Source of the DNA: an uncultured Spirochaetota bacterium
GTDB taxonomy: Bacteria > Spirochaetota > Spirochaetia > SZUA-6 > CAVTHK01
Direction of reading: 5' to 3'
Assembly (NCBI GenBank): GCA_963734495.1
Contig: CAVTHK010000001.1
Span: forward strand, 480,001 to 544,000
Length of the DNA: 64,000 nt
Of this stretch, positions 1 through 64,000 are shown piece by piece (within the stretch, counting starts at the first letter, position 1; each line of letters begins with the position of its first letter). Made by a program: the position numbers and the translations under genes. The notes under the pieces are model-generated. The model was not told where the DNA came from. It saw only the letters and a list, made by a program, of their open reading frames with translations, and ran no database searches.

Positions 1-1179
1 ATCGCGCGCGCCAGGGGCTCGCGCATCTGGGACGTGGACGGCAGGGAGTACATCGACTACGTCTGCTCGTGGGGGCCGCTGATCCTGGGCCACGCGCCCG
101 ACTCCGTGGTGGCGCGCGTCGCGGAGGCCGCGGCCGCGGGCACCAGCTACGGCGCGACCACCGAGCGCGAGCTGGTCATGGCCCGCGCGATCCGCGACAG
201 GTTCCCGTCGATGGAGATGGTGCGGATGGTGAGCTCGGGCACCGAGGCGACCATGAGCGCCGTGCGCCTCGCGCGCGGCGCAACGGGCCGCGAGCGCATC
301 ATCAAGCTCGCGGGCTGCTATCACGGGCACGCGGACTCGTTCCTGATCGAAGCGGGCTCCGGGGTCATGACCCTCGGGATCCCGGGGAGCCCGGGCGTCA
401 CCGCCGGCACCGCGCGCGACACGCTGGTCGGCAGGTTCAACGACCTCGCGTCCGTGGAAAGGCTCGTCGAATCGAACCGCGGCGAGATCGCCGCCCTGAT
501 CCTCGAGCCGGTCATGGGCAACGTCGGTGTCGTGGCCCCGGCGCCGGGATTCCTCGAAGGCGTCCGGAAGCTCACGAAGGCCGAAGGGATCGTGCTGATC
601 TTCGACGAGGTGATCACCGGTTTCCGCGTCGCTCCGGGGGGCGCCCAGGCGCTCTACGGAATCCGCCCGGACCTGACGTGTCTCGGCAAGATCATCGGAG
701 GCGGCCTTCCCGTGGGCGCCTTTGGCGGACGGCGCGACCTGATGGAGCAGCTCGCTCCCGCCGGCCCCGTCTACCAGGCGGGGACCCTCTCGGGCAATCC
801 TCTTGCCCTTGCCGCGGGCCTCGCCACGCTCGAAGCCCTGGGAGCGCCGGGCGTCTACGAGAAGCTCGAGCGCACGGCCGCGGACCTCGAGGCGGGCGCG
901 CGCGCGGCGCTGCGCTCGGCGAAGCGATCTTTTCAGATCAACCGCGTAGGCTCGATGATGAGCCTCTTCTTCACCGAGCAGCCGGTCACCGACTACGCGT
1001 CGGCAAAGACGAGCGACACGCGGCTGTTCGCAGCCTGGTTCCGCGCGATGCTCGAGCGCGGGATCTATCTCGCGCCCTCGCAGTTCGAGGCCGCCTTCGT
1101 CTCGCTGGCCCACACCCCGGAGGACATCTCGCGCACCGCCGACGCGGCGGCCGCCTCGCTCGTGGACGCGCTGCGGTAG
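1..1179 (+). CDS. hemL: Glutamate-1-semialdehyde 2,1-aminomutase (5' end outside window)
   Basis: Frame is open from base 1; motifs [44 protein letters not shown], the PLP-lysine motif [10 protein letters not shown] and [10 protein letters not shown]. Confidence 0.97.
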
Positions 1180-1195
1180 GTCGGCCGCGGCGCTT

Positions 1196-1960
1196 CTACG
1201 GATCGAAGGGCAGGCCTTGCGGCCAGACGTCCTCCGGCTCGTAGCCGATCGTCTCGCGCGCGGGAGCGAGGTCGAGCCGCTCCATCCTGGCCGGCCGGCT
1301 CGTAGCGAACAGGATCACGGACCGGCCGGGTTCCGGCGCCTGCGACTCGACGCAGCGCTCGAAGAAACGGGCCGCGTCGTCGTGGCTGAGAAAGATGTCC
1401 CGCCCGTGCGGGGACGCCACGAGCGCGGCCGCTTCGCGCTGGTTTCGGGGCAGCCAGCCGATGCGGACGCTGATGACCGAAAGGCCGTGGACGCGGGCGT
1501 ACATTTCGCCCATCTGCTCGGCCCAGACCTTGGCCAGCGCGTAGTGGTTGACGGGGGCCGGGCCGTCCTCGACCCGCACGAGGCCTCCTCGGTGGAGGTG
1601 CGCCGTCACGGCCTGGACGCTGCTGGCCAGGACGAGCCGCCGCACGCCGGACTCCCGCGCGGCGTCGCAGATGTGGAAGAGCCCGCGCACGTTCGGCTCG
1701 AGCAGCACGCCGATGAAATCGGCGTCGTTGGGGTACGCCCCGAGGTGGATGACCGTGTCCATCCCCTCGACGGCCGCCCGCACCTTGTCGCGGTCGCTCA
1801 GGTCGCCCGCGATGTGATCCGGAACGCCGGGTGTGGGCCGGCGGGCGAAGCCGCGCACGTGATGCCCGCGGGCGATGAGGCGCTGGCAGACCGGCTGTCC
1901 GATCGCGCCGGTCGAGCCGGTCACCAGCACGCGCCTGGGCACGCCCGCCGGCTGGATCAT
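1196..1960 (-). CDS. NAD(P)-dependent epimerase/dehydratase family (uronate dehydrogenase-like)
   Basis: VLVTGSTGAIG Rossmann motif, ASS, catalytic YxxxK (YALAK), SVRIG; start taken at ATG 1960 (MIQPAG). Confidence 0.85.
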   Translation of the reverse strand: MIQPAGVPRRVLVTGSTGAIGQPVCQRLIARGHHVRGFARRPTPGVPDHIAGDLSDRDKVRAAVEGMDTVIHLGAYPNDADFIGVLLEPNVRGLFHICDAARESGVRRLVLASSVQAVTAHLHRGGLVRVEDGPAPVNHYALAKVWAEQMGEMYARVHGLSVISVRIGWLPRNQREAAALVASPHGRDIFLSHDDAARFFERCVESQAPEPGRSVILFATSRPARMERLDLAPARETIGYEPEDVWPQGLPFDP

Positions 1961-1985
1961 CACCCGCTGCCGGCCCGCTGCCGCG

Positions 1986-2435
1986 TCAGGGGAGCCCGTA
2001 GACCGTGATCGTGGCGCGGCCGCGCCCCCGTTCGTCGTTGCCGCGCCCGCGTTCCCGGTCGGGCCGGCCCCGGTCGTCCTCGATCGGCCGGTAGAACATG
2101 CGCACTTCGCGCACGTCGCCGTCCCTGCGGACATTGAGGTCGCGGGAATGCACGTCGCCGCTGAACCGCCAGCGTACGTTGACGGTCTCCTGCGCGCCGC
2201 TGCGGTAGACCAGGACGACCCGGTAGACCTCGATCGGGTACGCCGCGGCCACGAACCGCAGGCCGCGGTAGCGCGCGGTCGTCTGCGGGACCACGATCAC
2301 CCGGGAGTCGTCGCTCGCGACGACCTCGCCGGAAAAGATCAGGGCGCCGCCCCCGCCGCTCACCTCGGGGCCGAGGATCAGGCAGCCGGCCAGCGCCGCG
2401 GCGAGCACCGAAGCTATCAGCAGCCATCTCACCAT
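1986..2435 (-). CDS. Predicted lipoprotein, DUF2541-like beta-sandwich
   Basis: GAGGAG RBS before ATG 2435; signal peptide with lipobox LAGC; beta-rich pattern ending RATITVYGL resembles DUF2541 (from memory, not searched). Confidence 0.6.
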   Translation of the reverse strand: MVRWLLIASVLAAALAGCLILGPEVSGGGGALIFSGEVVASDDSRVIVVPQTTARYRGLRFVAAAYPIEVYRVVLVYRSGAQETVNVRWRFSGDVHSRDLNVRRDGDVREVRMFYRPIEDDRGRPDRERGRGNDERGRGRATITVYGLP

Positions 2436-2464
2436 GGCATCATCTCCTCGACGAAGAATACGTC

Positions 2465-2626
2465 TCAGTACTGGACTGTATCCCGTTTCATCATGCGCCG
2501 CAGGCCGAGGGTGAGCCCCATGCAGAGCACGAAGATCACGACCGCGACGACCGCGCCGTCGCCGGCGAACACCGTGAGCGATACGAACAGCAGCAGGGCG
2601 ATCGCGAAGGAAGCCCTTGCTCGCAT
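2465..2626 (-). CDS. Small (53 aa) two-helix membrane protein, not in the ORF track
   Basis: GAGAGGTG RBS; MRARASFAIALLLFVSLTVFAGDGAVVAVVIFVLCMGLTLGLRRMMKRDTVQY*; GC3-rich codons. Confidence 0.6.
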   Translation of the reverse strand: MRARASFAIALLLFVSLTVFAGDGAVVAVVIFVLCMGLTLGLRRMMKRDTVQY

Positions 2627-2906
2627 AGAACACCTCTCGAGTCACGAGTGCGCGCCCGTCGGCGGGGCGCGTTGCCCGGGCGCGGCCCCAGCGCCCGGGC
2701 CGACCGAAGCGCCCGGACGACTCACCTGTCGCAGGGCCGACAGGCTCCTGGCACAAAGGTAATGTCGCGGGTTCGGGGTCGACCACGCGGGAGTGCCCGC
2801 GGCCCGGGCGCGGCGGTATCAGCGTCGGCGCGTTTACCGCGGAACCTGATCTGCTGGCCGGGCGCGGCGGGTGTCGGTATGTTTGCGCACGTCATGAGGC
2901 GGCGAC

Positions 2907-3160
2907 ATGCCCAACACGTTGCTCAAGGACGCAGGCTTCGCCCGGCTGAAGTCTGCGCCGCATGGCGCGGTGATAGCGCCGGAGGACCCGGAGTACTACG
3001 AGGCCCGCAGGGTGTGGAACGGGATGGTCGACCGGCGCCCGGTGCTGACCGTGAGGTGCGCGGGCTCGTCGGATGTGGTGTCAGCGGTGCGGTACGCCCG
3101 CGAGCACGACCTGCTCGTTTCGGTCCGCGGCGGGGGTCACCACGTGGCGGGGCGGGGATC
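2907..3160 (+). pseudogene. N-terminal fragment of an FAD-binding (FAD_binding_4 / BBE-like) oxidoreductase
   Basis: YYEARRVWNGMVDRRP...DVVSAVRYAREHDLLVSVRGGGHHVAG; similarity stops after about 85 codons, while the family is normally much longer. Confidence 0.8.
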
Positions 3161-3204
3161 AGGCCGGAGGCGTAACCAAGACAGGTGCGAGAGAGGAGCT
3201 GTCC

Positions 3205-3633
3205 ATGAAAAAGCCCGTCCCGGTGGAATCCGCCGCTGCACTCATCGAGGGGAAGATCAAGGAACTTGGGGACTGGCGCGGGAAGATGCTCGCGAAAGTG
3301 CGCGAAATCATACACGAGGCAGACCCTGAGATCGTCGAAGAGTGGAAGTGGATGGGGACTCCCGTCTGGTCCCACGGCGGCCTCGTCTGCACGGGAGAGA
3401 CGTACAAGAACGTCGTCAAGATGACATTTTCCAGGGGAGCTGCGTTGAAGGACCCTTCAGGTCTATTCAACTCCAGCCTCGACGGGAATGCCAGGCGCGC
3501 CATCGACATCCACGAAGGCGACAAGGTCGATGAGGCGGCCTTGAAGGATCTCATCCGCGCTGCAGTGGCGCTCAATCTCAAGGGCAAGAGCAAGCCGAAG
3601 CCCCGGCGAGCGAGCAGCAAGCGGGGCGACTAG
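3205..3633 (+). CDS. DUF1801 (YdhG/YdeI-like) domain protein
   Basis: GAGAGGAG RBS; DWRG...IHEADPEIVEEWKWMGTPVWSH...LFNSSLDGNARRAIDI. Confidence 0.9.
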   Translation: MKKPVPVESAAALIEGKIKELGDWRGKMLAKVREIIHEADPEIVEEWKWMGTPVWSHGGLVCTGETYKNVVKMTFSRGAALKDPSGLFNSSLDGNARRAIDIHEGDKVDEAALKDLIRAAVALNLKGKSKPKPRRASSKRGD

Positions 3634-3785
3634 CTTCATCGCGGGTCCCGGCCATATCTCCTCCCATAGGGGAAGAGCTTCGGCGCCTGCCTCCCGTCCG
3701 CCGCCGCGTTACCGATGAGGCGGGATTTGACTCGAGGCGGCGGGCGTGCGGTCCCGAGCGCCCGGTCCCGAGCGCCGGCTCCCCG

Positions 3786-3995
3786 CTATTTCTTCTTGCC
3801 CGAGGGGCGCAGCTTCGCCATGATCTGCTCCACCGCGTCGTTCTTGCCGCCGCCTACCTTCTCGATAAAGGTGGCCATCGCCTCGATCATGCCGTCGTTG
3901 ACGGTCACGTTCTTCATCGCGCAGAAGCCCTTGAATATGCTGTGCAGCTGGACGGGGATGTCCTTGACCAGCAGATCCATCTTTTCCGCCGCCAT
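3786..3995 (-). CDS. 69-aa putative ribbon-helix-helix DNA-binding protein
   Basis: AGGAGG RBS; LLVKDIPVQLHSIFKGFCAMKNVTVNDGMIEAM fits the beta-strand/helix/turn/helix pattern of Arc/ParG/FitA-like proteins. Confidence 0.6.
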   Translation of the reverse strand: MAAEKMDLLVKDIPVQLHSIFKGFCAMKNVTVNDGMIEAMATFIEKVGGGKNDAVEQIMAKLRPSGKKK

Positions 3996-4008
3996 GCGTC
4001 CCTCCTAT

Positions 4009-4117
4009 GACTTGGCGTCTTCGCCAAGTCCCAAGTCCCGAGTCATCGAGGGGCCCTCCGTGGCGTCCTCGCCAAGTCCCAAGCCTCAAGTCTCCGAGGG
4101 GCCCGGTGCTCCAAGTG
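4009..4117. repeat. Two 44-bp direct repeats (48-bp period), each containing three CCAAGTC-like heptads
   Basis: Units 4013-4056 and 4061-4104; heptads at 4024, 4031, 4038, 4072, 4079, 4086 and 4111; inverted repeat GACTTGGCG-N4-CGCCAAGTC at 4009-4030. Confidence 0.9.
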
Positions 4118-4196
4118 TCACGCCGGATTTTACCACCGGCAGCCTCGATTCACCGCGACGGCGCGCGGCGTCTGACAGCGCGCCGCGCGCCGCGTC

Positions 4197-5738
4197 CTAC
4201 CACGCCCCTCCCCTCACGGCGATCGCCCGCACCGCCTCGATGGTGTCCGCCTCCCCGGCGCGCTTGTCAGGCCGGTAACGCTTGACCCGCGCGAAGCGAA
4301 GCGCCACGCCGCCCGCATAGTGCGGGCTCGCCTGCACGCCGTCAAAGGAGACCTCGACCACGAGCTCCGGCCGAACGAATACCACGTGCCCTTCCTCCGC
4401 GACCTTGAGCTCCATGAGCCGCCGGGTCTGCCACTCGAGCATCTCATCGGTCATGCCCTTGTAGGTCTTCCCGAGCATGACCGTCCCGCCCGTCGCGGGA
4501 TCGCGCGCTCCCAGGTGAATGTTGCTGAGCAGACCGCGCCGCCGCCCGCTCCCCCACTCGACCGCCAGCACGATCAGGTCGAGGGTGTGATGCGGCTTGA
4601 GCTTGAGCCACCCCTCGCCGCGCCTGCCCGCCTCGTAGAGGGCGTCGAGCGACTTGGCCATCACGCCCTCGTGCCCCGCGGCGACCGCGCGCGAGAGGAA
4701 CGCCTCCGCCTCGTCCGCGGAGGCGGTGACCAGGCGCGGGATGACTGCCGGGGCCGGGGCTGCCTCCGCCAGCGCCTCGAAGCGCTCGCGGGCGGGCCGG
4801 TCGATCAGGTCGCGACCCTCCAGATGAAGACAATCGAAAAAGAAGGCGGACAGCGGCAGTTCCCTCCGCAGCGCCTCGACGTCGCTCCTGCGGCCGAAGC
4901 GCCGCATGCTCACCTGGAACGGAGCCGGCCTCCCGTCGCGCCCGATCACGAGGACCTCGCCGTCGAGCACGAGGCTCGAGGCCGGGTAGGCCCGCACAGC
5001 CTCGACGAGCTCGGGCACGGCCGCGCTCACCTCGTTGAGGTTGCGGGTAAAGACCCGCACCTCGTCCCCGAGCCTGTGCACCTGGACCCTCGCGCCGTCG
5101 AGCTTGTGCTCAAAGGCGGCGCGCTCGAAGCCCGCCAGCGCCTCTTCGGCGCTCGCGGCGCTCTGCGCCAGCATCGGCTGCAGCGGCGAGAGCACCCGCA
5201 GCCGGAACTCGGCCAGCGCCGCCTCGCCGCGCGCGAGCACCGCGGCCGCCACGAGCCGCGCGCGGCCCGCGAGCATGCAGGCGCGGCGGACGGAGTCGGC
5301 GGGAAGCGCCGCGGCGCGGGCCAGGGCCTCGACCATCACGCCCTCCTGCGCGCCCTGCCGGAGCCCGCCAAGCAGCAGGCGCAGCAGGAAATCCTGCTCC
5401 TCCGCGGTCGCCCGCTCGAGCAGCGCGCGCAGGTCGGTCCGGCGGCGCTCCTGCGCCCCCTTGCCGCCGATGGCGGCCATGCGCTCGAGCGCGTCATTCA
5501 CCTCGGTCACGGTGAGCGCGGCGTCGGCTGCCGCGGAGGCGGGCTTCGCATCGAGCGCCGTCGCGTAGCCGAGGCCGATGCGGCCCTGCGCGGTCTCGCC
5601 GGAGAGCCACGCGAAGCCCGGCTCGATTTCGCGTCCGCGCAGGCGGCGGAGCAAGTCGGCGAGCAGCCGGATCTTGCCCAGGCGCGAAGGCTCGGCGGCC
5701 ACGAGCCGCGAGGTCTCGACTATGTCGCGAATCCGCAT
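4197..5738 (-). CDS. ATP-dependent DNA ligase (LigB-like)
   Basis: PMLA, motif I EHKLDG, LDGE, FDCL, EGVMAK, YEAGRRGEGWLKLK and ALRFARV; true start ATG 5738 (the 747-aa track ORF is over-extended). Confidence 0.95.
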   Translation of the reverse strand: MRIRDIVETSRLVAAEPSRLGKIRLLADLLRRLRGREIEPGFAWLSGETAQGRIGLGYATALDAKPASAAADAALTVTEVNDALERMAAIGGKGAQERRRTDLRALLERATAEEQDFLLRLLLGGLRQGAQEGVMVEALARAAALPADSVRRACMLAGRARLVAAAVLARGEAALAEFRLRVLSPLQPMLAQSAASAEEALAGFERAAFEHKLDGARVQVHRLGDEVRVFTRNLNEVSAAVPELVEAVRAYPASSLVLDGEVLVIGRDGRPAPFQVSMRRFGRRSDVEALRRELPLSAFFFDCLHLEGRDLIDRPARERFEALAEAAPAPAVIPRLVTASADEAEAFLSRAVAAGHEGVMAKSLDALYEAGRRGEGWLKLKPHHTLDLIVLAVEWGSGRRRGLLSNIHLGARDPATGGTVMLGKTYKGMTDEMLEWQTRRLMELKVAEEGHVVFVRPELVVEVSFDGVQASPHYAGGVALRFARVKRYRPDKRAGEADTIEAVRAIAVRGGAW

Positions 5739-5930
5739 CGCGTGATCCCTGCGTCCAGTATAAGTCGGGAGCGGGCTCCGCAGCAGGTGGATGCCGAAGG
5801 CGGCTGTCGCTATCCTCGGCGGGAGCCGCGCGCCGCCGCGGTCCGCCACCCGACAGCGGAGCGCAATCAATGGCGGGCCGCGACGCGACGATTCCGGTAA
5901 GATCGGGGTCAGGACGAAGGAGGGAGCCCC

Positions 5931-6824
5931 ATCAACTGGCAGGAGCGGATGGAAGCCGCCGTCGAGTACCTCGAGGGAAGCCTGGAAGGGGAGATCGAAT
6001 CCGGCAGGGCCGCGGCCGAGGCCAACTGCTCGACCTTCCATTTCCTGAGGATGTTCGAGGTGGTCACCGGGGTGACGGTCGGCGAGTACGTGAGGCGCCG
6101 GCGTCTCAGCCGCGCCGCCCTGGAGCTCTGCGCGGGCGAAGCGCGCGTGACCGAGCTGGCGCTCCGCCTGGGGTACGAGTCGCCCGATGCGTTCACCCGA
6201 GCCTTCAAGCGCGAGTTCGGCGTGACGCCGAGCGAGGCGCGGAAGGAAGGCGTGCACCTGCGGATGTGGCCGAGGCTGTCCTTTTCCGTCGTCCTCAAGG
6301 GAGATGCAGCCATGGAGTTCAGGATCGAGCGGCGCGGCGAGATGGTCCTTGCGGGCCTCGCGTTCCGCGCGAGCACGGACGGCGGAGCGAATCTCCGCGA
6401 GATCCCCGCGTTCTGGGAGGAGTGCCACCGGAAGGGGCACGTGGAAGCCCTCGGCCGCGCGATGAACAGAGACAGCACGATGGCCATCATGGGCGTGTGC
6501 GTGAACGATTACGACGAGGCGACCAGGTCATTCACGTACCTCGTCGGGATCGAGCGGCCGAGGGAAGCGAGGGCGCGCAAGGCGCTGCCGCCGGGGTGCC
6601 GGGAGATCCCGGTGGCCGCGGGGACCTGGGCCGTGTTCCCGTCGCGCGGGCCGCTGCCTGGCGCGATCCAGGAGGTCTGGAAGCGCATCTACTCGGAGTG
6701 GTTCCCGACGTCGGGCTACGAGCACGCGGACAGGCCGGACCTGGAGGTGTACCCGACGGGCAACACGTCGGCGGCGGATTACATCTGCGAGGTCTGGCTC
6801 CCGGTAAGGAAGGCGGGGACCTGA
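5931..6824 (+). CDS. AraC-family regulator with GyrI-like effector-binding domain
   Basis: EYVRRRRLSRAA...GYESPDAFTRAFKREFGVTPSEAR HTH; C-terminal IYSEWFPTSGY...EVWLPV; start is ATC 5931 or ATG 5949. Confidence 0.93.
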   Translation: MNWQERMEAAVEYLEGSLEGEIESGRAAAEANCSTFHFLRMFEVVTGVTVGEYVRRRRLSRAALELCAGEARVTELALRLGYESPDAFTRAFKREFGVTPSEARKEGVHLRMWPRLSFSVVLKGDAAMEFRIERRGEMVLAGLAFRASTDGGANLREIPAFWEECHRKGHVEALGRAMNRDSTMAIMGVCVNDYDEATRSFTYLVGIERPREARARKALPPGCREIPVAAGTWAVFPSRGPLPGAIQEVWKRIYSEWFPTSGYEHADRPDLEVYPTGNTSAADYICEVWLPVRKAGT

Positions 6825-6932
6825 GGCCGCCCGCTCGCTCGGTCCGTCCTTTTCTGGTACTATCGATCCGTCGCCGGGCAGATCCCCACGGTGCGCCTGC
6901 CGGCCTGCCCGGGGCAAAAAGGAGGGCGTGAC

Positions 6933-8102
6933 ATGCGCTTGAGGAAGCTCGGTGCGTTCGCAGTCGGCCTGGCGTTCCTGGCCTGCGGGTGGACGGTCTT
7001 CGGGACCGGCACCACGGAAAAGGTGGTCAAGATCGCGTTCATCGGCCCGCTCACGGGACCGAACGCGGCGGTCGGCATCGGCGCGAAGAACTCGTTCGAG
7101 CTCAAGGTCAACGAAGTCACCGGGAAGGGCGACTTCCCCTACAAGGTCCAGGTGGTCTACGAGGACGACGCTTCGGACCCGGCCACGGGTGTGGCCGCGG
7201 CCAACAAGGTCTGCTCGGACCCGGACGTGGTCGCTGCAGGCACGCACTGGAACAGCCCGGTGGGGCTCGCGACCGTTCACGTGTTCCACAAATTCGGCGT
7301 GGCCCAGGTGCTCTGGGGCACGATCCACCCCGATATCACTTACAAGAACAACTACCCCGAGGTCACCCGGGTGATCCCCATGAGCGTCATGCAGAACGAG
7401 CGCGCCGCAGAGCTCAGCGTCAAGGAGTTCGGCAGGAAGCGCTGGGTCATCATCCACGACACGACCGACTACGGCACCAAGAACCGGGACGAGATGGCCG
7501 CCGCGCTCAAGAAGCGGGGCGCCGACATCGTCGGCACCTTCGGGGTCACGGTCGGGCAGCAGGACTACATGGGGATCCTCACCAAGGTAAAGGACCTGGC
7601 TCCCGAGGCGATCTACTACGGGGGTGTCGTCACCGAGAGCGCCCTGATCCGCACCCAGGCGGCCAAGGTCGGCCTCAGCAGGATCCTCTACATCGGCATG
7701 GCGGGCATGCAGTCCGACACCTTCGGCAAGATCGCGGGCGCGGTCGCCGAGGGCAGCTTCTGCTCGAGCACCTTCGACATCTCCGCCTCCGCCGTCGGGC
7801 AGGCGTTCGAGAAGTCCTACTACGCGAAGTACAAGGAGCCGTACGAGCAGAACGGCGCCTACTCCTACGATGCGGCGGGCGTGATCCTGCAGGCGATCAA
7901 GGCCGTCGGACCCGACCGGGGCAAGGTCGTGGAGTACATCCGCAGCCACGACTACACGGGCGTGCTCGGCCTCACGCACTTCGATGACCACGGGCAGAGC
8001 GTGACCGGCGGGCTCACGATGTACGTCAACCAGGACGGCAAGTGGGTCAATTGGGAGGACTCCGAGTTCAAGAGCGGCAAGCGCAAGCTGCCCTGGCAGT
8101 AG
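6933..8102 (+). CDS. Branched-chain amino acid-type (HAAT) ABC transporter substrate-binding protein
   Basis: AAAAGGAGG RBS; KIAFIGPLTGPNA, EDDASDP, HDTTDYG, YSYDA, GVLGLTHFDDHG. Confidence 0.93.
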   Translation: MRLRKLGAFAVGLAFLACGWTVFGTGTTEKVVKIAFIGPLTGPNAAVGIGAKNSFELKVNEVTGKGDFPYKVQVVYEDDASDPATGVAAANKVCSDPDVVAAGTHWNSPVGLATVHVFHKFGVAQVLWGTIHPDITYKNNYPEVTRVIPMSVMQNERAAELSVKEFGRKRWVIIHDTTDYGTKNRDEMAAALKKRGADIVGTFGVTVGQQDYMGILTKVKDLAPEAIYYGGVVTESALIRTQAAKVGLSRILYIGMAGMQSDTFGKIAGAVAEGSFCSSTFDISASAVGQAFEKSYYAKYKEPYEQNGAYSYDAAGVILQAIKAVGPDRGKVVEYIRSHDYTGVLGLTHFDDHGQSVTGGLTMYVNQDGKWVNWEDSEFKSGKRKLPWQ

Positions 8103-8110
8103 CAGCACGA

Positions 8111-8140
8111 GCGCCGGCCGCCTCACGGGGCGGCCGGCGC
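8111..8140 (+). promoter_or_regulatory. Intercistronic GC stem-loop after the solute-binding gene
   Basis: GCGCCGGCCGCC...GGCGGCCGGCGC inverted repeat with no U-tract. Confidence 0.6.
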
Positions 8141-8170
8141 GGTTCGATGCGCTGACGCCTGCCCCCCACC

Positions 8171-9091
8171 ATGGATTTTGCCATCCAGCTCTCGGTCAGC
8201 TTTCTCATGCTCGGGTGCATGTACACCCTCGTGGCCGTGGGCTTCACCATGTATGTCGGGGTGATCAACCTGGCCAACTTCTCCCACGGCGACACCTGCG
8301 TCGTCGGCGCCTTCGTGCTGATGCCCCTGTTCCACGTGGTCACGGATCTCGGATGGGTGGGGGCCGGCGGCGCACCGGTCGTGGTTGCCCTCATCGCCGC
8401 GACCATCGCGGTCACCGGTGCCTGGGGGGCCGTCCTCTTCCGCATCGTGATCCATCCGCTGCTCCGCTCGCCGAGGCTGATCGTGCTGCTGGCGACGGTG
8501 GCCGCGGGCCAGGCGATCCGCGAAATGATCCGCGTGATCTACCCCGAAGGCAGCAACCCGCAGGTGTTCCCGCGGCTATTCCCCGAGGGAGGTCTGCATT
8601 TCGGCGCAGTGACGGTGCGATGGGAAAGCCTGATCATCCTCGCGGCGACGCTTGCGACCATCGGCCTCCTGAGCCTGTTCATCTCCCGCACCCGGTTGGG
8701 GCTCGCGATGCGCGCGGTCTCGCAGGACCCCGACGTGGCGCAGATGATGGGCATCCCGCTCGACCGGACCGTCATGGCGGTCTTTGTCGTCGGCTCCATG
8801 CTCGCGGGCCTCGCCGGCGTCATGAACGGGGCCTATTACCAGATCACGAAGTTCGACATCGGCAACAACCTCGGAATCAAGGGCTTCTCGGCTGCGGTCA
8901 TCGGCGGGCTGGGCAACATCTACGGCGCGATCGTCGGCGGCCTGCTGCTGAGCCTCGTAGAGGTCTTCACGGCCGCGCTCATCCCCGGAGGCTCGCAGTT
9001 CCAGGACGTGTTCTCGTTCCTGGTCGTGATCGTCTTTCTCGTGGTCAAGCCCTCGGGGATCCTCGGAGAGAAGGTCTATGAGAAGGTGTGA
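8171..9091 (+). CDS. livH: HAAT ABC transporter permease (LivH-like)
   Basis: INLANFSHGD, RTRLGLAMRAVSQD, KGFSAAVIGGLGNIYGA. Confidence 0.9.
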   Translation: MDFAIQLSVSFLMLGCMYTLVAVGFTMYVGVINLANFSHGDTCVVGAFVLMPLFHVVTDLGWVGAGGAPVVVALIAATIAVTGAWGAVLFRIVIHPLLRSPRLIVLLATVAAGQAIREMIRVIYPEGSNPQVFPRLFPEGGLHFGAVTVRWESLIILAATLATIGLLSLFISRTRLGLAMRAVSQDPDVAQMMGIPLDRTVMAVFVVGSMLAGLAGVMNGAYYQITKFDIGNNLGIKGFSAAVIGGLGNIYGAIVGGLLLSLVEVFTAALIPGGSQFQDVFSFLVVIVFLVVKPSGILGEKVYEKV

Positions 9092-10284
9092 GGCGGGCCA
9101 TGGCCTCCTCCGGTGACGGGAGGGCCGCGAGAATCGCGGTCGTCTTTGCGGCCGAGGGCGCAGCCGCCGCGCTCTCTTTCATCTTCCTCACGGCAAGAGC
9201 CACCGCTGCGCTGCTCGGGCCGATCGCGGCGGGCGGGGCGATAGCGGTCGCCGTCGCGCGCGTCCCCCGTTTCCGCTCGGCGCTCGCCGGGGCGTTCCGC
9301 GGCGAACGGCCCGCCGCGCTCGCGTTCGCCGCGGTCCTGCTGCTCGCGCTCCCGCTCCTGCTGCGGCGGGACGCCTACTCGCTGCACATCCTCGTCGTGA
9401 CCGGGATCCAGGTCATCCTTGCGCTCGGGCTGAACCTGCAGGTCGGCAGCACCGGGCTCCCCAACCTGGGTTTTGCCGCCTTCTACGGCATCGGCGCCTA
9501 CACGTCGGCGCTGCTCGCGGTGCGGCTCGGCGTGCCGTTCTGGGTCGGGCTCGCTGCGGGAGGCGCGGTCTCCGCGGCGTTCGGCCTGGTGCTCGGCTTC
9601 CCGACTCTCAAGACCAGGGCCTACTACCTCGCGCTCATCACGATCGCCTTCGGGCTGGTCGTCTACCTCCTCATGCTCAACCTGCGCTTCCTCGACGGGC
9701 CGGACGGCGTCAGGGACATCCCGCCGCCGCGGGTCGCGGGCTGGCCGCTGGTCTCCAGCGTGACGCTGCTCGGCGGCAAGTACCCGATGCAGCTCAACTT
9801 CGCCTACCTTGTCCTGGCGTTCACGGCGCTCGCCGTCGCGGCGGCGCACGCCCTGCACCACTCGCGGACCGGCCTCGCCTGGAACGCGGTGCGCGAAGAC
9901 GAGATCGCCTCTCAATCGGTGGGGATCAACGTCTCCGCCAGCAAGCTGCTCGCCTTCGCGGTGGGGGCATTCTACGCGGGGGCGGCCGGCGCGCTCTACG
10001 CGCACTACGTCGGCTACATCTCCGCGCAGAACTTCACCCTCACCCAGTCGCTGGCCCTGCTGTCCATGGTGATCCTCGGCGGCCTGGACAACATCGGCGG
10101 CGTAGCGCTGGCCGCGGTGCTGCTCAGCGTGCTGCCGGAAAAGTTCCGCGCGCTCTCCGACTACCGCGTGATCGCCTACGGCGTCATCATCATCGCGATG
10201 TTGATCTTCAGGCCGGCGGGGCTCATCCCGCAGACGATCAGGGACTACAGGTTTGCCCTCAAGGGGAAGGTCCGCGATGGCTGA
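9088..10284 (+). CDS. livM: HAAT ABC transporter permease (LivM-like)
   Basis: LGLNLQVGSTGLPNLGFAAFYGIGAY, YLALITIAFG, AVREDEIAS, MVILGG. Confidence 0.9.
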   Translation: MRRAMASSGDGRAARIAVVFAAEGAAAALSFIFLTARATAALLGPIAAGGAIAVAVARVPRFRSALAGAFRGERPAALAFAAVLLLALPLLLRRDAYSLHILVVTGIQVILALGLNLQVGSTGLPNLGFAAFYGIGAYTSALLAVRLGVPFWVGLAAGGAVSAAFGLVLGFPTLKTRAYYLALITIAFGLVVYLLMLNLRFLDGPDGVRDIPPPRVAGWPLVSSVTLLGGKYPMQLNFAYLVLAFTALAVAAAHALHHSRTGLAWNAVREDEIASQSVGINVSASKLLAFAVGAFYAGAAGALYAHYVGYISAQNFTLTQSLALLSMVILGGLDNIGGVALAAVLLSVLPEKFRALSDYRVIAYGVIIIAMLIFRPAGLIPQTIRDYRFALKGKVRDG

Positions 10285-11065
10285 CGCTCTGCTCGAGGTC
10301 CAGGGTCTCACCATCCGTTTCGGCGGCCTTACGGCGGTCGACAATGTTTCGTTCGACCTCGAGGAGAACCGCATTCTCGCCGTCATCGGGCCCAACGGGG
10401 CGGGCAAGACGACGATCTTCAACATGATCACAGGCATCTACGCTCCGACGGGCGGGACCATCCGGTTCCGCGGAGCGCTGCTCAACGGCCTCGCGCCCTA
10501 CAGGATCGCGCGCAAGGGAATCGCTCGGACTTTCCAGGCGAGCCGCCTGTTCGCCAACCTCAGCGTGCTGGACAATGTCCTGCTCGGCATGCGGCCGCAT
10601 CGCGGCATCGGGATCGGAAGGGCGATCTTCCGGCGGGATCTCGAAGCCGCGGATCTCCGTGAAAGTCTCGATCGCGCCGCCGAGCTGCTGGTGTTCTTCG
10701 GCCTGGAGCCCAGGGAGAAGGCGGGCAGGCGCTCCGGCGACCTGCCCCAGGGTGACAGGCGCAAGCTCGAGATCTGCCGGGCCCTCGCCGCAGCCCCGGC
10801 CGTGGTCCTCCTCGACGAGCCTTCGGCCGGGATGGACCCGGGGGAAACGCGCGAGCTCATGGAGGACATACGGCGGATCCGCGTCAGGAACCCGCGCATA
10901 GGCATCATCCTGATCGAGCACGACATGTCGGTGGTCCGCGGAGTCGCGGATCACATCCTGGTGCTGAACTACGGTCAGCTGATCGCGCAGGGCGGCTTCC
11001 AGGCGATCTCCTCGGACCCGCGGGTGCAGGAGGCCTATCTTGGCAGGCGTCGATCCTACGCGTGA
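10277..11065 (+). CDS. livG: HAAT ABC transporter ATP-binding protein (LivG-like)
   Basis: FGGLTAVD, Walker A GPNGAGKT, GIARTFQ, LLDEP, IEHDM. Confidence 0.92.
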   Translation: MADALLEVQGLTIRFGGLTAVDNVSFDLEENRILAVIGPNGAGKTTIFNMITGIYAPTGGTIRFRGALLNGLAPYRIARKGIARTFQASRLFANLSVLDNVLLGMRPHRGIGIGRAIFRRDLEAADLRESLDRAAELLVFFGLEPREKAGRRSGDLPQGDRRKLEICRALAAAPAVVLLDEPSAGMDPGETRELMEDIRRIRVRNPRIGIILIEHDMSVVRGVADHILVLNYGQLIAQGGFQAISSDPRVQEAYLGRRRSYA

Positions 11066-11813
11066 GACGGGTACGCCGGCCCGGGGCGGCGCCGACCGGC
11101 CCCTGCTCGAGCTGCGCGGTCTCGACGTGGCCTACGGCCGGGTCCGGGTGATCCACGGCCTCTCGCTCGATGTCGGCCGGTCCGAGATCGTGGCCCTCCT
11201 CGGACCCAATGGGGCGGGCAAGACAACGACCGTGCGCGCGATCCTCGGCCTCGTGCCACCGACCGCCGGAGTGGTGCGCTTCGACGGCCACGCCGTCACC
11301 GGGTGGAGGCCGCACAGGATCGTCTCGCTGGGCGTGGCGGTCGTGCCCGAAGGCCGTGGAATCTTCCCGAAGCTGACGGTGCTGGAGAACCTGCGTGCCG
11401 GGATAGCATTCGTCAGCCGCGACGCAGCGCTGTTCGAGGAGCGCCGCGAGCAGGCATACGCGAAGTTCCCACGCCTTCGGGAGCGCGAGCGCCAGATCGC
11501 GGGCACGCTGAGCGGCGGCGAACAGACGATGCTCGCCCTCTCGCGAGCCATGATGAGCCGGCCCAGGCTCGTGCTCATGGACGAGCCCTCGCTCGGCCTC
11601 GCGCCCAACCTGATCGAGCAGACCTTCGAGATCATCAGGGAGTACAACAGCGAAGGCACGGCGGTCCTTCTGATCGAGCAGAACGCGGCCCAGGCGCTGG
11701 AGATTTCCAGCCGCGCCTACATCCTGCAGAAGGGACAGGTCATGCTGCACGGCAGCCGGGACGAGCTCCTGTCGGACGAACGGGTCCGGAAGGCCTATTT
11801 CGCCGCCGAGTAG
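11040..11813 (+). CDS. livF: HAAT ABC transporter ATP-binding protein (LivF-like); start uncertain
   Basis: GPNGAGKT, VPEGR, LSGGEQ, MDEPSLGLAP, IEQNA. Confidence 0.92.
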   Translation: MAGVDPTRETGTPARGGADRPLLELRGLDVAYGRVRVIHGLSLDVGRSEIVALLGPNGAGKTTTVRAILGLVPPTAGVVRFDGHAVTGWRPHRIVSLGVAVVPEGRGIFPKLTVLENLRAGIAFVSRDAALFEERREQAYAKFPRLRERERQIAGTLSGGEQTMLALSRAMMSRPRLVLMDEPSLGLAPNLIEQTFEIIREYNSEGTAVLLIEQNAAQALEISSRAYILQKGQVMLHGSRDELLSDERVRKAYFAAE

Positions 11814-11852
11814 GCGGCGCGCGTGGTGTGCTGCCCGCGAGGAGGCGGTGCG

Positions 11853-12713
11853 ATGCTGGAAGCGCGAAAGTTGCGGCTGACCACGATCGCCGAGAACACG
11901 TCCACGCGACCAGGCATAGTCGGCGACTGGGGCCTGAGCATTCTGATCGAGGACGGGGAGCACCGCTTTCTCCTCGACACGGGCGCAGGGCAGTCCACGG
12001 TCGCGAACGCCGACTCGCTCGGCGTGGACCTCACGCGCATCGATGCGATCGTGCTCAGCCACGGACATCTCGATCACACGGGAGGGCTGCTTTCCGTCCT
12101 GTCGCGGCTCAAGAGCGACGTCCGAGTCGTTGCTCACCCTGGAATCTGGGGCCCCAAGTACTCGAGGAACCGCAAGACCGGCCGCTATCGCTACGCCGGG
12201 ATGCCGTACGCGCGCGAGGCCCTCGAGTCCGCGGGCGCCCGCTTCGAGCTCACCGCGGCGCCTACTTGGCTGACGAGCGACATCGTCGCGAGCGGCGAGG
12301 AGCCGATGGCGAGCGATTTCGAGGCCGTGGCGGACAACATCTGCCTGAAGACGGAGCGGGGGTTCGAGCCCGACCCGGTGATCGACGACCAGTCGGTATA
12401 CATCCGCACCGACCTCGGGCTCATCGTCGTCCTGGGCTGCGCGCACAGGGGTATGATCAACATCATCCATCACGGCTTGCACCTCACCGGAACGCAGAAG
12501 GTCTACATGGCGGTCGGCGGGACGCACCTCGGCCCGGCTTCGGAGCCGCAGGTCGAGCGGACGATCGAGGCGCTGCGCGAACTGGACGTCGCATGGGTCG
12601 GCGTCTCGCACTGCACGGGGCTTCCGGTCGCCTCCCGGCTCGACAGGGAGCTGCCCGGCCGGTTCTTCTTCAACAACGCGGGGACCACGATCACCTTCCC
12701 GTTCGCCCCCTGA
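11853..12713 (+). CDS. MBL-fold metallo-hydrolase
   Basis: GGAGG RBS; LLDTG, LSHGHLDHTGG, DDQ, GCAHRG, GGTHL, HCTG. Confidence 0.9.
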   Translation: MLEARKLRLTTIAENTSTRPGIVGDWGLSILIEDGEHRFLLDTGAGQSTVANADSLGVDLTRIDAIVLSHGHLDHTGGLLSVLSRLKSDVRVVAHPGIWGPKYSRNRKTGRYRYAGMPYAREALESAGARFELTAAPTWLTSDIVASGEEPMASDFEAVADNICLKTERGFEPDPVIDDQSVYIRTDLGLIVVLGCAHRGMINIIHHGLHLTGTQKVYMAVGGTHLGPASEPQVERTIEALRELDVAWVGVSHCTGLPVASRLDRELPGRFFFNNAGTTITFPFAP

Positions 12714-13279
12714 TGGCCGCGGAAACGGGCCGGCCCCTGCGCATCGTCGTCGTCGGCACCACCGGTTCGGGCAAGACCACTGTCGCCCGGAGGATCGCGC
12801 AGGCGCTCGGCATCCCGCACGTGGAGCTGGACAGCCTGCACTGGCGCCCCGGCTGGACCGAGGCGCCGCTCGAAGAGTTCCGCGCTGCCGTCGACGATGC
12901 CACGACGGGCGACCGCTGGGTGGCAGACGGCAACTACGGGAAAGTGCGGCAGACGCTGTGGAGCAAGGCGACCCACGTCGTGTGGCTCGACCGCCCTTTC
13001 CCGCTGGTGTTCTGGCGCGTGCTCATGCGCACCATCCGCAGGGTCGCGTCGCGCGAAGAGCTGTTTTCCGGCAACCGCGAGACCTTCCGGCAGTCGTTCC
13101 TCTCGCGCGACTCAATCATCTGGTGGATGATCACTACGCATGCCCGGCGGCGCCGGGAGCTCCCGCGGCTGCTCGCGCGGCCCGAGCACGCGCGCCTCGA
13201 GGTGCTGGTCGTCCGCAGCCGGCGCGACGAGGAGCGGCTGTTCGCGCGCCTTGCGGCCGCTGCTGACGATCGCGCCTGA
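12713..13279 (+). CDS. P-loop NTPase, adenylate kinase-like / topology-modulation family
   Basis: TGATG coupling with the upstream gene; GTTGSGKTT, ELDSLHWRPGW, WVADGNY. Confidence 0.88.
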   Translation: MAAETGRPLRIVVVGTTGSGKTTVARRIAQALGIPHVELDSLHWRPGWTEAPLEEFRAAVDDATTGDRWVADGNYGKVRQTLWSKATHVVWLDRPFPLVFWRVLMRTIRRVASREELFSGNRETFRQSFLSRDSIIWWMITTHARRRRELPRLLARPEHARLEVLVVRSRRDEERLFARLAAAADDRA

Positions 13280-13337
13280 GCCCGCGCCGCGCGGCCACGG
13301 ACTTGGGCCCCCGCCGCCGTGCTATACTCGCGGCGGA

Positions 13338-14585
13338 TTGAAAACAACGCGCGCCGCTCTGCACTACGGCTGGGTGATCGTCGCGACCGCGGTGCTGGTC
13401 GTCTTCGGAAGCTTGGGTCTCGGCCGGTTCGGGCTTACCATGATCCTCCCTTCGGTCAAGGCGGGCCTCGGCCTTTCGGACGTGCAGGCGGGGGACCTCG
13501 CGACGGCCAACATGATCGGCTACCTGGCGATGTCGCTGCTTTCCGGCGTGCTCGCCGCACGCTTCGGCCCCCGGGTCGTGATCGCCGCGTCCATGGCCCT
13601 GGTCGCGGGAGGCATGCTGACGGCGGGGCTGGCGGCCGGCTACTCCGCGTGCCTGCTCGGCCTGGCCCTCACCGGCCTCGGCAGCGGCGGCAGCAACGTG
13701 CCGGTCATGGGGCTCACGTCACGGTGGTTCGCGCGCCGCAGCCGCGGGCGGGCCACGGGCATTGTCGTCAGCGGCTCGAGCATCGGGATCCTGCTCGCCG
13801 GCGCCTTCGTGCCGGCGGTGATGGAGCGATTCGGGGCGCAGGGCTGGCGCGTGGCGTGGCAGAGCTTCGCCGCGGCTGCTCTCGCGCTCGGCGCGCTCGG
13901 GTGGCTGCTCCTGCGCAACGATCCCGCTGCCCTCGGCCTCCAGCCTGTCGGCGGCGGCGACCAGGCCGCGCCCGCGGCAGGCGGGATGCAGTGGGGCCTC
14001 GTCTACCGCCGGCCTGTTGTGTGGCACCTGGGCGCAACCTATCTCCTGTTCGGCTTCTCCTACGTGATCTACGCCACGTTCTTCGCTCGCTACCTCACGG
14101 GCGAGGCAGGCTTCACGACGAGGCAGGCGGGCACGCTCTGGTCGGCCATCGGCGCTCTCAGCCTGGCCAGCGGATTCATCTGGGGAAGTGTCTCGGACCG
14201 CCTGGGGCGCAGGTACGGGCTGGCCCTCGTGTTCGCGATCCAGAGCGTCTGCTTCGCCGCGTTCGCGTTCTGGCGCGCTCCCGCGGGCATCTACGTGTCT
14301 GCCGGGCTCTTCGCCCTCACGGCGTGGAGCATCCCGGCGGTCATGGCCGCCGCGACCGCGGACATCGTGGGCACGAGGCTCGCGCCCGCCGCCTTCGGCT
14401 TCGTCACCGTGTTCCTCGGGCTGGGGCAGGCGGCCGGCCCGTTCGCCGCCGGACGGATCGCCCAGGCGGCCGGGACGTACGCCCCGGCCTTCGCCTGCGC
14501 CGCGGCGGCGGCCGCCTGCGGGGCGCTGCTGTCGCTGTGCTTGCGGGCGCGCAGCCCGCAGGCCGCGGATGCGAAAGCTGCCTGA
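13338..14585 (+). CDS. MFS transporter
   Basis: About 12 hydrophobic segments, HYGWVIV, GVLAARFGPR and GSVSDRLGRR motif-A copies; TTG start just after TGcTATACT (13320-13328). Confidence 0.9.
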   Translation: MKTTRAALHYGWVIVATAVLVVFGSLGLGRFGLTMILPSVKAGLGLSDVQAGDLATANMIGYLAMSLLSGVLAARFGPRVVIAASMALVAGGMLTAGLAAGYSACLLGLALTGLGSGGSNVPVMGLTSRWFARRSRGRATGIVVSGSSIGILLAGAFVPAVMERFGAQGWRVAWQSFAAAALALGALGWLLLRNDPAALGLQPVGGGDQAAPAAGGMQWGLVYRRPVVWHLGATYLLFGFSYVIYATFFARYLTGEAGFTTRQAGTLWSAIGALSLASGFIWGSVSDRLGRRYGLALVFAIQSVCFAAFAFWRAPAGIYVSAGLFALTAWSIPAVMAAATADIVGTRLAPAAFGFVTVFLGLGQAAGPFAAGRIAQAAGTYAPAFACAAAAAACGALLSLCLRARSPQAADAKAA

Positions 14586-14608
14586 AGCCTTCTCAAGCGC
14601 GCGGATGC

Positions 14609-14636
14609 TTGCGCTGCCGGGTGGGCCGGGTATAAT
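14609..14636 (+). promoter_or_regulatory. Sigma70-type promoter, probably giving a leaderless mRNA
   Basis: TTGCGC-N16-TATAAT; ATG 8 nt downstream with no SD. Confidence 0.7.
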
Positions 14637-14644
14637 CGCTGGAT

Positions 14645-16708
14645 ATGCTGGCGCGCGTCGTGGCCTCGCGACCGCCGAAGCGCGGTCCGGGACTCGCTAC
14701 AGCCTTGATCCTCGCTCTCGTCGCGTCCGGCGGCGCGGCAGCGCAAGCCTCCTTGGAACCCGAAGCCATCGAGGCCGTCTCAGCCAACGTCTTCGAGGTG
14801 GTCGCGCTCAAGCCCTCCGAAGAGTCGATACGCTACGCCGAACGGCTCCCGTTCGAGCTCCTGCCGTTCCTCGAGAGGAATGACGAGTACATTCCGCTGG
14901 GCACAGCCTTCGCGATCCAGGACAAGCGCTTCGTTTCGGCGGCGCACGTGTTTACGCTGGAGCGCGCGACACTGTGGGACCGGCTCTACCTTCGGCGGCC
15001 CGGCGGAAAGGCCTACCCGATCGACACCATCTGGAGCTATTCCGGGGACCGCGACTTCGTTGTCTTCAGCGTGGAGGGCTGGGACGGGGCCGCAGGCGGC
15101 CTCGCCTTGAGCACGAGGCCCGTCCTGAACCAGAGGGTGTACGCCGTCGGCAACGCCCTGGGACAGGGCGTGGTCATACGCGACGGCATCCTCACGTCCA
15201 TGACGCCCGAAAGCGAGGACGGCGCCTGGGAATGGCTCCGCTTTTCGGCGGCCGCTTCACTCGGGAACAGCGGCGGGCCGCTCGTCGACGCCGCGGGCCG
15301 CGTGATCGGTGTCGTCACAGCCAAGAGCGAGGCCGAGAACCTGAACTATGCCCTCCCGTGCTCGGAGGCGCTCTCCTTTGCGACCGGCACGGGCGAGCTG
15401 ATCAAGCGGTACAAGTACCGCCTGCCGAACGTGGAGGCCGATCATATCGAACGGTTCACATTCCGCACCGGGCTTCCCAAGCCGCTGCCGGAGCTGCGGT
15501 CGGAAATGGTCGCCTTTCTCGACGGCGTCGTGCGCAAGGGGATCGACTCGCTGCTCAGCGAGAACGGCGACAAAGTATTCCCGCGCGGCGACGGCTCCCG
15601 AAGGCTCCTGGATACGATCACCTACTCCGCGTTTCCCATGTTTGCGGCCGAGAAAGCCGACGGCACCTGGCAGATGCTCAAGCCCGAAAAAACGTCCGCC
15701 TACCGGGTCGGGGGCGATGGCACATTGGAGTTGGGCGAGCTCTGGGGTGACACGTTCGCGCTGCTCTCGAAGCCGCGTGACACCACGGTAGCGTCTCTCT
15801 TCGAGAATCCGCGGGCCCTGCTCGACCTGATCCTCGAGGGCTACGCCATGACCCGTTCGGTAGGCACCAAGAAGGTGCGGATTACCTCATACGGGACGCC
15901 TTCGGTGGTGCAGCGCTTTGCCGATTCCTGGGGCCGCAAGTGGCTGCTGGCGTCGTGGGACATCCCGTTCGCCAACAAGACGGAGGTGATGCTGGCGACG
16001 CCGACACCGTCGGGCGCCGCCGTTGTGCTGCGTCTCTGCCCCTACGGCGACCGGAACTCGTTTCTCGCGGATTTCCGGGCGATGACCGAGTTCTTCGCCG
16101 TCTCGTACCGGGCGAACCTTCGCAACTGGGGTGAGTACCTCGCCCGCGATGCCCTCACGCCGGCCTTCCTCTCGGACTTTTCCGTCAGACTCGCGGCCGG
16201 AGAGCGCGTGTCGCTCAAGTCCAGGCGCATGGCCTTCGAGTACGACTCGGACATGCTGGCCGCCAAAGAGGACACCGTCCTTTCCGTGATCCCGGCCTTC
16301 TGCCGCGAAGAGAAGGTGGTCTGGGACACTGCCCAGATTTTTATCGAAGACCCGTCCAGGCCCGGGAGCTACATCAGCATCCTCAAGATGTTCAGACCAA
16401 CCGCGGCTTCGCCCGACCCCGCGCGGCAGGCGTGGGAGGCGGCGGTCAGGGGAAAGTTCCCCTTCAACCTGACAAAGATTTCCCACGAGGGAGCGAGCAG
16501 GATATTCGGAGTCCTCAATCCGGGGCGAGGAGGAAGCGCCGACCCGCGGTTTGTCTACAGCGTGGCAATCGCGACGGACGGCGAGGCTACCGAAGGAGAC
16601 CTGAGGGCCCGGATGTACCGGGCACGAGGCGCGTTGGTCCTCTCCGCCTATGAGCTTGAAGCAAGCGCGCTGCCCCTTGATCCGTCCGAGGCCAAGGAGC
16701 GCCGATAG
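14645..16708 (+). CDS. Secreted trypsin-like (S1) serine protease with a long uncharacterised C-terminal region
   Basis: Signal peptide; triad motifs SAAHV, RDF and GNSGGP; VYAVGN. Confidence 0.85.
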   Translation: MLARVVASRPPKRGPGLATALILALVASGGAAAQASLEPEAIEAVSANVFEVVALKPSEESIRYAERLPFELLPFLERNDEYIPLGTAFAIQDKRFVSAAHVFTLERATLWDRLYLRRPGGKAYPIDTIWSYSGDRDFVVFSVEGWDGAAGGLALSTRPVLNQRVYAVGNALGQGVVIRDGILTSMTPESEDGAWEWLRFSAAASLGNSGGPLVDAAGRVIGVVTAKSEAENLNYALPCSEALSFATGTGELIKRYKYRLPNVEADHIERFTFRTGLPKPLPELRSEMVAFLDGVVRKGIDSLLSENGDKVFPRGDGSRRLLDTITYSAFPMFAAEKADGTWQMLKPEKTSAYRVGGDGTLELGELWGDTFALLSKPRDTTVASLFENPRALLDLILEGYAMTRSVGTKKVRITSYGTPSVVQRFADSWGRKWLLASWDIPFANKTEVMLATPTPSGAAVVLRLCPYGDRNSFLADFRAMTEFFAVSYRANLRNWGEYLARDALTPAFLSDFSVRLAAGERVSLKSRRMAFEYDSDMLAAKEDTVLSVIPAFCREEKVVWDTAQIFIEDPSRPGSYISILKMFRPTAASPDPARQAWEAAVRGKFPFNLTKISHEGASRIFGVLNPGRGGSADPRFVYSVAIATDGEATEGDLRARMYRARGALVLSAYELEASALPLDPSEAKERR

Positions 16709-16731
16709 AAGCGCGGGAGCCGCCCCCGCGC

Positions 16732-17646
16732 CTACTCGCGGCCGTAGGGGCGGCCGAGGGACGCGGGAAACTCGATCCGCCTGCGGAAGGCCACCATCAC
16801 CACGAGCACCGAAACGAAAGGCAGCATCAGCAGGAACTGGTAGGGGACGCGGTCGGAGAGGATCTGAAGCTGGAACGAGAGGACTTCGACCGCCGAGAAG
16901 AGCAGGCCGCCTAACAGCGCGCGCTGCGGCTTCCAGCTCGCGAAGATCGCGATCCCGATGGCCATGAACCCGCGGCCCGCGGCGATCCCCGGCGAGTACG
17001 ACTGCGTGATCACGAGCGGGATGTAGGCGCCGGAGACGCCGATGAGCAGGGACCCGATCGCCGTGGCCCAGATGCGCCGCGCCGTCACGTTCACGCCCGC
17101 GACGTCGGCGGCGCGCGGGTTCTCGCCGATGGCGCGCGTCTCGAGGCCCGCGCGGGTGCGGTAGAAGAACGCCCACGCGGCGGCGCACGCGACGTACATG
17201 AAGAACACGACCGCGTTCTGCCGGAAAAACGCGCGCACCAGCGGCAGGTCGCCCAGGAGCGGCACGGCGAGGACCGGCGTCCCCGGCGCCCGGGGCGCTT
17301 CGAGGCGCACGCCCATGACGATCTTGTAGAGCAGGTCCGACAGGCCCGAGCCGAGGATCACGAGCGTGATCCCGAGGATGAACTGGTTGACCTTGAAGGC
17401 TTCGTGGACGGCGCCGAGCAGCGCGCCGAGCGCCAGGCCCATGAGCGCGCCGGCGGCGAAGCCGAGCAGCCAGCTCCCCGTGAGGTTCGCGGCGATGAAA
17501 CCCGCCGAGGCCGAGGCGAGCATGATCCCTTCGGCAGCTACGTTGAAGAAGCCGGTCCGCCCCGCAACGATGATGCCCAGGCTCGCCAGCGTGTAGATGA
17601 CGGCGTACATCGTGACCTGCGTGAGGAAGGAGGTGAGGAACTCCAC
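16732..17646 (-). CDS. BMP/nucleoside-type ABC transporter permease
   Basis: GFFNVAAEGIM, RAIGENPRAADVAGVNV, AGRGFMAI. Confidence 0.9.
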   Translation of the reverse strand: MEFLTSFLTQVTMYAVIYTLASLGIIVAGRTGFFNVAAEGIMLASASAGFIAANLTGSWLLGFAAGALMGLALGALLGAVHEAFKVNQFILGITLVILGSGLSDLLYKIVMGVRLEAPRAPGTPVLAVPLLGDLPLVRAFFRQNAVVFFMYVACAAAWAFFYRTRAGLETRAIGENPRAADVAGVNVTARRIWATAIGSLLIGVSGAYIPLVITQSYSPGIAAGRGFMAIGIAIFASWKPQRALLGGLLFSAVEVLSFQLQILSDRVPYQFLLMLPFVSVLVVMVAFRRRIEFPASLGRPYGRE

Positions 17647-17647
17647 G

Positions 17648-18718
17648 CTATGTCCTCCCCGGCGCGGCGGGCGCGGCCGCCGCCTGCCGCGACGCCACCA
17701 CCTGTCGGATCGTCACGACGAACGCCACGACGAGCGCCTGCGTGAGGAACACGATCTCCACCGGGACTCGCATCGTGCGCTGCAGCGAATCCGCGCCGAC
17801 CAGAAGTACCGACATCAGGAACGCCGACACCGGCACGGCGAGCGGGTTGCCGGCGACCACCAGCGCCGTGAGGATGCCGAAGATGCCGTACTGCGCGCCG
17901 CTGGTCGACGTAAAGCCGTCGATCAGGCGGCCGTGGATGTTCATGATCTCCAGCGCGCCGCCGAGCCCCGCGATCGCGCCGGCGGTGAAGAACGCGAACT
18001 GGAGCGTCGCGCGAAAGTCGATCCCGTAGGTCTCGGCCGCGGCGGGGTTGTGTCCGACGGCGCGGATCTCGTAGCCGCGCGCCGTGCGGTTCAGAAGGAC
18101 CGCGACGAGCCAGACCGTCGCCGCCGCCGCGACGACCGACACGGGGATCCCGGCCACGAAGCCGAGGAGCGCCGAAGCGGGAAGCGGCACGGTGATCGGG
18201 TGCCCCTCCATCGGGTCCTTGAAGCCGGGAGCCGTGCACACGAAGTTGATGAGGAGCCCCGCCACGAAGTTCAGCATGATGGTCGAGATGATCGGGTTCA
18301 CGTCGTGGCGCGCGCGCAGCCACCCCGCGACGAGAGCGAGCAGCCCGCCCGCAGCGGCGCCGACAGCCAGGAGCAGCGGCACCATCACCGCCGCCGGCAG
18401 GCGCACGCCCGCGAGCGCCAGCGAGAGCGCGACGGCCGCGGCCGCGGTCCCGCCGACCGTCATCTGCCCGACGGCGCCGATGTTGAAGAGCCTGATGGTG
18501 AAGGGAATGGTGAAGGCGTACGTGGCGAAGAGCAGCGGCACCATCTTCTTGACGGTCTCCTGGAAGCCGAAGGCCGAGCGGAAGCTCGTGGCGAGCAGCG
18601 TGAGCATCGCGCGCGGCACGTTGTAGCCGAGTGCGGCGAGCAGCAGCCCCACCACCGCGAGCGCGAGGGCGGCGGCAACTGAATAGACGGCGGCCCCCGA
18701 GAGCAACCGCGGCCTCAC
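17648..18718 (-). CDS. BMP/nucleoside-type ABC transporter permease
   Basis: GTG start overlapping the ATPase stop; LFNIGAVGQ, IISTIMLNF, GYEIRAVGHNPAAA. Confidence 0.88.
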   Translation of the reverse strand: MRPRLLSGAAVYSVAAALALAVVGLLLAALGYNVPRAMLTLLATSFRSAFGFQETVKKMVPLLFATYAFTIPFTIRLFNIGAVGQMTVGGTAAAAVALSLALAGVRLPAAVMVPLLLAVGAAAGGLLALVAGWLRARHDVNPIISTIMLNFVAGLLINFVCTAPGFKDPMEGHPITVPLPASALLGFVAGIPVSVVAAAATVWLVAVLLNRTARGYEIRAVGHNPAAAETYGIDFRATLQFAFFTAGAIAGLGGALEIMNIHGRLIDGFTSTSGAQYGIFGILTALVVAGNPLAVPVSAFLMSVLLVGADSLQRTMRVPVEIVFLTQALVVAFVVTIRQVVASRQAAAAPAAPGRT

Positions 18719-20239
18719 GAGGCGCCCCCGCCGATCATGGCGAGCCCGATCCGCTGCCGGGAGAACCCGGGCCGCTCGACGAGGTCCGCGATCCTCCCCC
18801 GGTGCAGGACCGCGATGCGGTCCGAGAGCAGGAGCAGCTCGTCGAGGTCCTCGTTGATCCAGAGCACCGCGCCGCCCTCGCCCCTGATCGCAGACGAGCT
18901 TGCGGAAGATGAACTCCACGGTCGCGAGGTCGAGGCCCGAGGTCGGGTTGTGGGCGACCAGGGCGCGGACCGGGCTCACGAACGCGCGGCCGATGATTGT
19001 CTTCTGGATGTTGCCGCCCGAGAGCCGGCGCATCGCGAGGCGGTCGTCCGGCGTCGCCACCGCGTATTCCGAGATCACTTGAGCGGCCGCGCGGGATGCT
19101 TCGGCCCAGTCGACGAAGAGGCGGCGCCTGCGGAAGCGCGGCCGCCGCTGGTGCCCGAGCAGCACGTTCTCGCGGATGCTCGCTTCCGGCAGGATCGCCT
19201 CGCGGACGCGGTCCTCGGGCGTGTAGGCGAGCCCGAGGCCGAAGACCTGCGCCGCCGTGAGACCGCGGAGGCTCCGGCCGTCGAGCACGATGTCGCCGGC
19301 CGCCATGCGGCGGGTGCGCGTAAAGACCTCCGCCAGCTCCTTCTCGCCGTTGCCCGAAACCGCAGCCACCCCGAGGATCTCGCCTCCGTAGAGGTCGAGC
19401 GTCACGCCGTCCAGGCCGGGGCTGCGGTCGCTGCGCGGCACGGTGACCCCGCGGAGCGACACGACAGGGGCGGCGCTGCGCGCCGCCGGCGGCAGCTCCA
19501 CCCGCGGCAGCGAGGCGTCGGTTACCCCTATGTCGCGCTCCTCGAACATCAGGCGTACCAGCGCCTGCGTGCCCATCTCGGCCCGCGAGAGCTCCCCCCG
19601 GACACGGCCTCGCCGGAGCACCGTCACCGAGCCGCACGCCTCGAGCACCTCCCGGATCTTGTGCGTGATGAGGATCACGCTCATGCCGGATGCGACCAGC
19701 GCGCGGAGGGCCGCGAGGAGCTGGCGGAACTCGGCCTCGACCAGCGACGTGGTGGGCTCGTCGAGGATCAGGAGCTTCGCTTTACGGTAGAGCGCGCGGG
19801 TGATCTCGATCTTCTGCTTGACCCCGGCCGGGAGCTCCCTGACCTTGACGTCGAGCGGGAAATCAAAGCCGAAGGAGTCGCGCAGCTCCTCGATCGCGCG
19901 GCGCGACGGGACGGCGGGGGCGCCGAGGCTCAAGTTCTCGAGGGCCGTGAACTCCTCCACGAGCGTCGACGCCTGGTGCACCATCCCGACGCCGAGCCGG
20001 ATGCTGTCCGCCGGCGAGCGGAGGACGACCCGCCGCCCCTCGAGGCGTATCTCGCCCGCGTCCGGGGCGTAGAGGCCGTAGAGGATGTTCATGAGCGTGG
20101 ACTTGCCCGCCCCGTTTTCGCCTAACAGGCCGTGGATGACGCCGCGGCCGAGCGCGAGGGAGACGTCGCTCAGGGCGGCGACGTCCCCGAAGCGCTTGTG
20201 CAAGCCGCGGAGCTCGACCAGCGGGGCGGGCGCGCCCAT
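18715..20239 (-). CDS. ABC transporter ATP-binding protein (two NBDs); one frameshift near 18892
   Basis: GENGAGKST, LILDEPT, LSGGNIQK; C-terminus GGAVLWINEDLDELLLLSDRIAVL continues in another frame. Confidence 0.9.
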
Positions 20240-20264
20240 CGCCTCAAGCGCTCGCGCGGGTGCG

Positions 20265-21281
20265 CTACGGGAGGATCGCGTCGAGGTTCTTGACCACGGT
20301 CCGCCTGCCCGAGGCCACTTCGGCCGCGACCACCTTCACCTTGTCATTGATTTCCTGAGTCGTGTTCGCGATGGGCATCTCGGTGTACCGGGCCTTGCCT
20401 TCGCCGTAGTCCATGGGGACAAAGCCGCCCTTCTCCCCTTTCGCGATGCGCTCCAGGATCTGCTTGAGCGTCACGTTGAAGTCGAAGATGTCGGAGGTGA
20501 GGTAGTTGCCGGGCGCCTCATTCTTCTTGCTCGTGTATGTGGTGGTGATCCAGACGGGCCGGCCCGCCTCCTTGGCCGCGGCGTAGATGCCGAGGTTGCC
20601 GAGGTTCACGGCGCTGATGATCACGTCGACGCCCTTGGCGATCAGGCCTTCGGCCGCCTGGCGTGCCTTGACCGGGTCGTTGAAGTCGCCGACGTAGATG
20701 TGCTCGAAGCTCGCCTTGACCCCGGAGTCGCGGATCGCCTGCTTGACCGCGTTGATCTCGCCCCGGGTGAACGGGAGCTCGAGGCCGGCGACGTAGCCGA
20801 TCCTGCCGGCTTTCGTCTGCAGCGCCGCGAGGTAACCGAGGACGTAGAAGCCGGTGTAGTAGTTGCGGTCGATGTACCAGAAGTTGGCGAGCGGCGCGTC
20901 GGGCTTGCCGTCGCCCTCCACGATGAAGATCACGTTGGGGGCCGTCGGTCCCACCTTGAACGCGGCGCTGTTGAACTGGTTGCCGTGGACCCAGATCACG
21001 TTGGAGCCCGCGTTGATGTACTCCCTGATCACGCGCTCGGCGTCCGGCACGGCGACCTTTTCGGAGAAGGACGTCTCGGCGCCCAGCGACTTCTTCGCCT
21101 GCTCGAGGGCGAGGTAGCCGAGGGCGTTGTAGTCCGCGTCCTGGATCGAGCCGGGAAAGACCCCCGCCACGCGCAGCTTCGCCTTGGCCGTGTCGCTCGT
21201 CCCTTCGGCTGCGACGAGGGCCGCAGCGAACGCGAGCAGACCGAAGGCCAGGGCCAGCGCCGTCATCCTCTTTGCGGTCAT
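20265..21281 (-). CDS. BMP family ABC substrate-binding protein
   Basis: GGAGGTG RBS; signal peptide; PGSIQDADYN, YVLGYLAA, YVGDFNDPVKARQAA. Confidence 0.9.
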   Translation of the reverse strand: MTAKRMTALALAFGLLAFAAALVAAEGTSDTAKAKLRVAGVFPGSIQDADYNALGYLALEQAKKSLGAETSFSEKVAVPDAERVIREYINAGSNVIWVHGNQFNSAAFKVGPTAPNVIFIVEGDGKPDAPLANFWYIDRNYYTGFYVLGYLAALQTKAGRIGYVAGLELPFTRGEINAVKQAIRDSGVKASFEHIYVGDFNDPVKARQAAEGLIAKGVDVIISAVNLGNLGIYAAAKEAGRPVWITTTYTSKKNEAPGNYLTSDIFDFNVTLKQILERIAKGEKGGFVPMDYGEGKARYTEMPIANTTQEINDKVKVVAAEVASGRRTVVKNLDAILP

Positions 21282-21325
21282 GGGCACCTCCAGCCGTCCA
21301 ATAGGCAGCGGCAGCGCGCCGCCTG

Positions 21326-22180
21326 TCAAGGCCGCGCGGCCCGGCGGCGCTGCCTGTCCGCCTCGTAGAGGACGACGGTCGCCGCCGCCGCCACGTTGAG
21401 CGAGTCGACCGCGCCGGACATCGGGATGGCGAAGGTCAGGTCGCACAGCTCGCGGAGGCGCGCCCCCAGGCCGCGCTTCTCGTTGCCGAGGAGCAGCACG
21501 GTCCGGCCGGACAGGTCCACGTCGTCGATCGTCACGGCCGCGCCCGGGTCGGCCCCGACGACCCGCAGCCCGCCCGAAGCCGCCCGCATGCCCGCGAGCC
21601 ATGAGAGAAGCTCGCCGGTCGAGGGGTTGACGACCAGGGGCACCGAGAACACGGCGCCCAGGCTGGCCCGCACCGCGCGCGCGTCGTAAGGGTCGGCCGC
21701 GTGCCCGAGGAGCACGACGCCGTTCGCGCCGAAGGCCGAGCAGCTCCTGATGATCGACCCGAGGTTGCCCGGGTTCGAGGGACGGTCCAGGACGACCGTC
21801 AAAGAGGCGCCGCTCGTGTCCAGCGCGGTCAGGGAGACGTCCCTCATCCCGACGACCAGCAGCAGCTCGGAGGGCTCCTCCTTGTCGCTGACCTCGTCGA
21901 GGAGCTCCGACGACATGAGCACCTGCGTCGCCTGCGGAGACCGGCGCAGCACGTCGCGGGCCCACGCGGACAGAGGCCGCTCGCCTCGGTAGATCACCGC
22001 GTGGACCGGCCATCCCCGTGCGAGCGCCTCGTTGATCGGGACGACGCCTTCGACGAGGAACTCGCCGTGCTTCCGCCTCTTGGCCCGGTTGCGCTTGAGC
22101 ACGTCGACCCACTGGTAGACGTCGTTGCGCGAGCGGACGGTTTTGCGCAGAGGCGCGTCCGCGGCTCCGGGGATGCTCAC
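21326..22180 (-). CDS. TrmH/SpoU family RNA methyltransferase
   Basis: FLVEG, NPGNLGSIIRS, LLGNEKRG, IPMSGAVDSLNVAAA; GTG 6 nt after TAGAAT. Confidence 0.93.
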   Translation of the reverse strand: MSIPGAADAPLRKTVRSRNDVYQWVDVLKRNRAKRRKHGEFLVEGVVPINEALARGWPVHAVIYRGERPLSAWARDVLRRSPQATQVLMSSELLDEVSDKEEPSELLLVVGMRDVSLTALDTSGASLTVVLDRPSNPGNLGSIIRSCSAFGANGVVLLGHAADPYDARAVRASLGAVFSVPLVVNPSTGELLSWLAGMRAASGGLRVVGADPGAAVTIDDVDLSGRTVLLLGNEKRGLGARLRELCDLTFAIPMSGAVDSLNVAAAATVVLYEADRQRRRAARP

Positions 22181-22283
22181 GCGGCGATTCTAGCGGAGAG
22201 GACAGCCGGCCACAAGCGCCGCGTCGCGGCGGGCACGTTGACCGCGAGGGCGCGCCGGCTCATTCTTCCAGGGAGGTGATCGG

Positions 22284-23061
22284 ATGAGACGTGGCGTCCT
22301 CTTCGGGCTGCTCCTGGCGCTGGTCCTTGCGGTGACGACCCGGTGCGCGGAGGTGCAGCAGGCGCTGCAGGACACCCTGGGAGGTCCGGCGGCATCCGCG
22401 CCGCAGGAGGCGAAGGGGGCGGGCCCCGGCGAGCCCCGCGGCCCCGGCCCCCGCCCCGGGCTGGGACTCGGCGCGGCTGGATACGGCGCGCCAGGCGGAA
22501 TACCTGTCGGAGACCGAAAGGGACGTCGTCTTCGAGATCAACAAGCTGCGGTCCGACCCGGCTCGATACGCGCAAGCGTACCTGGCGCCCAGGCGCGGCA
22601 GCTTCCAGGGCCGCCTCTACAAGCGGCGGGGCGAGATCGACCTGATGACGAACGAGGGCGTCGCCGCGCTCGACGAGTGCATCGCTGAGCTCGCGCGGAC
22701 GCAGCCGCGCGACCCGCTGCTGCCTTCGCGCGGCCTGTCGCGGGCCGCGTCGGACCACGCGGCCGACCAGGCGCGGACGGGCCGGACGGGCCACGACGGC
22801 AGCGACGGATCGCGCACCGATTCGCGGATCAACCGGTACGGCAGGTGGGACCGCTCGGCCGGCGAGAACATCAGCTACGGCCCCTCGCGCGCCGCCGAGA
22901 TCGTGATCCAGCTCGCGGTCGACGACGGGGTCCAGGGCCGGGGCCACCGGCGCAACCTCCTGCAGAGCGGGTTCGGCGTCGTCGGAGTCGCGGTCGACTC
23001 CCACCCGAAATTCGGAACGGTGTGCGTCATGGATTTCGCGGGGGCCTACACGGACAGATAG
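22284..23061 (+). CDS. Exported CAP/SCP domain protein; frameshift near 22440-22460
   Basis: GGGAGGTGA RBS; signal peptide; EINKLRSDP, GHDGSDG, GENI, VDDGVQGRGHRRNL. Confidence 0.85.
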
Positions 23062-23165
23062 CGGCGGCCGCCGCGGGTGCCTTCAACCTTGCTCTTTCTG
23101 CGCTCGATGCCGCGTTGCACGCCGGACGGCCTTGGTTTAGTCTGTACGCGCAGAGGGGGTTGAAC

Positions 23166-23690
23166 ATGCGAAAGTGCCTCGGCCTGTGCATCATCCTGCT
23201 CCTGTCGGCCGCGAGCTTCGCCTGGGCTCAGGACGTCACGGGGTTCTGGAAGACGATCGACGACGAAACCGGCAAGGCGAAGTCGGTCGTGGCGCTCTAC
23301 ATCTACCAGGGCCGGCTCTACGGCCGCGTGATCATGTCGTACGAACCGGACGGCGTGACTGTCCGCGACGACATCTACCGCCAGCAGAGACGCTCGCCGT
23401 TCATCGCGGGCGAGCCGGCCTTCTGCGGGCTCGACATCATGTGGGACCTCACGGAGCGCGGCGGCAGGTGGAGGGGCGGCTCGATCATGGACCCCGGCGA
23501 CCAGGACAAGAAGCCGAAGGTCTACGGCGCGGAAGTCTGGCGTCAGGGCAGCGACCTCACGGTGCGCGGCAAGATCGCGATCTTCGGCCGCAACCAGACG
23601 TGGAAGCCCTTTGCGCCGGCGGATTTCCCGGCCTCGGTCAAGGCGCCCGACACCTCGACGTTCCGCCCCGTCATCCCGGAAGTCAAGTAG
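23166..23690 (+). CDS. DUF2147 domain exported protein
   Basis: Signal peptide AWA; VTGFWKTIDDETGKAKSVV, GGSIMDP, VRGKIAIFGRNQTW. Confidence 0.88.
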   Translation: MRKCLGLCIILLLSAASFAWAQDVTGFWKTIDDETGKAKSVVALYIYQGRLYGRVIMSYEPDGVTVRDDIYRQQRRSPFIAGEPAFCGLDIMWDLTERGGRWRGGSIMDPGDQDKKPKVYGAEVWRQGSDLTVRGKIAIFGRNQTWKPFAPADFPASVKAPDTSTFRPVIPEVK

Positions 23691-23755
23691 ATCGAAGGCG
23701 CGCGCCCGAAGGCGGGGCGCGGCTCTCTCCGGGGCCGCTTCCCGCCGCGCTTACG

Positions 23756-26005
23756 TCAGTCCTCCTGGTACACCCGCATCTGGTAGAGCCGGGCCGACGG
23801 GTCCCCGTTGCTGCGCAGAATCTCCAGCCTGATCCGCCGCGAGGTCACGGCATCGAAGCGGTGAACGCGGCGGCGCTGATAGTTGCCTGCCACTTCGACC
23901 GCTCTGACCCATCCGCCTTTGGGCCCCTCGACGTAGAGGACGTAGTCGGCGGCGCATTCGGGCGTTCGAGACAGTCCCGGCGCCGACATGTGAGGGAGGT
24001 TGAGATTGGTGTCGAAGACGAGATGGACCGTGTTGAAGGTGGCGGCCTTCCCGAGGTCGTACTCGACGCTCTGCGGGAAGCCCTGGTCGGGATCTGAGAC
24101 CCAGATGTTGGTCCAATCCTCGGGACGCGTGATCCCACTGAGCAGGTTCCGGGCCTCGTAAGGCCGGGACTCCGGCGTGAGGCGCGTCGTATAGGAGCCC
24201 TTCTGCGCCGACCAGTTCTTCAGGATGCGCGAAGCGCACTGCGTGCCCGTCGGGCTCTTGTCGCTGTACCGCCAGTACACATCCTTGTCCGACTTGAGCC
24301 CGATCCAGTACAGCCCGTGCGGCTCCACGGTCGCGTTCACATCGAACCGGAGCCAGGCGAGGCTGCCGGGCGCGATCTCCGCGCTCGCCTTCGCGAGGCT
24401 CTCGGTGCTGCTGAAGTCCCAGATCGCCCTGGCCCTGTACAGGGTCAGCTCCACCTTCGCGGGCGTCGAGCGTCGGGATTCGACGAGCGCCTCGATCCGG
24501 TCGATGCGCGGGGCCGTGACCGGAAACATCTGCGCGCGCTCGTTGTCGAGGCTGGACCTGAGATAGGTGGTCTGGCGGGCGTACTCGTACTCGTACCCGA
24601 TGGTGCCTTCGGGGAACCGTAGGACGGCGCTGCTCGAGGCGCTGACGGTCGCCGTCCGCGCGAGGTCCTTCGGATCCTCGTTCGACACGTGCGGGATGTA
24701 GCAGTCCTGCTTGAGCAGCAGCTGCTGCAGCTCGGCGATCCGCTTGGGGTACAGCTCGCGCGGCAGGACCCGGTGCCTGGCGCACAGATGCGCGGCCGTG
24801 CCGACCGCCTGCCCGATGACCGCGCAGGTCGCCATCAGGCGCGTCGTGCCCAGCGCGATCTGCGTCGCGCTGATGTCCCGGCCGGCCATCATGAGGTTGG
24901 AGACGTCCTTGGCGTAGAGCGAGCGATACGGGATCGAGTAGATGTACATCTGACGGCGGTCGGTCTCCTCCAGGTTGCCGTCGAAAGTCGCCTCCGGCGG
25001 CTTTGTGCGGTTGAGGATCCCGCCCATCGTATGGACGTCGATGAACCATCCGCCGTAGGCGACCCGGTCGTCGAAGACCACGCTCCGCTTGATGTCCGAT
25101 TCGCGCAGGACGTAGTCGCCCATCACCCGCCTCGATTCGCGCTTGCCGGGCAGGGCGCCGATGAAGTCGATGAACAGGTTCTCCGCGCCGTGGTCGCCGC
25201 GGTTCTTGATGTGGTCCCAGACTCCCAGCAGGTGGCGGAGCAGCTCGTGCCGGATCTGCTCGTTGTCGCCGATCGTGTTGTAGGGAGGGTTGCCCACCTC
25301 GATCCACCAGTATCCGGACGTGACGTCCGCGTGCGTCCTGTGCAGCAGGTCCGCGTCGGTCTTGTAGACCGCAGCCCACTCGGGCGGCACGAACGGAACC
25401 GGGCGTCCCGCGTCGGAAGCGTGGAAAGCGAGGGTGCTCCCCATGGTGTAGTCGTCCGGCTCGTCCGGCGCGAGGGTCTCGCCGAACTCCGCCTTGCCCT
25501 CGCGTCCCATCCGGGTGGTCGCGCCCGCCTTGAACGCGATCGTGGCGTCTCCGGTCGCGTCGACGAACAGGTCGCCTCGGATGGTGAGCTCCTTTTCCGA
25601 GGCGAGCTGCGTGCACCTGATTTCGAGGATCTTCTTCTCGCTGCCCGCGGCCATCACCACCTCGCGGGCCATCGTGTTCAGGAACAGGTCGATGCGGGGC
25701 TCGGCGACCACGGTCTTGTACAGCACGAGGTCCCAGACGGACGTGGCCTCGCCCATCCAGACCCGCCTCGCGTTCTGCGTGCGGTCCTCCAGGTGAAGCT
25801 CTTCGAGGATCCCCGTCTCCCTGGCCCAGGGGTTGAAGTTGCAGGCCCCGCCGATCGGGACCCGGATCTCGCTGCTGGCGTTCCCTCCGAGCACGGGCCG
25901 GTCCTGCACCAGGGCGACGCTGGATCCGAGCCGGGCCGCCGAGACCGCGGCGCACAGGCCTGACAGGCCGCCGCCGACAACGACGAGATCGTACTTCTCT
26001 TTCAC
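23756..26005 (-). CDS. FAD-dependent oxidoreductase with a C-terminal discoidin/galactose-binding-like region
   Basis: DLVVVGGGLSG, DRPVLGGNASSE, VDATGD, GKRESRR, IPYRSL, TRLMATC. Confidence 0.9.
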   Translation of the reverse strand: MKEKYDLVVVGGGLSGLCAAVSAARLGSSVALVQDRPVLGGNASSEIRVPIGGACNFNPWARETGILEELHLEDRTQNARRVWMGEATSVWDLVLYKTVVAEPRIDLFLNTMAREVVMAAGSEKKILEIRCTQLASEKELTIRGDLFVDATGDATIAFKAGATTRMGREGKAEFGETLAPDEPDDYTMGSTLAFHASDAGRPVPFVPPEWAAVYKTDADLLHRTHADVTSGYWWIEVGNPPYNTIGDNEQIRHELLRHLLGVWDHIKNRGDHGAENLFIDFIGALPGKRESRRVMGDYVLRESDIKRSVVFDDRVAYGGWFIDVHTMGGILNRTKPPEATFDGNLEETDRRQMYIYSIPYRSLYAKDVSNLMMAGRDISATQIALGTTRLMATCAVIGQAVGTAAHLCARHRVLPRELYPKRIAELQQLLLKQDCYIPHVSNEDPKDLARTATVSASSSAVLRFPEGTIGYEYEYARQTTYLRSSLDNERAQMFPVTAPRIDRIEALVESRRSTPAKVELTLYRARAIWDFSSTESLAKASAEIAPGSLAWLRFDVNATVEPHGLYWIGLKSDKDVYWRYSDKSPTGTQCASRILKNWSAQKGSYTTRLTPESRPYEARNLLSGITRPEDWTNIWVSDPDQGFPQSVEYDLGKAATFNTVHLVFDTNLNLPHMSAPGLSRTPECAADYVLYVEGPKGGWVRAVEVAGNYQRRRVHRFDAVTSRRIRLEILRSNGDPSARLYQMRVYQED

Positions 26006-26145
26006 GTCTTTCCCCTTTTCGGGGCGGCGCCCCCGGGCGTCGTCCGCTGCCGCGGCGTTCGCGCGTCGCCGCGCGCGTCGCCGCGACCGCCGCGGATTAT
26101 AGCCGAAGTTGCCCGACCTGACGACTCAGGACGCCAGGGGCTCGA

Positions 26146-27171
26146 TCACGGAGCGCCTGGATCAGCTGCGATGCTCACTTCGCGGCGCTCCCGCAGCGAG
26201 CGGTCGATGGCGTCCACCACCTCCACCGCGGGCAGGGCCTCCCGCGGGCCGACGATCGGCCGGCTTCCGGTCACGATGCAGCGGATGAAGGCGCTGAGCT
26301 CCTCGTAGAACGTGCCTCCGGTCTCGCCGTTGACCTCGGGCCAGTGGATCGTGTCTGGAAAGTCGACCTTGCCCTCGGCCACGACGTGCAGCCCCGCGTC
26401 GCAGGAGTCCAGGTACAGGGCGCCCCGCGTGCCCACGATCTCCATCTTGTCGTCCAGGCCCGTCGGAGAGCTCGAGGGAAGGACCCAGCAGGCCTCGATG
26501 CAGGCGAGCAGCCCGCTGTCGTAGCTCACTAGCGCGATGATCGTGTCGCGCATGCCCCAGCTCCTGAGGAGGACCTCCCGGCTTCTGGCGAACACGCTGA
26601 CGGCCCTCGCGCCCGAGACCCAGTTGATGTAGTCCGCGTCGTGGACCATCAGGTGGATGTGGGTGTCGGTGTGGCCGCGGTACATGGCGGCGCCCGCGAT
26701 GGTGCTGTTGCGCCGGCAGGCGACGTGGATCAGATCGCCGATCTCCCCCGCTGCGATGCTGTCCCTGGCCATCGTGTGGCGCGGGTCGAAGCGGAGCGTG
26801 TGGCCGACCATGAACGTGCGGCCATATCCCTCCGCCAGCCGGCAGATCGCGCGGGCGTCGGCGAGAGTCGACGCGAGCGGCTTTTCCAGCAGGATGTGCT
26901 TGCCTGCGGCGACCGCGGACCTGCTCGCCTCGAGGTGGCTGTCGTCCGGCAGCACGATGCTGACCGCGTCGACAGCGGGATCCTGCAGCAGGTGCCGGTA
27001 GTCCGCGACGACGCGGCAGCCGAAGCGTTTGCCCGCCTCGCTCGCTCGCCGCGCGTCGAGGTCGCAGACCGCCGCGAGCTCCACGCCCGGCATCCGGTGG
27101 TAGACCTGTGCGTGCTTGATGCCGGCCCTGCCGAGCCCGATGACGCCGACCGAGACCGCGTCGCCCTTCAT
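26146..27171 (-). CDS. Gfo/Idh/MocA family oxidoreductase
   Basis: GVIGLG, HILLEKP, VGHTLRF, HDAD. Confidence 0.92.
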   Translation of the reverse strand: MKGDAVSVGVIGLGRAGIKHAQVYHRMPGVELAAVCDLDARRASEAGKRFGCRVVADYRHLLQDPAVDAVSIVLPDDSHLEASRSAVAAGKHILLEKPLASTLADARAICRLAEGYGRTFMVGHTLRFDPRHTMARDSIAAGEIGDLIHVACRRNSTIAGAAMYRGHTDTHIHLMVHDADYINWVSGARAVSVFARSREVLLRSWGMRDTIIALVSYDSGLLACIEACWVLPSSSPTGLDDKMEIVGTRGALYLDSCDAGLHVVAEGKVDFPDTIHWPEVNGETGGTFYEELSAFIRCIVTGSRPIVGPREALPAVEVVDAIDRSLRERREVSIAADPGAP

Positions 27172-27280
27172 CCTCGCCTCCGTCGTGGCATCCTAACCCC
27201 ACGGCGACATGTGGACCAGCAGCGCGGCGTCCGTTGCTATCTTGAGATCCGGAAGCGGCTTGCGTCGCAGGGGGTCCTCG

Positions 27281-27856
27281 ATGGGCAAAGGAAGAATGGA
27301 GGCGTTCAGCGACGCCGTGATGGCGATCATCATGACGATCATGGTGCTCGAGCTCCGGGCGCCGCGCGGGACCGAGCTCGCCGCGCTGTCCTCGCTCGTT
27401 CCGCAGTTTCTATGCTACGCGCTGAGCTTCGTCTTTCTGGGAATCTACTGGAGCAACCATCATCACCTCCTGCAGGCGACGAAGCACGTCGGCGGACGCG
27501 TCCTCTGGGCCAACCTGCACCTGCTGTTCTGGCTGTCGCTGATCCCGTTTGCCACGTCCTGGGTGGGCGAGAACCACATTGCCGCCTGGCCGGTGGCGCT
27601 CTACGGGGTGATCCTGCTGCTTGCCGCGGTCGCCTACTTCATCCTGGCGAGGTCGCTGATCGCCCTCCACGGCGCCGACTCGGTCGTGGCGACCGCGCTC
27701 GGCCGCGACTTCAAGGGCAAGGCGTCCATCGCGATCTACGCGGCGGCAATCCCGCTCGCGTTCGTCAGCACCTGGCCCGCCTTCGGGCTGTACGTCGTGG
27801 TCGCGCTGATCTGGCTCGTCCCCGACCGGCGCATCGAGACGACGCTGGCCGGCTAA
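27281..27856 (+). CDS. TMEM175 family (DUF1211) potassium channel
   Basis: RMEAFSDAV (RxxxFSD), IYWSNHH, NLHLLFWLSLIPF. Confidence 0.93.
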   Translation: MGKGRMEAFSDAVMAIIMTIMVLELRAPRGTELAALSSLVPQFLCYALSFVFLGIYWSNHHHLLQATKHVGGRVLWANLHLLFWLSLIPFATSWVGENHIAAWPVALYGVILLLAAVAYFILARSLIALHGADSVVATALGRDFKGKASIAIYAAAIPLAFVSTWPAFGLYVVVALIWLVPDRRIETTLAG

Positions 27857-27990
27857 AGAGCCGAGGGGCGCCGGCGACGACGCTTCGACAGGGGAGCTCC
27901 GCAACTTGCCCCGCTCGACGCTTCGCGCTATCGTGGCCGCGAGGACGGCCGCTTCCCGCGAGTGGACCGCCCCGACAAAGGAGGACGGCA

Positions 27991-28809
27991 GTGGCATCCA
28001 AACGCAACCTGGTAACGGTCTTCACCAAGCCCTGGCCCGAGAAGAGCCTTCCCGAGCTCGCCGATTACGTGGCGGGCCTCGGCCTCGACGGCATCGAGCT
28101 GCCCGTGCGGCCCGGCTTCCAGGTGACGCCGGAAAAGGTGACCGCCGAGCTGCCCAGGGCCGCGAAGGTCTTCAAGGAACGCGGGCTGGCGATCCGCAGC
28201 GTGGCCGGTCCCGAAGACGAGCCGACGGTCCGCGCGATGGGCGAGGCGGGCATCCCGATCCTGCGCACCATGGCGAAGATCGACATGAAGGTCGGCTACC
28301 TCAAGTCGATCGACGAGATGCGCAAGCGCTGGGACGCCCTGATGCCCGCGCTGGACAGGAACAAGGTGACGATCGGCGTGCAGAACCACTGCGACTACTT
28401 CGTCGGCAGCGCGATGGGACTCGTCGCCCTGGTCGGGAAGTACGACCGCAGATACGTGGCTGCGGTCCTGGACCCGGCGCACTGCGGGCTCGCGGGCGAG
28501 CCCGACGACCTGGCGATCGACGTCGCCTGGCCCCACCTCGTGTTGGTCAATCTCAAGAGCGGCTTCCAGCGCATGATCACCGGCCCCGAGGTCGAGGACG
28601 TCCAGTGGAAGAAGTACTGGACCACGGGCCGCTTCGGCGTCACGTCGTGGCCCCGGGTGATCAAAGACCTCGCAAAGCGGGGGTATGGCGGCGACTACTG
28701 CCTGACCGCCGAGTACAGCAACCCCGACGGCTCCGGCGACCTCAAGGGTGACGCGGTCGATCGACTGATCAAGGACGACATCGCGCTGGCGCGGTCGCTG
28801 ATCGGCTAA
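27991..28809 (+). CDS. Sugar phosphate isomerase/epimerase (xylose isomerase-like TIM barrel)
   Basis: AAAGGAGG RBS and GTG start; VFTKPW, GLDGIELPVRPG, QNH, DPAH. Confidence 0.85.
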   Translation: MASKRNLVTVFTKPWPEKSLPELADYVAGLGLDGIELPVRPGFQVTPEKVTAELPRAAKVFKERGLAIRSVAGPEDEPTVRAMGEAGIPILRTMAKIDMKVGYLKSIDEMRKRWDALMPALDRNKVTIGVQNHCDYFVGSAMGLVALVGKYDRRYVAAVLDPAHCGLAGEPDDLAIDVAWPHLVLVNLKSGFQRMITGPEVEDVQWKKYWTTGRFGVTSWPRVIKDLAKRGYGGDYCLTAEYSNPDGSGDLKGDAVDRLIKDDIALARSLIG

Positions 28810-28823
28810 AGGGATCACGAGCG

Positions 28824-29624
28824 ATGTTCACGCTGCGCCTGCGCGAGCAGCGGCTGGAGACGGACGGCAGCGGTCACCGCGGATGGAGGCACGTCGCGCG
28901 CGAGGTGAGCCTGCGCGAGGCGGAGACCGCGGTCGTGATCTGCGACGTCTGGGACCGGCATTGGTGCCGCGGCGCGGTCGAGCGCCTGGAGTCGATGCTC
29001 GACCGCATGTGCGACGCCGTCTCGGCGGCGCGGGAGGCCGGCGCGCTGATCGTGCACGCGCCCTCCGACACCATGGCGGCCTACGCCGGCTCGCCCGCCC
29101 GGGCCCGCGCGCTCGCCGCCCCGGCCGTCGAGCCGCCGCAGGACCTGCCGCACGCCGACCCGCCGCTGCCGGTCGACGCCTCCGACGGCGGCTGCGACAC
29201 CGACGGCAACGTCGCGGGCCCCGACCGCCGCGTGTGGACCCGGCAGCACCCGCGCCTCGCGATCGACGAGGCGCGGGACGCGATCAGCGACAACGGCCGC
29301 GAGATCTACTCGCTCCTGCGGAGCCGCGGCATCGGCCACGTGCTTCTGATGGGCGTGCACACCAACATGTGCATCCTCAACCGCACCTTCGCGATCAAGC
29401 AGATGGTGCGCTGGGGCGTCGACACGATGCTCTGCCGCGACCTCACCGACGCGATGTACAATCCTGCTCTCCGGCCCTACGTCAGCCACGAGCAGGGCAC
29501 GCACCTGGTCATCGAGCACATCGAGAAGTTCTGGTGCCCGACCTTCGCGAGCGCGGATCTCGTCGGCCGCTCGGCCGACCGGGCGCGGCCCGGCACCGGA
29601 CTCGTGGACGTCCTCGGCCGTTAA
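28824..29624 (+). CDS. Isochorismatase/nicotinamidase-like cysteine hydrolase
   Basis: TAVVICDVWDRHWC, GVHTNMCIL, RDLTDAMY, HIEKFWCPT. Confidence 0.85.
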   Translation: MFTLRLREQRLETDGSGHRGWRHVAREVSLREAETAVVICDVWDRHWCRGAVERLESMLDRMCDAVSAAREAGALIVHAPSDTMAAYAGSPARARALAAPAVEPPQDLPHADPPLPVDASDGGCDTDGNVAGPDRRVWTRQHPRLAIDEARDAISDNGREIYSLLRSRGIGHVLLMGVHTNMCILNRTFAIKQMVRWGVDTMLCRDLTDAMYNPALRPYVSHEQGTHLVIEHIEKFWCPTFASADLVGRSADRARPGTGLVDVLGR

Positions 29625-29660
29625 AGCCGACCGGCGCCGCCGCCGCCGGCCGGCGTGGCC

Positions 29661-32600
29661 TCAGGCCGAGAGCCTCGCGTCCTCCGCGTCGGCTCCCTCC
29701 ACCGGCGCCGCGCGACGGTCGATCCTCCGGCGAATCGCCTCCGGCAGGTCCGCGAGGGCGTAGTACAGAACGGGCACCACCACGAGCGTGAGCACGGTCG
29801 CAAAGGCGAGGCCGAAGATCACGACCACGCCCATTCCGCTCCACCATGTCCCGCTTTCCGCGCCGAGGGTGACAAAATGCTTCAGGTCGCCCCTGGTGAG
29901 CCCGATGAAGTCGATCGTGATCCCGGTGCTGAGGGGGATCAGCCCGAGGACGGTCGTGATCGCCGTGAGGAGAACGGGGCGAAGGCGCGTGCGGCCCGCC
30001 TTGACGATGGCCGCGAGCTTCTCCACTCCTGAGTCACGGAGCTGGCGCGTGTACTCGAGCAGCACGATGGCGTTGTTGACCACGACGCCCGCCAGCGAGA
30101 TGACGCCGATCCCGGTCATGATGATGCCGAAGGGCTTGAAGGTGACGAGGAGCCCCAGGAAGGCGCCAAAGAGGGACAGCGGCACCGCGGCCATCACCAC
30201 CAGCGGCACGGTGATCGAGTTGAACTGGGCCACCAGGACGAGAAAGATCAGCATCAAAGCGAGGAGAAACGCGCGGCTGAGGAACTCCATGGCCTTCTGC
30301 TGCTCCTCGTCCTGCCCCGCGAAGGCGACGGTGTAGCCCTCGGGCGGCTGGTACGACGCGAGACGCCTCTGGGCGTCGGCAAGCACCTCCGCGGAGCTGC
30401 GGCCCGCGGCGTCGGCCCCCACCGTGATCGTGCGCTCTCCGTCCACGTGGTTGACGCTGCTCAGGCCCGTAGCCAGATCCACGGTCGCGAGATTGGCAAG
30501 GGGAAGGTGCGTGCCCTCCTGGAACACCGTGAGGTCGAGAATGTCGCCGTATGCGCGCCGGTAGTCCTTGTCGAATCGCACGACGATGTCGTACTCGTCC
30601 GTTCCGACGCGGTACTTGGAGGCCACGGTCCCGTTGACCGCGGTCCGGACCGTGGTGGCGATCTTTGTCGGGCTGACGCCGCCGATTCCCGCCTTGCCGC
30701 GGTCGATGCGCACACGAAGCTCGGGGCGGCCCTGCTCGTAGTCGTCGTCGAGCTTGGTGAGGCCCGGCACGTCCTTGATGCGCGCCTGGACCTCCTCGGC
30801 CATCTTCGAGAGGACGGCAAAGTCGGCGCCCTTGAGGCGCACCTGGACCGCGCGACCGGTGGGCGGACCCTCCTCGGGCTTGCTCACGTCTATGCGGACC
30901 CCGGGGATGCCCTGGAGCCCGGCCCTCACCTGCTCCAGGGTGAGCAGCGAGCTCTGCGTGCGGTCGGCCTTGTCGACCATGTCGATCGTGACCCGCGACT
31001 TGTGGGGAGTGCCGCCGCCCGTGCCGAAGTCGAACATGTCGCCCGAGGTCCCGACACTGGCCAGCATGTTGCGCACGTCGGGAGTCCCCTGGAGGCGCCG
31101 CTCGATCTCGCGGACCGCGGCGTCCGAAACATCCAGGCGCGTGCCGAGCGGCGCCTCCACGTCGACGTAGATCTGGGCGGGGTCCATGGTGGGAAAGAAC
31201 TCCACGCCGTGGTTGAACAACCCAAAGACGACCATCATGGCGGCAAAGGCGCCCAGCGTCAGCAGCAGGAAGCCCCGCCTGCGCCCCCGGGAGGCCAGCA
31301 GCCACGCCAGCATCCTTTCGTAGCGGCCGCCCCAGCGCTGCAGGAGGACGTCGCCGAGCATGTTCTTGCCGTCGCCCTGGTGCCTGATGAACACGGAGGA
31401 GAGGACCGGGTTGATCGTCAGGGCCACCAGGAGCGAGCAGGACAGGGTGATGATCAGCGTGATCGGGAGCACCTTCATGAAGCCGCCGATGATCCCCGGC
31501 CAGAAGATCATGGGGGCAAAGGCCACGAGTGTGGTCAGCGTGGAGGTGATCACGGGGATCGCCACCTCGGCGCTCGCGTCGCGGGCCGCCTGCAGCAGAG
31601 GTTTGCCCTCGTGGTGCTGGCGGTAGATGTTCTCCACGACGACGATCGCGTTGTCGACGAGCATGCCGAGGGCGAGGATCAGCGAGTAGAGGGTGATCAT
31701 GTTCAGGCTGTACCCCAGCGCGCCCAGCACGAGGTAGGTCATGAACATGGACAGGGGGACGGCGATCCCGACCAGGAGCCCGTTGCGGGCGCCCATAAAG
31801 AAGTAGAGCACGCCCACCACGAGAAGCAGGCCCGCGATGATGTTGTTGTTCAGGTCGCTGACCATGAGCCGGATGTCGCGCGAGAAGTCCGCGACGACGA
31901 CGTCCTTGACTCCCGCGGGAAAGGTGCGCCTCTCGTTTTCCAGCAGCGCTTTGACGCCGTCTGCGAGAGCGAGGATGTTCTCCCCGGTGCGCTTCTGGAC
32001 GGACAGGCTCACGCTGGGCTCGCCGTTGAGGCGTGAGTAGCTCGTGCTGCTCCTGGAACCCGTAGGACACGTCGGCGACGTCGCGGAGCGAGATCGGCCG
32101 GTTGTCGCGGCTCTCGATCACGACGTCGCGAAGCTGGTCCATGGACTCAAGCTCTCCGGGCATGCGGATCGTCCAGTTGAGCGAAGAGCTCTCGGTGGCG
32201 CCGCCGGGGATGGTCATGTTGGCGCCGGAGATGGCGCCGATCACGTCGTCGACGCTGATGTTGTAGTGCACCAGGCGCGTGGGGTTGACGTTGACCTTGA
32301 CCTCGCGCTCCAGGCCTCCCGAGATCTCCACGGAAAGCACGCCCGGGAGGTTCTCGATCTTGTCCTTGAGGCCCTCGGCGATCTCCTTGAGCCGCAGGAG
32401 GCTCTCCTTGCCGGTGATCGCCACGACGAGGACGGGGATATTCTCGAAGTTGATCTCCTGGACGATCGGCTCGTCCGCGTCCGCGGGAAGAGAGGGCCTC
32501 GCCTGGTCCACTTTCTCGCGCACGCGCCGCAGCGCGTCATCCACGCCGATGTCGGACTGGAACTCCGCGACGATCGAGGTGTAGCCCTCCCGGCTCGTGG

Positions 32601-32844
32601 ACGAGAGGGTCTTGATCTTGGCGATCTCCTTGAGCTTGTCCTCCAGCGGCTTGGCGACCAGCGTTTCCATGTCCCTCGGGGCCACGCCCGCGTAGGGGAC
32701 GGTGACAAAGACGACCGGCTGCTCGATGGCCGGAAAGGACTCCAGCGGCAGGCTGAGGTAGGCGACCACGCCCATGAGCGCGACGATCACGAGCATCACG
32801 AAGATGGTGACGCGATTGTTCAGGCACAGGTTCGTCAGCTTCAT
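29661..32844 (-). CDS. RND efflux transporter permease (AcrB family); frameshift near 32040
   Basis: LPLESFP, SREGYTSI, GMLVDNAIVVVEN, GVVVNNAIVL, RLRPVLLTAITT. Confidence 0.93.
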
Positions 32845-32846
32845 GT

Positions 32847-33896
32847 TCAGATCTCTTCCGGCGCGACCGCGTCGCCGTCGCCCAGGGAGCGCTGCCCGAC
32901 CACCACGAGCTTCTGCCCCGCCTTGAGCCCCTCGACCAGCACGACCGTGTCGTTGACTGCGACCTGCGTCACGGGAACGCGGTGCGCCGTGCGGTCCTCT
33001 TCGACGAACACGAACCAGCCCCTGGTCGGTCTCGATCAGGGAGTCGAGAGGAACCACGATGCGGTTCTCGAGCGCCTGGTGGCGCAGGCGGATGTTGGCC
33101 ACCATCGCGGGGGCGATCCTCCCGTCGGGGTTGTCGGCCTCGACCTCGACGTCGAACATCCTGCTCTTCGGGTCGATCGTGCGGGAGACGTAGGTGACCC
33201 TGGCGCGCAGGATCGCGCCCGGGTAAGCGTCGAGGGTGATCTCGGCCGGCGTTCCGACCTTGACGGTCCCGAAGAAACGCTCGGCGACTCCCGCCTGGAT
33301 GCGCACGCGGGCGACGTCGATGAGCTCGAATACGCGCGCCGCGGGCGTGACGTAGGCCCCGTGGTCGAGGTAGCGGCGGTTGACGATGCCGGCGATCGGC
33401 GCGCGGATGACGAGCTTGTCCACCCGGGTCTGCGTCGCAGCGAGGCTGGCGCGCGCGCCTTCGAGACGGTAGCCGCTGTTCAGCAGGTCGTTCTCCGCGA
33501 TCGCCTTCTTCTCGAAGAGGATCGTCTTGCTCGCATGGTCGAGCTCCGCCTCCTTGACCGCGGCGGCCGCCTGGTCGCGGGCCGCCATCAGGAGCGGGCC
33601 ATCGAGGACCGCCAGGGGCGCGCCGGCTTCGACGAAGCCCCCGCTGTCCACGCGGATCTCCTTGAGGATGCCCGGACTCTTCGGCGACGACGTCGATCTG
33701 GCTCCGCGCCTTGACCGCGCCGGTCACCCGGATGTAGCTGGTAAAGCTCTGCGGCTCGATGGCCTGCACGCGCACGGGCACGGGCCTGCGCTCTCCGGCC
33801 GCGGCCTGCGGCGCCGGTCGCAGCCGGCTTCGCCGCGCACGAGGCGAGAACGGGAGCACGAGCACGAGCAAGGCCACTCTTCGCACCGTTCTTCAT
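32847..33896 (-). CDS. RND periplasmic adaptor (MFP) subunit; several frameshifts
   Basis: AAAAGGAG RBS; PVPVRV, IRAPIAGIV, LDAYPG, VEGLKAGQKLVVVGQ spread over different frames. Confidence 0.85.
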
Positions 33897-34111
33897 TCGC
33901 GATCTCCTTTTGGGGCGCAGCCGTCTCCGATGCAGGGAAACGGCGCGAAGCGCACGGGGATACTCCCTATCGAACACCGCGGCACGCCGCGAATGTCACC
34001 GGGAGAGCTCGCTCTGTACTGTGGCAGCAGGCGGAGGCGATCGGCGCCTGGGGACGCCGGCGGCGGGGCGGACGCGAGCGCGCCGCGGCCCCGCGCCGGC
34101 CAGGGCGAGGT

Positions 34112-34447
34112 CTACAGCGCAGTCACGAGAAGGGCCACGAAACCGGCGACGGCGACGGCGCCGTGGACGAATCCGAGCCACTTGGGCGGCTTCCTGGTCG
34201 CGACGTCGATGCCGAAGAGCAGGAACCCTCCCACGGCCGCGATGACGAAAAGGATCAAGGCGACGATCGGGGCAGTCTGCTGGTTGAGCAGCGAGTAGAC
34301 GATCAGGAGCACGAGGGCAACCGCGGCAAAGAGACCGTGAATGTACACGGTGGCCCGCGGCGCCCGGTCCGCGGCTACGATCCGGGCGATGTTGATGATG
34401 CCAAAGACGGCCGCAACGGCGAACAACACGATGCAAGCGATGACCAT
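34112..34447 (-). CDS. Small four-helix membrane protein with two HG motifs
   Basis: GAGAGAGG RBS; four hydrophobic segments; internal duplication (IHGLFA / VHGAVA). Confidence 0.75.
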   Translation of the reverse strand: MVIACIVLFAVAAVFGIINIARIVAADRAPRATVYIHGLFAAVALVLLIVYSLLNQQTAPIVALILFVIAAVGGFLLFGIDVATRKPPKWLGFVHGAVAVAGFVALLVTAL

Positions 34448-34471
34448 TGTTTCCAACCTCTCTCGCCATTC

Positions 34472-34497
34472 GACGCCGGGAGGCCGCGCAGGTTACA
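34472..34497 (-). promoter_or_regulatory. ECF sigma-type promoter
   Basis: TGTAACC-N15-CGTC(GAA); same motif at 35696-35722. Confidence 0.7.
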
Positions 34498-34555
34498 TGC
34501 GAAGGTGCGGATGCATGCACGGCTGCGGAATGGTTATCTTGGGCTGGGAGCAACC

Positions 34556-35257
34556 ATGGACGCTGTTCAGGCCATCGCGAAACCCGCCGCGAAGATCGAT
34601 GATCCCGACGAGACGATCGTGGAGCGCGTCCGCGGCGGCGAGACGGAGCTGTATGAGGTCCTGATCCGCCGCCACAACCAGCGCCTCTACCGCGTCGCGC
34701 GGGCGATCCTGCGGGAAGACGCGGCGGTCGAGGACGTCATGCAGGAAGCCTACCTCAAGGCGTTCACGGGCCTTTCCCGTTTCGAAGGGAGAGCGCTGTT
34801 CTCGACGTGGCTCACGCGCATCCTCATCAACTGCGCGCTGGCGCACCTGAGGAGCCGGGCGCGTCGCACCGAGGTCGCGCTCGAGCTGGTGGACGAAACC
34901 AAGGTGGCGGGGGCCGACGACGCCGCCCCCCGCGCCGGAGAATCCATCGCGCGCGAACAGGTGGGGCGGCTCATCGAGAAAGCTGTCGACGAGCTTCCGG
35001 CGAAGTACCGCGTCGTCTTCGTCATGCGCGAGGTGGAGGAAAGAACCGTGGCGGAGACCGCGGCCTGCCTCGGTATCAGCCCGGTCAACACGAAGGTGCG
35101 CCTCCACCGGGCGAAGAAGCTGCTGAGGGGTGTCCTCTCCCGGCAGGTGCCGGACATCTTCCTCTACAGCTTCCTCGGCCCGCGCTGCGACGAGCTCACG
35201 AAGCGGGTCATGGAGAAGATCGCGTCGCTCTATCCGGGGACCTTGCGCCCGGTCTGA
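34556..35257 (+). CDS. ECF RNA polymerase sigma factor with C-terminal RCD-motif extension
   Basis: RRHNQRLYRVARAIL, EDVMQEAYLKA, FSTWLTRI, region 4 VKVRLHRAK-like; tail FLGPRCDELTKRV. Confidence 0.93.
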   Translation: MDAVQAIAKPAAKIDDPDETIVERVRGGETELYEVLIRRHNQRLYRVARAILREDAAVEDVMQEAYLKAFTGLSRFEGRALFSTWLTRILINCALAHLRSRARRTEVALELVDETKVAGADDAAPRAGESIAREQVGRLIEKAVDELPAKYRVVFVMREVEERTVAETAACLGISPVNTKVRLHRAKKLLRGVLSRQVPDIFLYSFLGPRCDELTKRVMEKIASLYPGTLRPV

Positions 35258-35692
35258 CCGACCCCGAGGTCGTAGACGAGCTGCGCGCCGATGTGGGCGC
35301 CCGCGGCGAGCGCGGCGAAGCCGACCGCAGAGACCGCGAGGCAGACCCACCCCCCGAGGGGGCCGGCCGCTCCAGCCACGAAGCGCAGCAGGAGATCGAC
35401 GGCGAACACGGCCCAGGCCGAGCTCATGAAGACCATGTGCTTGAGCGCGGTCCGCTGGGCCGGCGTGTCCGGGGGGAGCGCGGCGAGGTCCGTGAACCCC
35501 GCCGTCATCGCGCCGAGCGCCGTGACCGCCCCGGCTACGAGCAGTCCCTGCGACATTCGCCACCAGACCGGCTCACGAAGCGCGACGTAGAGCACGTCCG
35601 TCGCGACCGTCGCCGGTCCAGGCCGCTACGGGAAAATGGACCACCGCCGGGTGCAGCGAGTGGCCGAGGAGCTTCCATCCGTTCATCCCCAT
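35230..35692 (-). CDS. DUF2231 membrane protein; frameshift near 35615
   Basis: GHSLHPAVVHFP in one frame, then TAGFTDL...HM...AHIGAQLVY. Confidence 0.8.
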
Positions 35693-35695
35693 TTG

Positions 35696-35722
35696 GACGA
35701 GCGTGGCCGACGGATGGTTACA
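35696..35722 (-). promoter_or_regulatory. ECF sigma-type promoter
   Basis: TGTAACC-N16-CGTC(CAA) immediately before the DUF2231 start. Confidence 0.7.
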
Positions 35723-35740
35723 GGCGCAGGGCCGCGCGCG

Positions 35741-36983
35741 TCACTTCTTGTTCAATATCTCGATCGCCTTCGCGAGCTGGGCGTCGGAGCCGGCGTCGCT
35801 CGCAGCATCCTTGAGCCTGTCCGGAGTCACGAGCTCCACCCCCGCGGCGAGGGGAGTCGCGACGTCGGGGCTGATCCCCTTGTGCCAGATCGAGCGGCCG
35901 GCGGGAGTCAGCCACTCGGTGACCGCGAGCAGGAGCATCGAGCCGTCCGCGAGCTTGAAGCTCTGCAGCACGGTCCCCGTGCCGAAGGTCGTGTCCCCGA
36001 CGACCCTGGCCCGGCCCGCGTCCTGCAGAGCGCCAGCCACGATCTCCGCGGCACTCGCCGTCCCGTTGTTGACCAGCACGACCAGGGGGATCGAAGGGGC
36101 GGCGCCGCCCGCCTTGACGCCATCGGCGCGCGTGTCTCCCGCGGCGTTCTTTTCGAGCAGCACGTTCCCGCCGGAGAGGAACTGGCTCGCGACGCCGATC
36201 GCTTCGCTGAGCTCGCCGCCGGGATCGTTGCGCAGGTCGAGCACCACGCCGGCATAGCCGCCCTTCTGGATGGCCTCCAGACCCGCCTTGACCTCGTCGG
36301 TGACTCCGGCGCTGAATGCGGCGATCCGCAGGTCGGCGATCGGCAGACCGGGGATCGTGTGCCAGGAGACGTTGTCGATCCTGATGATCGCCCGCGTCAG
36401 GGCGACCTCGCGGGGCACGCTTGAACCGGGGCTCACGATCGTGAGCGTGACCTTCGTCCCGGCCTGCCCCACGATGCTCTGCACGACCTGCGAGAGCGAA
36501 AGCCCGTCTACATCCGCGCCGTCGACCCGCACGATCTGGTCGCCGGCGCGCAACCCCGCCTTCAAAGCGGGCGACCCGTCCATGGGCGTGACCACGGTGA
36601 CGCGGCCTTCCTTCATCTCTATCTGCAATCCGACGCCGGCGTAGCTGCCGCGCACGAAGGACATCTGCTGCTCGACGAGGTCGGGCGAGAGGAACGTGCT
36701 GTGCCCGGTGTCGCCGAGGGCGTCGACCATGCCGCGGATGGCGCCGTAGGTGAGCAGCTTGTCCTTGAGGGCGGCGCGGTCCACGTACCGGCGGTCGATG
36801 ATGGACCACGCCTGCCTGACCATGTCCCAGTCGGGCTCCTGCGCGAGGGCCGGCGAGTTCGCGGCCGAACGGGCGCCGGAGCGGTCCGGCGTCCCGAAGA
36901 GGACAGCCGCCGCCGAAGGCGAGGAGGACCGCGACGGCCGCCGCGGCCGCCGGCATCAGGAGCTTTCGCGAGAATACTTTCAT
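35741..36983 (-). CDS. S41 family C-terminal processing protease with PDZ domain; frameshift(s) near the 5' end
   Basis: GAIRGMV, GSPALKAGL, LDLRNDPGG, TASAAEIVAGALQD, TFGTGTV. Confidence 0.92.
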
Positions 36984-37051
36984 GGAGGGAAAATACCGAG
37001 AAATCGGGGCGGGCGGCGCGCGAGCCCCGGGCGGCGCGGCCCCCTCGTCGG

Positions 37052-40030
37052 TCAGTCCCGGATGAGCCCGTTGCGGAACGCAAACGCCGTGGCCTCGGTG
37101 CGGTTCGCCATGCCGGTCTTCTCGAGCACGTTCTGCAGGTGCCGCGCCACAGTGTTCGGGCTGATGAACAGCCGCTCGCCGATCTCCGCGTTGGTCAGGC
37201 CGCGCGCCACGATGCGCAGGACCTCGATCTCCCTCGCGCTGAGGCCGCCCGGGCGGACGGGGGGCTCGAGACGGCCGGCGGCCTCGAGCGCCGCCTCGAT
37301 CCTCGCCGTGGTCGGCCGCATCCCGAACTCGCGTGCTACCGCCAGCCCTTCGCGCAGCGCCGCTTCGGCCCGCGACACGGGGCCGCCCGCCCCGCGGCGC
37401 AGGAGCGCCTCGCCGTAGTCGCGGCAGGTGCGCGCAAATTCGGGCGGGGACCCCGATCGCCTGCCAAAGGCGAGCGCATCCTCGAACGCCGCGTCCGCCT
37501 CCTCGTGCCTGCCCAGCGTCTCCGCGAGCAGCGCGATCAGGCCGTCGGACGGCATGCCGCTCGCGTTGTACGGGATCCGCAGCCCCTTCCGTCCGAGAAA
37601 GATGTTGCGGGAACGTGTTGCTTCCGCAAGGTCGCCCCGCATGACAGCCACGAGGGCGAGGGCCGAGTCGCGCGACATCCTCACCCAGTCGAACGGCGCA
37701 GCCGCAGGCTCGATCCCGCCGAGCGCCTCGGCCGCGGCGTCTATGCGGCTGGTGTCGCCCGTGATCCAGGCCATCTTGGGAATGTAGAAGGGGAAGGGAG
37801 CCCTCGGGTCGCCGCCCAGGCTGCCGAGGGCGCGCAGGTGCTTCTCGGCCTCAGGCACGTTCCCGGTCTCGTACTCGGTGAGCGCCAGCGTGGCGAGCGT
37901 GACCTCGTGGCTGTGGGTCTCGCCGCGGCCGGGCTGCAGCCGCAGGCAGGCGCGCGCGTGCTCGCGAGAGGAGTCCCAGTCCCCGGTCATGTGCGCCACG
38001 ATCGCGCACGCCTGGTGGGCCGCCGCGATGGAGAGCCGGGAATGGGCGCGCTCGGCATCGGCCAGCATCTCGCGCGCCGACTCTTGGAGCGCCGGGAGGT
38101 CGCCCACAAGCGCGCTGCTGCGGCAGCGCCAGTACAGCAGGAAACGAGCGCCCCACCGGTCTCCGAGCCTCCCTGCTATGGCGCGGGCCTCGTCCTCCTC
38201 GGATCGGGCGCGCGCGAACTCCCCGCCGCACAGGTGCGCGTGGGCGAGATGCCAGAGCGCGGTCATCTCCAGGCGCTCGTCCCCCTCGCGGCGCGCGATC
38301 GCCAGCGCGCGCTCGATGTCCGCGGGCGACGACTGCTGCGCCAGCAGCCGGCCCTGCTGTATCGTCCCGGGCCGCGCGACGGCAAGAGCGCGCTCGCGCA
38401 GGTCCGCGAGCCCGGTGTCAGCGTACGACCAGGTGACGGAACCGCCGATGCGCGTCGCGCGCTGAACGGGCGTGAGTGCGACCTCCACCATCCGGTCGAC
38501 GTCGCCAACCCGCGCGTAAATGTCGAAGGCGCGGCTCAGGCTCTGGGCCGCGGCAGCGCCTCTGCCGGTGTCTTCGAGCGCGCAGGCGTGCCGGTAGAGC
38601 AGCTCCGCGGTGTCGGCGTCCGCCGAGGCCGGGGCGCCCTCCTTCGCCCGGAGCGCGCGCTCCAGCAGCGTGACCGCCTGGTCCGGCGCGAGGTCGGCCA
38701 CGGCGCTCTCCGCCGCCTCCAGCGTGACCGGCACGAGGCGCGCGAGCGACTGCGGATCGCCGGCCTCGGCGAGGTGATGCGCGATTGCGGCTGCGCACCC
38801 GCGGGCATGAGGACCCGCGCGCGCCTCCATGGCTGCGGCGGTACGCGCGTGCCTGCGCGCGCGCAGCGGCCCCGGCACGCCGCTGTAGAGGACCTCCTGC
38901 ACCAGAGCGTGCGAAAAGCGGTACTGTCCCGCCTCGTCGGCCATCTCCTGCACGAAACCCGCGCGCCGCGCCTGCTCGAGCCCGGTGATCACCCGATCCG
39001 CCGGCCCATCCTCCGCAACGGCGCACAGCAGGTCGAGCGGGAATATGCGACCGATCACCGCGGCTGCGGACAGCACCCGCACGGTCTCCGCGGGCAGGCG
39101 GTCGAGGCGCGCGCCGATCGCCTCCCTTACGCCCGGAGGAATCCTGTGCCGGCCCGCGCTCGCGCTCTGCGATTCGGCCAGGTCGCGGACCAACTCGAGG
39201 AGGAAGAGCGGGTTGCCGTCCGTGCGCCGATGGGCCTCGCGCGCGAACTTCGCGCTCGGCTCGGCATCCATGGCCGCCCCGAGGTAGCTCGCCACCTCGG
39301 CCGACGAAAGACCACCGAGCGCTATGCGGCGGAACGCGCTTTCCTTGGCTAGCTCGGGGAGCGTGGAGCGCAGAGGGTGGCGCTCGTCCAGATCCGTGTC
39401 CCGATAGGTCCCGAGCACCAGGAGCGCGACATCCGCGATCTCCGCGCTCAAGTGCTCGAGGAGCTTGAGCGAACCGGGGTCGGCCCACTGGAGGTTGTCG
39501 AGGAACACGAGGAGCGGCCGCTGCCTCGCGGCCGCGCGCAGCACCTCGATCACGGCGTCGTAAAGGCGGATGCGGGCCTCCGCGGCGGGCTGTGCGAGCC
39601 CTCCGCGCCCCGGCGCGGCCTCGATCAGGGACGCAGCCTCGGGCGCGAGCCGCGAGGCAGGCAGCGGCTTGAGGGCGGTTCTCCACGGGCCGTAAGGCGG
39701 AGTCTCTTCGCCCTCGTAGCAGCGGCCCTTGAGGATGGTGACTTGATTCGCGGCGGCGTGCGCGGCGAGCTCGGCCGCGGTCCGTGTCTTGCCGATGCCG
39801 GCCTCCCCCACCAGCACCGCGACGCTGCCCCGGCCGCGGCCCGCGGCCGCGAGCGCTTCGCGCAGCTCGGCCAACTCCCGCTCCCGGCCGACAAAGAGGT
39901 CTCCGGCCCGGCGGAACGGGGTCGGGACTGACGAGGCGCGGCTCTTTGCTGCATCGCGGCGCACGACGTACCAGCTTTCCCAATGCTCAGTCGACGCCGG
40001 CCGCTGTTGCAAGCCGTTTTGCGACCCCAA
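37052..40030 (-). CDS. Large ATP-binding LuxR (LAL/MalT-like) transcriptional regulator; start uncertain
   Basis: FVGRERE, Walker A GEAGIGKT, LDNLQWAD, TDGNPLF, FSHALV; C-terminal HTH LSAREIEVL...TNAEIGERLFISPNTV. Confidence 0.92.
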   Translation of the reverse strand: MGSQNGLQQRPASTEHWESWYVVRRDAAKSRASSVPTPFRRAGDLFVGRERELAELREALAAAGRGRGSVAVLVGEAGIGKTRTAAELAAHAAANQVTILKGRCYEGEETPPYGPWRTALKPLPASRLAPEAASLIEAAPGRGGLAQPAAEARIRLYDAVIEVLRAAARQRPLLVFLDNLQWADPGSLKLLEHLSAEIADVALLVLGTYRDTDLDERHPLRSTLPELAKESAFRRIALGGLSSAEVASYLGAAMDAEPSAKFAREAHRRTDGNPLFLLELVRDLAESQSASAGRHRIPPGVREAIGARLDRLPAETVRVLSAAAVIGRIFPLDLLCAVAEDGPADRVITGLEQARRAGFVQEMADEAGQYRFSHALVQEVLYSGVPGPLRARRHARTAAAMEARAGPHARGCAAAIAHHLAEAGDPQSLARLVPVTLEAAESAVADLAPDQAVTLLERALRAKEGAPASADADTAELLYRHACALEDTGRGAAAAQSLSRAFDIYARVGDVDRMVEVALTPVQRATRIGGSVTWSYADTGLADLRERALAVARPGTIQQGRLLAQQSSPADIERALAIARREGDERLEMTALWHLAHAHLCGGEFARARSEEDEARAIAGRLGDRWGARFLLYWRCRSSALVGDLPALQESAREMLADAERAHSRLSIAAAHQACAIVAHMTGDWDSSREHARACLRLQPGRGETHSHEVTLATLALTEYETGNVPEAEKHLRALGSLGGDPRAPFPFYIPKMAWITGDTSRIDAAAEALGGIEPAAAPFDWVRMSRDSALALVAVMRGDLAEATRSRNIFLGRKGLRIPYNASGMPSDGLIALLAETLGRHEEADAAFEDALAFGRRSGSPPEFARTCRDYGEALLRRGAGGPVSRAEAALREGLAVAREFGMRPTTARIEAALEAAGRLEPPVRPGGLSAREIEVLRIVARGLTNAEIGERLFISPNTVARHLQNVLEKTGMANRTEATAFAFRNGLIRD

Positions 40031-40049
40031 TGGTCAGGTCTGACCATTG
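40028..40049. promoter_or_regulatory. Perfect palindrome, candidate operator
   Basis: CAATGGTCAG-GT-CTGACCATTG between the divergent regulator and lipoprotein genes. Confidence 0.7.
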
Positions 40050-40160
40050 ACGACCACGGGATGCGCCCGAAGGCGGACCCGACGATTGCTGAGAGCTGGG
40101 AATTCCGCCGCGGCCGGGCCGGGCCTTACGCTTGGGGCAAACGCTCAAGAGGAGGCAGAC

Positions 40161-40646
40161 ATGAAGCGCGCGTTGTTCTCGGCGGCGGGAGGCCTGGTGG
40201 CCGTATTCCTGGTTGTGGGTTGCGCGACGACGGGCAGCACGGCGGAGGAGGCGCAGTCGTTCAAGGCCGCGGTGGACCAGACGTTCGCGGTCTGGTCGGA
40301 CAGCAGCGTCAACCCGAGCGTCGAAAGGTTCGCGGCGCTGTGGGACGAGAAGGCGGTCAAGATGGCGGCGGGCCAGGAGCCGAAAGTCGGCCAGTCGACC
40401 ATCCGGGCGGCCCGGCAGAAGAAGACCGAAACCACCACCTACGACAAGTTCGAAATCAAGACCGACGAGTACCAGCTCGCGGGGGAGTTCGGATGGGCCA
40501 GGGGCATCTACACGATCGTGACGCATCCCAAGGCGGGAGGGGCGCCGTCCACGGAAGTCGGCATATTCCTCACCGTGTTCCACAAGCAGCCCGACGGGAC
40601 GTGGAAGGTGTACCGTGACACCATGATGCCACTTCCCACGAAGTAG
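40161..40646 (+). CDS. NTF2-like (DUF4440/SnoaL-like) lipoprotein
   Basis: GAGGAGG RBS; lipobox VVGC; GIFLTVFHKQPDGTWKVYRD. Confidence 0.85.
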   Translation: MKRALFSAAGGLVAVFLVVGCATTGSTAEEAQSFKAAVDQTFAVWSDSSVNPSVERFAALWDEKAVKMAAGQEPKVGQSTIRAARQKKTETTTYDKFEIKTDEYQLAGEFGWARGIYTIVTHPKAGGAPSTEVGIFLTVFHKQPDGTWKVYRDTMMPLPTK

Positions 40647-40778
40647 GCCTCTGCCGCGCCGCGTCGGACCCCGCCCCGGCGCGGCGGCTGTTTGACCGGC
40701 CTGCGCGACATGGATACCTTGGCGTCCTGCGGGCGCCGACGGTGGCGCCTCACGCCTGTGCCCAGGGGAGGAGGATCC

Positions 40779-43337
40779 ATGCCGGACACTTCGGGACCCG
40801 CCGGCGAGCGCGTCCTTCACCTGATCGTCTTTTCCCACCTCGACCTCACGTTCATGGGCAGCCACGAGGAGTGCCTCTCACGCGGGAACAAGGTGCTGGC
40901 CCGCGCGCTCGCGCTGCTCGACGAGCACGAGGACTTCAGGTTCCTCGTCGAGTACGCGCTGTTCATGCGGAACTACCTCGAGTGCCACCCGGAGGAACGG
41001 GACCGTGTCTCCCGCCACGTCCGCTCCGGCCGCCTGCAGATCGGCCTCGAGTGGAGCGGGATCTACCAGGCGTCGGAAGAGGAGGAGAACCTCATCCGCA
41101 ACGTGACGCTGGCGAAGCGCTATCTCGAGCGCGAGCTCGGCGCCTCGGGCCGCAGCGTCCAGCTCACGGACCTCCCGTCGTTCACGCCGCAGATGCCGCA
41201 GGTGCTGTCGAGGTGCGGGATCGACTTCTGCGTGATCACACGCGCCGGACCCGCGGACCATCCCCTCTTCCTGTGGAAGGCGCCCGACGGCTCCGAGGTG
41301 CTCGCCTGCTACACGCACGGCTACAACGAGGCGGCGCGGCTCGGCCTTCAGAGGGACTTCGACTCCATCGACCGGACCGCGGTCGAGCGCGAGGTATCCG
41401 AGAGGCTTTCGGCGGGCCCCATGGTCGTCCACTGGGGCAGCGACATGTACCTTCCCGCGTCGAAGCTCCCCGAGACGGTGCGCCGGTGGAACGCCGCCGG
41501 CTCGACGCCCGTCCGGCTCGACACGCTCGAGACCCTGCGGGCCGCGCTCCAGGGCCGCAAGGGTCTGCCCGCGCTCCGCGGCGACATGCCGAGCGTCTGG
41601 CCTTACGCCCTCGCCGCCCACGCGGACGTGACCTCGCATGACGGCAGGGCGAACGCGTGGGTCTCCCTCGCAGAGCGCCTCGCCACCCTCGGGTGGCTGC
41701 TCGGAGAGCCCTACCCGGCCCAGGAGATCGGCAGCGCCTGGGAGACGCTGCTGTTCGCCCGCGACCACAACTTCAGCGGGAAAGGGGCGGCCGAGGGGCA
41801 GCGGCGAAAGCTCGCCGACCGCCTGCGGGCGATGACCGCCGGCGAGGAGATCGCGCGGAGCGCCTTTGCCAGGATAGCGGAGCGCGTGCAGGCGCCGGAG
41901 CAGAGCGTGCCGATCGTCGTGTTCAACGGCCACCTGTGGCCGGTCACGGCCCCGGTGACAGCCCACGTCACGCTGTACCCGCACGAGACGGGAGACCGCG
42001 GGCTACTCGACATCTTCGGAGACAGGGAGCTCTTCGCTTCGCAACGGCTGCCGGTGCTCCGGGACTGCGAAGGCCGCTCGGTGGCGTACCAGATCGTCGA
42101 GGACAAGCGCAGCACTCTCGGCGAGATGACGATCGTCTTCGAGGCGTCCGAGGTCCCTTCGTTCGGCTACACGACCTATCGGCTGGAACCGGGGGAAGAG
42201 GCAGCGCGCGCACCTCGATGCCAATTGACCCGGCCGTCCTGGTTCCGGGCCTCCCCCGGCCGCATCCTCGTCCGATCGCGCACCACTCAGGTCGAGGTCG
42301 ATGAGCGCAGCGGCGAGCTCCACCTGCGCGATGTCGGAAGCGGCAAGCGCCTGCTCGCGTCGGTGGTGCCCGTCGGCATCGAGGAGGCGCACATCGAGGC
42401 GCTCCGCGAAGCGCCTCCCCGCGGCCTGTCTCAGGATTTTCCGGACGAGGAGATCCGCGCCGGCTTCGAGGCGGGCAGCGTCGAAGTCACCGAGCACGGC
42501 CCGGTCCGCACCTGCCTGAGGATCAGCGGGACCGTGCTCTCGCGCCCGGTCGTGGAGACGATCTCGATCTACCCGGACGATCACTTCGACGTCGACCTGA
42601 GGATCACGTGGGACAGGGCTCAGTGGGGCAGGATCGAGCTGCAGTGCCTCACCCCGGGCCGCGCCGGCGACACGGAGTACGGGGTGCCCTTCGGCCGGAG
42701 CGCCTGGAACGAGACGCTGCCGGGCTCGGGGCCCTCGCCGTTGCGGCCCGACGAAGCTTCGCCTGCCGCGTGGGCCGCGATGCGGATCGCCCAGAAGTGG
42801 CTCAGGCTCGAGTCGCCGGCCGGCCCGGTCACGATCGCCACTCAGCAGCGCCTGTGGCGGCAGGACGGCGACGGGCTTCACGCGGTGCTCGTGCGCGGCG
42901 GACGAATGGCCGGGTCGTTCGCCACGACCTGCGAGCTCGACTTCTCGTTCTCGTTCCATGCCGGCCGCGCCGCGGAGCGCGCGCCGCATCGGCTGGGAGC
43001 CGCCGGGGCGATGCCGCTGCTCGCGTACGTGGTCAACGACACATCGAGCCGCAAGACGCTGCCGCCGTCAAAGAGCTGGGTCTCGGCCGAGGGCGCGGAC
43101 GTGGTGATGACCGCCTTCAAGCCGGCAGACGAGCCCGACCGCGTGATCCTGCGCTTCTTCGAGGCGACAGGGAAAGAGGGCAAGGTGAAGGTAAGCTTCG
43201 CGCCCGAGCTCCGCGTCGACGCCAGGGGTCGGGCCTGCAGCCTGTCCGAGGAGCCGACATCGCCCGAGACCGGCGCATTCGCGGTCTCGGCGTGGGAAAT
43301 CGCGACGCTGGCCTTCGCCCGAGCTGCGCCCCGCTGA
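40779..43337 (+). CDS. Glycoside hydrolase family 38 (alpha-mannosidase-like)
   Basis: FSHLDL, EENLIRN, QMPQVL, FLWKAPDGSEVL, IVVFN, VPSFGY, ILRFFEA. Confidence 0.82.
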   Translation: MPDTSGPAGERVLHLIVFSHLDLTFMGSHEECLSRGNKVLARALALLDEHEDFRFLVEYALFMRNYLECHPEERDRVSRHVRSGRLQIGLEWSGIYQASEEEENLIRNVTLAKRYLERELGASGRSVQLTDLPSFTPQMPQVLSRCGIDFCVITRAGPADHPLFLWKAPDGSEVLACYTHGYNEAARLGLQRDFDSIDRTAVEREVSERLSAGPMVVHWGSDMYLPASKLPETVRRWNAAGSTPVRLDTLETLRAALQGRKGLPALRGDMPSVWPYALAAHADVTSHDGRANAWVSLAERLATLGWLLGEPYPAQEIGSAWETLLFARDHNFSGKGAAEGQRRKLADRLRAMTAGEEIARSAFARIAERVQAPEQSVPIVVFNGHLWPVTAPVTAHVTLYPHETGDRGLLDIFGDRELFASQRLPVLRDCEGRSVAYQIVEDKRSTLGEMTIVFEASEVPSFGYTTYRLEPGEEAARAPRCQLTRPSWFRASPGRILVRSRTTQVEVDERSGELHLRDVGSGKRLLASVVPVGIEEAHIEALREAPPRGLSQDFPDEEIRAGFEAGSVEVTEHGPVRTCLRISGTVLSRPVVETISIYPDDHFDVDLRITWDRAQWGRIELQCLTPGRAGDTEYGVPFGRSAWNETLPGSGPSPLRPDEASPAAWAAMRIAQKWLRLESPAGPVTIATQQRLWRQDGDGLHAVLVRGGRMAGSFATTCELDFSFSFHAGRAAERAPHRLGAAGAMPLLAYVVNDTSSRKTLPPSKSWVSAEGADVVMTAFKPADEPDRVILRFFEATGKEGKVKVSFAPELRVDARGRACSLSEEPTSPETGAFAVSAWEIATLAFARAAPR

Positions 43338-43498
43338 GGCGGCGCGCGAGCGCACGACCGCGGGCGGGTGCCTTCCCCCTCAACTATCTCTTGTCCCGGA
43401 GTGCCAGGCGGTCCAGGCGCTACGAAACCTCGGCGGCCGGACGCATTTTGTTGACTTGCAAACTCGTGTATAGATAGCTTTGGCGCCGAGGAAGACAC

Positions 43499-44272
43499 AT
43501 GACAAAAGGCAAGACGATGGTTGTTCTCGCGGCCGCGGCGCTGCTGCTCGCAGGCATCGCGTACGCGGAGGATCTCACCGATGCCGCGGCGCCCAACGTT
43601 TCATTCCAGGGCGCCGGGGGCGTCACGCTGCACGGCTACCTCGCCGTGCCGCAAGGCTCGGGCGTCCATCCCGCGGTCCTGATGATCCACGAGTGGTGGG
43701 GGCTGAACCGCGACATCACGCACCTCGCGGACGCGCTCGCGGCCCAGGGCTTCGTGGTGCTCGCCGCCGACGGTTACCGCGGCGGCGTGGCCAAGGACGC
43801 GGGCGCCGCCACCAGGCTGGTGACCCAGACGCCCGCGCCGCAGGTTGCCGGCGACCTCGACGCGGCCCTCTCGTACCTCAAGAGCCTCCCGGGCGTGGAT
43901 CCCGCGCACGTGGCGTCGCTGGGATTCTGCTGGGGCGGGACGCAGTCGATGTACCTGGGCACCCGCGATCCCGGGCTCGCGGCCGTCGTGATCCTCTACG
44001 GGCCCGGCCCGATCCAGGACGCGTCGAAGCTCGGAAAGATGAACCAAGCCGGTCCGGTTCTCGGCATCTTCGGCGCGGATGATCCCAACATCCCGCAGCC
44101 CCAGGTGAAAGGATTCCAGGCCGCCCTCAACGCCGCCGGCATCGCGAACACGATCACGGTCTACCCCGGAGTGGGGCACGCCTTCGTGAAGACCGCCACC
44201 TACCAGGACGGCAAGGCCGCACAGCAGGCGTGGCAGCAGGTGATCGACTTCCTGCACGGCAACCTGGGCTGA
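43499..44272 (+). CDS. Exported dienelactone hydrolase family protein
   Basis: Signal peptide AYA; HEWWGLN, GFCWGG, YPGVGHAF. Confidence 0.92.
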   Translation: MTKGKTMVVLAAAALLLAGIAYAEDLTDAAAPNVSFQGAGGVTLHGYLAVPQGSGVHPAVLMIHEWWGLNRDITHLADALAAQGFVVLAADGYRGGVAKDAGAATRLVTQTPAPQVAGDLDAALSYLKSLPGVDPAHVASLGFCWGGTQSMYLGTRDPGLAAVVILYGPGPIQDASKLGKMNQAGPVLGIFGADDPNIPQPQVKGFQAALNAAGIANTITVYPGVGHAFVKTATYQDGKAAQQAWQQVIDFLHGNLG

Positions 44273-44312
44273 TCGCGCCGCTGTCGGGGACGCCCGGCCC
44301 GGCGCTCGGGCC

Positions 44313-45843
44313 TCAGGTGCGCGGCTTGCCCTGGCGCTTGTCCTCGCGCAGCTCCTCGACGCTCTTGGTCGGGAGACGCGCCGCGCCCGCGGTGCCGCGC
44401 GTGCCGAGAGGCTTCTCGCTCGCGAGCCTCTTTCGAGCCGCCGGAATCTCGCCGCTGTACTGCGGCAGCCAGCGCGCCTGCGCCACGAGCATCTCGTCGG
44501 TCATCTGCCAGATCTCCGGCGGGTTGCAGACCGCGCCGGTCAGCGGGTCCATCATCATCGCCTGCTTGAGCAGCGTCGACGTCGCCGCGCACGGCCGCCT
44601 CGCACCGCCAGCCGCTGCACGCGTGACGCTGGCGTTGCAGATGGCCGCGCAGCCCAGCGGCAGGTCGCCGACGCGCGGGATGCTGATGCCGTTGCGGTCC
44701 ACGTAGCCGGGCACCTCGACGATGCAGTCGGCGGGCAGGTTGGTGATGCAGCCGTCGTTGACCACGTTGAAGTGGCCGCGGTAGAGGCGGCCGGTCTCGA
44801 GCGCCTCGATGATGTAGCTGCCGTGCTCGTCGCCGCGGTTCTCGGGGGCGAAGCGCGGCGGCTCCTCCTTCGAGCCAGCTGCGGGAAGTCGGTCTCGAAC
44901 CAGTTGCGCCCCTCGGTGCAGACGCGCAGGTAGCCGCCCGTCTCGCCGTTGATCCAGCGGCCGAGGTCGATCCACCTGCGGATCTCGTCGGGGCGCTTGC
45001 GGTACCACGGCACGTACTCGCGACAGGTGGCCGTTGGACTCGGTGCTGTAGTAGCCGAAGCGGCGCAGCACGTCGATGCGCACCTTCTCGGTGCCTGCGA
45101 GTAGACCGGGTGCTTCTCGAAGCCCTCCAGCAGCCGGCCGGTCCAGTCCTCGCCCTTGTAGCGCACCTGGATGTACCAGGTCTGGTGGTTGATGCCGGCG
45201 CAGATGATGTCGACCTCGCTCTTGGCGACCTTGACGTAGCCGGGCGAGTCGCGGGCCCTGCCGTCGTTGACCAGCAGCTCGATCACCTCGGCGATCTGCT
45301 GGTGGCCGCCCTGGACGCCGTGGCACAGGCCGATCGGTGCGGACCCCGCCGTACTCGTTGCGCCGCCCACGTGTTCATCGCGTTGGGGTTGGCGTAGTTC
45401 AGGAACAGGCACGTCGGCGGCGGCCACCTCGCGGATGTCCTTGCAGAAGTCGAGGACGCACGGGGATGTTGCGCTGGCCGTACATGATGCCGCCGGCGCA
45501 CAGCGTGTCGCCGACGCACTGGTCGACGCCGTACTTCAGCGGGATGTCGATGTCCAGCTGCGAAGGCCTCCAGGCCGCCGATGCGCGTCGCAGTTGATGA
45601 CGTAGTCGGCCCCGTCGAGCGCGCGCGCGGCGGTCGAGGCGTCGGCGATGATCCGTGGCGGCGAGCCTGTTGGCCTCGATGTCCCGCTCGGCAGAGCCGG
45701 GTGACCATGTCCAGGTTGCGCTCGCTGATGTCGGTGAAGGCGAACTCCGTGTCGCCGAGCTCCGGCACGGTGAGGATGTCCCGCAACAGCTTGCGGGTGA
45801 ACCCGATGCTGCCCGCGCCGATGACCGCGACCTTGATTGCCAT
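44313..45843 (-). CDS. Family 4 glycoside hydrolase (alpha-galactosidase/glucosidase); many frameshifts
   Basis: IGAGSIGFT, LNYANPNAMN, GLCHGVQ, AGINHQTW, TESNGHLS, ITNLPADCIVEVP, MMDPLT distributed over three frames. Confidence 0.9.
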
Positions 45844-45959
45844 GAGAATCTCCCGTCGGTGGAATGCTCACCGCATCATACGCCAAAGCGGGCGGCCTTG
45901 GAATCGAGGATCGGCCCCCCATGGCCCCTCCGCCGGCCCGCCCGGCGCCCGTGGCGCCC

Positions 45960-46815
45960 CTACCCCTTGACGGCGCCCGCCGTGAGGCCCTCGACGATGT
46001 AGCGGTGCGCGAACGCAAACAGCAGCAGGACCGGCAGGGTCGTCACGGTCGCCCCGGCGGTCAGCGCGCCCCACTCCGTGCCCCAGACGCCCAGCAGGCG
46101 CGCCACCTCGACGGTGAGCGTGCGCGCGGTGGCGGTGCTGGTGAACGTGTTCGCGAACAGGAAGTCGTTCCACGCTCTGAGGAACGCGTACACGCTGGTC
46201 GTCATCAGGCCGGGCGCGGAGAGCGGGAATGACGATCAGGATCGAGGATCTGCAGCGAGTGCGCGCCGTCGATGAAGGCGCTTTCGAACATCTCCTGCGG
46301 CAGGCTCATGAAGTAGGAGGCCGCGAGGAGAAAGCAGAAGGGGATGGTGAAGGTGGCGTAGCTCACGATCAGGCCGTAGTAGGTGTCGAGCAGGCGGTAG
46401 TTCTTCAGGATGATGTACAGCGGCACGATGATCAGGATCGACGGGATCATCTGCAGCATCAGGATGAACCGCGAGATGACCTGCCGCCCCGCATCTTGAG
46501 GATGCTGATCGCGTAGGCCGCCGGGACGACCACGACGAAGCTGAGGACCACGGTCGCGAGGGAGATCACCGTGCTGTTGAAGAAGTAGCGTCCGAAGTGG
46601 CCGAACGTGAACACGGTCCGGTAGTGCTCGAGCGTCAGCGCGGCGGAAGCAGAGACATCGTGCGGGACGTGATGTACCTGTCCGGCTTGAGCGAGGTGCG
46701 TCACGACCCAGAAGAAGGGGAATGCCACGTAGAGCACGAGCAGAGCGAGCAGGACGTAGACGACCGCGCGCTCGGCGGCGCGGCCGAGGCGTCTTGCGAA
46801 CCGGGCGCCGATCAT
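45960..46815 (-). CDS. Carbohydrate ABC transporter permease; several frameshifts
   Basis: FPFFWV, YFFNS, LPQEMFESAFIDGA (EAA-like), AWNDFLFA, GLTAGAVKG. Confidence 0.88.
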
Positions 46816-47711
46816 TCGGCTCGTCCGCCTGCAGCCTGTTGACCCTCGCGTAGGAGGGTCCCGACCGTCACCGCGAGCACGAGGAGCAGGAAGACGCCGA
46901 TGGCCGCGGCGTACCCCATCTCGAAATGCTCGAACGCGTACGAGTACAGCAGCGTCGGGAGGACCTCCGTCGCGTGCAGCGGCCCGCCCGCCGTGAGCAG
47001 GTAGATGACGTCGAAGTTGGTAAAGGTCCATATCAGGTGAAGGACCACGATCACCATGGCGACGTTCCTGATGCCCGGCAGCGTGATGTGGCGGAAGCGC
47101 GCGAAGCGGGAGGCCCCGTCCACGTGCGCCGCCTCGTACAGCTCCCGCGGCACCGTCGAGAGCCCCGCGAGCAGCGTGATCGTGTAGAAGGGAAAGCTGC
47201 GCCAGACGTTGATGAAGATGCAGACCCCCATGACCAGCTTGAGATCGCCGAGCCAGTTCGTGGTGAGGAAGTCGTGAAAGCCCGTCAGGTCCATCAGCTG
47301 GTTGACGAAGCCGATGTTCGGGGCGAGCATGAAGCGCCAGATCAGCGAGTTGATGGCGATCGGCACGGCCCAGGGCAGGAGCACGAGCGCCTTGAGAAAG
47401 TTCCTGAGAGGCGCCCTGGGGCTGTTGAGGAGAAGCGCGGATCCGAGTCCGAGAAGGAACTCGAACACGACCGAGCCGAGGGTGAACACGACGGTGTTCG
47501 CGAGGGCGGGAAAGAGCAGCCGCTCCTTTGTGAAGAGCCGGACAAAGTTGCCGAACCCGACCCAGCGCTCGGCGGCCGGATTCATCAGGTCCTTCGAGCG
47601 GAAGCCCAGGACGATGGCGTCCACGAACGGGTAGAGCCCGACCGCGGTCACCAGCACGACGAGCATCGCGAGGTAGAGATACTGGGACCGGCCCTGCGTG
47701 CTGCGAACCAT
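46812..47711 (-). CDS. Carbohydrate ABC transporter permease
   Basis: VGFGNF, LLPWAVP, ELYEAAHVDGAS, FDVIYLLTAGGP. Confidence 0.92.
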   Translation of the reverse strand: MVRSTQGRSQYLYLAMLVVLVTAVGLYPFVDAIVLGFRSKDLMNPAAERWVGFGNFVRLFTKERLLFPALANTVVFTLGSVVFEFLLGLGSALLLNSPRAPLRNFLKALVLLPWAVPIAINSLIWRFMLAPNIGFVNQLMDLTGFHDFLTTNWLGDLKLVMGVCIFINVWRSFPFYTITLLAGLSTVPRELYEAAHVDGASRFARFRHITLPGIRNVAMVIVVLHLIWTFTNFDVIYLLTAGGPLHATEVLPTLLYSYAFEHFEMGYAAAIGVFLLLVLAVTVGTLLREGQQAAGGRAE

Positions 47712-47730
47712 GGCGGCATTTCGCCGAAAG

Positions 47731-47761
47731 CCATCCTCCCTCCTCGAGGGAGGGAGGATGG
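47731..47761 (-). promoter_or_regulatory. Intercistronic stem-loop after the solute-binding gene
   Basis: CCATCCTCCCTCC-N5-GGAGGGAGGATGG perfect 13-bp inverted repeat. Confidence 0.7.
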
Positions 47762-47782
47762 TCCAGCGGTGGAGTTGCCGGT

Positions 47783-49087
47783 CTACTTCTTGTTCACGGT
47801 CGAGTCAAGGCTGTCCTTGACCTTGTTGTAGTAGTCCTTCGCCGCGGCCTCGGGCGTCATCCGCTTGTAGAGCACTTCCTGCACGTCCTCCATGCTGCCC
47901 TTGAGGATGCCCGCCGTCGGGACCGGGGGCATGGGCTTTCCGTTCGGGACGGTCTTGAAGAACATGTCGCGCCAGACGGGGTCCGCGACCCAGTACGGCG
48001 ACTGCGCGCTGTCGGTCCTCGGCGGAAGGTTCCCGGTGCGGGTGATGTAGACCATGTTGTCGCGGCTGTACATCCACTTCATGAAGTCCCAGGCTTCCTT
48101 CTTGAACTTCGCGAACTTGCTGATGCCCTCGACCTTGACCTCGAGATATGTGGCCGGGACACGAGCGTAGGGGTACGGGGCGGTCTTCCAGCTCTTGCCG
48201 GTCTCCGCCTGGTCCGAGCGGCGCTTCATCCAGGCGCCGTCCTGGCACATGGCGAACGTCCCGGCCTGGAAGCCGGGATCCAGCTCGGTGTACTCCCAGC
48301 CGAGCGAGAACTCGGGCGCCGACTTGTCGGTGAACATCAGGTCATAGTAGAGCTGGAACACGTCCTTCGCCTGCTCGAGCGTGAAGCCGGGCACCCAGCG
48401 GTCGCCTTCCTTCTTCGCGAGGTCGCCGCCCGTCGACCACAGGTGGATCGCGAACTCCTGCGGTCCGCGGATCGCCTTGCTCGAGGAGCAGAACGCGAAG
48501 CCGAAGAGGTCCGGCTTGCCGTCGCCGGTGGTGTCCTGGGTCAGCTTCTTCGCGGTCTCGCGCAGGTCGGTCCAGGTCACCGGCACCTTCGCGATGCCGG
48601 CCTTGCCGAAGATGTCCTCGCGGTAGAGCAGCACGCGCGTGGAGGCCGTGCTCGGGATGCCGTAGATCTTGCCGCTGGCCGTCGCGACGTTCCAGGTCGC
48701 CTGCGGGAACTTGTCGGCGTCGGGCCACGCCTTGACGTTCGGCGTCAGGTCCTCGAGGATCCCCATCAGCGTGAACTCAGGGATCCACTCGCCGAGCATG
48801 TGCATCACCTCGGGGCCCTGCTGGGCCTGCCCCGCGACGATGTACTTCTGCTTGAGGTCGGCGTAGACCATCGTGTTCCACTTGATGGTCACCCCGGGGT
48901 GCGCCTTCTCGTACTCCTTCTGCTTTTCCTGATGCGAGATCCCGTCCACGTTCGTGGCCGGGTCGAACACGTTCCAGATCTCGATCGTGGCGGGTCCCCC
49001 CTTGGGTGCCGCCCCCTCCGTCCCTCCCGAGGCGAACAGAGCCGCCGCCGCGAAGGACGCGGCGCAGATGACCGATAGTCTCTTCAT
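47783..49087 (-). CDS. Sugar ABC transporter substrate-binding protein
   Basis: GGGGAAAAGGAGG RBS; signal ending LFASG; YEKAHPGVTI, GKIYGIP, LLYREDIF. Confidence 0.92.
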   Translation of the reverse strand: MKRLSVICAASFAAAALFASGGTEGAAPKGGPATIEIWNVFDPATNVDGISHQEKQKEYEKAHPGVTIKWNTMVYADLKQKYIVAGQAQQGPEVMHMLGEWIPEFTLMGILEDLTPNVKAWPDADKFPQATWNVATASGKIYGIPSTASTRVLLYREDIFGKAGIAKVPVTWTDLRETAKKLTQDTTGDGKPDLFGFAFCSSSKAIRGPQEFAIHLWSTGGDLAKKEGDRWVPGFTLEQAKDVFQLYYDLMFTDKSAPEFSLGWEYTELDPGFQAGTFAMCQDGAWMKRRSDQAETGKSWKTAPYPYARVPATYLEVKVEGISKFAKFKKEAWDFMKWMYSRDNMVYITRTGNLPPRTDSAQSPYWVADPVWRDMFFKTVPNGKPMPPVPTAGILKGSMEDVQEVLYKRMTPEAAAKDYYNKVKDSLDSTVNKK

Positions 49088-49204
49088 GCAAGCCTCCTTT
49101 TCCCCTGACACGAAACTCGGGGAGCTATCCTAAACCTTTGCGCGCCGACCCGCAAACGGCGCAGCCGAAGCCAGCCAAAGCCTTTCGTCGCAGGCCGCCG
49201 GCCC

Positions 49205-50191
49205 TCAGATCCGGCTCCGCCGCCTCAGCCACAGCCACATACAGCCGGGCAGCGCGGCGATCACCGCAACCACGACGATGAATGCCACGCTCCCCGTCGA
49301 CCCCGGCGGCGGGGCCTGCGGCGAAAAGAAGTTCATGCCGAAGAACCCCGTGATGAACGAGATCGGCATGAAGAAGGTGGTGATGAGCGTGAGGGTCTTC
49401 ATCACCTCGTTCATGCGGTTGTTGATGGAAGAGAGATAGGTTTCCAGCACTCCCGCGGCGAGGTCGCGCATGCTCTCCACGATGTCGTAGAGGCGCACGA
49501 GATGGTCGTACACGTCGCGGAAATACGGACGCACCGCCGCCTCCACGACGGCGTACTGGTCGCGCGCCAGGCGCCCCAGCACGTCGCGCTGCGGCGCGAC
49601 GATGCGCCGCAGATGGAGGAGCGCGCGCTTGAGTGCGAGGACCTCCGGCAGAACCGCAGGGGTCGGCCGCCCGATGATGCGCTCCTCGGCGTCCTCGAGC
49701 GCCTCGTCGATCGCGTCGGCGGCGGGCATGTGGCCGGCCACCAGCTCGTCGACGAGCTGGTAGAGCAGCCGCGCAGCGCCTCCCGCGGCGGCGCGGGGGT
49801 CCCGCACGCACGCCGCGAGCGTCCGCTCCACGCAGTCGAGGTCCTCTTCGTGGTGGGTGACGAGATAGTTCGGTCCGAGGAAGATGTCGAGCTCGCGCGT
49901 GGTGAGCTTGCGGGATCCGTCGCCAGCGAAATGCACCGCGTGCAGCACGATGTAGAGGTACCCGCCCCAGTCGTCCACCTTGGGCACGTGCGTCTCCTGG
50001 ATCGCATCGTCGACCGCGAGGGGATGAAAATGGAACGTGTCCAGGAGAATCCTCTCATCCCCGGGCACGGCTTCGTTGAACAGGTCTACCCAGATCGTCG
50101 CGCCGGTCTCTTCGAGGATCGAAGGGAAACGTTCGGGGGGGACGCCGGTCTCGATGGAGCCGTCGGCGTGGCGGACAAGGGCGCGCACCAT
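49205..50191 (-). CDS. corA: CorA Mg2+/Co2+ transporter
   Basis: FHFHPLAVDD, YFRDVYDHL, MNEVMKTLT, GFFGMNF (GMN motif). Confidence 0.95.
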   Translation of the reverse strand: MVRALVRHADGSIETGVPPERFPSILEETGATIWVDLFNEAVPGDERILLDTFHFHPLAVDDAIQETHVPKVDDWGGYLYIVLHAVHFAGDGSRKLTTRELDIFLGPNYLVTHHEEDLDCVERTLAACVRDPRAAAGGAARLLYQLVDELVAGHMPAADAIDEALEDAEERIIGRPTPAVLPEVLALKRALLHLRRIVAPQRDVLGRLARDQYAVVEAAVRPYFRDVYDHLVRLYDIVESMRDLAAGVLETYLSSINNRMNEVMKTLTLITTFFMPISFITGFFGMNFFSPQAPPPGSTGSVAFIVVVAVIAALPGCMWLWLRRRSRI

Positions 50192-50245
50192 GGAGCGAGC
50201 CTATTCGAACTTCATCGCCGCGTAAAGGCCGGCCCGGAACGGAGC

Positions 50246-50283
50246 GGCCGCCGCGGCGCGGAGGCGAGCGCGCCGCGGCGGCC
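50246..50283 (-). terminator. Strong stem-loop downstream of glnA
   Basis: 15-bp perfect GC stem with an 8-nt loop; no clear U-tract. Confidence 0.5.
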
Positions 50284-50302
50284 TTCTTCGATTTCTACAA
50301 TC

Positions 50303-51722
50303 CTACATGTCGAAGTACAGCACGTACTCCCAGGGATGCGGCCTGAGGGCCAGGGCCTTCACCTCGTTCGTCATCTTGTAGTCGATCCAGGTGTCGATGA
50401 CGTCGGGCGTGAACACGTCGCCCTTGAGCAGGAACTCGTGGTCCGCCTTGAGGGCGTTGAGCGACCCCTCGAGGCTGCCCGGCGTCGTGGGGACCTTGGC
50501 GAGCTCCTCGGGCGGGAGGTCGTAGAGGTCCTTGTCGAGCGGTCCGCCCGGGTCGAGCTTGTTGAGGATCCCGTCCATGGCCGCCATGGTGATGGCGCTG
50601 AAGGTCAGGTACGGGTTGCACGACGGGTCGGGGCAGCGGAACTCGATCCGCTTGGCCTTGGCGCTCTTGGAGTACATCGGGATGCGCACCGCGGCGGAGC
50701 GGTTGCGGCTCGAGTAGGCCAGGTTGACCGGGGCCTCGAAACCCGGCACCAGGCGCTTGTAGCTGTTGGTCGTCGGGCTGGCAAAGGCCAGGATCGCGGG
50801 CGCGTGCTTGATGATGCCGCCGATCGCGTAGAGCGCCTGCTGGCTCAGGCCGGCGTACTTGTCACCGGCAAAGTTGTTCTTGCCGCCCTTCCACAGCGAG
50901 AAGTGGGTGTGCATGCCGCTGCCGTTGTCGTTCCAGATCGGCTTGGGCATGAACGTGACGGTCTTGTTGTGCTTCTTGGCGACGTTCTTGATGACGTACT
51001 TGTACTTGAGCATCTTGTCGGACATCGCGAGCAGCGTGTCGAAGCGCATGTCGATCTCGCTCTGGCCGGCAGTGGCGACCTCGTGGTGCTGAGCCTCGAT
51101 CTCGATGCCCACGCTCTCGAGGGTGAGCAGCATCTCGCTGCGGATGTCCTGGAACTTGTCGTTGGGCGGGACCGGGAAGTAGCCTTCCTTGTACCGGATC
51201 TTGTAGCCGAGGTTCGGGTTCTCCTCGCGGCCGGTGTTCCAGCGGCCTTCGATCGAGTCGATGTAGTAGTAGCCGGAGTGCTCGTTCTGGTCGTAGCGGA
51301 CGTCGTCAAAGATGAAGAACTCCGCCTCGGGCCCGATGAACGCCTGGTCCGCGATCCCGCTCGCCTTGACATAGGCCTCGACCTTGGTGGCGATGTGACG
51401 CGGGTCGCGGGAGTAGTCCGCGCCGGTGATCGGGTCGCAGATGTTGCAGATCATGACGAGCGTCTTGTGCTCGGTGAACGGGTCGAGGAACGCGGTGTCG
51501 GCGACAGGCTTGACGAGCATGTCGCTCTCGTTGATGGCCTGCCACCCGCGGATGCTCGAGCCGTCGAAGCCGAGCCCCGCTGCTGAACGTGTCCTCCTCG
51601 ATCACGTGCGCCGGCACCGAGAAGTGCTGCCACAGTCCCGGAAAGTCCATGAAGCGCAGGTCTACGATCTGCACCTTCTCCTTTGCGATGAAGTCCACGA
51701 CTTCCTTGCCTGTTTTGAACAT
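50303..51722 (-). CDS. glnA: Glutamine synthetase type I; frameshift near 51575
   Basis: [60 protein letters not shown], adenylylation motif DLYDLP. Confidence 0.97.
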
Positions 51723-51789
51723 AACTGCTCCTTGATCGCGTGCGATTGCCTACGCCTGCCAGGTCTGGGCGACAGGTCGTACAAGGATA

Positions 51790-51805
51790 AGCAAGACTCG
51801 TGCCG
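51790..51805 (-). promoter_or_regulatory. Sigma54 (-24/-12) promoter of glnA
   Basis: CGGCACGAGTCTTGCT, which is GG-N10-GC and close to the consensus TGGCAC-N5-TTGCW. Confidence 0.85.
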
Positions 51806-52033
51806 TCTTCTGCGCTCAGGGCCTCGGGGGCCGAAGAAGGTCCTGAAAGGGTTCCCGAACGCCCCGCTGCGCGCGCCGCCGAGTGCAAATTTCGCAGTCT
51901 GCGTCCCGCAGTCGCACAAGCGGGCGCAGGCGTCGCTACGGAAACGTCGTGCGAACACCCCGCCTCCTACAGGAATGTAGGCTCACTCGTCGTGAGGCGG
52001 CCCTGTCCGCGAGCGGCGAGGGCCGGGCCCGGG

Positions 52034-52714
52034 TCACAGGCGGAAGCGCTCGTTCCGTTGCTTCAGGAGCCACTCGTACAGCTTCGGGTTGGCGTACGTC
52101 TTCGTCCACGAGTCGTGCGCCGCCTTCGGGTACACGGTGAACCTGACTCCGCTGCCGGCCTCGCGCAGGGCATCGACCAGCACCCGGGATTCGCGAATCG
52201 GAACCGTCCTGTCCTGAGCGCCGTGAAAGACCCAGATCGGCAGGTCCGCGAGCAACTTGACGCGCTCGGGGAAGCCCAGGGCGGGCGTCGCACGTCCGCA
52301 GACGGGGACGGCGGCGGCAAAGGCCCGCGGGTGCTCCGCGGCGAGGTGCCACGTCCCGGCCCCGCCCATGCTCAGCCCCGTGAGGTAGATGCGGCTGGTG
52401 TCGATCGCGTAGAGCGCGATCACTTCCTTGAGCAGAGCGCCGAGCGCTTCCATCTGGAAGATCCAGGCCGACCCGAGCGGACACTGCGGCGCCACGAGCA
52501 CGAAGGGGAAGTCGCGCCCCGCTTCCGCCAGCTTCGGCGGGCCGTGCTTCGCCACCAGCGACAGGTCGGCCCCCCGCTCGCCCATGCCGTGGAGGAACAC
52601 CATCAGCGGCCGTCCGCCGCGTGCCGTCCTCCGGGCCTTCGGCAGGTACACCAGGTAGTCGAGCTCGACCCGCTTGCGGACCGTAGCCTTGAATCGCGCT
52701 TGCGTCCCTCTCAC
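52034..52714 (-). CDS. Alpha/beta hydrolase (predicted peptidase/carboxylesterase)
   Basis: AGGAGG RBS and GTG start; FLHGMGERG, APQCP, GLSMGG, WVFHGAQD, HDSW. Confidence 0.9.
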   Translation of the reverse strand: MRGTQARFKATVRKRVELDYLVYLPKARRTARGGRPLMVFLHGMGERGADLSLVAKHGPPKLAEAGRDFPFVLVAPQCPLGSAWIFQMEALGALLKEVIALYAIDTSRIYLTGLSMGGAGTWHLAAEHPRAFAAAVPVCGRATPALGFPERVKLLADLPIWVFHGAQDRTVPIRESRVLVDALREAGSGVRFTVYPKAAHDSWTKTYANPKLYEWLLKQRNERFRL

Positions 52715-52724
52715 CGCCTGCCTC

Positions 52725-53162
52725 CTATGCGGATGCTCGCGGCGTTCTGCCGCGAAACAGGACCCGAACCCCGAGAGCGAGGCTCGCGACCGCGTTGGCA
52801 AGCAGCCACAGTCGGTCGTCGAGCGACGTGCCGTCGATGAGCGAACCGACGAACGGAAACTTGACCGGATGCGACTGAAAGGCGTCCAGGAAAAGGTGAA
52901 CAGTGAAGGCTGCCGCCCCGCCCGCCGCGACTCCCGCCGCCAGCGACGCGAGCCAGCGCGGGCGCCAGCGGCCGCGCGCGGCCCAGCACAGCAGCAGCGG
53001 CACGAGCGCCGAGTGAAACGCGAAGTAGCGGTGGTAGCCCGGCCCGAGCACGGCGATGTCGCGGTCCGGGAAGTCGCGAAGGACGAGCATCCCGATCCCG
53101 GCGCCGACGAGCGTCACAACCCACAGCGCGGGCGACCTGAGGGTCACGACTGGGTGCCTCAT
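52725..53162 (-). CDS. YdjM/YbcI-like membrane-bound metal-dependent hydrolase
   Basis: FPDRD...HRYFAFHS...HLFLD motif set. Confidence 0.6.
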   Translation of the reverse strand: MRHPVVTLRSPALWVVTLVGAGIGMLVLRDFPDRDIAVLGPGYHRYFAFHSALVPLLLCWAARGRWRPRWLASLAAGVAAGGAAAFTVHLFLDAFQSHPVKFPFVGSLIDGTSLDDRLWLLANAVASLALGVRVLFRGRTPRASA

Positions 53163-53695
53163 CGGTTCCCCTTCGCGACCCAGTCGACGGCGACTCCCGC
53201 CGCGTTCCGCAGCCGGTCCACCAGCTGCCCCGTGTGATGCTCCAGGTGCCGGAGGTTGTAGAGGTGCAGCTCCAGCTTGCTCAGCTTTAGCCAGAAGAAG
53301 CCGGAGGGGGCTTCGAGGTCGGCCGCGTCCACGCTGCGATCGAGCCCGGGCCCGAGCTCCTCGACGTAGGCGAGCAGCTCCTCTCTGGTGTAGGGCGTGC
53401 GCGGCCCCGGCAGGGTGTGCGGCGGCCACGGCGTCGACTCCTGGAACTGGTAGTCCTTCCGGTGCTTCGACCACGCCTTGAAAGACTTCTCGTCGGGCGA
53501 GGAGTACAGGTGCGTGTAGAAGAGCGCGTGGTAGGCGACGTGCCAGAAGGGGAACCTGAACTGCGGGTCGGTCCACAAGCCGTCGGGGCACTCGCGGATG
53601 GCGGCGGCGAGCTGCGACAGCGCCGCGTGGTACTGGCCCTTGATCGCGCCGCAGATCGCGCCGCAGATCGCGCTCGCTCCCTCGCCCGTCTCCAT
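53159..53695 (-). CDS. DinB family protein
   Basis: CPDGLW, FWHVAYHALFY, YNLRHLEHHTGQL. Confidence 0.88.
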   Translation of the reverse strand: METGEGASAICGAICGAIKGQYHAALSQLAAAIRECPDGLWTDPQFRFPFWHVAYHALFYTHLYSSPDEKSFKAWSKHRKDYQFQESTPWPPHTLPGPRTPYTREELLAYVEELGPGLDRSVDAADLEAPSGFFWLKLSKLELHLYNLRHLEHHTGQLVDRLRNAAGVAVDWVAKGNR

Positions 53696-53817
53696 GCCCC
53701 GCCCGGCCGGCCTGCACGGTGCCGCCCGCCGCCTTAGGAGATTAGGCCAACACGGGCCGTGGCGCAAGGCGCGCGCGTGCTGGAGCCGCCGCCCGACCGG
53801 GGGTAGACTCGCCCCCG

Positions 53818-54189
53818 ATGCAGGAGCTCCCGATCGGCGAGAGCGCGACTACCGACGGAGCCGGAGCGACACTGGTTCTGCCGCTACTGCGGCACGATCA
53901 TCACCTCCGACGCGCGAGCGCATCGAGCGCGACGGGGAGTTCAGGCACACGTTCGCCAACCCGGGCGGCTACGTCTTCGGAATCGGCTGCTTCGCGGACG
54001 CGCCGGGGTGCGTGGAGGCAGGCGACTACACCGCGCGAGCACACGTGGTTCGCGGGCTTCGAGTGGTGCTACGCCTTCTGCAGCGGATGCACGAGCCACC
54101 TCGGGTGGCGCTACCGCGGCGGCGAGGAGCGCGAGGAAGACGCCTTCTACGGCCTGATCCTCGACCGGCTCATCGCGCCGGACGCTTGA
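53818..54189 (+). CDS. Bacterial cereblon-like (CULT) protein; three compensating frameshifts
   Basis: Reading across frames: CRYC...HTFANPGGYVF.IGCF...EHTWFAGFEW...CSGCTSHLGWRY...FYGLILDRL. Confidence 0.88.
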   Translation: MQELPIGESATTDGAGATLVLPLLRHDHHLRRASASSATGSSGTRSPTRAATSSESAASRTRRGAWRQATTPREHTWFAGFEWCYAFCSGCTSHLGWRYRGGEEREEDAFYGLILDRLIAPDA

Positions 54190-54776
54190 GCGAGGCGGCC
54201 GTGCCGGGGCCCAGCGCGGCGTCGCGCACCTGCGCCTCGAGAGCCTCGAGCGTGCGCCTCGTTGACGATCATCACGTCGGCCATGGCGATGGGTCCGCCC
54301 TTCTCTATGCCTTCGATCTCGGCGTAGTCGCGCCGGCGCGCCTCGTCGGGGCGCAGGCGCCGGAGCGTGCGCGCGGGATCCGCTTCGGCTTCGGCCCGCT
54401 CGGCCAGGCGCGCATAGCGGATCGCAGGCGAAGCGTGGATCGCGATCACGGCGAACGTTTCGGGAAAGCGCTCCTTGAGGATCTTGTACTCGCTCCACGA
54501 GTACAGGCCGTCGATCACGACCGGGCCCGCGAGCCAGCTCCCGCTCGATGTCCGGCAGCAGCAGCCTCGGCGTACGCGCCCATGCCGTGCTCGCGCCGCA
54601 GCGCCTCGCGCATGCGCTTCTCGTTGTCCGGGGTGACCTCCCAGCCGTGCCTCGACGAGCCGGTCGATCGTGAGCTTGCCGAAGCGGATGTAGCCCCAGC
54701 CCTCGCGGCGCAGCACCTCGCAGGCGGCCGACTTGCCCGAGCCGGTCATGCCGACGACGGCGACGAGGCGGTTCAC
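54170..54776 (-). CDS. P-loop kinase resembling archaeal-type dephospho-CoA kinase; frameshifts
   Basis: VVGMTGSGKS, VIDGLYSWSEY, RYARL, RRDYAEI, GGPIAMAD...IVNE. Confidence 0.75.
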
Positions 54777-56130
54777 GAGCCGGCCCTCTCGGGGCCGGCC
54801 TCGGAGAGCCGGAAGACGAGCACGCGGGAGCCGCGCTTGCGGTCGTAGGTCCCCCGCCGCTCGGGCGGAAGGTCCTCGACGGTCCCCAGCGTAAAGCCGA
54901 GCTCGGCGAACCAGTCCCAGGTCTGCGTCGTCAGGGCGAACGCGCGGGTCAGGCCCATCTTGCGCGCCTTCTGCAGCAGGAACTGCACGACCTTGCGCCC
55001 GATGCCGAGGCTCACGTAGCTGTCGTCGACGGCGATCCCCGCGATCTCGGCCGCGTCCCCCGGAATACCGGTGCAGGGCGCCGCAGGCGTGCACGCGGCC
55101 GTCGACCTCGAACACGACGAAGTCGTCGAGCCGCTCCTCGAGCAGCTCGGCGCTGCGCTGCACGAGGATCCCCTTTTCCACCGCGGGCTGCATGATGCGC
55201 AGGACCTGCGGGATGTCCTCGAGCCTCATCGGCCGGATGCCCGGCGTGCTCGTCGGCGTAGATCATGGTGCCCGCGCCTTCGCTGGAAAAGATCTCCTTG
55301 AGCACGACGCCGTCGAGCCTCCCGTCGACGACGTGGACGCGGGGCACGCCCGACTCGCAGGCCTGGCAGGCGAGGCGCACGAGGTTGAGCGCGGCGGTCC
55401 TCGGCGCGGCCCGGGTTGAGCTCCAGGAGCTGCCGCGCCTGCTCGTGCGGTGAGCCTGCGGAAGGCAGCCGTCGCGCGCGGGCTCGATGTCGGCGGGCAG
55501 CCGGTAGTCGGCCGGCCGGGATGCCGGCCCGCGTCCACATGAAGAACAGCTTCTCGGCGAACAGCTCGCCGCGCGAGGCTGGCCGCCAGCTCGTCCGAGG
55601 AGATGTTGTACGGCCTGCCCGCCCGCGCTCCACCCGATGTTGGGGAAGATCGGGATCACGCCGTCGGCGAGCACGCTGCGCACGATGTCGCCCTTGATCC
55701 GGTCCACCAGGCCGCTCTCCTGGTAGTCCACGCCGTCGCGCACGCCGATGGCGCGCGCCCGCACCCAGTTGCCGATCACGCCGTCGACGCGGTTCTCGGC
55801 GAGCAGGGTCATGACGCGGTTGGAGACGTCAAAGGCCGCCATCTTGATAAAGGGGATCGCCTCCGCGCGTCGAGATGCGGATGCCGTTCGACGGTCTTCC
55901 ACTGGATCGCCGTACTTGGTGAGGATCTCGTCGATGCGGCTCTGGGCGCCGGGCACGATCGCGATGCGGATGCCGAGCCTGTGCAGCAGCGCGAGGTCGC
56001 TCACGAGCACCGCGAACAGCGGGTCCATGATGATCTCGGTGTCGATCTTGATGACGAAGAGCTTGCCGCGGAACTGGGAGATGTAGCCGAAGGCCTGGCG
56101 GATCAGCTCGACCTGCCCCGAGAGGGTCAT
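54773..56130 (-). CDS. argA: Amino-acid N-acetyltransferase (AAK + GNAT domains); several frameshifts
   Basis: YISQFRGKLFVIK, GNWVRAR, GVDYQESG, RVHVVDG, EIFSSEGAGTM, ACGALH, FALTTQTWDWF, RGSRV. Confidence 0.9.
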
Positions 56131-56136
56131 GCCCAG

Positions 56137-56165
56137 AGAGTAGCCGATCCGGCGCGGGGTGACAA
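56137..56165 (-). promoter_or_regulatory. Sigma70-type promoter for a leaderless argA transcript
   Basis: TTGTCA-N17-TACTCT, with ATG 6 nt downstream. Confidence 0.7.
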
Positions 56166-56311
56166 TTGCGCGCGGAGGTTGGGTAGAGGGGAAGCCTCGG
56201 CGCGACGGCGCCGATCGCGCCCGCGGCGAAGCCGCTCGAGCAGAGCGGCTGCGTCTTCGCCGTGGAACGCGATCGACGTTTCGGTCCCCGGTCGCCGGGG
56301 CGCGCGAGGCC

Positions 56312-57108
56312 CTACAGCTGCGTGTTCTGCACTACGTCCCACTGGCCGGCGACCGTCCCGCACGGACGACCCGTCGGACGCCGTAGACGGTAGTAGGTGA
56401 TCTTCACCTTTCCGAAGCTCAAGGTGACCTCTTCGACGAAGCTTCCGCGCCGGATGTGCCGGCGGGCTTGAAGGAGCTCAGGAACACGTCCTGAAGCTCG
56501 TATCTCAGCACGAGCCGGAACCGCTTCGCTTGACTGCCGGCCGATATCCACTGTCGCCTGCTGGATATGGGTGCCGCTGGCCGTGTCGATGAACAGCGTG
56601 GGCGAGGCCTTGTCCACGACCTTCAGGATCCTGAAGTCCTGGAAGGTGGCCTTGCCCGCGCCGCCGCCGCCGCCGCCGCCGCCGCTGGAGCCGGTCTGCG
56701 TGACCCCGAAGCTGTAGCCCAGGGTATCGATCCAGTTCGGATGACCCGCGTCGGTCGATTCACCGTCGATGCCCGTCGATCTGCGTAAAGATGGCGAACC
56801 CCGCGAGCACGGGCACGTCGCTCGCCGCTGTTCCGGCGAGCCCCTCCACGTTGACCGTCACGTCGCTCGGGGTGCCGGCGGGCCCCTGAGCGCCCTGCGG
56901 CCCGGCTGGGCCCTGCGCGCCGGCCGGCCCCTGCGGACCAGGGGTGAGCTGGATGGTCTGGAGGGACTGGGAGAGGGACTGGACTTGCGCCGTGAGCCTG
57001 TCCACCTGGGCCTTCAGGCCGTTGTCAGCGTTCTGCGCCCACGCGGACGCCGGCCAGCACCATGGTGAGCACGGCCGTGAACGAAAGGAACTTGAGGTAC
57101 TTCCGCAT
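56312..57108 (-). CDS. hcp: Fusion of signal peptide, coiled coil, collagen repeat and Hcp (T6SS tube) domain; several frameshifts
   Basis: GGAGG RBS; MRKYLKFLSFTAVLTMVLA/ASAWA; (G-X-Y)8; IDGIDGESTDAGHPNWI...YSFGV...GAGKATFQD...KVVDKASPTL...SGTHI...YELQDVFLSS...EEVTLSFGKVKITY...WDV. Confidence 0.85.
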
Positions 57109-57192
57109 GACACTTTCCTCCTGGCGCGTAAGTTCGAAAGGCCGACGGCGGAAGTCAAGAAGAACCGGCTGCCGTGTCAAGGCTGCCGCGAT

Positions 57193-57219
57193 GACGCGGG
57201 CGCGGGCGAACCGGTGACA
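57193..57219 (-). promoter_or_regulatory. ECF sigma-type promoter upstream of the Hcp-collagen gene
   Basis: TGTCACC-N16-CGTC. Confidence 0.55.
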
Positions 57220-57601
57220 ACGCGACGCGCTGCGGGCTCGAGGTCAGGCGGTTCACAACGCGCGGCTGATGAAGAGGTTGCCGAGGTGCGAGGAGCGGAA
57301 GGCCTGGCGGATCAGCTCGGGAAGCCGCGGCGCGGCGGCGTGGGCGCCGATTGCGCCCGCGGGGAAGTCGCAGTCATCGTCGGGAAGGATGCGTGACGTC
57401 CCCGTGGTACGCAACGGAGGCACCCGGAAGGATCGAATGTCCTATATCTCTTTGTTCGCCGCCAGGTCTGAGCGTTGCTTCCTCCTCGTTATGCTCTCCG
57501 GCAACGGCGACTGTCTGTCAAAAGCCGGATCTCGGACTTGCGCGCGGAGGCGCCGGCGCGCGCGCTTGCCGGCACGCGCCCCTTGTCCCTACACTCGCGT
57601 G

Positions 57602-58401
57602 GTGGCCGTGATCTACGTCGGAACCAGCGGCTACTCGTATTCGGACTGGGTCGGCCCCGTCTACCCGGCGGGGACGCGGCAGCGCGACTTTCTGGAGCTG
57701 TACGCGCGCGAGTTCGCCATGGTGGAGCTGAACTTCTCCTTCTACTCCCGGCCCAGGGCGGAACAGCTCGCGCGCATGGCGGACAGGGCGGGCGAGCGGA
57801 TGCTCTTCAGCGTCAAGGCGCACCAGTCCCTGACGCACGAGCGGCCGGAGGATCCCGGCGCCCGAGGCGGCCGCGCTGCGCGACGCAGTAGCGCCCGCTG
57901 GCGGAGCGGTCGAGGCTCGGCGCGGTTCTCGTGCAGTTTCCCTTCAGCTTTCACTACGACGTGCCCTCGCGGCGGTACCTCGACCGCCTCTGCCGCAGCC
58001 TCGAGGGGCTGCCGGCGGCGGTCGAGTTCCGCAACCGGGAGTGGCAGCGCGAGTCGGTGCTGCAGTCGCTCGCGGAGCGCAGCGTGGCGTTCGTGAACGT
58101 GGACCAGCCCGAGCTGCCGGAGCTGCTGGAGGCGAGCGAGGCGGCTACCGCGGACCTCGGCTACCTGCGCTTCCACGGCCGCAACAAGACGAACTGGTGG
58201 ACGGGGGACAACGCGACGCGCTACGACTACCTGTACTCGGACGGCGAGCTGGAAGGGTGGGTGGACCGGGTGCGGGCGATCCTGAGGCGGGCACGGACGT
58301 TGCTGATCGCCTTCAACAATCACTTCAGAGGTCAGGCTGTCCAGAACGCGCGGATGATGAAGGGCCTGCTGGCTCGAGACGGTATCGGGCCGGTCGCCTG
58401 A
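57602..58401 (+). CDS. DUF72 domain protein; frameshift near 57860-57895
   Basis: IYVGTSGYSYSDW, VELNFSFY, QFPFSF, AVEFRN, YLRFHGRN, RYDYLYS, FNNH; preceded by TTGCCG-N18-TACACT. Confidence 0.92.
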
Positions 58402-58457
58402 CGGCCGGCTCGCGGCGACTTGTCGAAGGCGTGGATGATGAATCTGATTGTCGGGTA

Positions 58458-58486
58458 TTGATTCCCGCGAGGGGCGTTATTATATT
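58458..58486 (+). promoter_or_regulatory. Sigma70-type promoter of the candidate sRNA
   Basis: TTGATT-N17-TATATT, with no SD-led ORF directly downstream. Confidence 0.75.
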
Positions 58487-58492
58487 CCGGTC

Positions 58493-58662
58493 AGCGCACA
58501 TGCTTCTGTCGGGGCCTCCCGGGTTTTCGACCTCCTTTTCCCCGGGAACCAACCTTGACAGGGGCGGCCCCCCGGGTTTTCGACCTCCTTTTCCCTGGGG
58601 GCTTTTTTTTGCCTTGCGGCCCCCGGGGATTCGACCTCCTTTTCCCCGGGGGCTTTCATTTT
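58493..58662 (+). ncRNA. Candidate trans-acting sRNA with three hairpins displaying an anti-Shine-Dalgarno loop
   Basis: Invariant TTCGACCTCCTTTTCCC at 58526, 58579 and 58630, each clamped by a C/G stem; T8 after hairpin 2 and TTTCATTTT after hairpin 3; upstream promoter. Confidence 0.7.
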
Positions 58663-58735
58663 CGCGCTGCCCGTGCCGCCCAGTGCCGCTCCCGGCCGGG
58701 TTGACATTCCGAGGGCAAAAAGCTTGACTTCTCGC

Positions 58736-59793
58736 ATGCTCTATGCGCTGGGCCAGCTGCTGGCGCCCGTCTACGGGCCGTTCCGGCTGCTGCGCTCCCA
58801 CCTGTTCCTGGCCGTGCTCGGCCTGATGGCCTGCTGGTACCTGTCCTGGAAGCTGCTGCCCCTTCTCGCCTGCCGGCTCCCGAGCGATCGCGGCAGGCAG
58901 TACGCCGTCGGCAGCGAGCACGCCAAGGGGAAGCCGACCGGCGCCGGTCTTCTCTTCGTCTCCATCTACCTGCTGGTCCTGCTTCTCGTCGTGCCGTGGG
59001 ACGCCAGCTACCTGGTGGTCATGGCGTGCATCTTCGTGGCGATGCTCTTCGGCTACTTCGACGACCGGGCGACTCACCCCTGGTCGGAGTACACCAAGGG
59101 TTTCATCGACCTCGTGCTGGCGCTGATCGCGGCCTCGGCGCTTTGGGTGTTCAAGTTCCACGAGGCGCCGGTGTGGCTGCCCCTGACAAAGAAGTTCTTC
59201 CACGTTCGGACCGGTGCCTTTCATCGCCGGCGCTTCCGCCCTGATCTGGCTCGTCGTCAACGCCGTCAACTGCACGGACGGCATCGACGGCCTGTCGGGC
59301 ACCCTGTCCGTCCTCGCGCTGCATCAGCCTGGGGGTCGTGCTGGCCTTCGTGGTCGGGCATGCGCTGTTCGCCGGATACTTCCTGGTGCCGCACTACCCC
59401 GACGGCGCGCGCTGGGCGATCATGGCGTTCGCGATGGTCGGCAGCCTCTTCGGCTATCTCTGGCACAACGCCTATCCCAGCGCGCTGCTGATGGGCGACG
59501 CGGGCTCGCGCGCCGTGGGCCTCCTCATCGGCATCCTCGTGATCGCGACGGGCAATCCCTTCGTCATCCTCACCGTCGCCACGGTGGTGCTGGTCAACGG
59601 CGGCACCGGCCTGATCAAGGTGGCGCTCCTGCGCTTCTTCCGCATCGGGATCTTCCACGACGTCCGCTTCCCGCTGCACGACCACTTCAGGGACAAGTGG
59701 GGGTGGAGCAACACGCAGGTGCTGCTGCGCTTCGCCATCGCGCAGACCCTGCTCACCATCGTCCTTCTGTCGGTCCTGGTGAAGATCAGATAA
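58736..59793 (+). CDS. mraY: Phospho-N-acetylmuramoyl-pentapeptide transferase; frameshifts near 59215 and 59325
   Basis: GPFRLL, KGKPTGAG, GYFDD, NAVNCTDGIDGL, YLWHNAYPS.LMGDAGS, PLHDHF. Confidence 0.9.
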
Positions 59794-59859
59794 TAGATTG
59801 AAGAAGTCCGCCGCCCGGCTTTCCGCACCCGGCGCCGGCGGTCCGTCTGTGAGCGCGTT

Positions 59860-61009
59860 GTGAGGAAGAACAGGCTGCAGGTCGAGCTCGAGGCCCGGCG
59901 GGCCGCGGGGCCCGTCATCGACCTGATCGACACGAGCTTCCACGCCAACGGGCTACCTGTTCCCCGCCGGGCCGCTGGCGGAGTGGCTCGCGGAATACGC
60001 GGGCAGCCGAAGCTACTCGCCGCACCCGCGCGGCTCGCCCGAAGCGCGGGCGAGCATCGCGGCGTACTATGCGGCGGCGGGCATTCGCCTCGACGCCGAG
60101 AGCATCCTCATCACCGCGTCGGCTTCGGAGAGCTACCACCTGCTGTTCAACACACTGGCAGAGCCCGGAGACAACGTGCTCCTGCCCAGGCCCGGCTACC
60201 CGCTGTTCGACTACCTCGCCTCGTTCAGCCGCCTCGAGACCCGCTCCTACCGCCTCGATCCCGATCGCGCCTGGAGCGTCGATCTGGAGTCGGTGGAGCG
60301 GGCGATCGACGGGAGGACCCGCTTCGTCGTGCTGATCTCGCCCAACAACCCCACGGGCCGGGTGGCTTCGGCTGCCGAGGTCGAGGGGCTGCTCGCGGTC
60401 TGCGCCCGGCGCGGCGTCCCCGTCGTCTGCGACGAGGTCTTCAGCGAGTTTCTCTACGATGGGGCGACTCTCGCGCGACCCGCCGCAGCCGACAGCGGCG
60501 TCCTCGTGTTCACGCTCAACGGCGTGTCCAAGATGTTCGCGTCGCCGGACCTCAAGCTGGGATGGATCGCCGTGACCGGGCCGCGGGGCCGCGCAGGCGA
60601 AGCGCTCGAGGCTCTCGAGACGGTCAACGACATCTACTTGAGCTGCTCGAGCCCGGCGCAGTTTCTCCTGCCGCGGCTGTTCGCGCACGGGGCGGCATTC
60701 CAGCGCGGGATGGTGGCGCGCGTCGATGCGGGCCGACGGCTTCTCGTCGGCCTGCTCTCGAGCCTGCCGCGCGTGCGCCTCGCGACCCCGACCGGCGGCA
60801 TCCACGCGATCCTGGACCTCGGGCCCCAGGCCACCGGCGCACCCGACGATGAGGAGCTCTGCGTCCGGCTCCTCCGCGAGCAGTCGGTCTACGTGCACCC
60901 CGGGTACTTCTACGACATCGAGGACCGGGTCGCCTTCATTTTGAGCTTCCTCAAGGAGAAGTCCCAGCTCGAAGAGGGGCTGGCGCGCCTGGCGCGATTC
61001 CTCGGCTGA
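59860..61009 (+). CDS. PLP-dependent aminotransferase class I/II; frameshift near 59955
   Basis: ITASASESY, PGYPLF, SPNNPTG, CDEVF, NGVSKM, VHPGYFY. Confidence 0.9.
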
Positions 61010-61111
61010 CCCCCGGCGGGACGCGCGCGCGCCTCAGTGACCGGACCGCGAAAGACGCATCCGCGCGGGTGAAACGCATCCGTGCGGCGCCTCCTCGCCG
61101 CTCGGCGGCTG

Positions 61112-63550
61112 CTAAGGAGCCGCCCCGGCGACCTCGACCAGCGCGCGGCGCTCGAGGCCCCGGCCGAAGCCGCGCAGGTACGGCAGGAGCGGGAAACGCG
61201 GCCCGACGCTGAGGTCCAGGCACCAGACGCCGTCGGCGAGCAGGCAGGTCCCGCCCGCGAGCGCGCGACGCGCCTTGGCCGCCGGCTGCAGGCGCCAGCC
61301 GCCGCCGTCGCGCAGCGCCGTGACCGGAGCGTGCGCGCGGTTGAGGGCGTCGGCGAGCCGCGGTCCCGCCTGGGGAAAGAGCTCGTCCGCGAGCCGCACG
61401 CGCAGCCGCAGGTGCGACGGCGCGGGCGCGCCGGCTTCGGCGGCGCCGAGCAGCGCGAGCCCGCCCGGCGTGGAGGCCCGCGCCTCGAGCGCGGCGAGCA
61501 GCCGCTCGCTCCTCCACGCGACCAGCCCGAACAGCGATTCCCCGTACCAGGGGATCGCAGGCGCCCAGAACGACTCCTGCTCGCGCGCCAGCCGCGAGAG
61601 GGTGAGCTCGCGCACGTCGAGCAGGTCGTTCACGAGCCCCGCGTCCAGGCTCATCAGCTCCCGCGCGATCCAGGCGGAAAGCTCCTCGCTGCCCATGCCG
61701 GCCGCGGATTCCGGCACGCGCAGGCGCGCGGGCAGCGGCGCGAGCGCCGCCTTTTCGCGCACCACGCGACGCACCTCGCGGATCAGGGTGTCGGGCACGG
61801 GCCGCCGGGCGACCGCCGGCGCGGGAGCGGCCGGCGCCTCCCCCGCCAGGGCCGCCGTCGCGGCCACGTAGCGCGCGTACAGCGCCGCCTGCGCGACCGC
61901 CCCGGTCACGAAGCCGAGCGGGAACCCGTAGTCCGCCGGCTTGGGCGCGGTGAAGTCCGCGCTCACCGCCTGCGGGTGCGCCGCCATCCATGCCTTGAGC
62001 ACCTCCCACGTCCCGGGTTGCGCCTCGCCCTCGTAGACGTGCCCGTCGCGCGCGAGCTCCCGCACCGCGTCGCAGAGCCACCGCCCGCCGAGCGCGAGCA
62101 CCTGGCAGAGCGCGTACTCGGGCCATGACGAGGCGAGCCGGAACTCGTAGCCCGCGCCGGCCACCGCGGAGCGCGCTCGGCTCACGGAGGGCTGCCACCG
62201 CTCCTGCTCGAGAAGCAGCCGGTCGAATGCGAGCGGCGTGAAGGGCATGCGGATGAGCCTGTTGAAGCTGAAGACGATCCGCGTGCGGTTCCTCCTGGCC
62301 TCGGCCTCCCCGCGCAGCCAGGCGAGGAACGCCTTGAGCTCGGCGAAATCCTCGTCCGTCTCGTAGCCCGAGAGCAGGTAGAAGAGCTTGACCTCGCGCG
62401 CCCCGGCGGCCAGCAGGTCCGAGAGCACCCGCCTCACGCGCCCCTCGTCGAGCCGCTTGTCCATGAAACGGCGCTGCCGCTCGCTCACGCCCTCCACGCC
62501 CAGCGTGAAGCTGCGCTTGCCGGCGGCCATCTCGGCCTCGAGCAGCCCGCGCGTGTCGGCCAGGATGTCCGCGCGCTGGCTCATCAGGCTGACCTCGGCG
62601 AAGAGCCGGTTGAGCTCGAGCGCGAGGGGGATGATGTCGCGGTGCGTGTTGAAGTTGAAGCTCGAAAGCTCGAGCGAGCGAGCGCCCGTCGCCCGCTTGA
62701 GCTCGGCCGCGGCCGCGAGCAGCTCCTCGGCAGGCACCTCGCGGTAGGGCTTGCGGCCGTATCCTTCGAAGCAGAACGCGCAGGTAAAGGGGCAACCGTA
62801 GGAGATCTGCAGCCGCGCCGTTCCGGCCTCCCTCCCCGGCAGCACGGGGTACTCGGTGACGAGCTCCCTCGCGCGCGGCGCGGGGCAGACCGCCGCTTTG
62901 ACCGCGGCGCTCGTCGAGCCGGCGAGCCAGAGCCCCGCGATCTCCCCGGCGGCGCGGCGCAGCAGCTCCTTCGCGCCCGCCCCGCGCGACTCGGCAAAGA
63001 TGCGCGTGAGGTGCTCGACGTGCCCTTCACCTTCGCCAAAGAAGATCGCGTCTACCATCGCGTCGCCGGACCCGCTCACGATCGCCTGCGACGCGAGCGC
63101 ACTGGAGCCCCCGAGCACGAACGCGGGGCCTGCGGGTCGCTCCGACGCCATGAGCGGAAGCCCGGAGCGCTCGAGCAGCACGGGGAGATTGAGCAGCTCC
63201 AGCACGAAGGAGCAGGAGACCAGCGCCAGATCGAAGTCCTCCACGGAGCGCGAAGAGGCGACGCCGACGAGCGGCGGAACGCCGTTCGCGGCGAGCAGGG
63301 CCGCGTCTTCGCGGCCGGGGAAGAAGCAGAAGTCCACGAAGACGCCACGGCCGCCCCTGCGCGCCTCCTGGGCGAGGAACAGGTGCGTCGTCGAGCGGTC
63401 GACGTCGCCGTAGGGGGAGAGGCGCACGATGAGGACGCGCAGAGACGCCTCCCCCCACGCGGGATTCGCGACGCGAGCCGCCGTGAGATCGCCGAGCCTG
63501 AGGAGATGTCGGTGCGAGGTGAAGAACGCGCCGTGGTCGGCCAGGGCTCC
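61112..63550 (-). CDS. Radical SAM protein (TIGR03960-like core with long C-terminal extension); start codon unresolved
   Basis: CxxxCxxC in GCPFTCAFC; DFDLALVSCSFVLELLN...SGLPL.ASER, GEGE, TLGVEG.SER; frame stays open upstream of 63427 to about 63580; TTGACC-N17-TAGCTT promoter at 63562-63590. Confidence 0.85.
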   Translation of the reverse strand, partial: GALADHGAFFTSHRHLLRLGDLTAARVANPAWGEASLRVLIVRLSPYGDVDRSTTHLFLAQEARRGGRGVFVDFCFFPGREDAALLAANGVPPLVGVASSRSVEDFDLALVSCSFVLELLNLPVLLERSGLPLMASERPAGPAFVLGGSSALASQAIVSGSGDAMVDAIFFGEGEGHVEHLTRIFAESRGAGAKELLRRAAGEIAGLWLAGSTSAAVKAAVCPAPRARELVTEYPVLPGREAGTARLQISYGCPFTCAFCFEGYGRKPYREVPAEELLAAAAELKRATGARSLELSSFNFNTHRDIIPLALELNRLFAEVSLMSQRADILADTRGLLEAEMAAGKRSFTLGVEGVSERQRRFMDKRLDEGRVRRVLSDLLAAGAREVKLFYLLSGYETDEDFAELKAFLAWLRGEAEARRNRTRIVFSFNRLIRMPFTPLAFDRLLLEQERWQPSVSRARSAVAGAGYEFRLASSWPEYALCQVLALGGRWLCDAVRELARDGHVYEGEAQPGTWEVLKAWMAAHPQAVSADFTAPKPADYGFPLGFVTGAVAQAALYARYVAATAALAGEAPAAPAPAVARRPVPDTLIREVRRVVREKAALAPLPARLRVPESAAGMGSEELSAWIARELMSLDAGLVNDLLDVRELTLSRLAREQESFWAPAIPWYGESLFGLVAWRSERLLAALEARASTPGGLALLGAAEAGAPAPSHLRLRVRLADELFPQAGPRLADALNRAHAPVTALRDGGGWRLQPAAKARRALAGGTCLLADGVWCLDLSVGPRFPLLPYLRGFGRGLERRALVEVAGAAP

Positions 63551-63643
63551 CCCCGAACGGAAAGCTAGGCACCGCCGCGGCGGCGGTCAAGCCCGCGCCT
63601 CTCGCTATCCAGCGGCGGCGCGGCTGCCTATACTGCGCGGACC

Positions 63644-64000
63644 GTGAGTTCGAGCCTCATCGACCGCGCTCGACGGCGCTGGAGCGAGCGGGGCGGCTAC
63701 CGCGAGCTGCTCGCGATGGCGGTGCCGCTGATCCTGAGCACGAGCGCGTCGAGCGTGCAGCAGTTCATCGACCGGATGTTCCTCTCGTGGTACTCCGCGG
63801 ACGCCGTCGCCGCGGCCCTGCCAGCGGGCCTGGTCAACTTCGCCATCTCCACGATCTTCGTGGGAACGGCGGGCTATGTGAACACCTTTGTCGCCCAGTA
63901 TCACGGCGCCGGGCGGCCCCACCGCATCGGACCTTCGCTCTGGCAGGGGCTCTACGTCTCCGCGATCGGCGGCGCGTTCCTGCTGGCCCTGGCGCCGGCC
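63644..64000 (+). CDS. MATE family efflux transporter (3' end outside window)
   Basis: GGYRELLAMAVPLILS...QFIDRMFLSW...NTFVAQYHGAG; GTG 9 nt after TATACT; absent from the ORF track. Confidence 0.9.
   Translation, partial: MSSSLIDRARRRWSERGGYRELLAMAVPLILSTSASSVQQFIDRMFLSWYSADAVAAALPAGLVNFAISTIFVGTAGYVNTFVAQYHGAGRPHRIGPSLWQGLYVSAIGGAFLLALAPA

Follow-up and report, generated by a model that had tools for sequence, protein, structure and literature searches.

Among small RNAs that expose one unpaired motif on several hairpins, the closest described systems to the locus reported here belong to the alpha-r14/cuckoo group (RF02344) of Alphaproteobacteria. NfeR1, the alpha-r14 RNA, is described as folding into three hairpins with dissimilar stems, each carrying the identical anti-Shine-Dalgarno (anti-SD) motif CCUCCUCCC as a redundant seed, and in the same account it acts independently of Hfq and represses mRNAs of periplasmic ABC binding proteins at the ribosome-binding site (RBS) (PMC10746234). 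The cuckoo (CcsR-type) family is described with 2-4 such hairpins (PMC4615179). LhrC of Listeria (RF00616) is a further multi-seed, CU-rich RNA directed at the RBS, with motifs both in its loops and in its terminator hairpin. The seed of LhrC is UCCC and not the full anti-SD tail. Likewise, the RoxS/RsaE, sX13 and 6C-type sRNAs present repeated C-rich unpaired motifs which pair with G-rich SD regions, their seeds being of the CCCC type; seeds of C-rich sRNAs usually measure 4-6 nt. Several hairpins with an identical loop motif are also found in CsrB/RsmY/RsmZ, where GGA loops stand on the transcribed strand. To our knowledge, little is known on RNA regulators of spirochaetes beyond a few pathogens. 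For the plasmid-borne sRNA LdsR of Borrelia, a 2026 preprint reports hairpins that are conserved in Spirochaetes and Bacteroidetes (PMC13734083).

The window analysed in this work is a 64,000-nt stretch of DNA from an uncultured Spirochaetota bacterium (assembly GCA_963734495.1, contig CAVTHK010000001.1, positions 480,001 to 544,000). It holds a locus of three hairpins that display the same anti-SD-like loop behind a promoter-like sequence. The features are as follows, scores in bits being those of a covariance model of the motif hairpin (CM R1).

58458-58463, + strand: -35 hexamer TTGATT (sequence and promoter scan).
58481-58486, + strand: -10 hexamer TATATT, behind a 17-nt spacer (sequence and promoter scan).
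Near 58493, + strand: predicted transcription start, placed by its spacing to the -10 hexamer.
58493-58501, + strand: 5' leader AGCGCACAU, predicted to be single-stranded (unpaired in the fold; CAGCGCAC kept in the congener).
58502-58565, + strand: hairpin 1 as a whole (folds; 30.8 bits).
58502-58514/58553-58565, + strand: outer helix of hairpin 1 (fold).
58517-58523/58541-58547, + strand: inner stem of hairpin 1 (fold).
58524-58540, + strand: loop of hairpin 1, 17 nt, with UUCGACCUCCUUUU (fold).
58566-58603, + strand: hairpin 2, stem 58566-58576/58593-58603 (folds; 66 bits, a score obtained by construction because hairpin 2 was part of the R1 seed alignment).
58577-58592, + strand: loop of hairpin 2, 16 nt, with the common motif (fold).
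58603-58610, + strand: T8 run after hairpin 2, predicted tail of an intrinsic terminator (sequence; predicted isoform of about 118 nt).
58618-58654, + strand: hairpin 3, stem 58618-58629/58643-58654 (fold; 46.7 bits).
58630-58642, + strand: loop of hairpin 3, 13 nt, with the common motif (fold).
58655-58662, + strand: interrupted U-run TTCATTTT (TTTCATTTT from 58654), a weaker second terminator (predicted isoform of about 170 nt).
49093-49105, - strand: candidate target RBS GGGGAAAAGGAGG of the solute-binding-protein gene 47783-49087, proposed from an exact-word scan.

The exact 17-mer TTCGACCTCCTTTTCCC occurs at 58526, 58579 and 58630, successive copies starting 53 and 51 nt apart. When up to three mismatches are allowed, the window contains four matches versus 0.10 expected, and none of 100 shuffles reached four. 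The loops of the locus read UUCGACCUCCUUUUCC and stand on stems of differing sequence: in hairpin 3, GCCCCCGGGGA pairs with TCCCCGGGGGC, whereas pairing of GCTTCTGTC with GACAGGGGC extends hairpin 1. Hairpins 1 and 2 share up to 25 identical nucleotides, and the three units resemble tandem duplicates. The promoter scan of 58200-58950 revealed one sigma-70-like site on both strands taken together, TTGATT-N17-TATATT, versus 0.1 expected from shuffles. Hairpin 2 with its T8 run, and hairpin 3 with TTCATTTT, both consist of a G+C-rich stem followed by a U-run, as Rho-independent terminators do; their loops, in common with that of hairpin 1, are 13-17 nt long and far larger than those in ordinary terminators of the same genome. 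Loops of this size are unusually large for efficient intrinsic terminators. The first-pass annotation of this DNA had already described the promoter at 58458-58486, the three units with an invariant 17-mer and their exact positions, the identical loops on differing but pairing stems with an extended hairpin 1, and both T-rich tracts, and our analysis of sequence and fold recovered every one of these features.

The 3' end of the 16S rRNA of this genome reads GGAUCACCUCCUUUCU, and each loop holds ACCUCCUUU, so that nine nucleotides per loop correspond to consecutive bases of the anti-SD tail. The proposal that the loops are anti-SD sequences thereby finds a match in the organism's own 16S rRNA, and judged by this match the loop motif is an extended anti-SD sequence with flanking U-runs. 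A 49-aa open reading frame (58555-58704) was ruled out as coding sequence because 1-nt indels between the window and its congener break the frame. Long-range pairing between 58492-58497 and 58664-58669 was also rejected: it reaches beyond the terminator, and no matching 3' partner was seen in the alignment with the congener.

Folding of the + strand RNA (58490-58670) yielded three hairpins with all three motifs unpaired (-89.9 kcal/mol, z = -5.5, equalled by none of 200 shuffles), and the predicted short isoform alone (58493-58611) reached z = -2.9. The - strand folds more weakly (z = -3.2), still better than shuffles. Promoter-like and terminator-like sites in 58200-58950 are present on the + strand only, and the U-run lies 3' of the ACCUCC strand across the whole family described below. 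Promoter, U-runs and folding all favour the + strand, in line with the first-pass annotation, which had preferred this strand over a CsrA sponge on account of the promoter and the U-tracts.

The sole other genome of the genus (G001) carries a homologous three-hairpin gene between a DUF72 gene upstream and a GT4 MraY-like gene downstream. Pairwise alignment showed that the -35 (TTGATC) and -10 (TATATT) hexamers are kept and the spacer has almost wholly diverged, which is the footprint expected of a real promoter. In the predicted fold of the congener RNA (z = -5.2), hairpin 1 is nested in an outer helix and followed by hairpins 2 and 3, and hairpin 1 shows compensatory changes both in the inner stem (C-G to U-A) and in the outer helix (G-C to A-U). 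The loops of hairpins 1 and 2 retain (C)ACCUCCUUUU. The loop of hairpin 3 is degenerate (GACCUCAUU) and followed by T6, and the run after hairpin 2 is weaker (TTTTCC), the strong U-run standing 3' of hairpin 3 in the congener versus hairpin 2 in the window. Because of this degenerate loop and the shifted U-run, the terminal unit appears to be evolutionarily labile, and the degenerate loop counts against the interpretation given below.

Contigs of related strains covering parts of 58000-59300 come from four runs, one of DNA and three of metatranscriptomes (two studies), and are 93-96% alike. Their differences fall in 58423-58476, including six positions of the promoter spacer (58468-58476), and are dense in the downstream coding sequence; one run differs also at 58490, 58515 and 58517. 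Within the parts covered, none of the four runs departs from the window in either hexamer or at any position of 58518-58639, a pattern of strain variation consistent with purifying selection that acts on promoter boxes and RNA body alike. The contigs from RNA libraries span 58373-58640, 58413-58577 and 58426-58639 and come from unstranded data of low depth. Since they cross the promoter, they possibly reflect DNA carry-over or read-through from the DUF72 gene, and their presence in RNA libraries is weak support at most for a transcript. A BLAST search of the locus across the order returned, besides the congener, just short pieces resembling hairpin 2 and chance matches.

A search by pattern (GGTTT, 0-3 bases, ACCTCCTTT, 0-2 bases, CC) in 92 genomes of the order revealed that the single motif hairpin is much more widely distributed. 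The pattern was matched in 44 of these genomes, while the reversed-pattern control gave four matches in total, and after overlapping readings were removed there were 1-3 sites per genome. By family, matches were found in 23 of 24 genomes of family f7, 16 of 21 of f6, the one genome of f1, 2 of 25 of f2 and 1 of 5 of f3, and in none of the 15 genomes of families f4, f5 and f8. The covariance model detected the hairpin in all 24 genomes of f7 and in 16 of 21 of f6, so the motif and model searches in relatives, which had been proposed as a check on the locus, show conservation at 1-3 copies per genome. In the remaining families, model matches of about 30 bits may be plain terminators, like those of the genome that holds the window. 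The f7 RNA consists of a short 5' hairpin followed by one motif hairpin with a U-run, and some f7 genomes carry two such genes about 200 nt apart. Many relatives possess a second, single-stranded copy of the motif just upstream of the hairpin, and in another family (f10) a two-hairpin form stands behind TTGACA-N17-TATATT in all three genomes. The bases flanking the core vary by lineage (UUCG-, UUUC-, UUUA-, GU-). A conserved motif, TGTAACC...GTTGTT, was noted upstream.

Genome contigs of all species were scanned with a slightly stricter pattern, which gave at least 120 loci. Among the 120 matches listed, 72 have the motif in a hairpin loop followed on the same strand by at least 6 T in 16 nt; among the 80 titled matches listed, 43 have both hairpin and T-run, and 39 of those 43 are labelled as spirochaetes. 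The labels among those listed comprise Sphaerochaeta, Sediminispirochaeta, Salinispira, Treponema sp. MAGs and Spirochaetaceae/-ales/-ia. Of the 43, the remaining four bear the labels Bacteroides uniformis, Leucobacter, 'bacterium' and 'uncultured bacterium'; they resemble the Sphaerochaeta form and may be mis-binned. Listed matches without a hairpin are scattered over many phyla and appear to be chance finds. Several of the loci titled 'Spirochaetia bacterium' agree with f7 loci over some 120 nt, which puts the order of the window within Spirochaetia, and the outer-sheath flagellar protein FlaA encoded in the window's genome is in keeping with that placement. In a sample of the phylum the pattern was present in 20 of 401 genomes, from which the family appears patchy and not phylum-wide; among the large sampled families it was not found in f32 (0/38) and was nearly absent from f27 (1/75, the hairpin not being among the criteria) and f9 (1/50). 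The covariance model found two plain terminators only in five small genomes (1.0-1.8 Mb) of the same class. A scan of metagenomes for paired motif copies at a distance of 35-50 nt returned at least 118 loci, with no further three-hairpin homologue among the matches inspected; those inspected were unrelated repeats, coding repeats and chance matches, and were rejected as homologues.

Stem covariation among relatives, which the first-pass annotation had treated as decisive, is strong. The CM-guided alignment, fitted to the model, contains 93 CM matches (86 distinct); 98.5% of its cells pair, and 8 of 10 pairs show compensatory changes (171 cells). The covariation score is 0.479 versus 0.139 in shuffles, none of 500 shuffles reached it, and slid controls gave at most 0.158. 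RNAalifold predicted no structure on a MAFFT alignment of 56 hairpins, because differences in loop length shift the stems. Since the pattern and the covariance model both demand the motif, invariance of the loop in the collected alignment is partly circular, and unbiased evidence that the loop is conserved comes only from the counts in taxon-sampled genomes. The hairpin that we propose to define the family has a U-rich/ACCUCCUUU/U loop, GGG/CCC closing pairs, an outer stem that varies and covaries and, in most cases, a U-run; the window hairpins fit this description. Taken together with the counts by lineage, the locus is very probably a genuine sRNA gene, the three-hairpin form of a Spirochaetia family not catalogued so far, in which other members have one or two copies of the motif.

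Comparison with catalogued RNAs points in the same direction. The whole window gave no match to Rfam 15 at gathering thresholds, and 20 loci of relatives, searched at E <= 0.1, gave only a tRNA and sub-threshold LhrC. The first-pass annotation, which had suggested this comparison, knew of no such family in the apparent lineage; that remains true of Rfam, but the RNA proved to be spread through Spirochaetia and is no oddity of one lineage. A full-text literature search yielded no account of an RNA of this type from spirochaetes. Under permissive settings the window scored far below threshold with anti-hemB (19.3 bits), ar14 (15 bits) and sX13 (12.2 bits), and these scores, as well as that of LhrC, were taken as resemblance only and not as membership.

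The likeness to alpha-r14/cuckoo, as these RNAs are described in the cited reports, is one of architecture: adjacent hairpins (2-4) with the same motif and dissimilar stems, and a sigma-70-type promoter in both. The ar14 model scored 15 bits (E = 1.9) on 58534-58658 against a gathering threshold of 58.8. The loop motif differs, being CCUCCUCCC in the reported alpha-r14/cuckoo RNAs and ACCUCCUUU(U) with U-run flanks in the window RNA, and so does the phylum, Alphaproteobacteria versus Spirochaetota. Unlike alpha-r14/cuckoo, most Spirochaetia members have the motif hairpin itself as terminator, and the second copy, if present, is single-stranded. Convergence is thus more likely than homology. 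LhrC shares with the window RNA its several CU-rich seeds, the motifs in loops and terminator hairpin and the RBS targeting, which is predicted in our case. Among relatives it gave the only sub-threshold Rfam likeness, 4 of 20 loci scoring 34-36 bits versus a gathering threshold of 110; the window itself gave no LhrC match at E <= 10, and the phylum differs. None of the RoxS/RsaE, sX13 and 6C-type RNAs was detected at Rfam thresholds (sX13: 12.2 bits on the window versus 50), and their structures and lineages differ from those of the window RNA. In contrast to CsrB/Rsm RNAs, the GGA motifs of the locus lie on the strand without promoter or terminator. The LdsR hairpins, which we compared by the description in the preprint, may overlap with the present family (PMC13734083).

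Based on this analysis, the locus is probably a stand-alone non-coding sRNA gene on the + strand whose loops mask Shine-Dalgarno regions in trans, a reading that we hold with reasonable rather than high confidence. The RNA would be transcribed on the + strand from TTGATT-N17-TATATT, starting near 58493, and would end either at hairpin 2 with its T8 run (about 118 nt) or, after read-through, at hairpin 3 (about 170 nt). Each hairpin is predicted to show ACCUCCUUU(U), identical to the 16S 3' tail, in a large unpaired loop, and it is from this loop sequence and its accessibility that we infer RBS blocking. The loops would pair in trans with AAAGGAGGU-like Shine-Dalgarno regions of a set of mRNAs, and the pairing would block binding of the 30S subunit and lower translation. 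Three redundant seeds would confer multivalency, and the flanking U and CG bases may permit some choice of targets. No Hfq gene was found in the genome, whose assembly is 83% complete.

The leading candidate targets are mRNAs of ABC-transporter solute-binding proteins. In exact-word scans, three ABC solute-binding-protein genes, one of them within the window, were preceded by complementary stretches of 11-13 nt at the position of the RBS. The gene in the window (47783-49087, - strand; Pfam SBP_bac_1/SBP_bac_8) is preceded at 49093-49105 by a 13-nt perfect complement of the hairpin 1/3 loop and closing bases, with a predicted duplex of -19.1 kcal/mol. Further exact-word candidates precede genes for a GH2 glycosidase, a thioredoxin-like protein and other products. 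In a genome-wide ranking of loop duplex energy over 2667 SD-led starts from rough gene calls, the top 40 included 6 SBP_bac proteins versus 1 (plus 1 ZnuA) in 40 random starts, these being plain counts, and 12 ABC-transporter components versus 6 in 40 random starts. Complementarity to SD sequences is generic, and the ranking is confounded by SD strength because loop and 16S tail give correlated duplex energies over the 2667 RBS regions (r = 0.66); the enrichment of ABC binding proteins among predicted targets is a trend only.

The same correlation of loop and 16S-tail energies would be expected if the RNA did not serve a defined set of targets but mimicked the 16S 3' tail, either as a global competitor for strong SD sequences or as a decoy titrating a factor that reads the 16S 3' end. 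Such a mimic, when induced, would reprogram translation towards SD-poor mRNAs rather than control a small regulon. Across Spirochaetia the core is conserved as the entire 9-mer ACCUCCUUU found in the 16S tail (CACCUCCUUU in many relatives); it exceeds the usual length of C-rich sRNA seeds and is present in three copies per molecule, all of which would suit this role. Stoichiometric competition with ribosomes would, however, need very high RNA levels, the core-flanking bases differ among lineages as expected for lineage-specific targets, and no candidate protein partner was found, so that we consider a tail mimic unlikely. Slightly less credit is given to a cis-acting element, that is, a compound terminator or 3'-UTR of the DUF72 gene, or a leader or attenuator of the GT4 (MraY-like) gene. 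DUF72, hairpins and GT4 lie on the same strand, their synteny is retained in the congener, and the contigs from RNA libraries extend into the hairpins from within DUF72 or from shortly after it. A conserved promoter is nevertheless interposed between the DUF72 stop (58401) and the hairpins, ordinary terminators of this genome have short loops, and the 20 nt preceding the GT4 start (58736) showed no SD-like motif for the loop motif to sequester in cis. Members of the family elsewhere have unrelated neighbours, being located after a tRNA or beside membrane-protein genes and in some cases as tandem pairs; because of these neighbours and the conserved promoters of their own, a cis role is improbable, the read-through in the RNA-library contigs leaving a small probability for a contribution as 3'-UTR.

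Far less probable than either is a function of the - strand as an RNA whose three AAGGAGG loops sponge CsrA. The genome does encode CsrA, and the reverse complement exposes GGA in its hairpin loops, with a fold that surpasses those of shuffles (z = -3.2). This strand of 58200-58950 is nonetheless devoid of promoter-like and terminator-like sites, its A-runs precede the hairpins and no U-runs follow them, and throughout the family the T-run is always 3' of the ACCTCC strand. Moreover, csrA belongs to a flgL-fliW-csrA cluster, directly after fliW and flgL. In other bacteria the antagonist of the FliW-linked type of CsrA is the FliW protein, a sponge RNA not being known in this role, and the adjacency of csrA and fliW therefore makes the sponge very unlikely here. 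The least credible reading is a dispersed REP/MITE-like repeat, or a chance tandem duplication of a terminator, without function of its own. The units do look tandemly duplicated, given the identity of up to 25 nt between hairpins 1 and 2. The first-pass annotation had stated that hundreds of copies genome-wide would make the locus a REP-like repeat; the assembly searched (5.38 Mb in 18 contigs, 83% complete) contains three exact copies of the 17-mer, all at this locus, where REP/MITE elements number tens to hundreds, in many cases at gene ends. Three further matches at two mismatches fall in unrelated coding or intergenic sequence, and CM R1 gave eight matches at E <= 1 in the whole genome, namely the three locus hairpins and five ordinary terminators with short loops and without the motif. 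This confinement to one locus in 5.4 Mb largely refutes a REP-type repeat, against which there also stand the 1-3 copies of the motif hairpin per genome across families and the lack of differences between related strains in 58518-58639 despite variable flanking DNA.

The locus thus leads to a candidate family of sRNAs, carried by nearly all genomes in two families of the window's order and present in several other Spirochaetia lineages. Sharing its design with alpha-r14/cuckoo, as described for those RNAs, and using another motif in a distant phylum, it would clearly illustrate how multivalent SD-masking RNAs evolve by convergence. The R1 covariance model could serve to annotate the family, and cultured relatives carry the family RNA.

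Upstream of the motif hairpin, whose loop copies the 3' tail of 16S rRNA, the relatives in family f7 of the window's order share a sequence element. TGTAACC-N13-14-GTTGTT is conserved approximately 60-110 nt 5' of the hairpin in both f7 genera (loci L025-L047), and a GTAACT variant of it is represented at locus L053 in the second family, f6. Comparison by eye revealed no fit of this element to the sigma-70 or sigma-54 consensus, and it is missing from the window's version of the sRNA gene. The element may be a promoter of an alternative sigma factor or a regulator site.

Other relatives carry variant forms of the small RNA. At two f6 loci (L050 and L051) the plain U-run 3' of the motif hairpin is replaced by CUUCGCCUCCUUAUUUUAUUUU, so that the 3' tail of the sRNA carries CCUCC a second time. 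At L052 (genome G044) an sRNA-like hairpin follows a tRNA gene, identified with the Rfam tRNA model at 50 bits, at a distance of about 60 nt and may be co-transcribed with the tRNA or processed from its transcript. A form resembling that of Sphaerochaeta was found in the scanned species-genome contigs (genome_contigs) on two contigs labelled Bacteroides uniformis (L056) and Leucobacter sp. (L109), labels that likely reflect mis-binning of metagenome-assembled genomes.

In the window, CCUCC can alternatively pair with GGGGG of the 3' stem arm, forming a small hairpin at each of 58584-58601 and 58635-58652 (+) that differs from the minimum-energy fold of the sRNA and, if formed, would conceal the anti-Shine-Dalgarno motif.

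Both genes flanking the sRNA locus appear frameshifted:

57269-58401, + strand, DUF72 gene upstream, in two frames split near 57900-58100
58736-59793, + strand, GT4 (MraY-like) gene downstream, in three frames (58736-~59205, 59214-~59320 and 59338-59793)

These splits could mark pseudogenes or errors of long-read assembly. In the latter case the lengths of homopolymers, for example of the T8 run following hairpin 2, may also be wrong by one nucleotide.

On the opposite strand, a 132-aa ORF (56760-57158, -) combines a signal-like N-terminus with collagen-like GPxG repeats (GPQGPAGAQGPAGPQGAQGPAGT). Elsewhere in the genome (G000), two phage-integrase-family genes on different contigs, L318 (C1:37601-38812) and L319 (C9:168627-169838), do not differ in length, in RBS region or in Pfam scores, suggesting that a mobile element has been duplicated.
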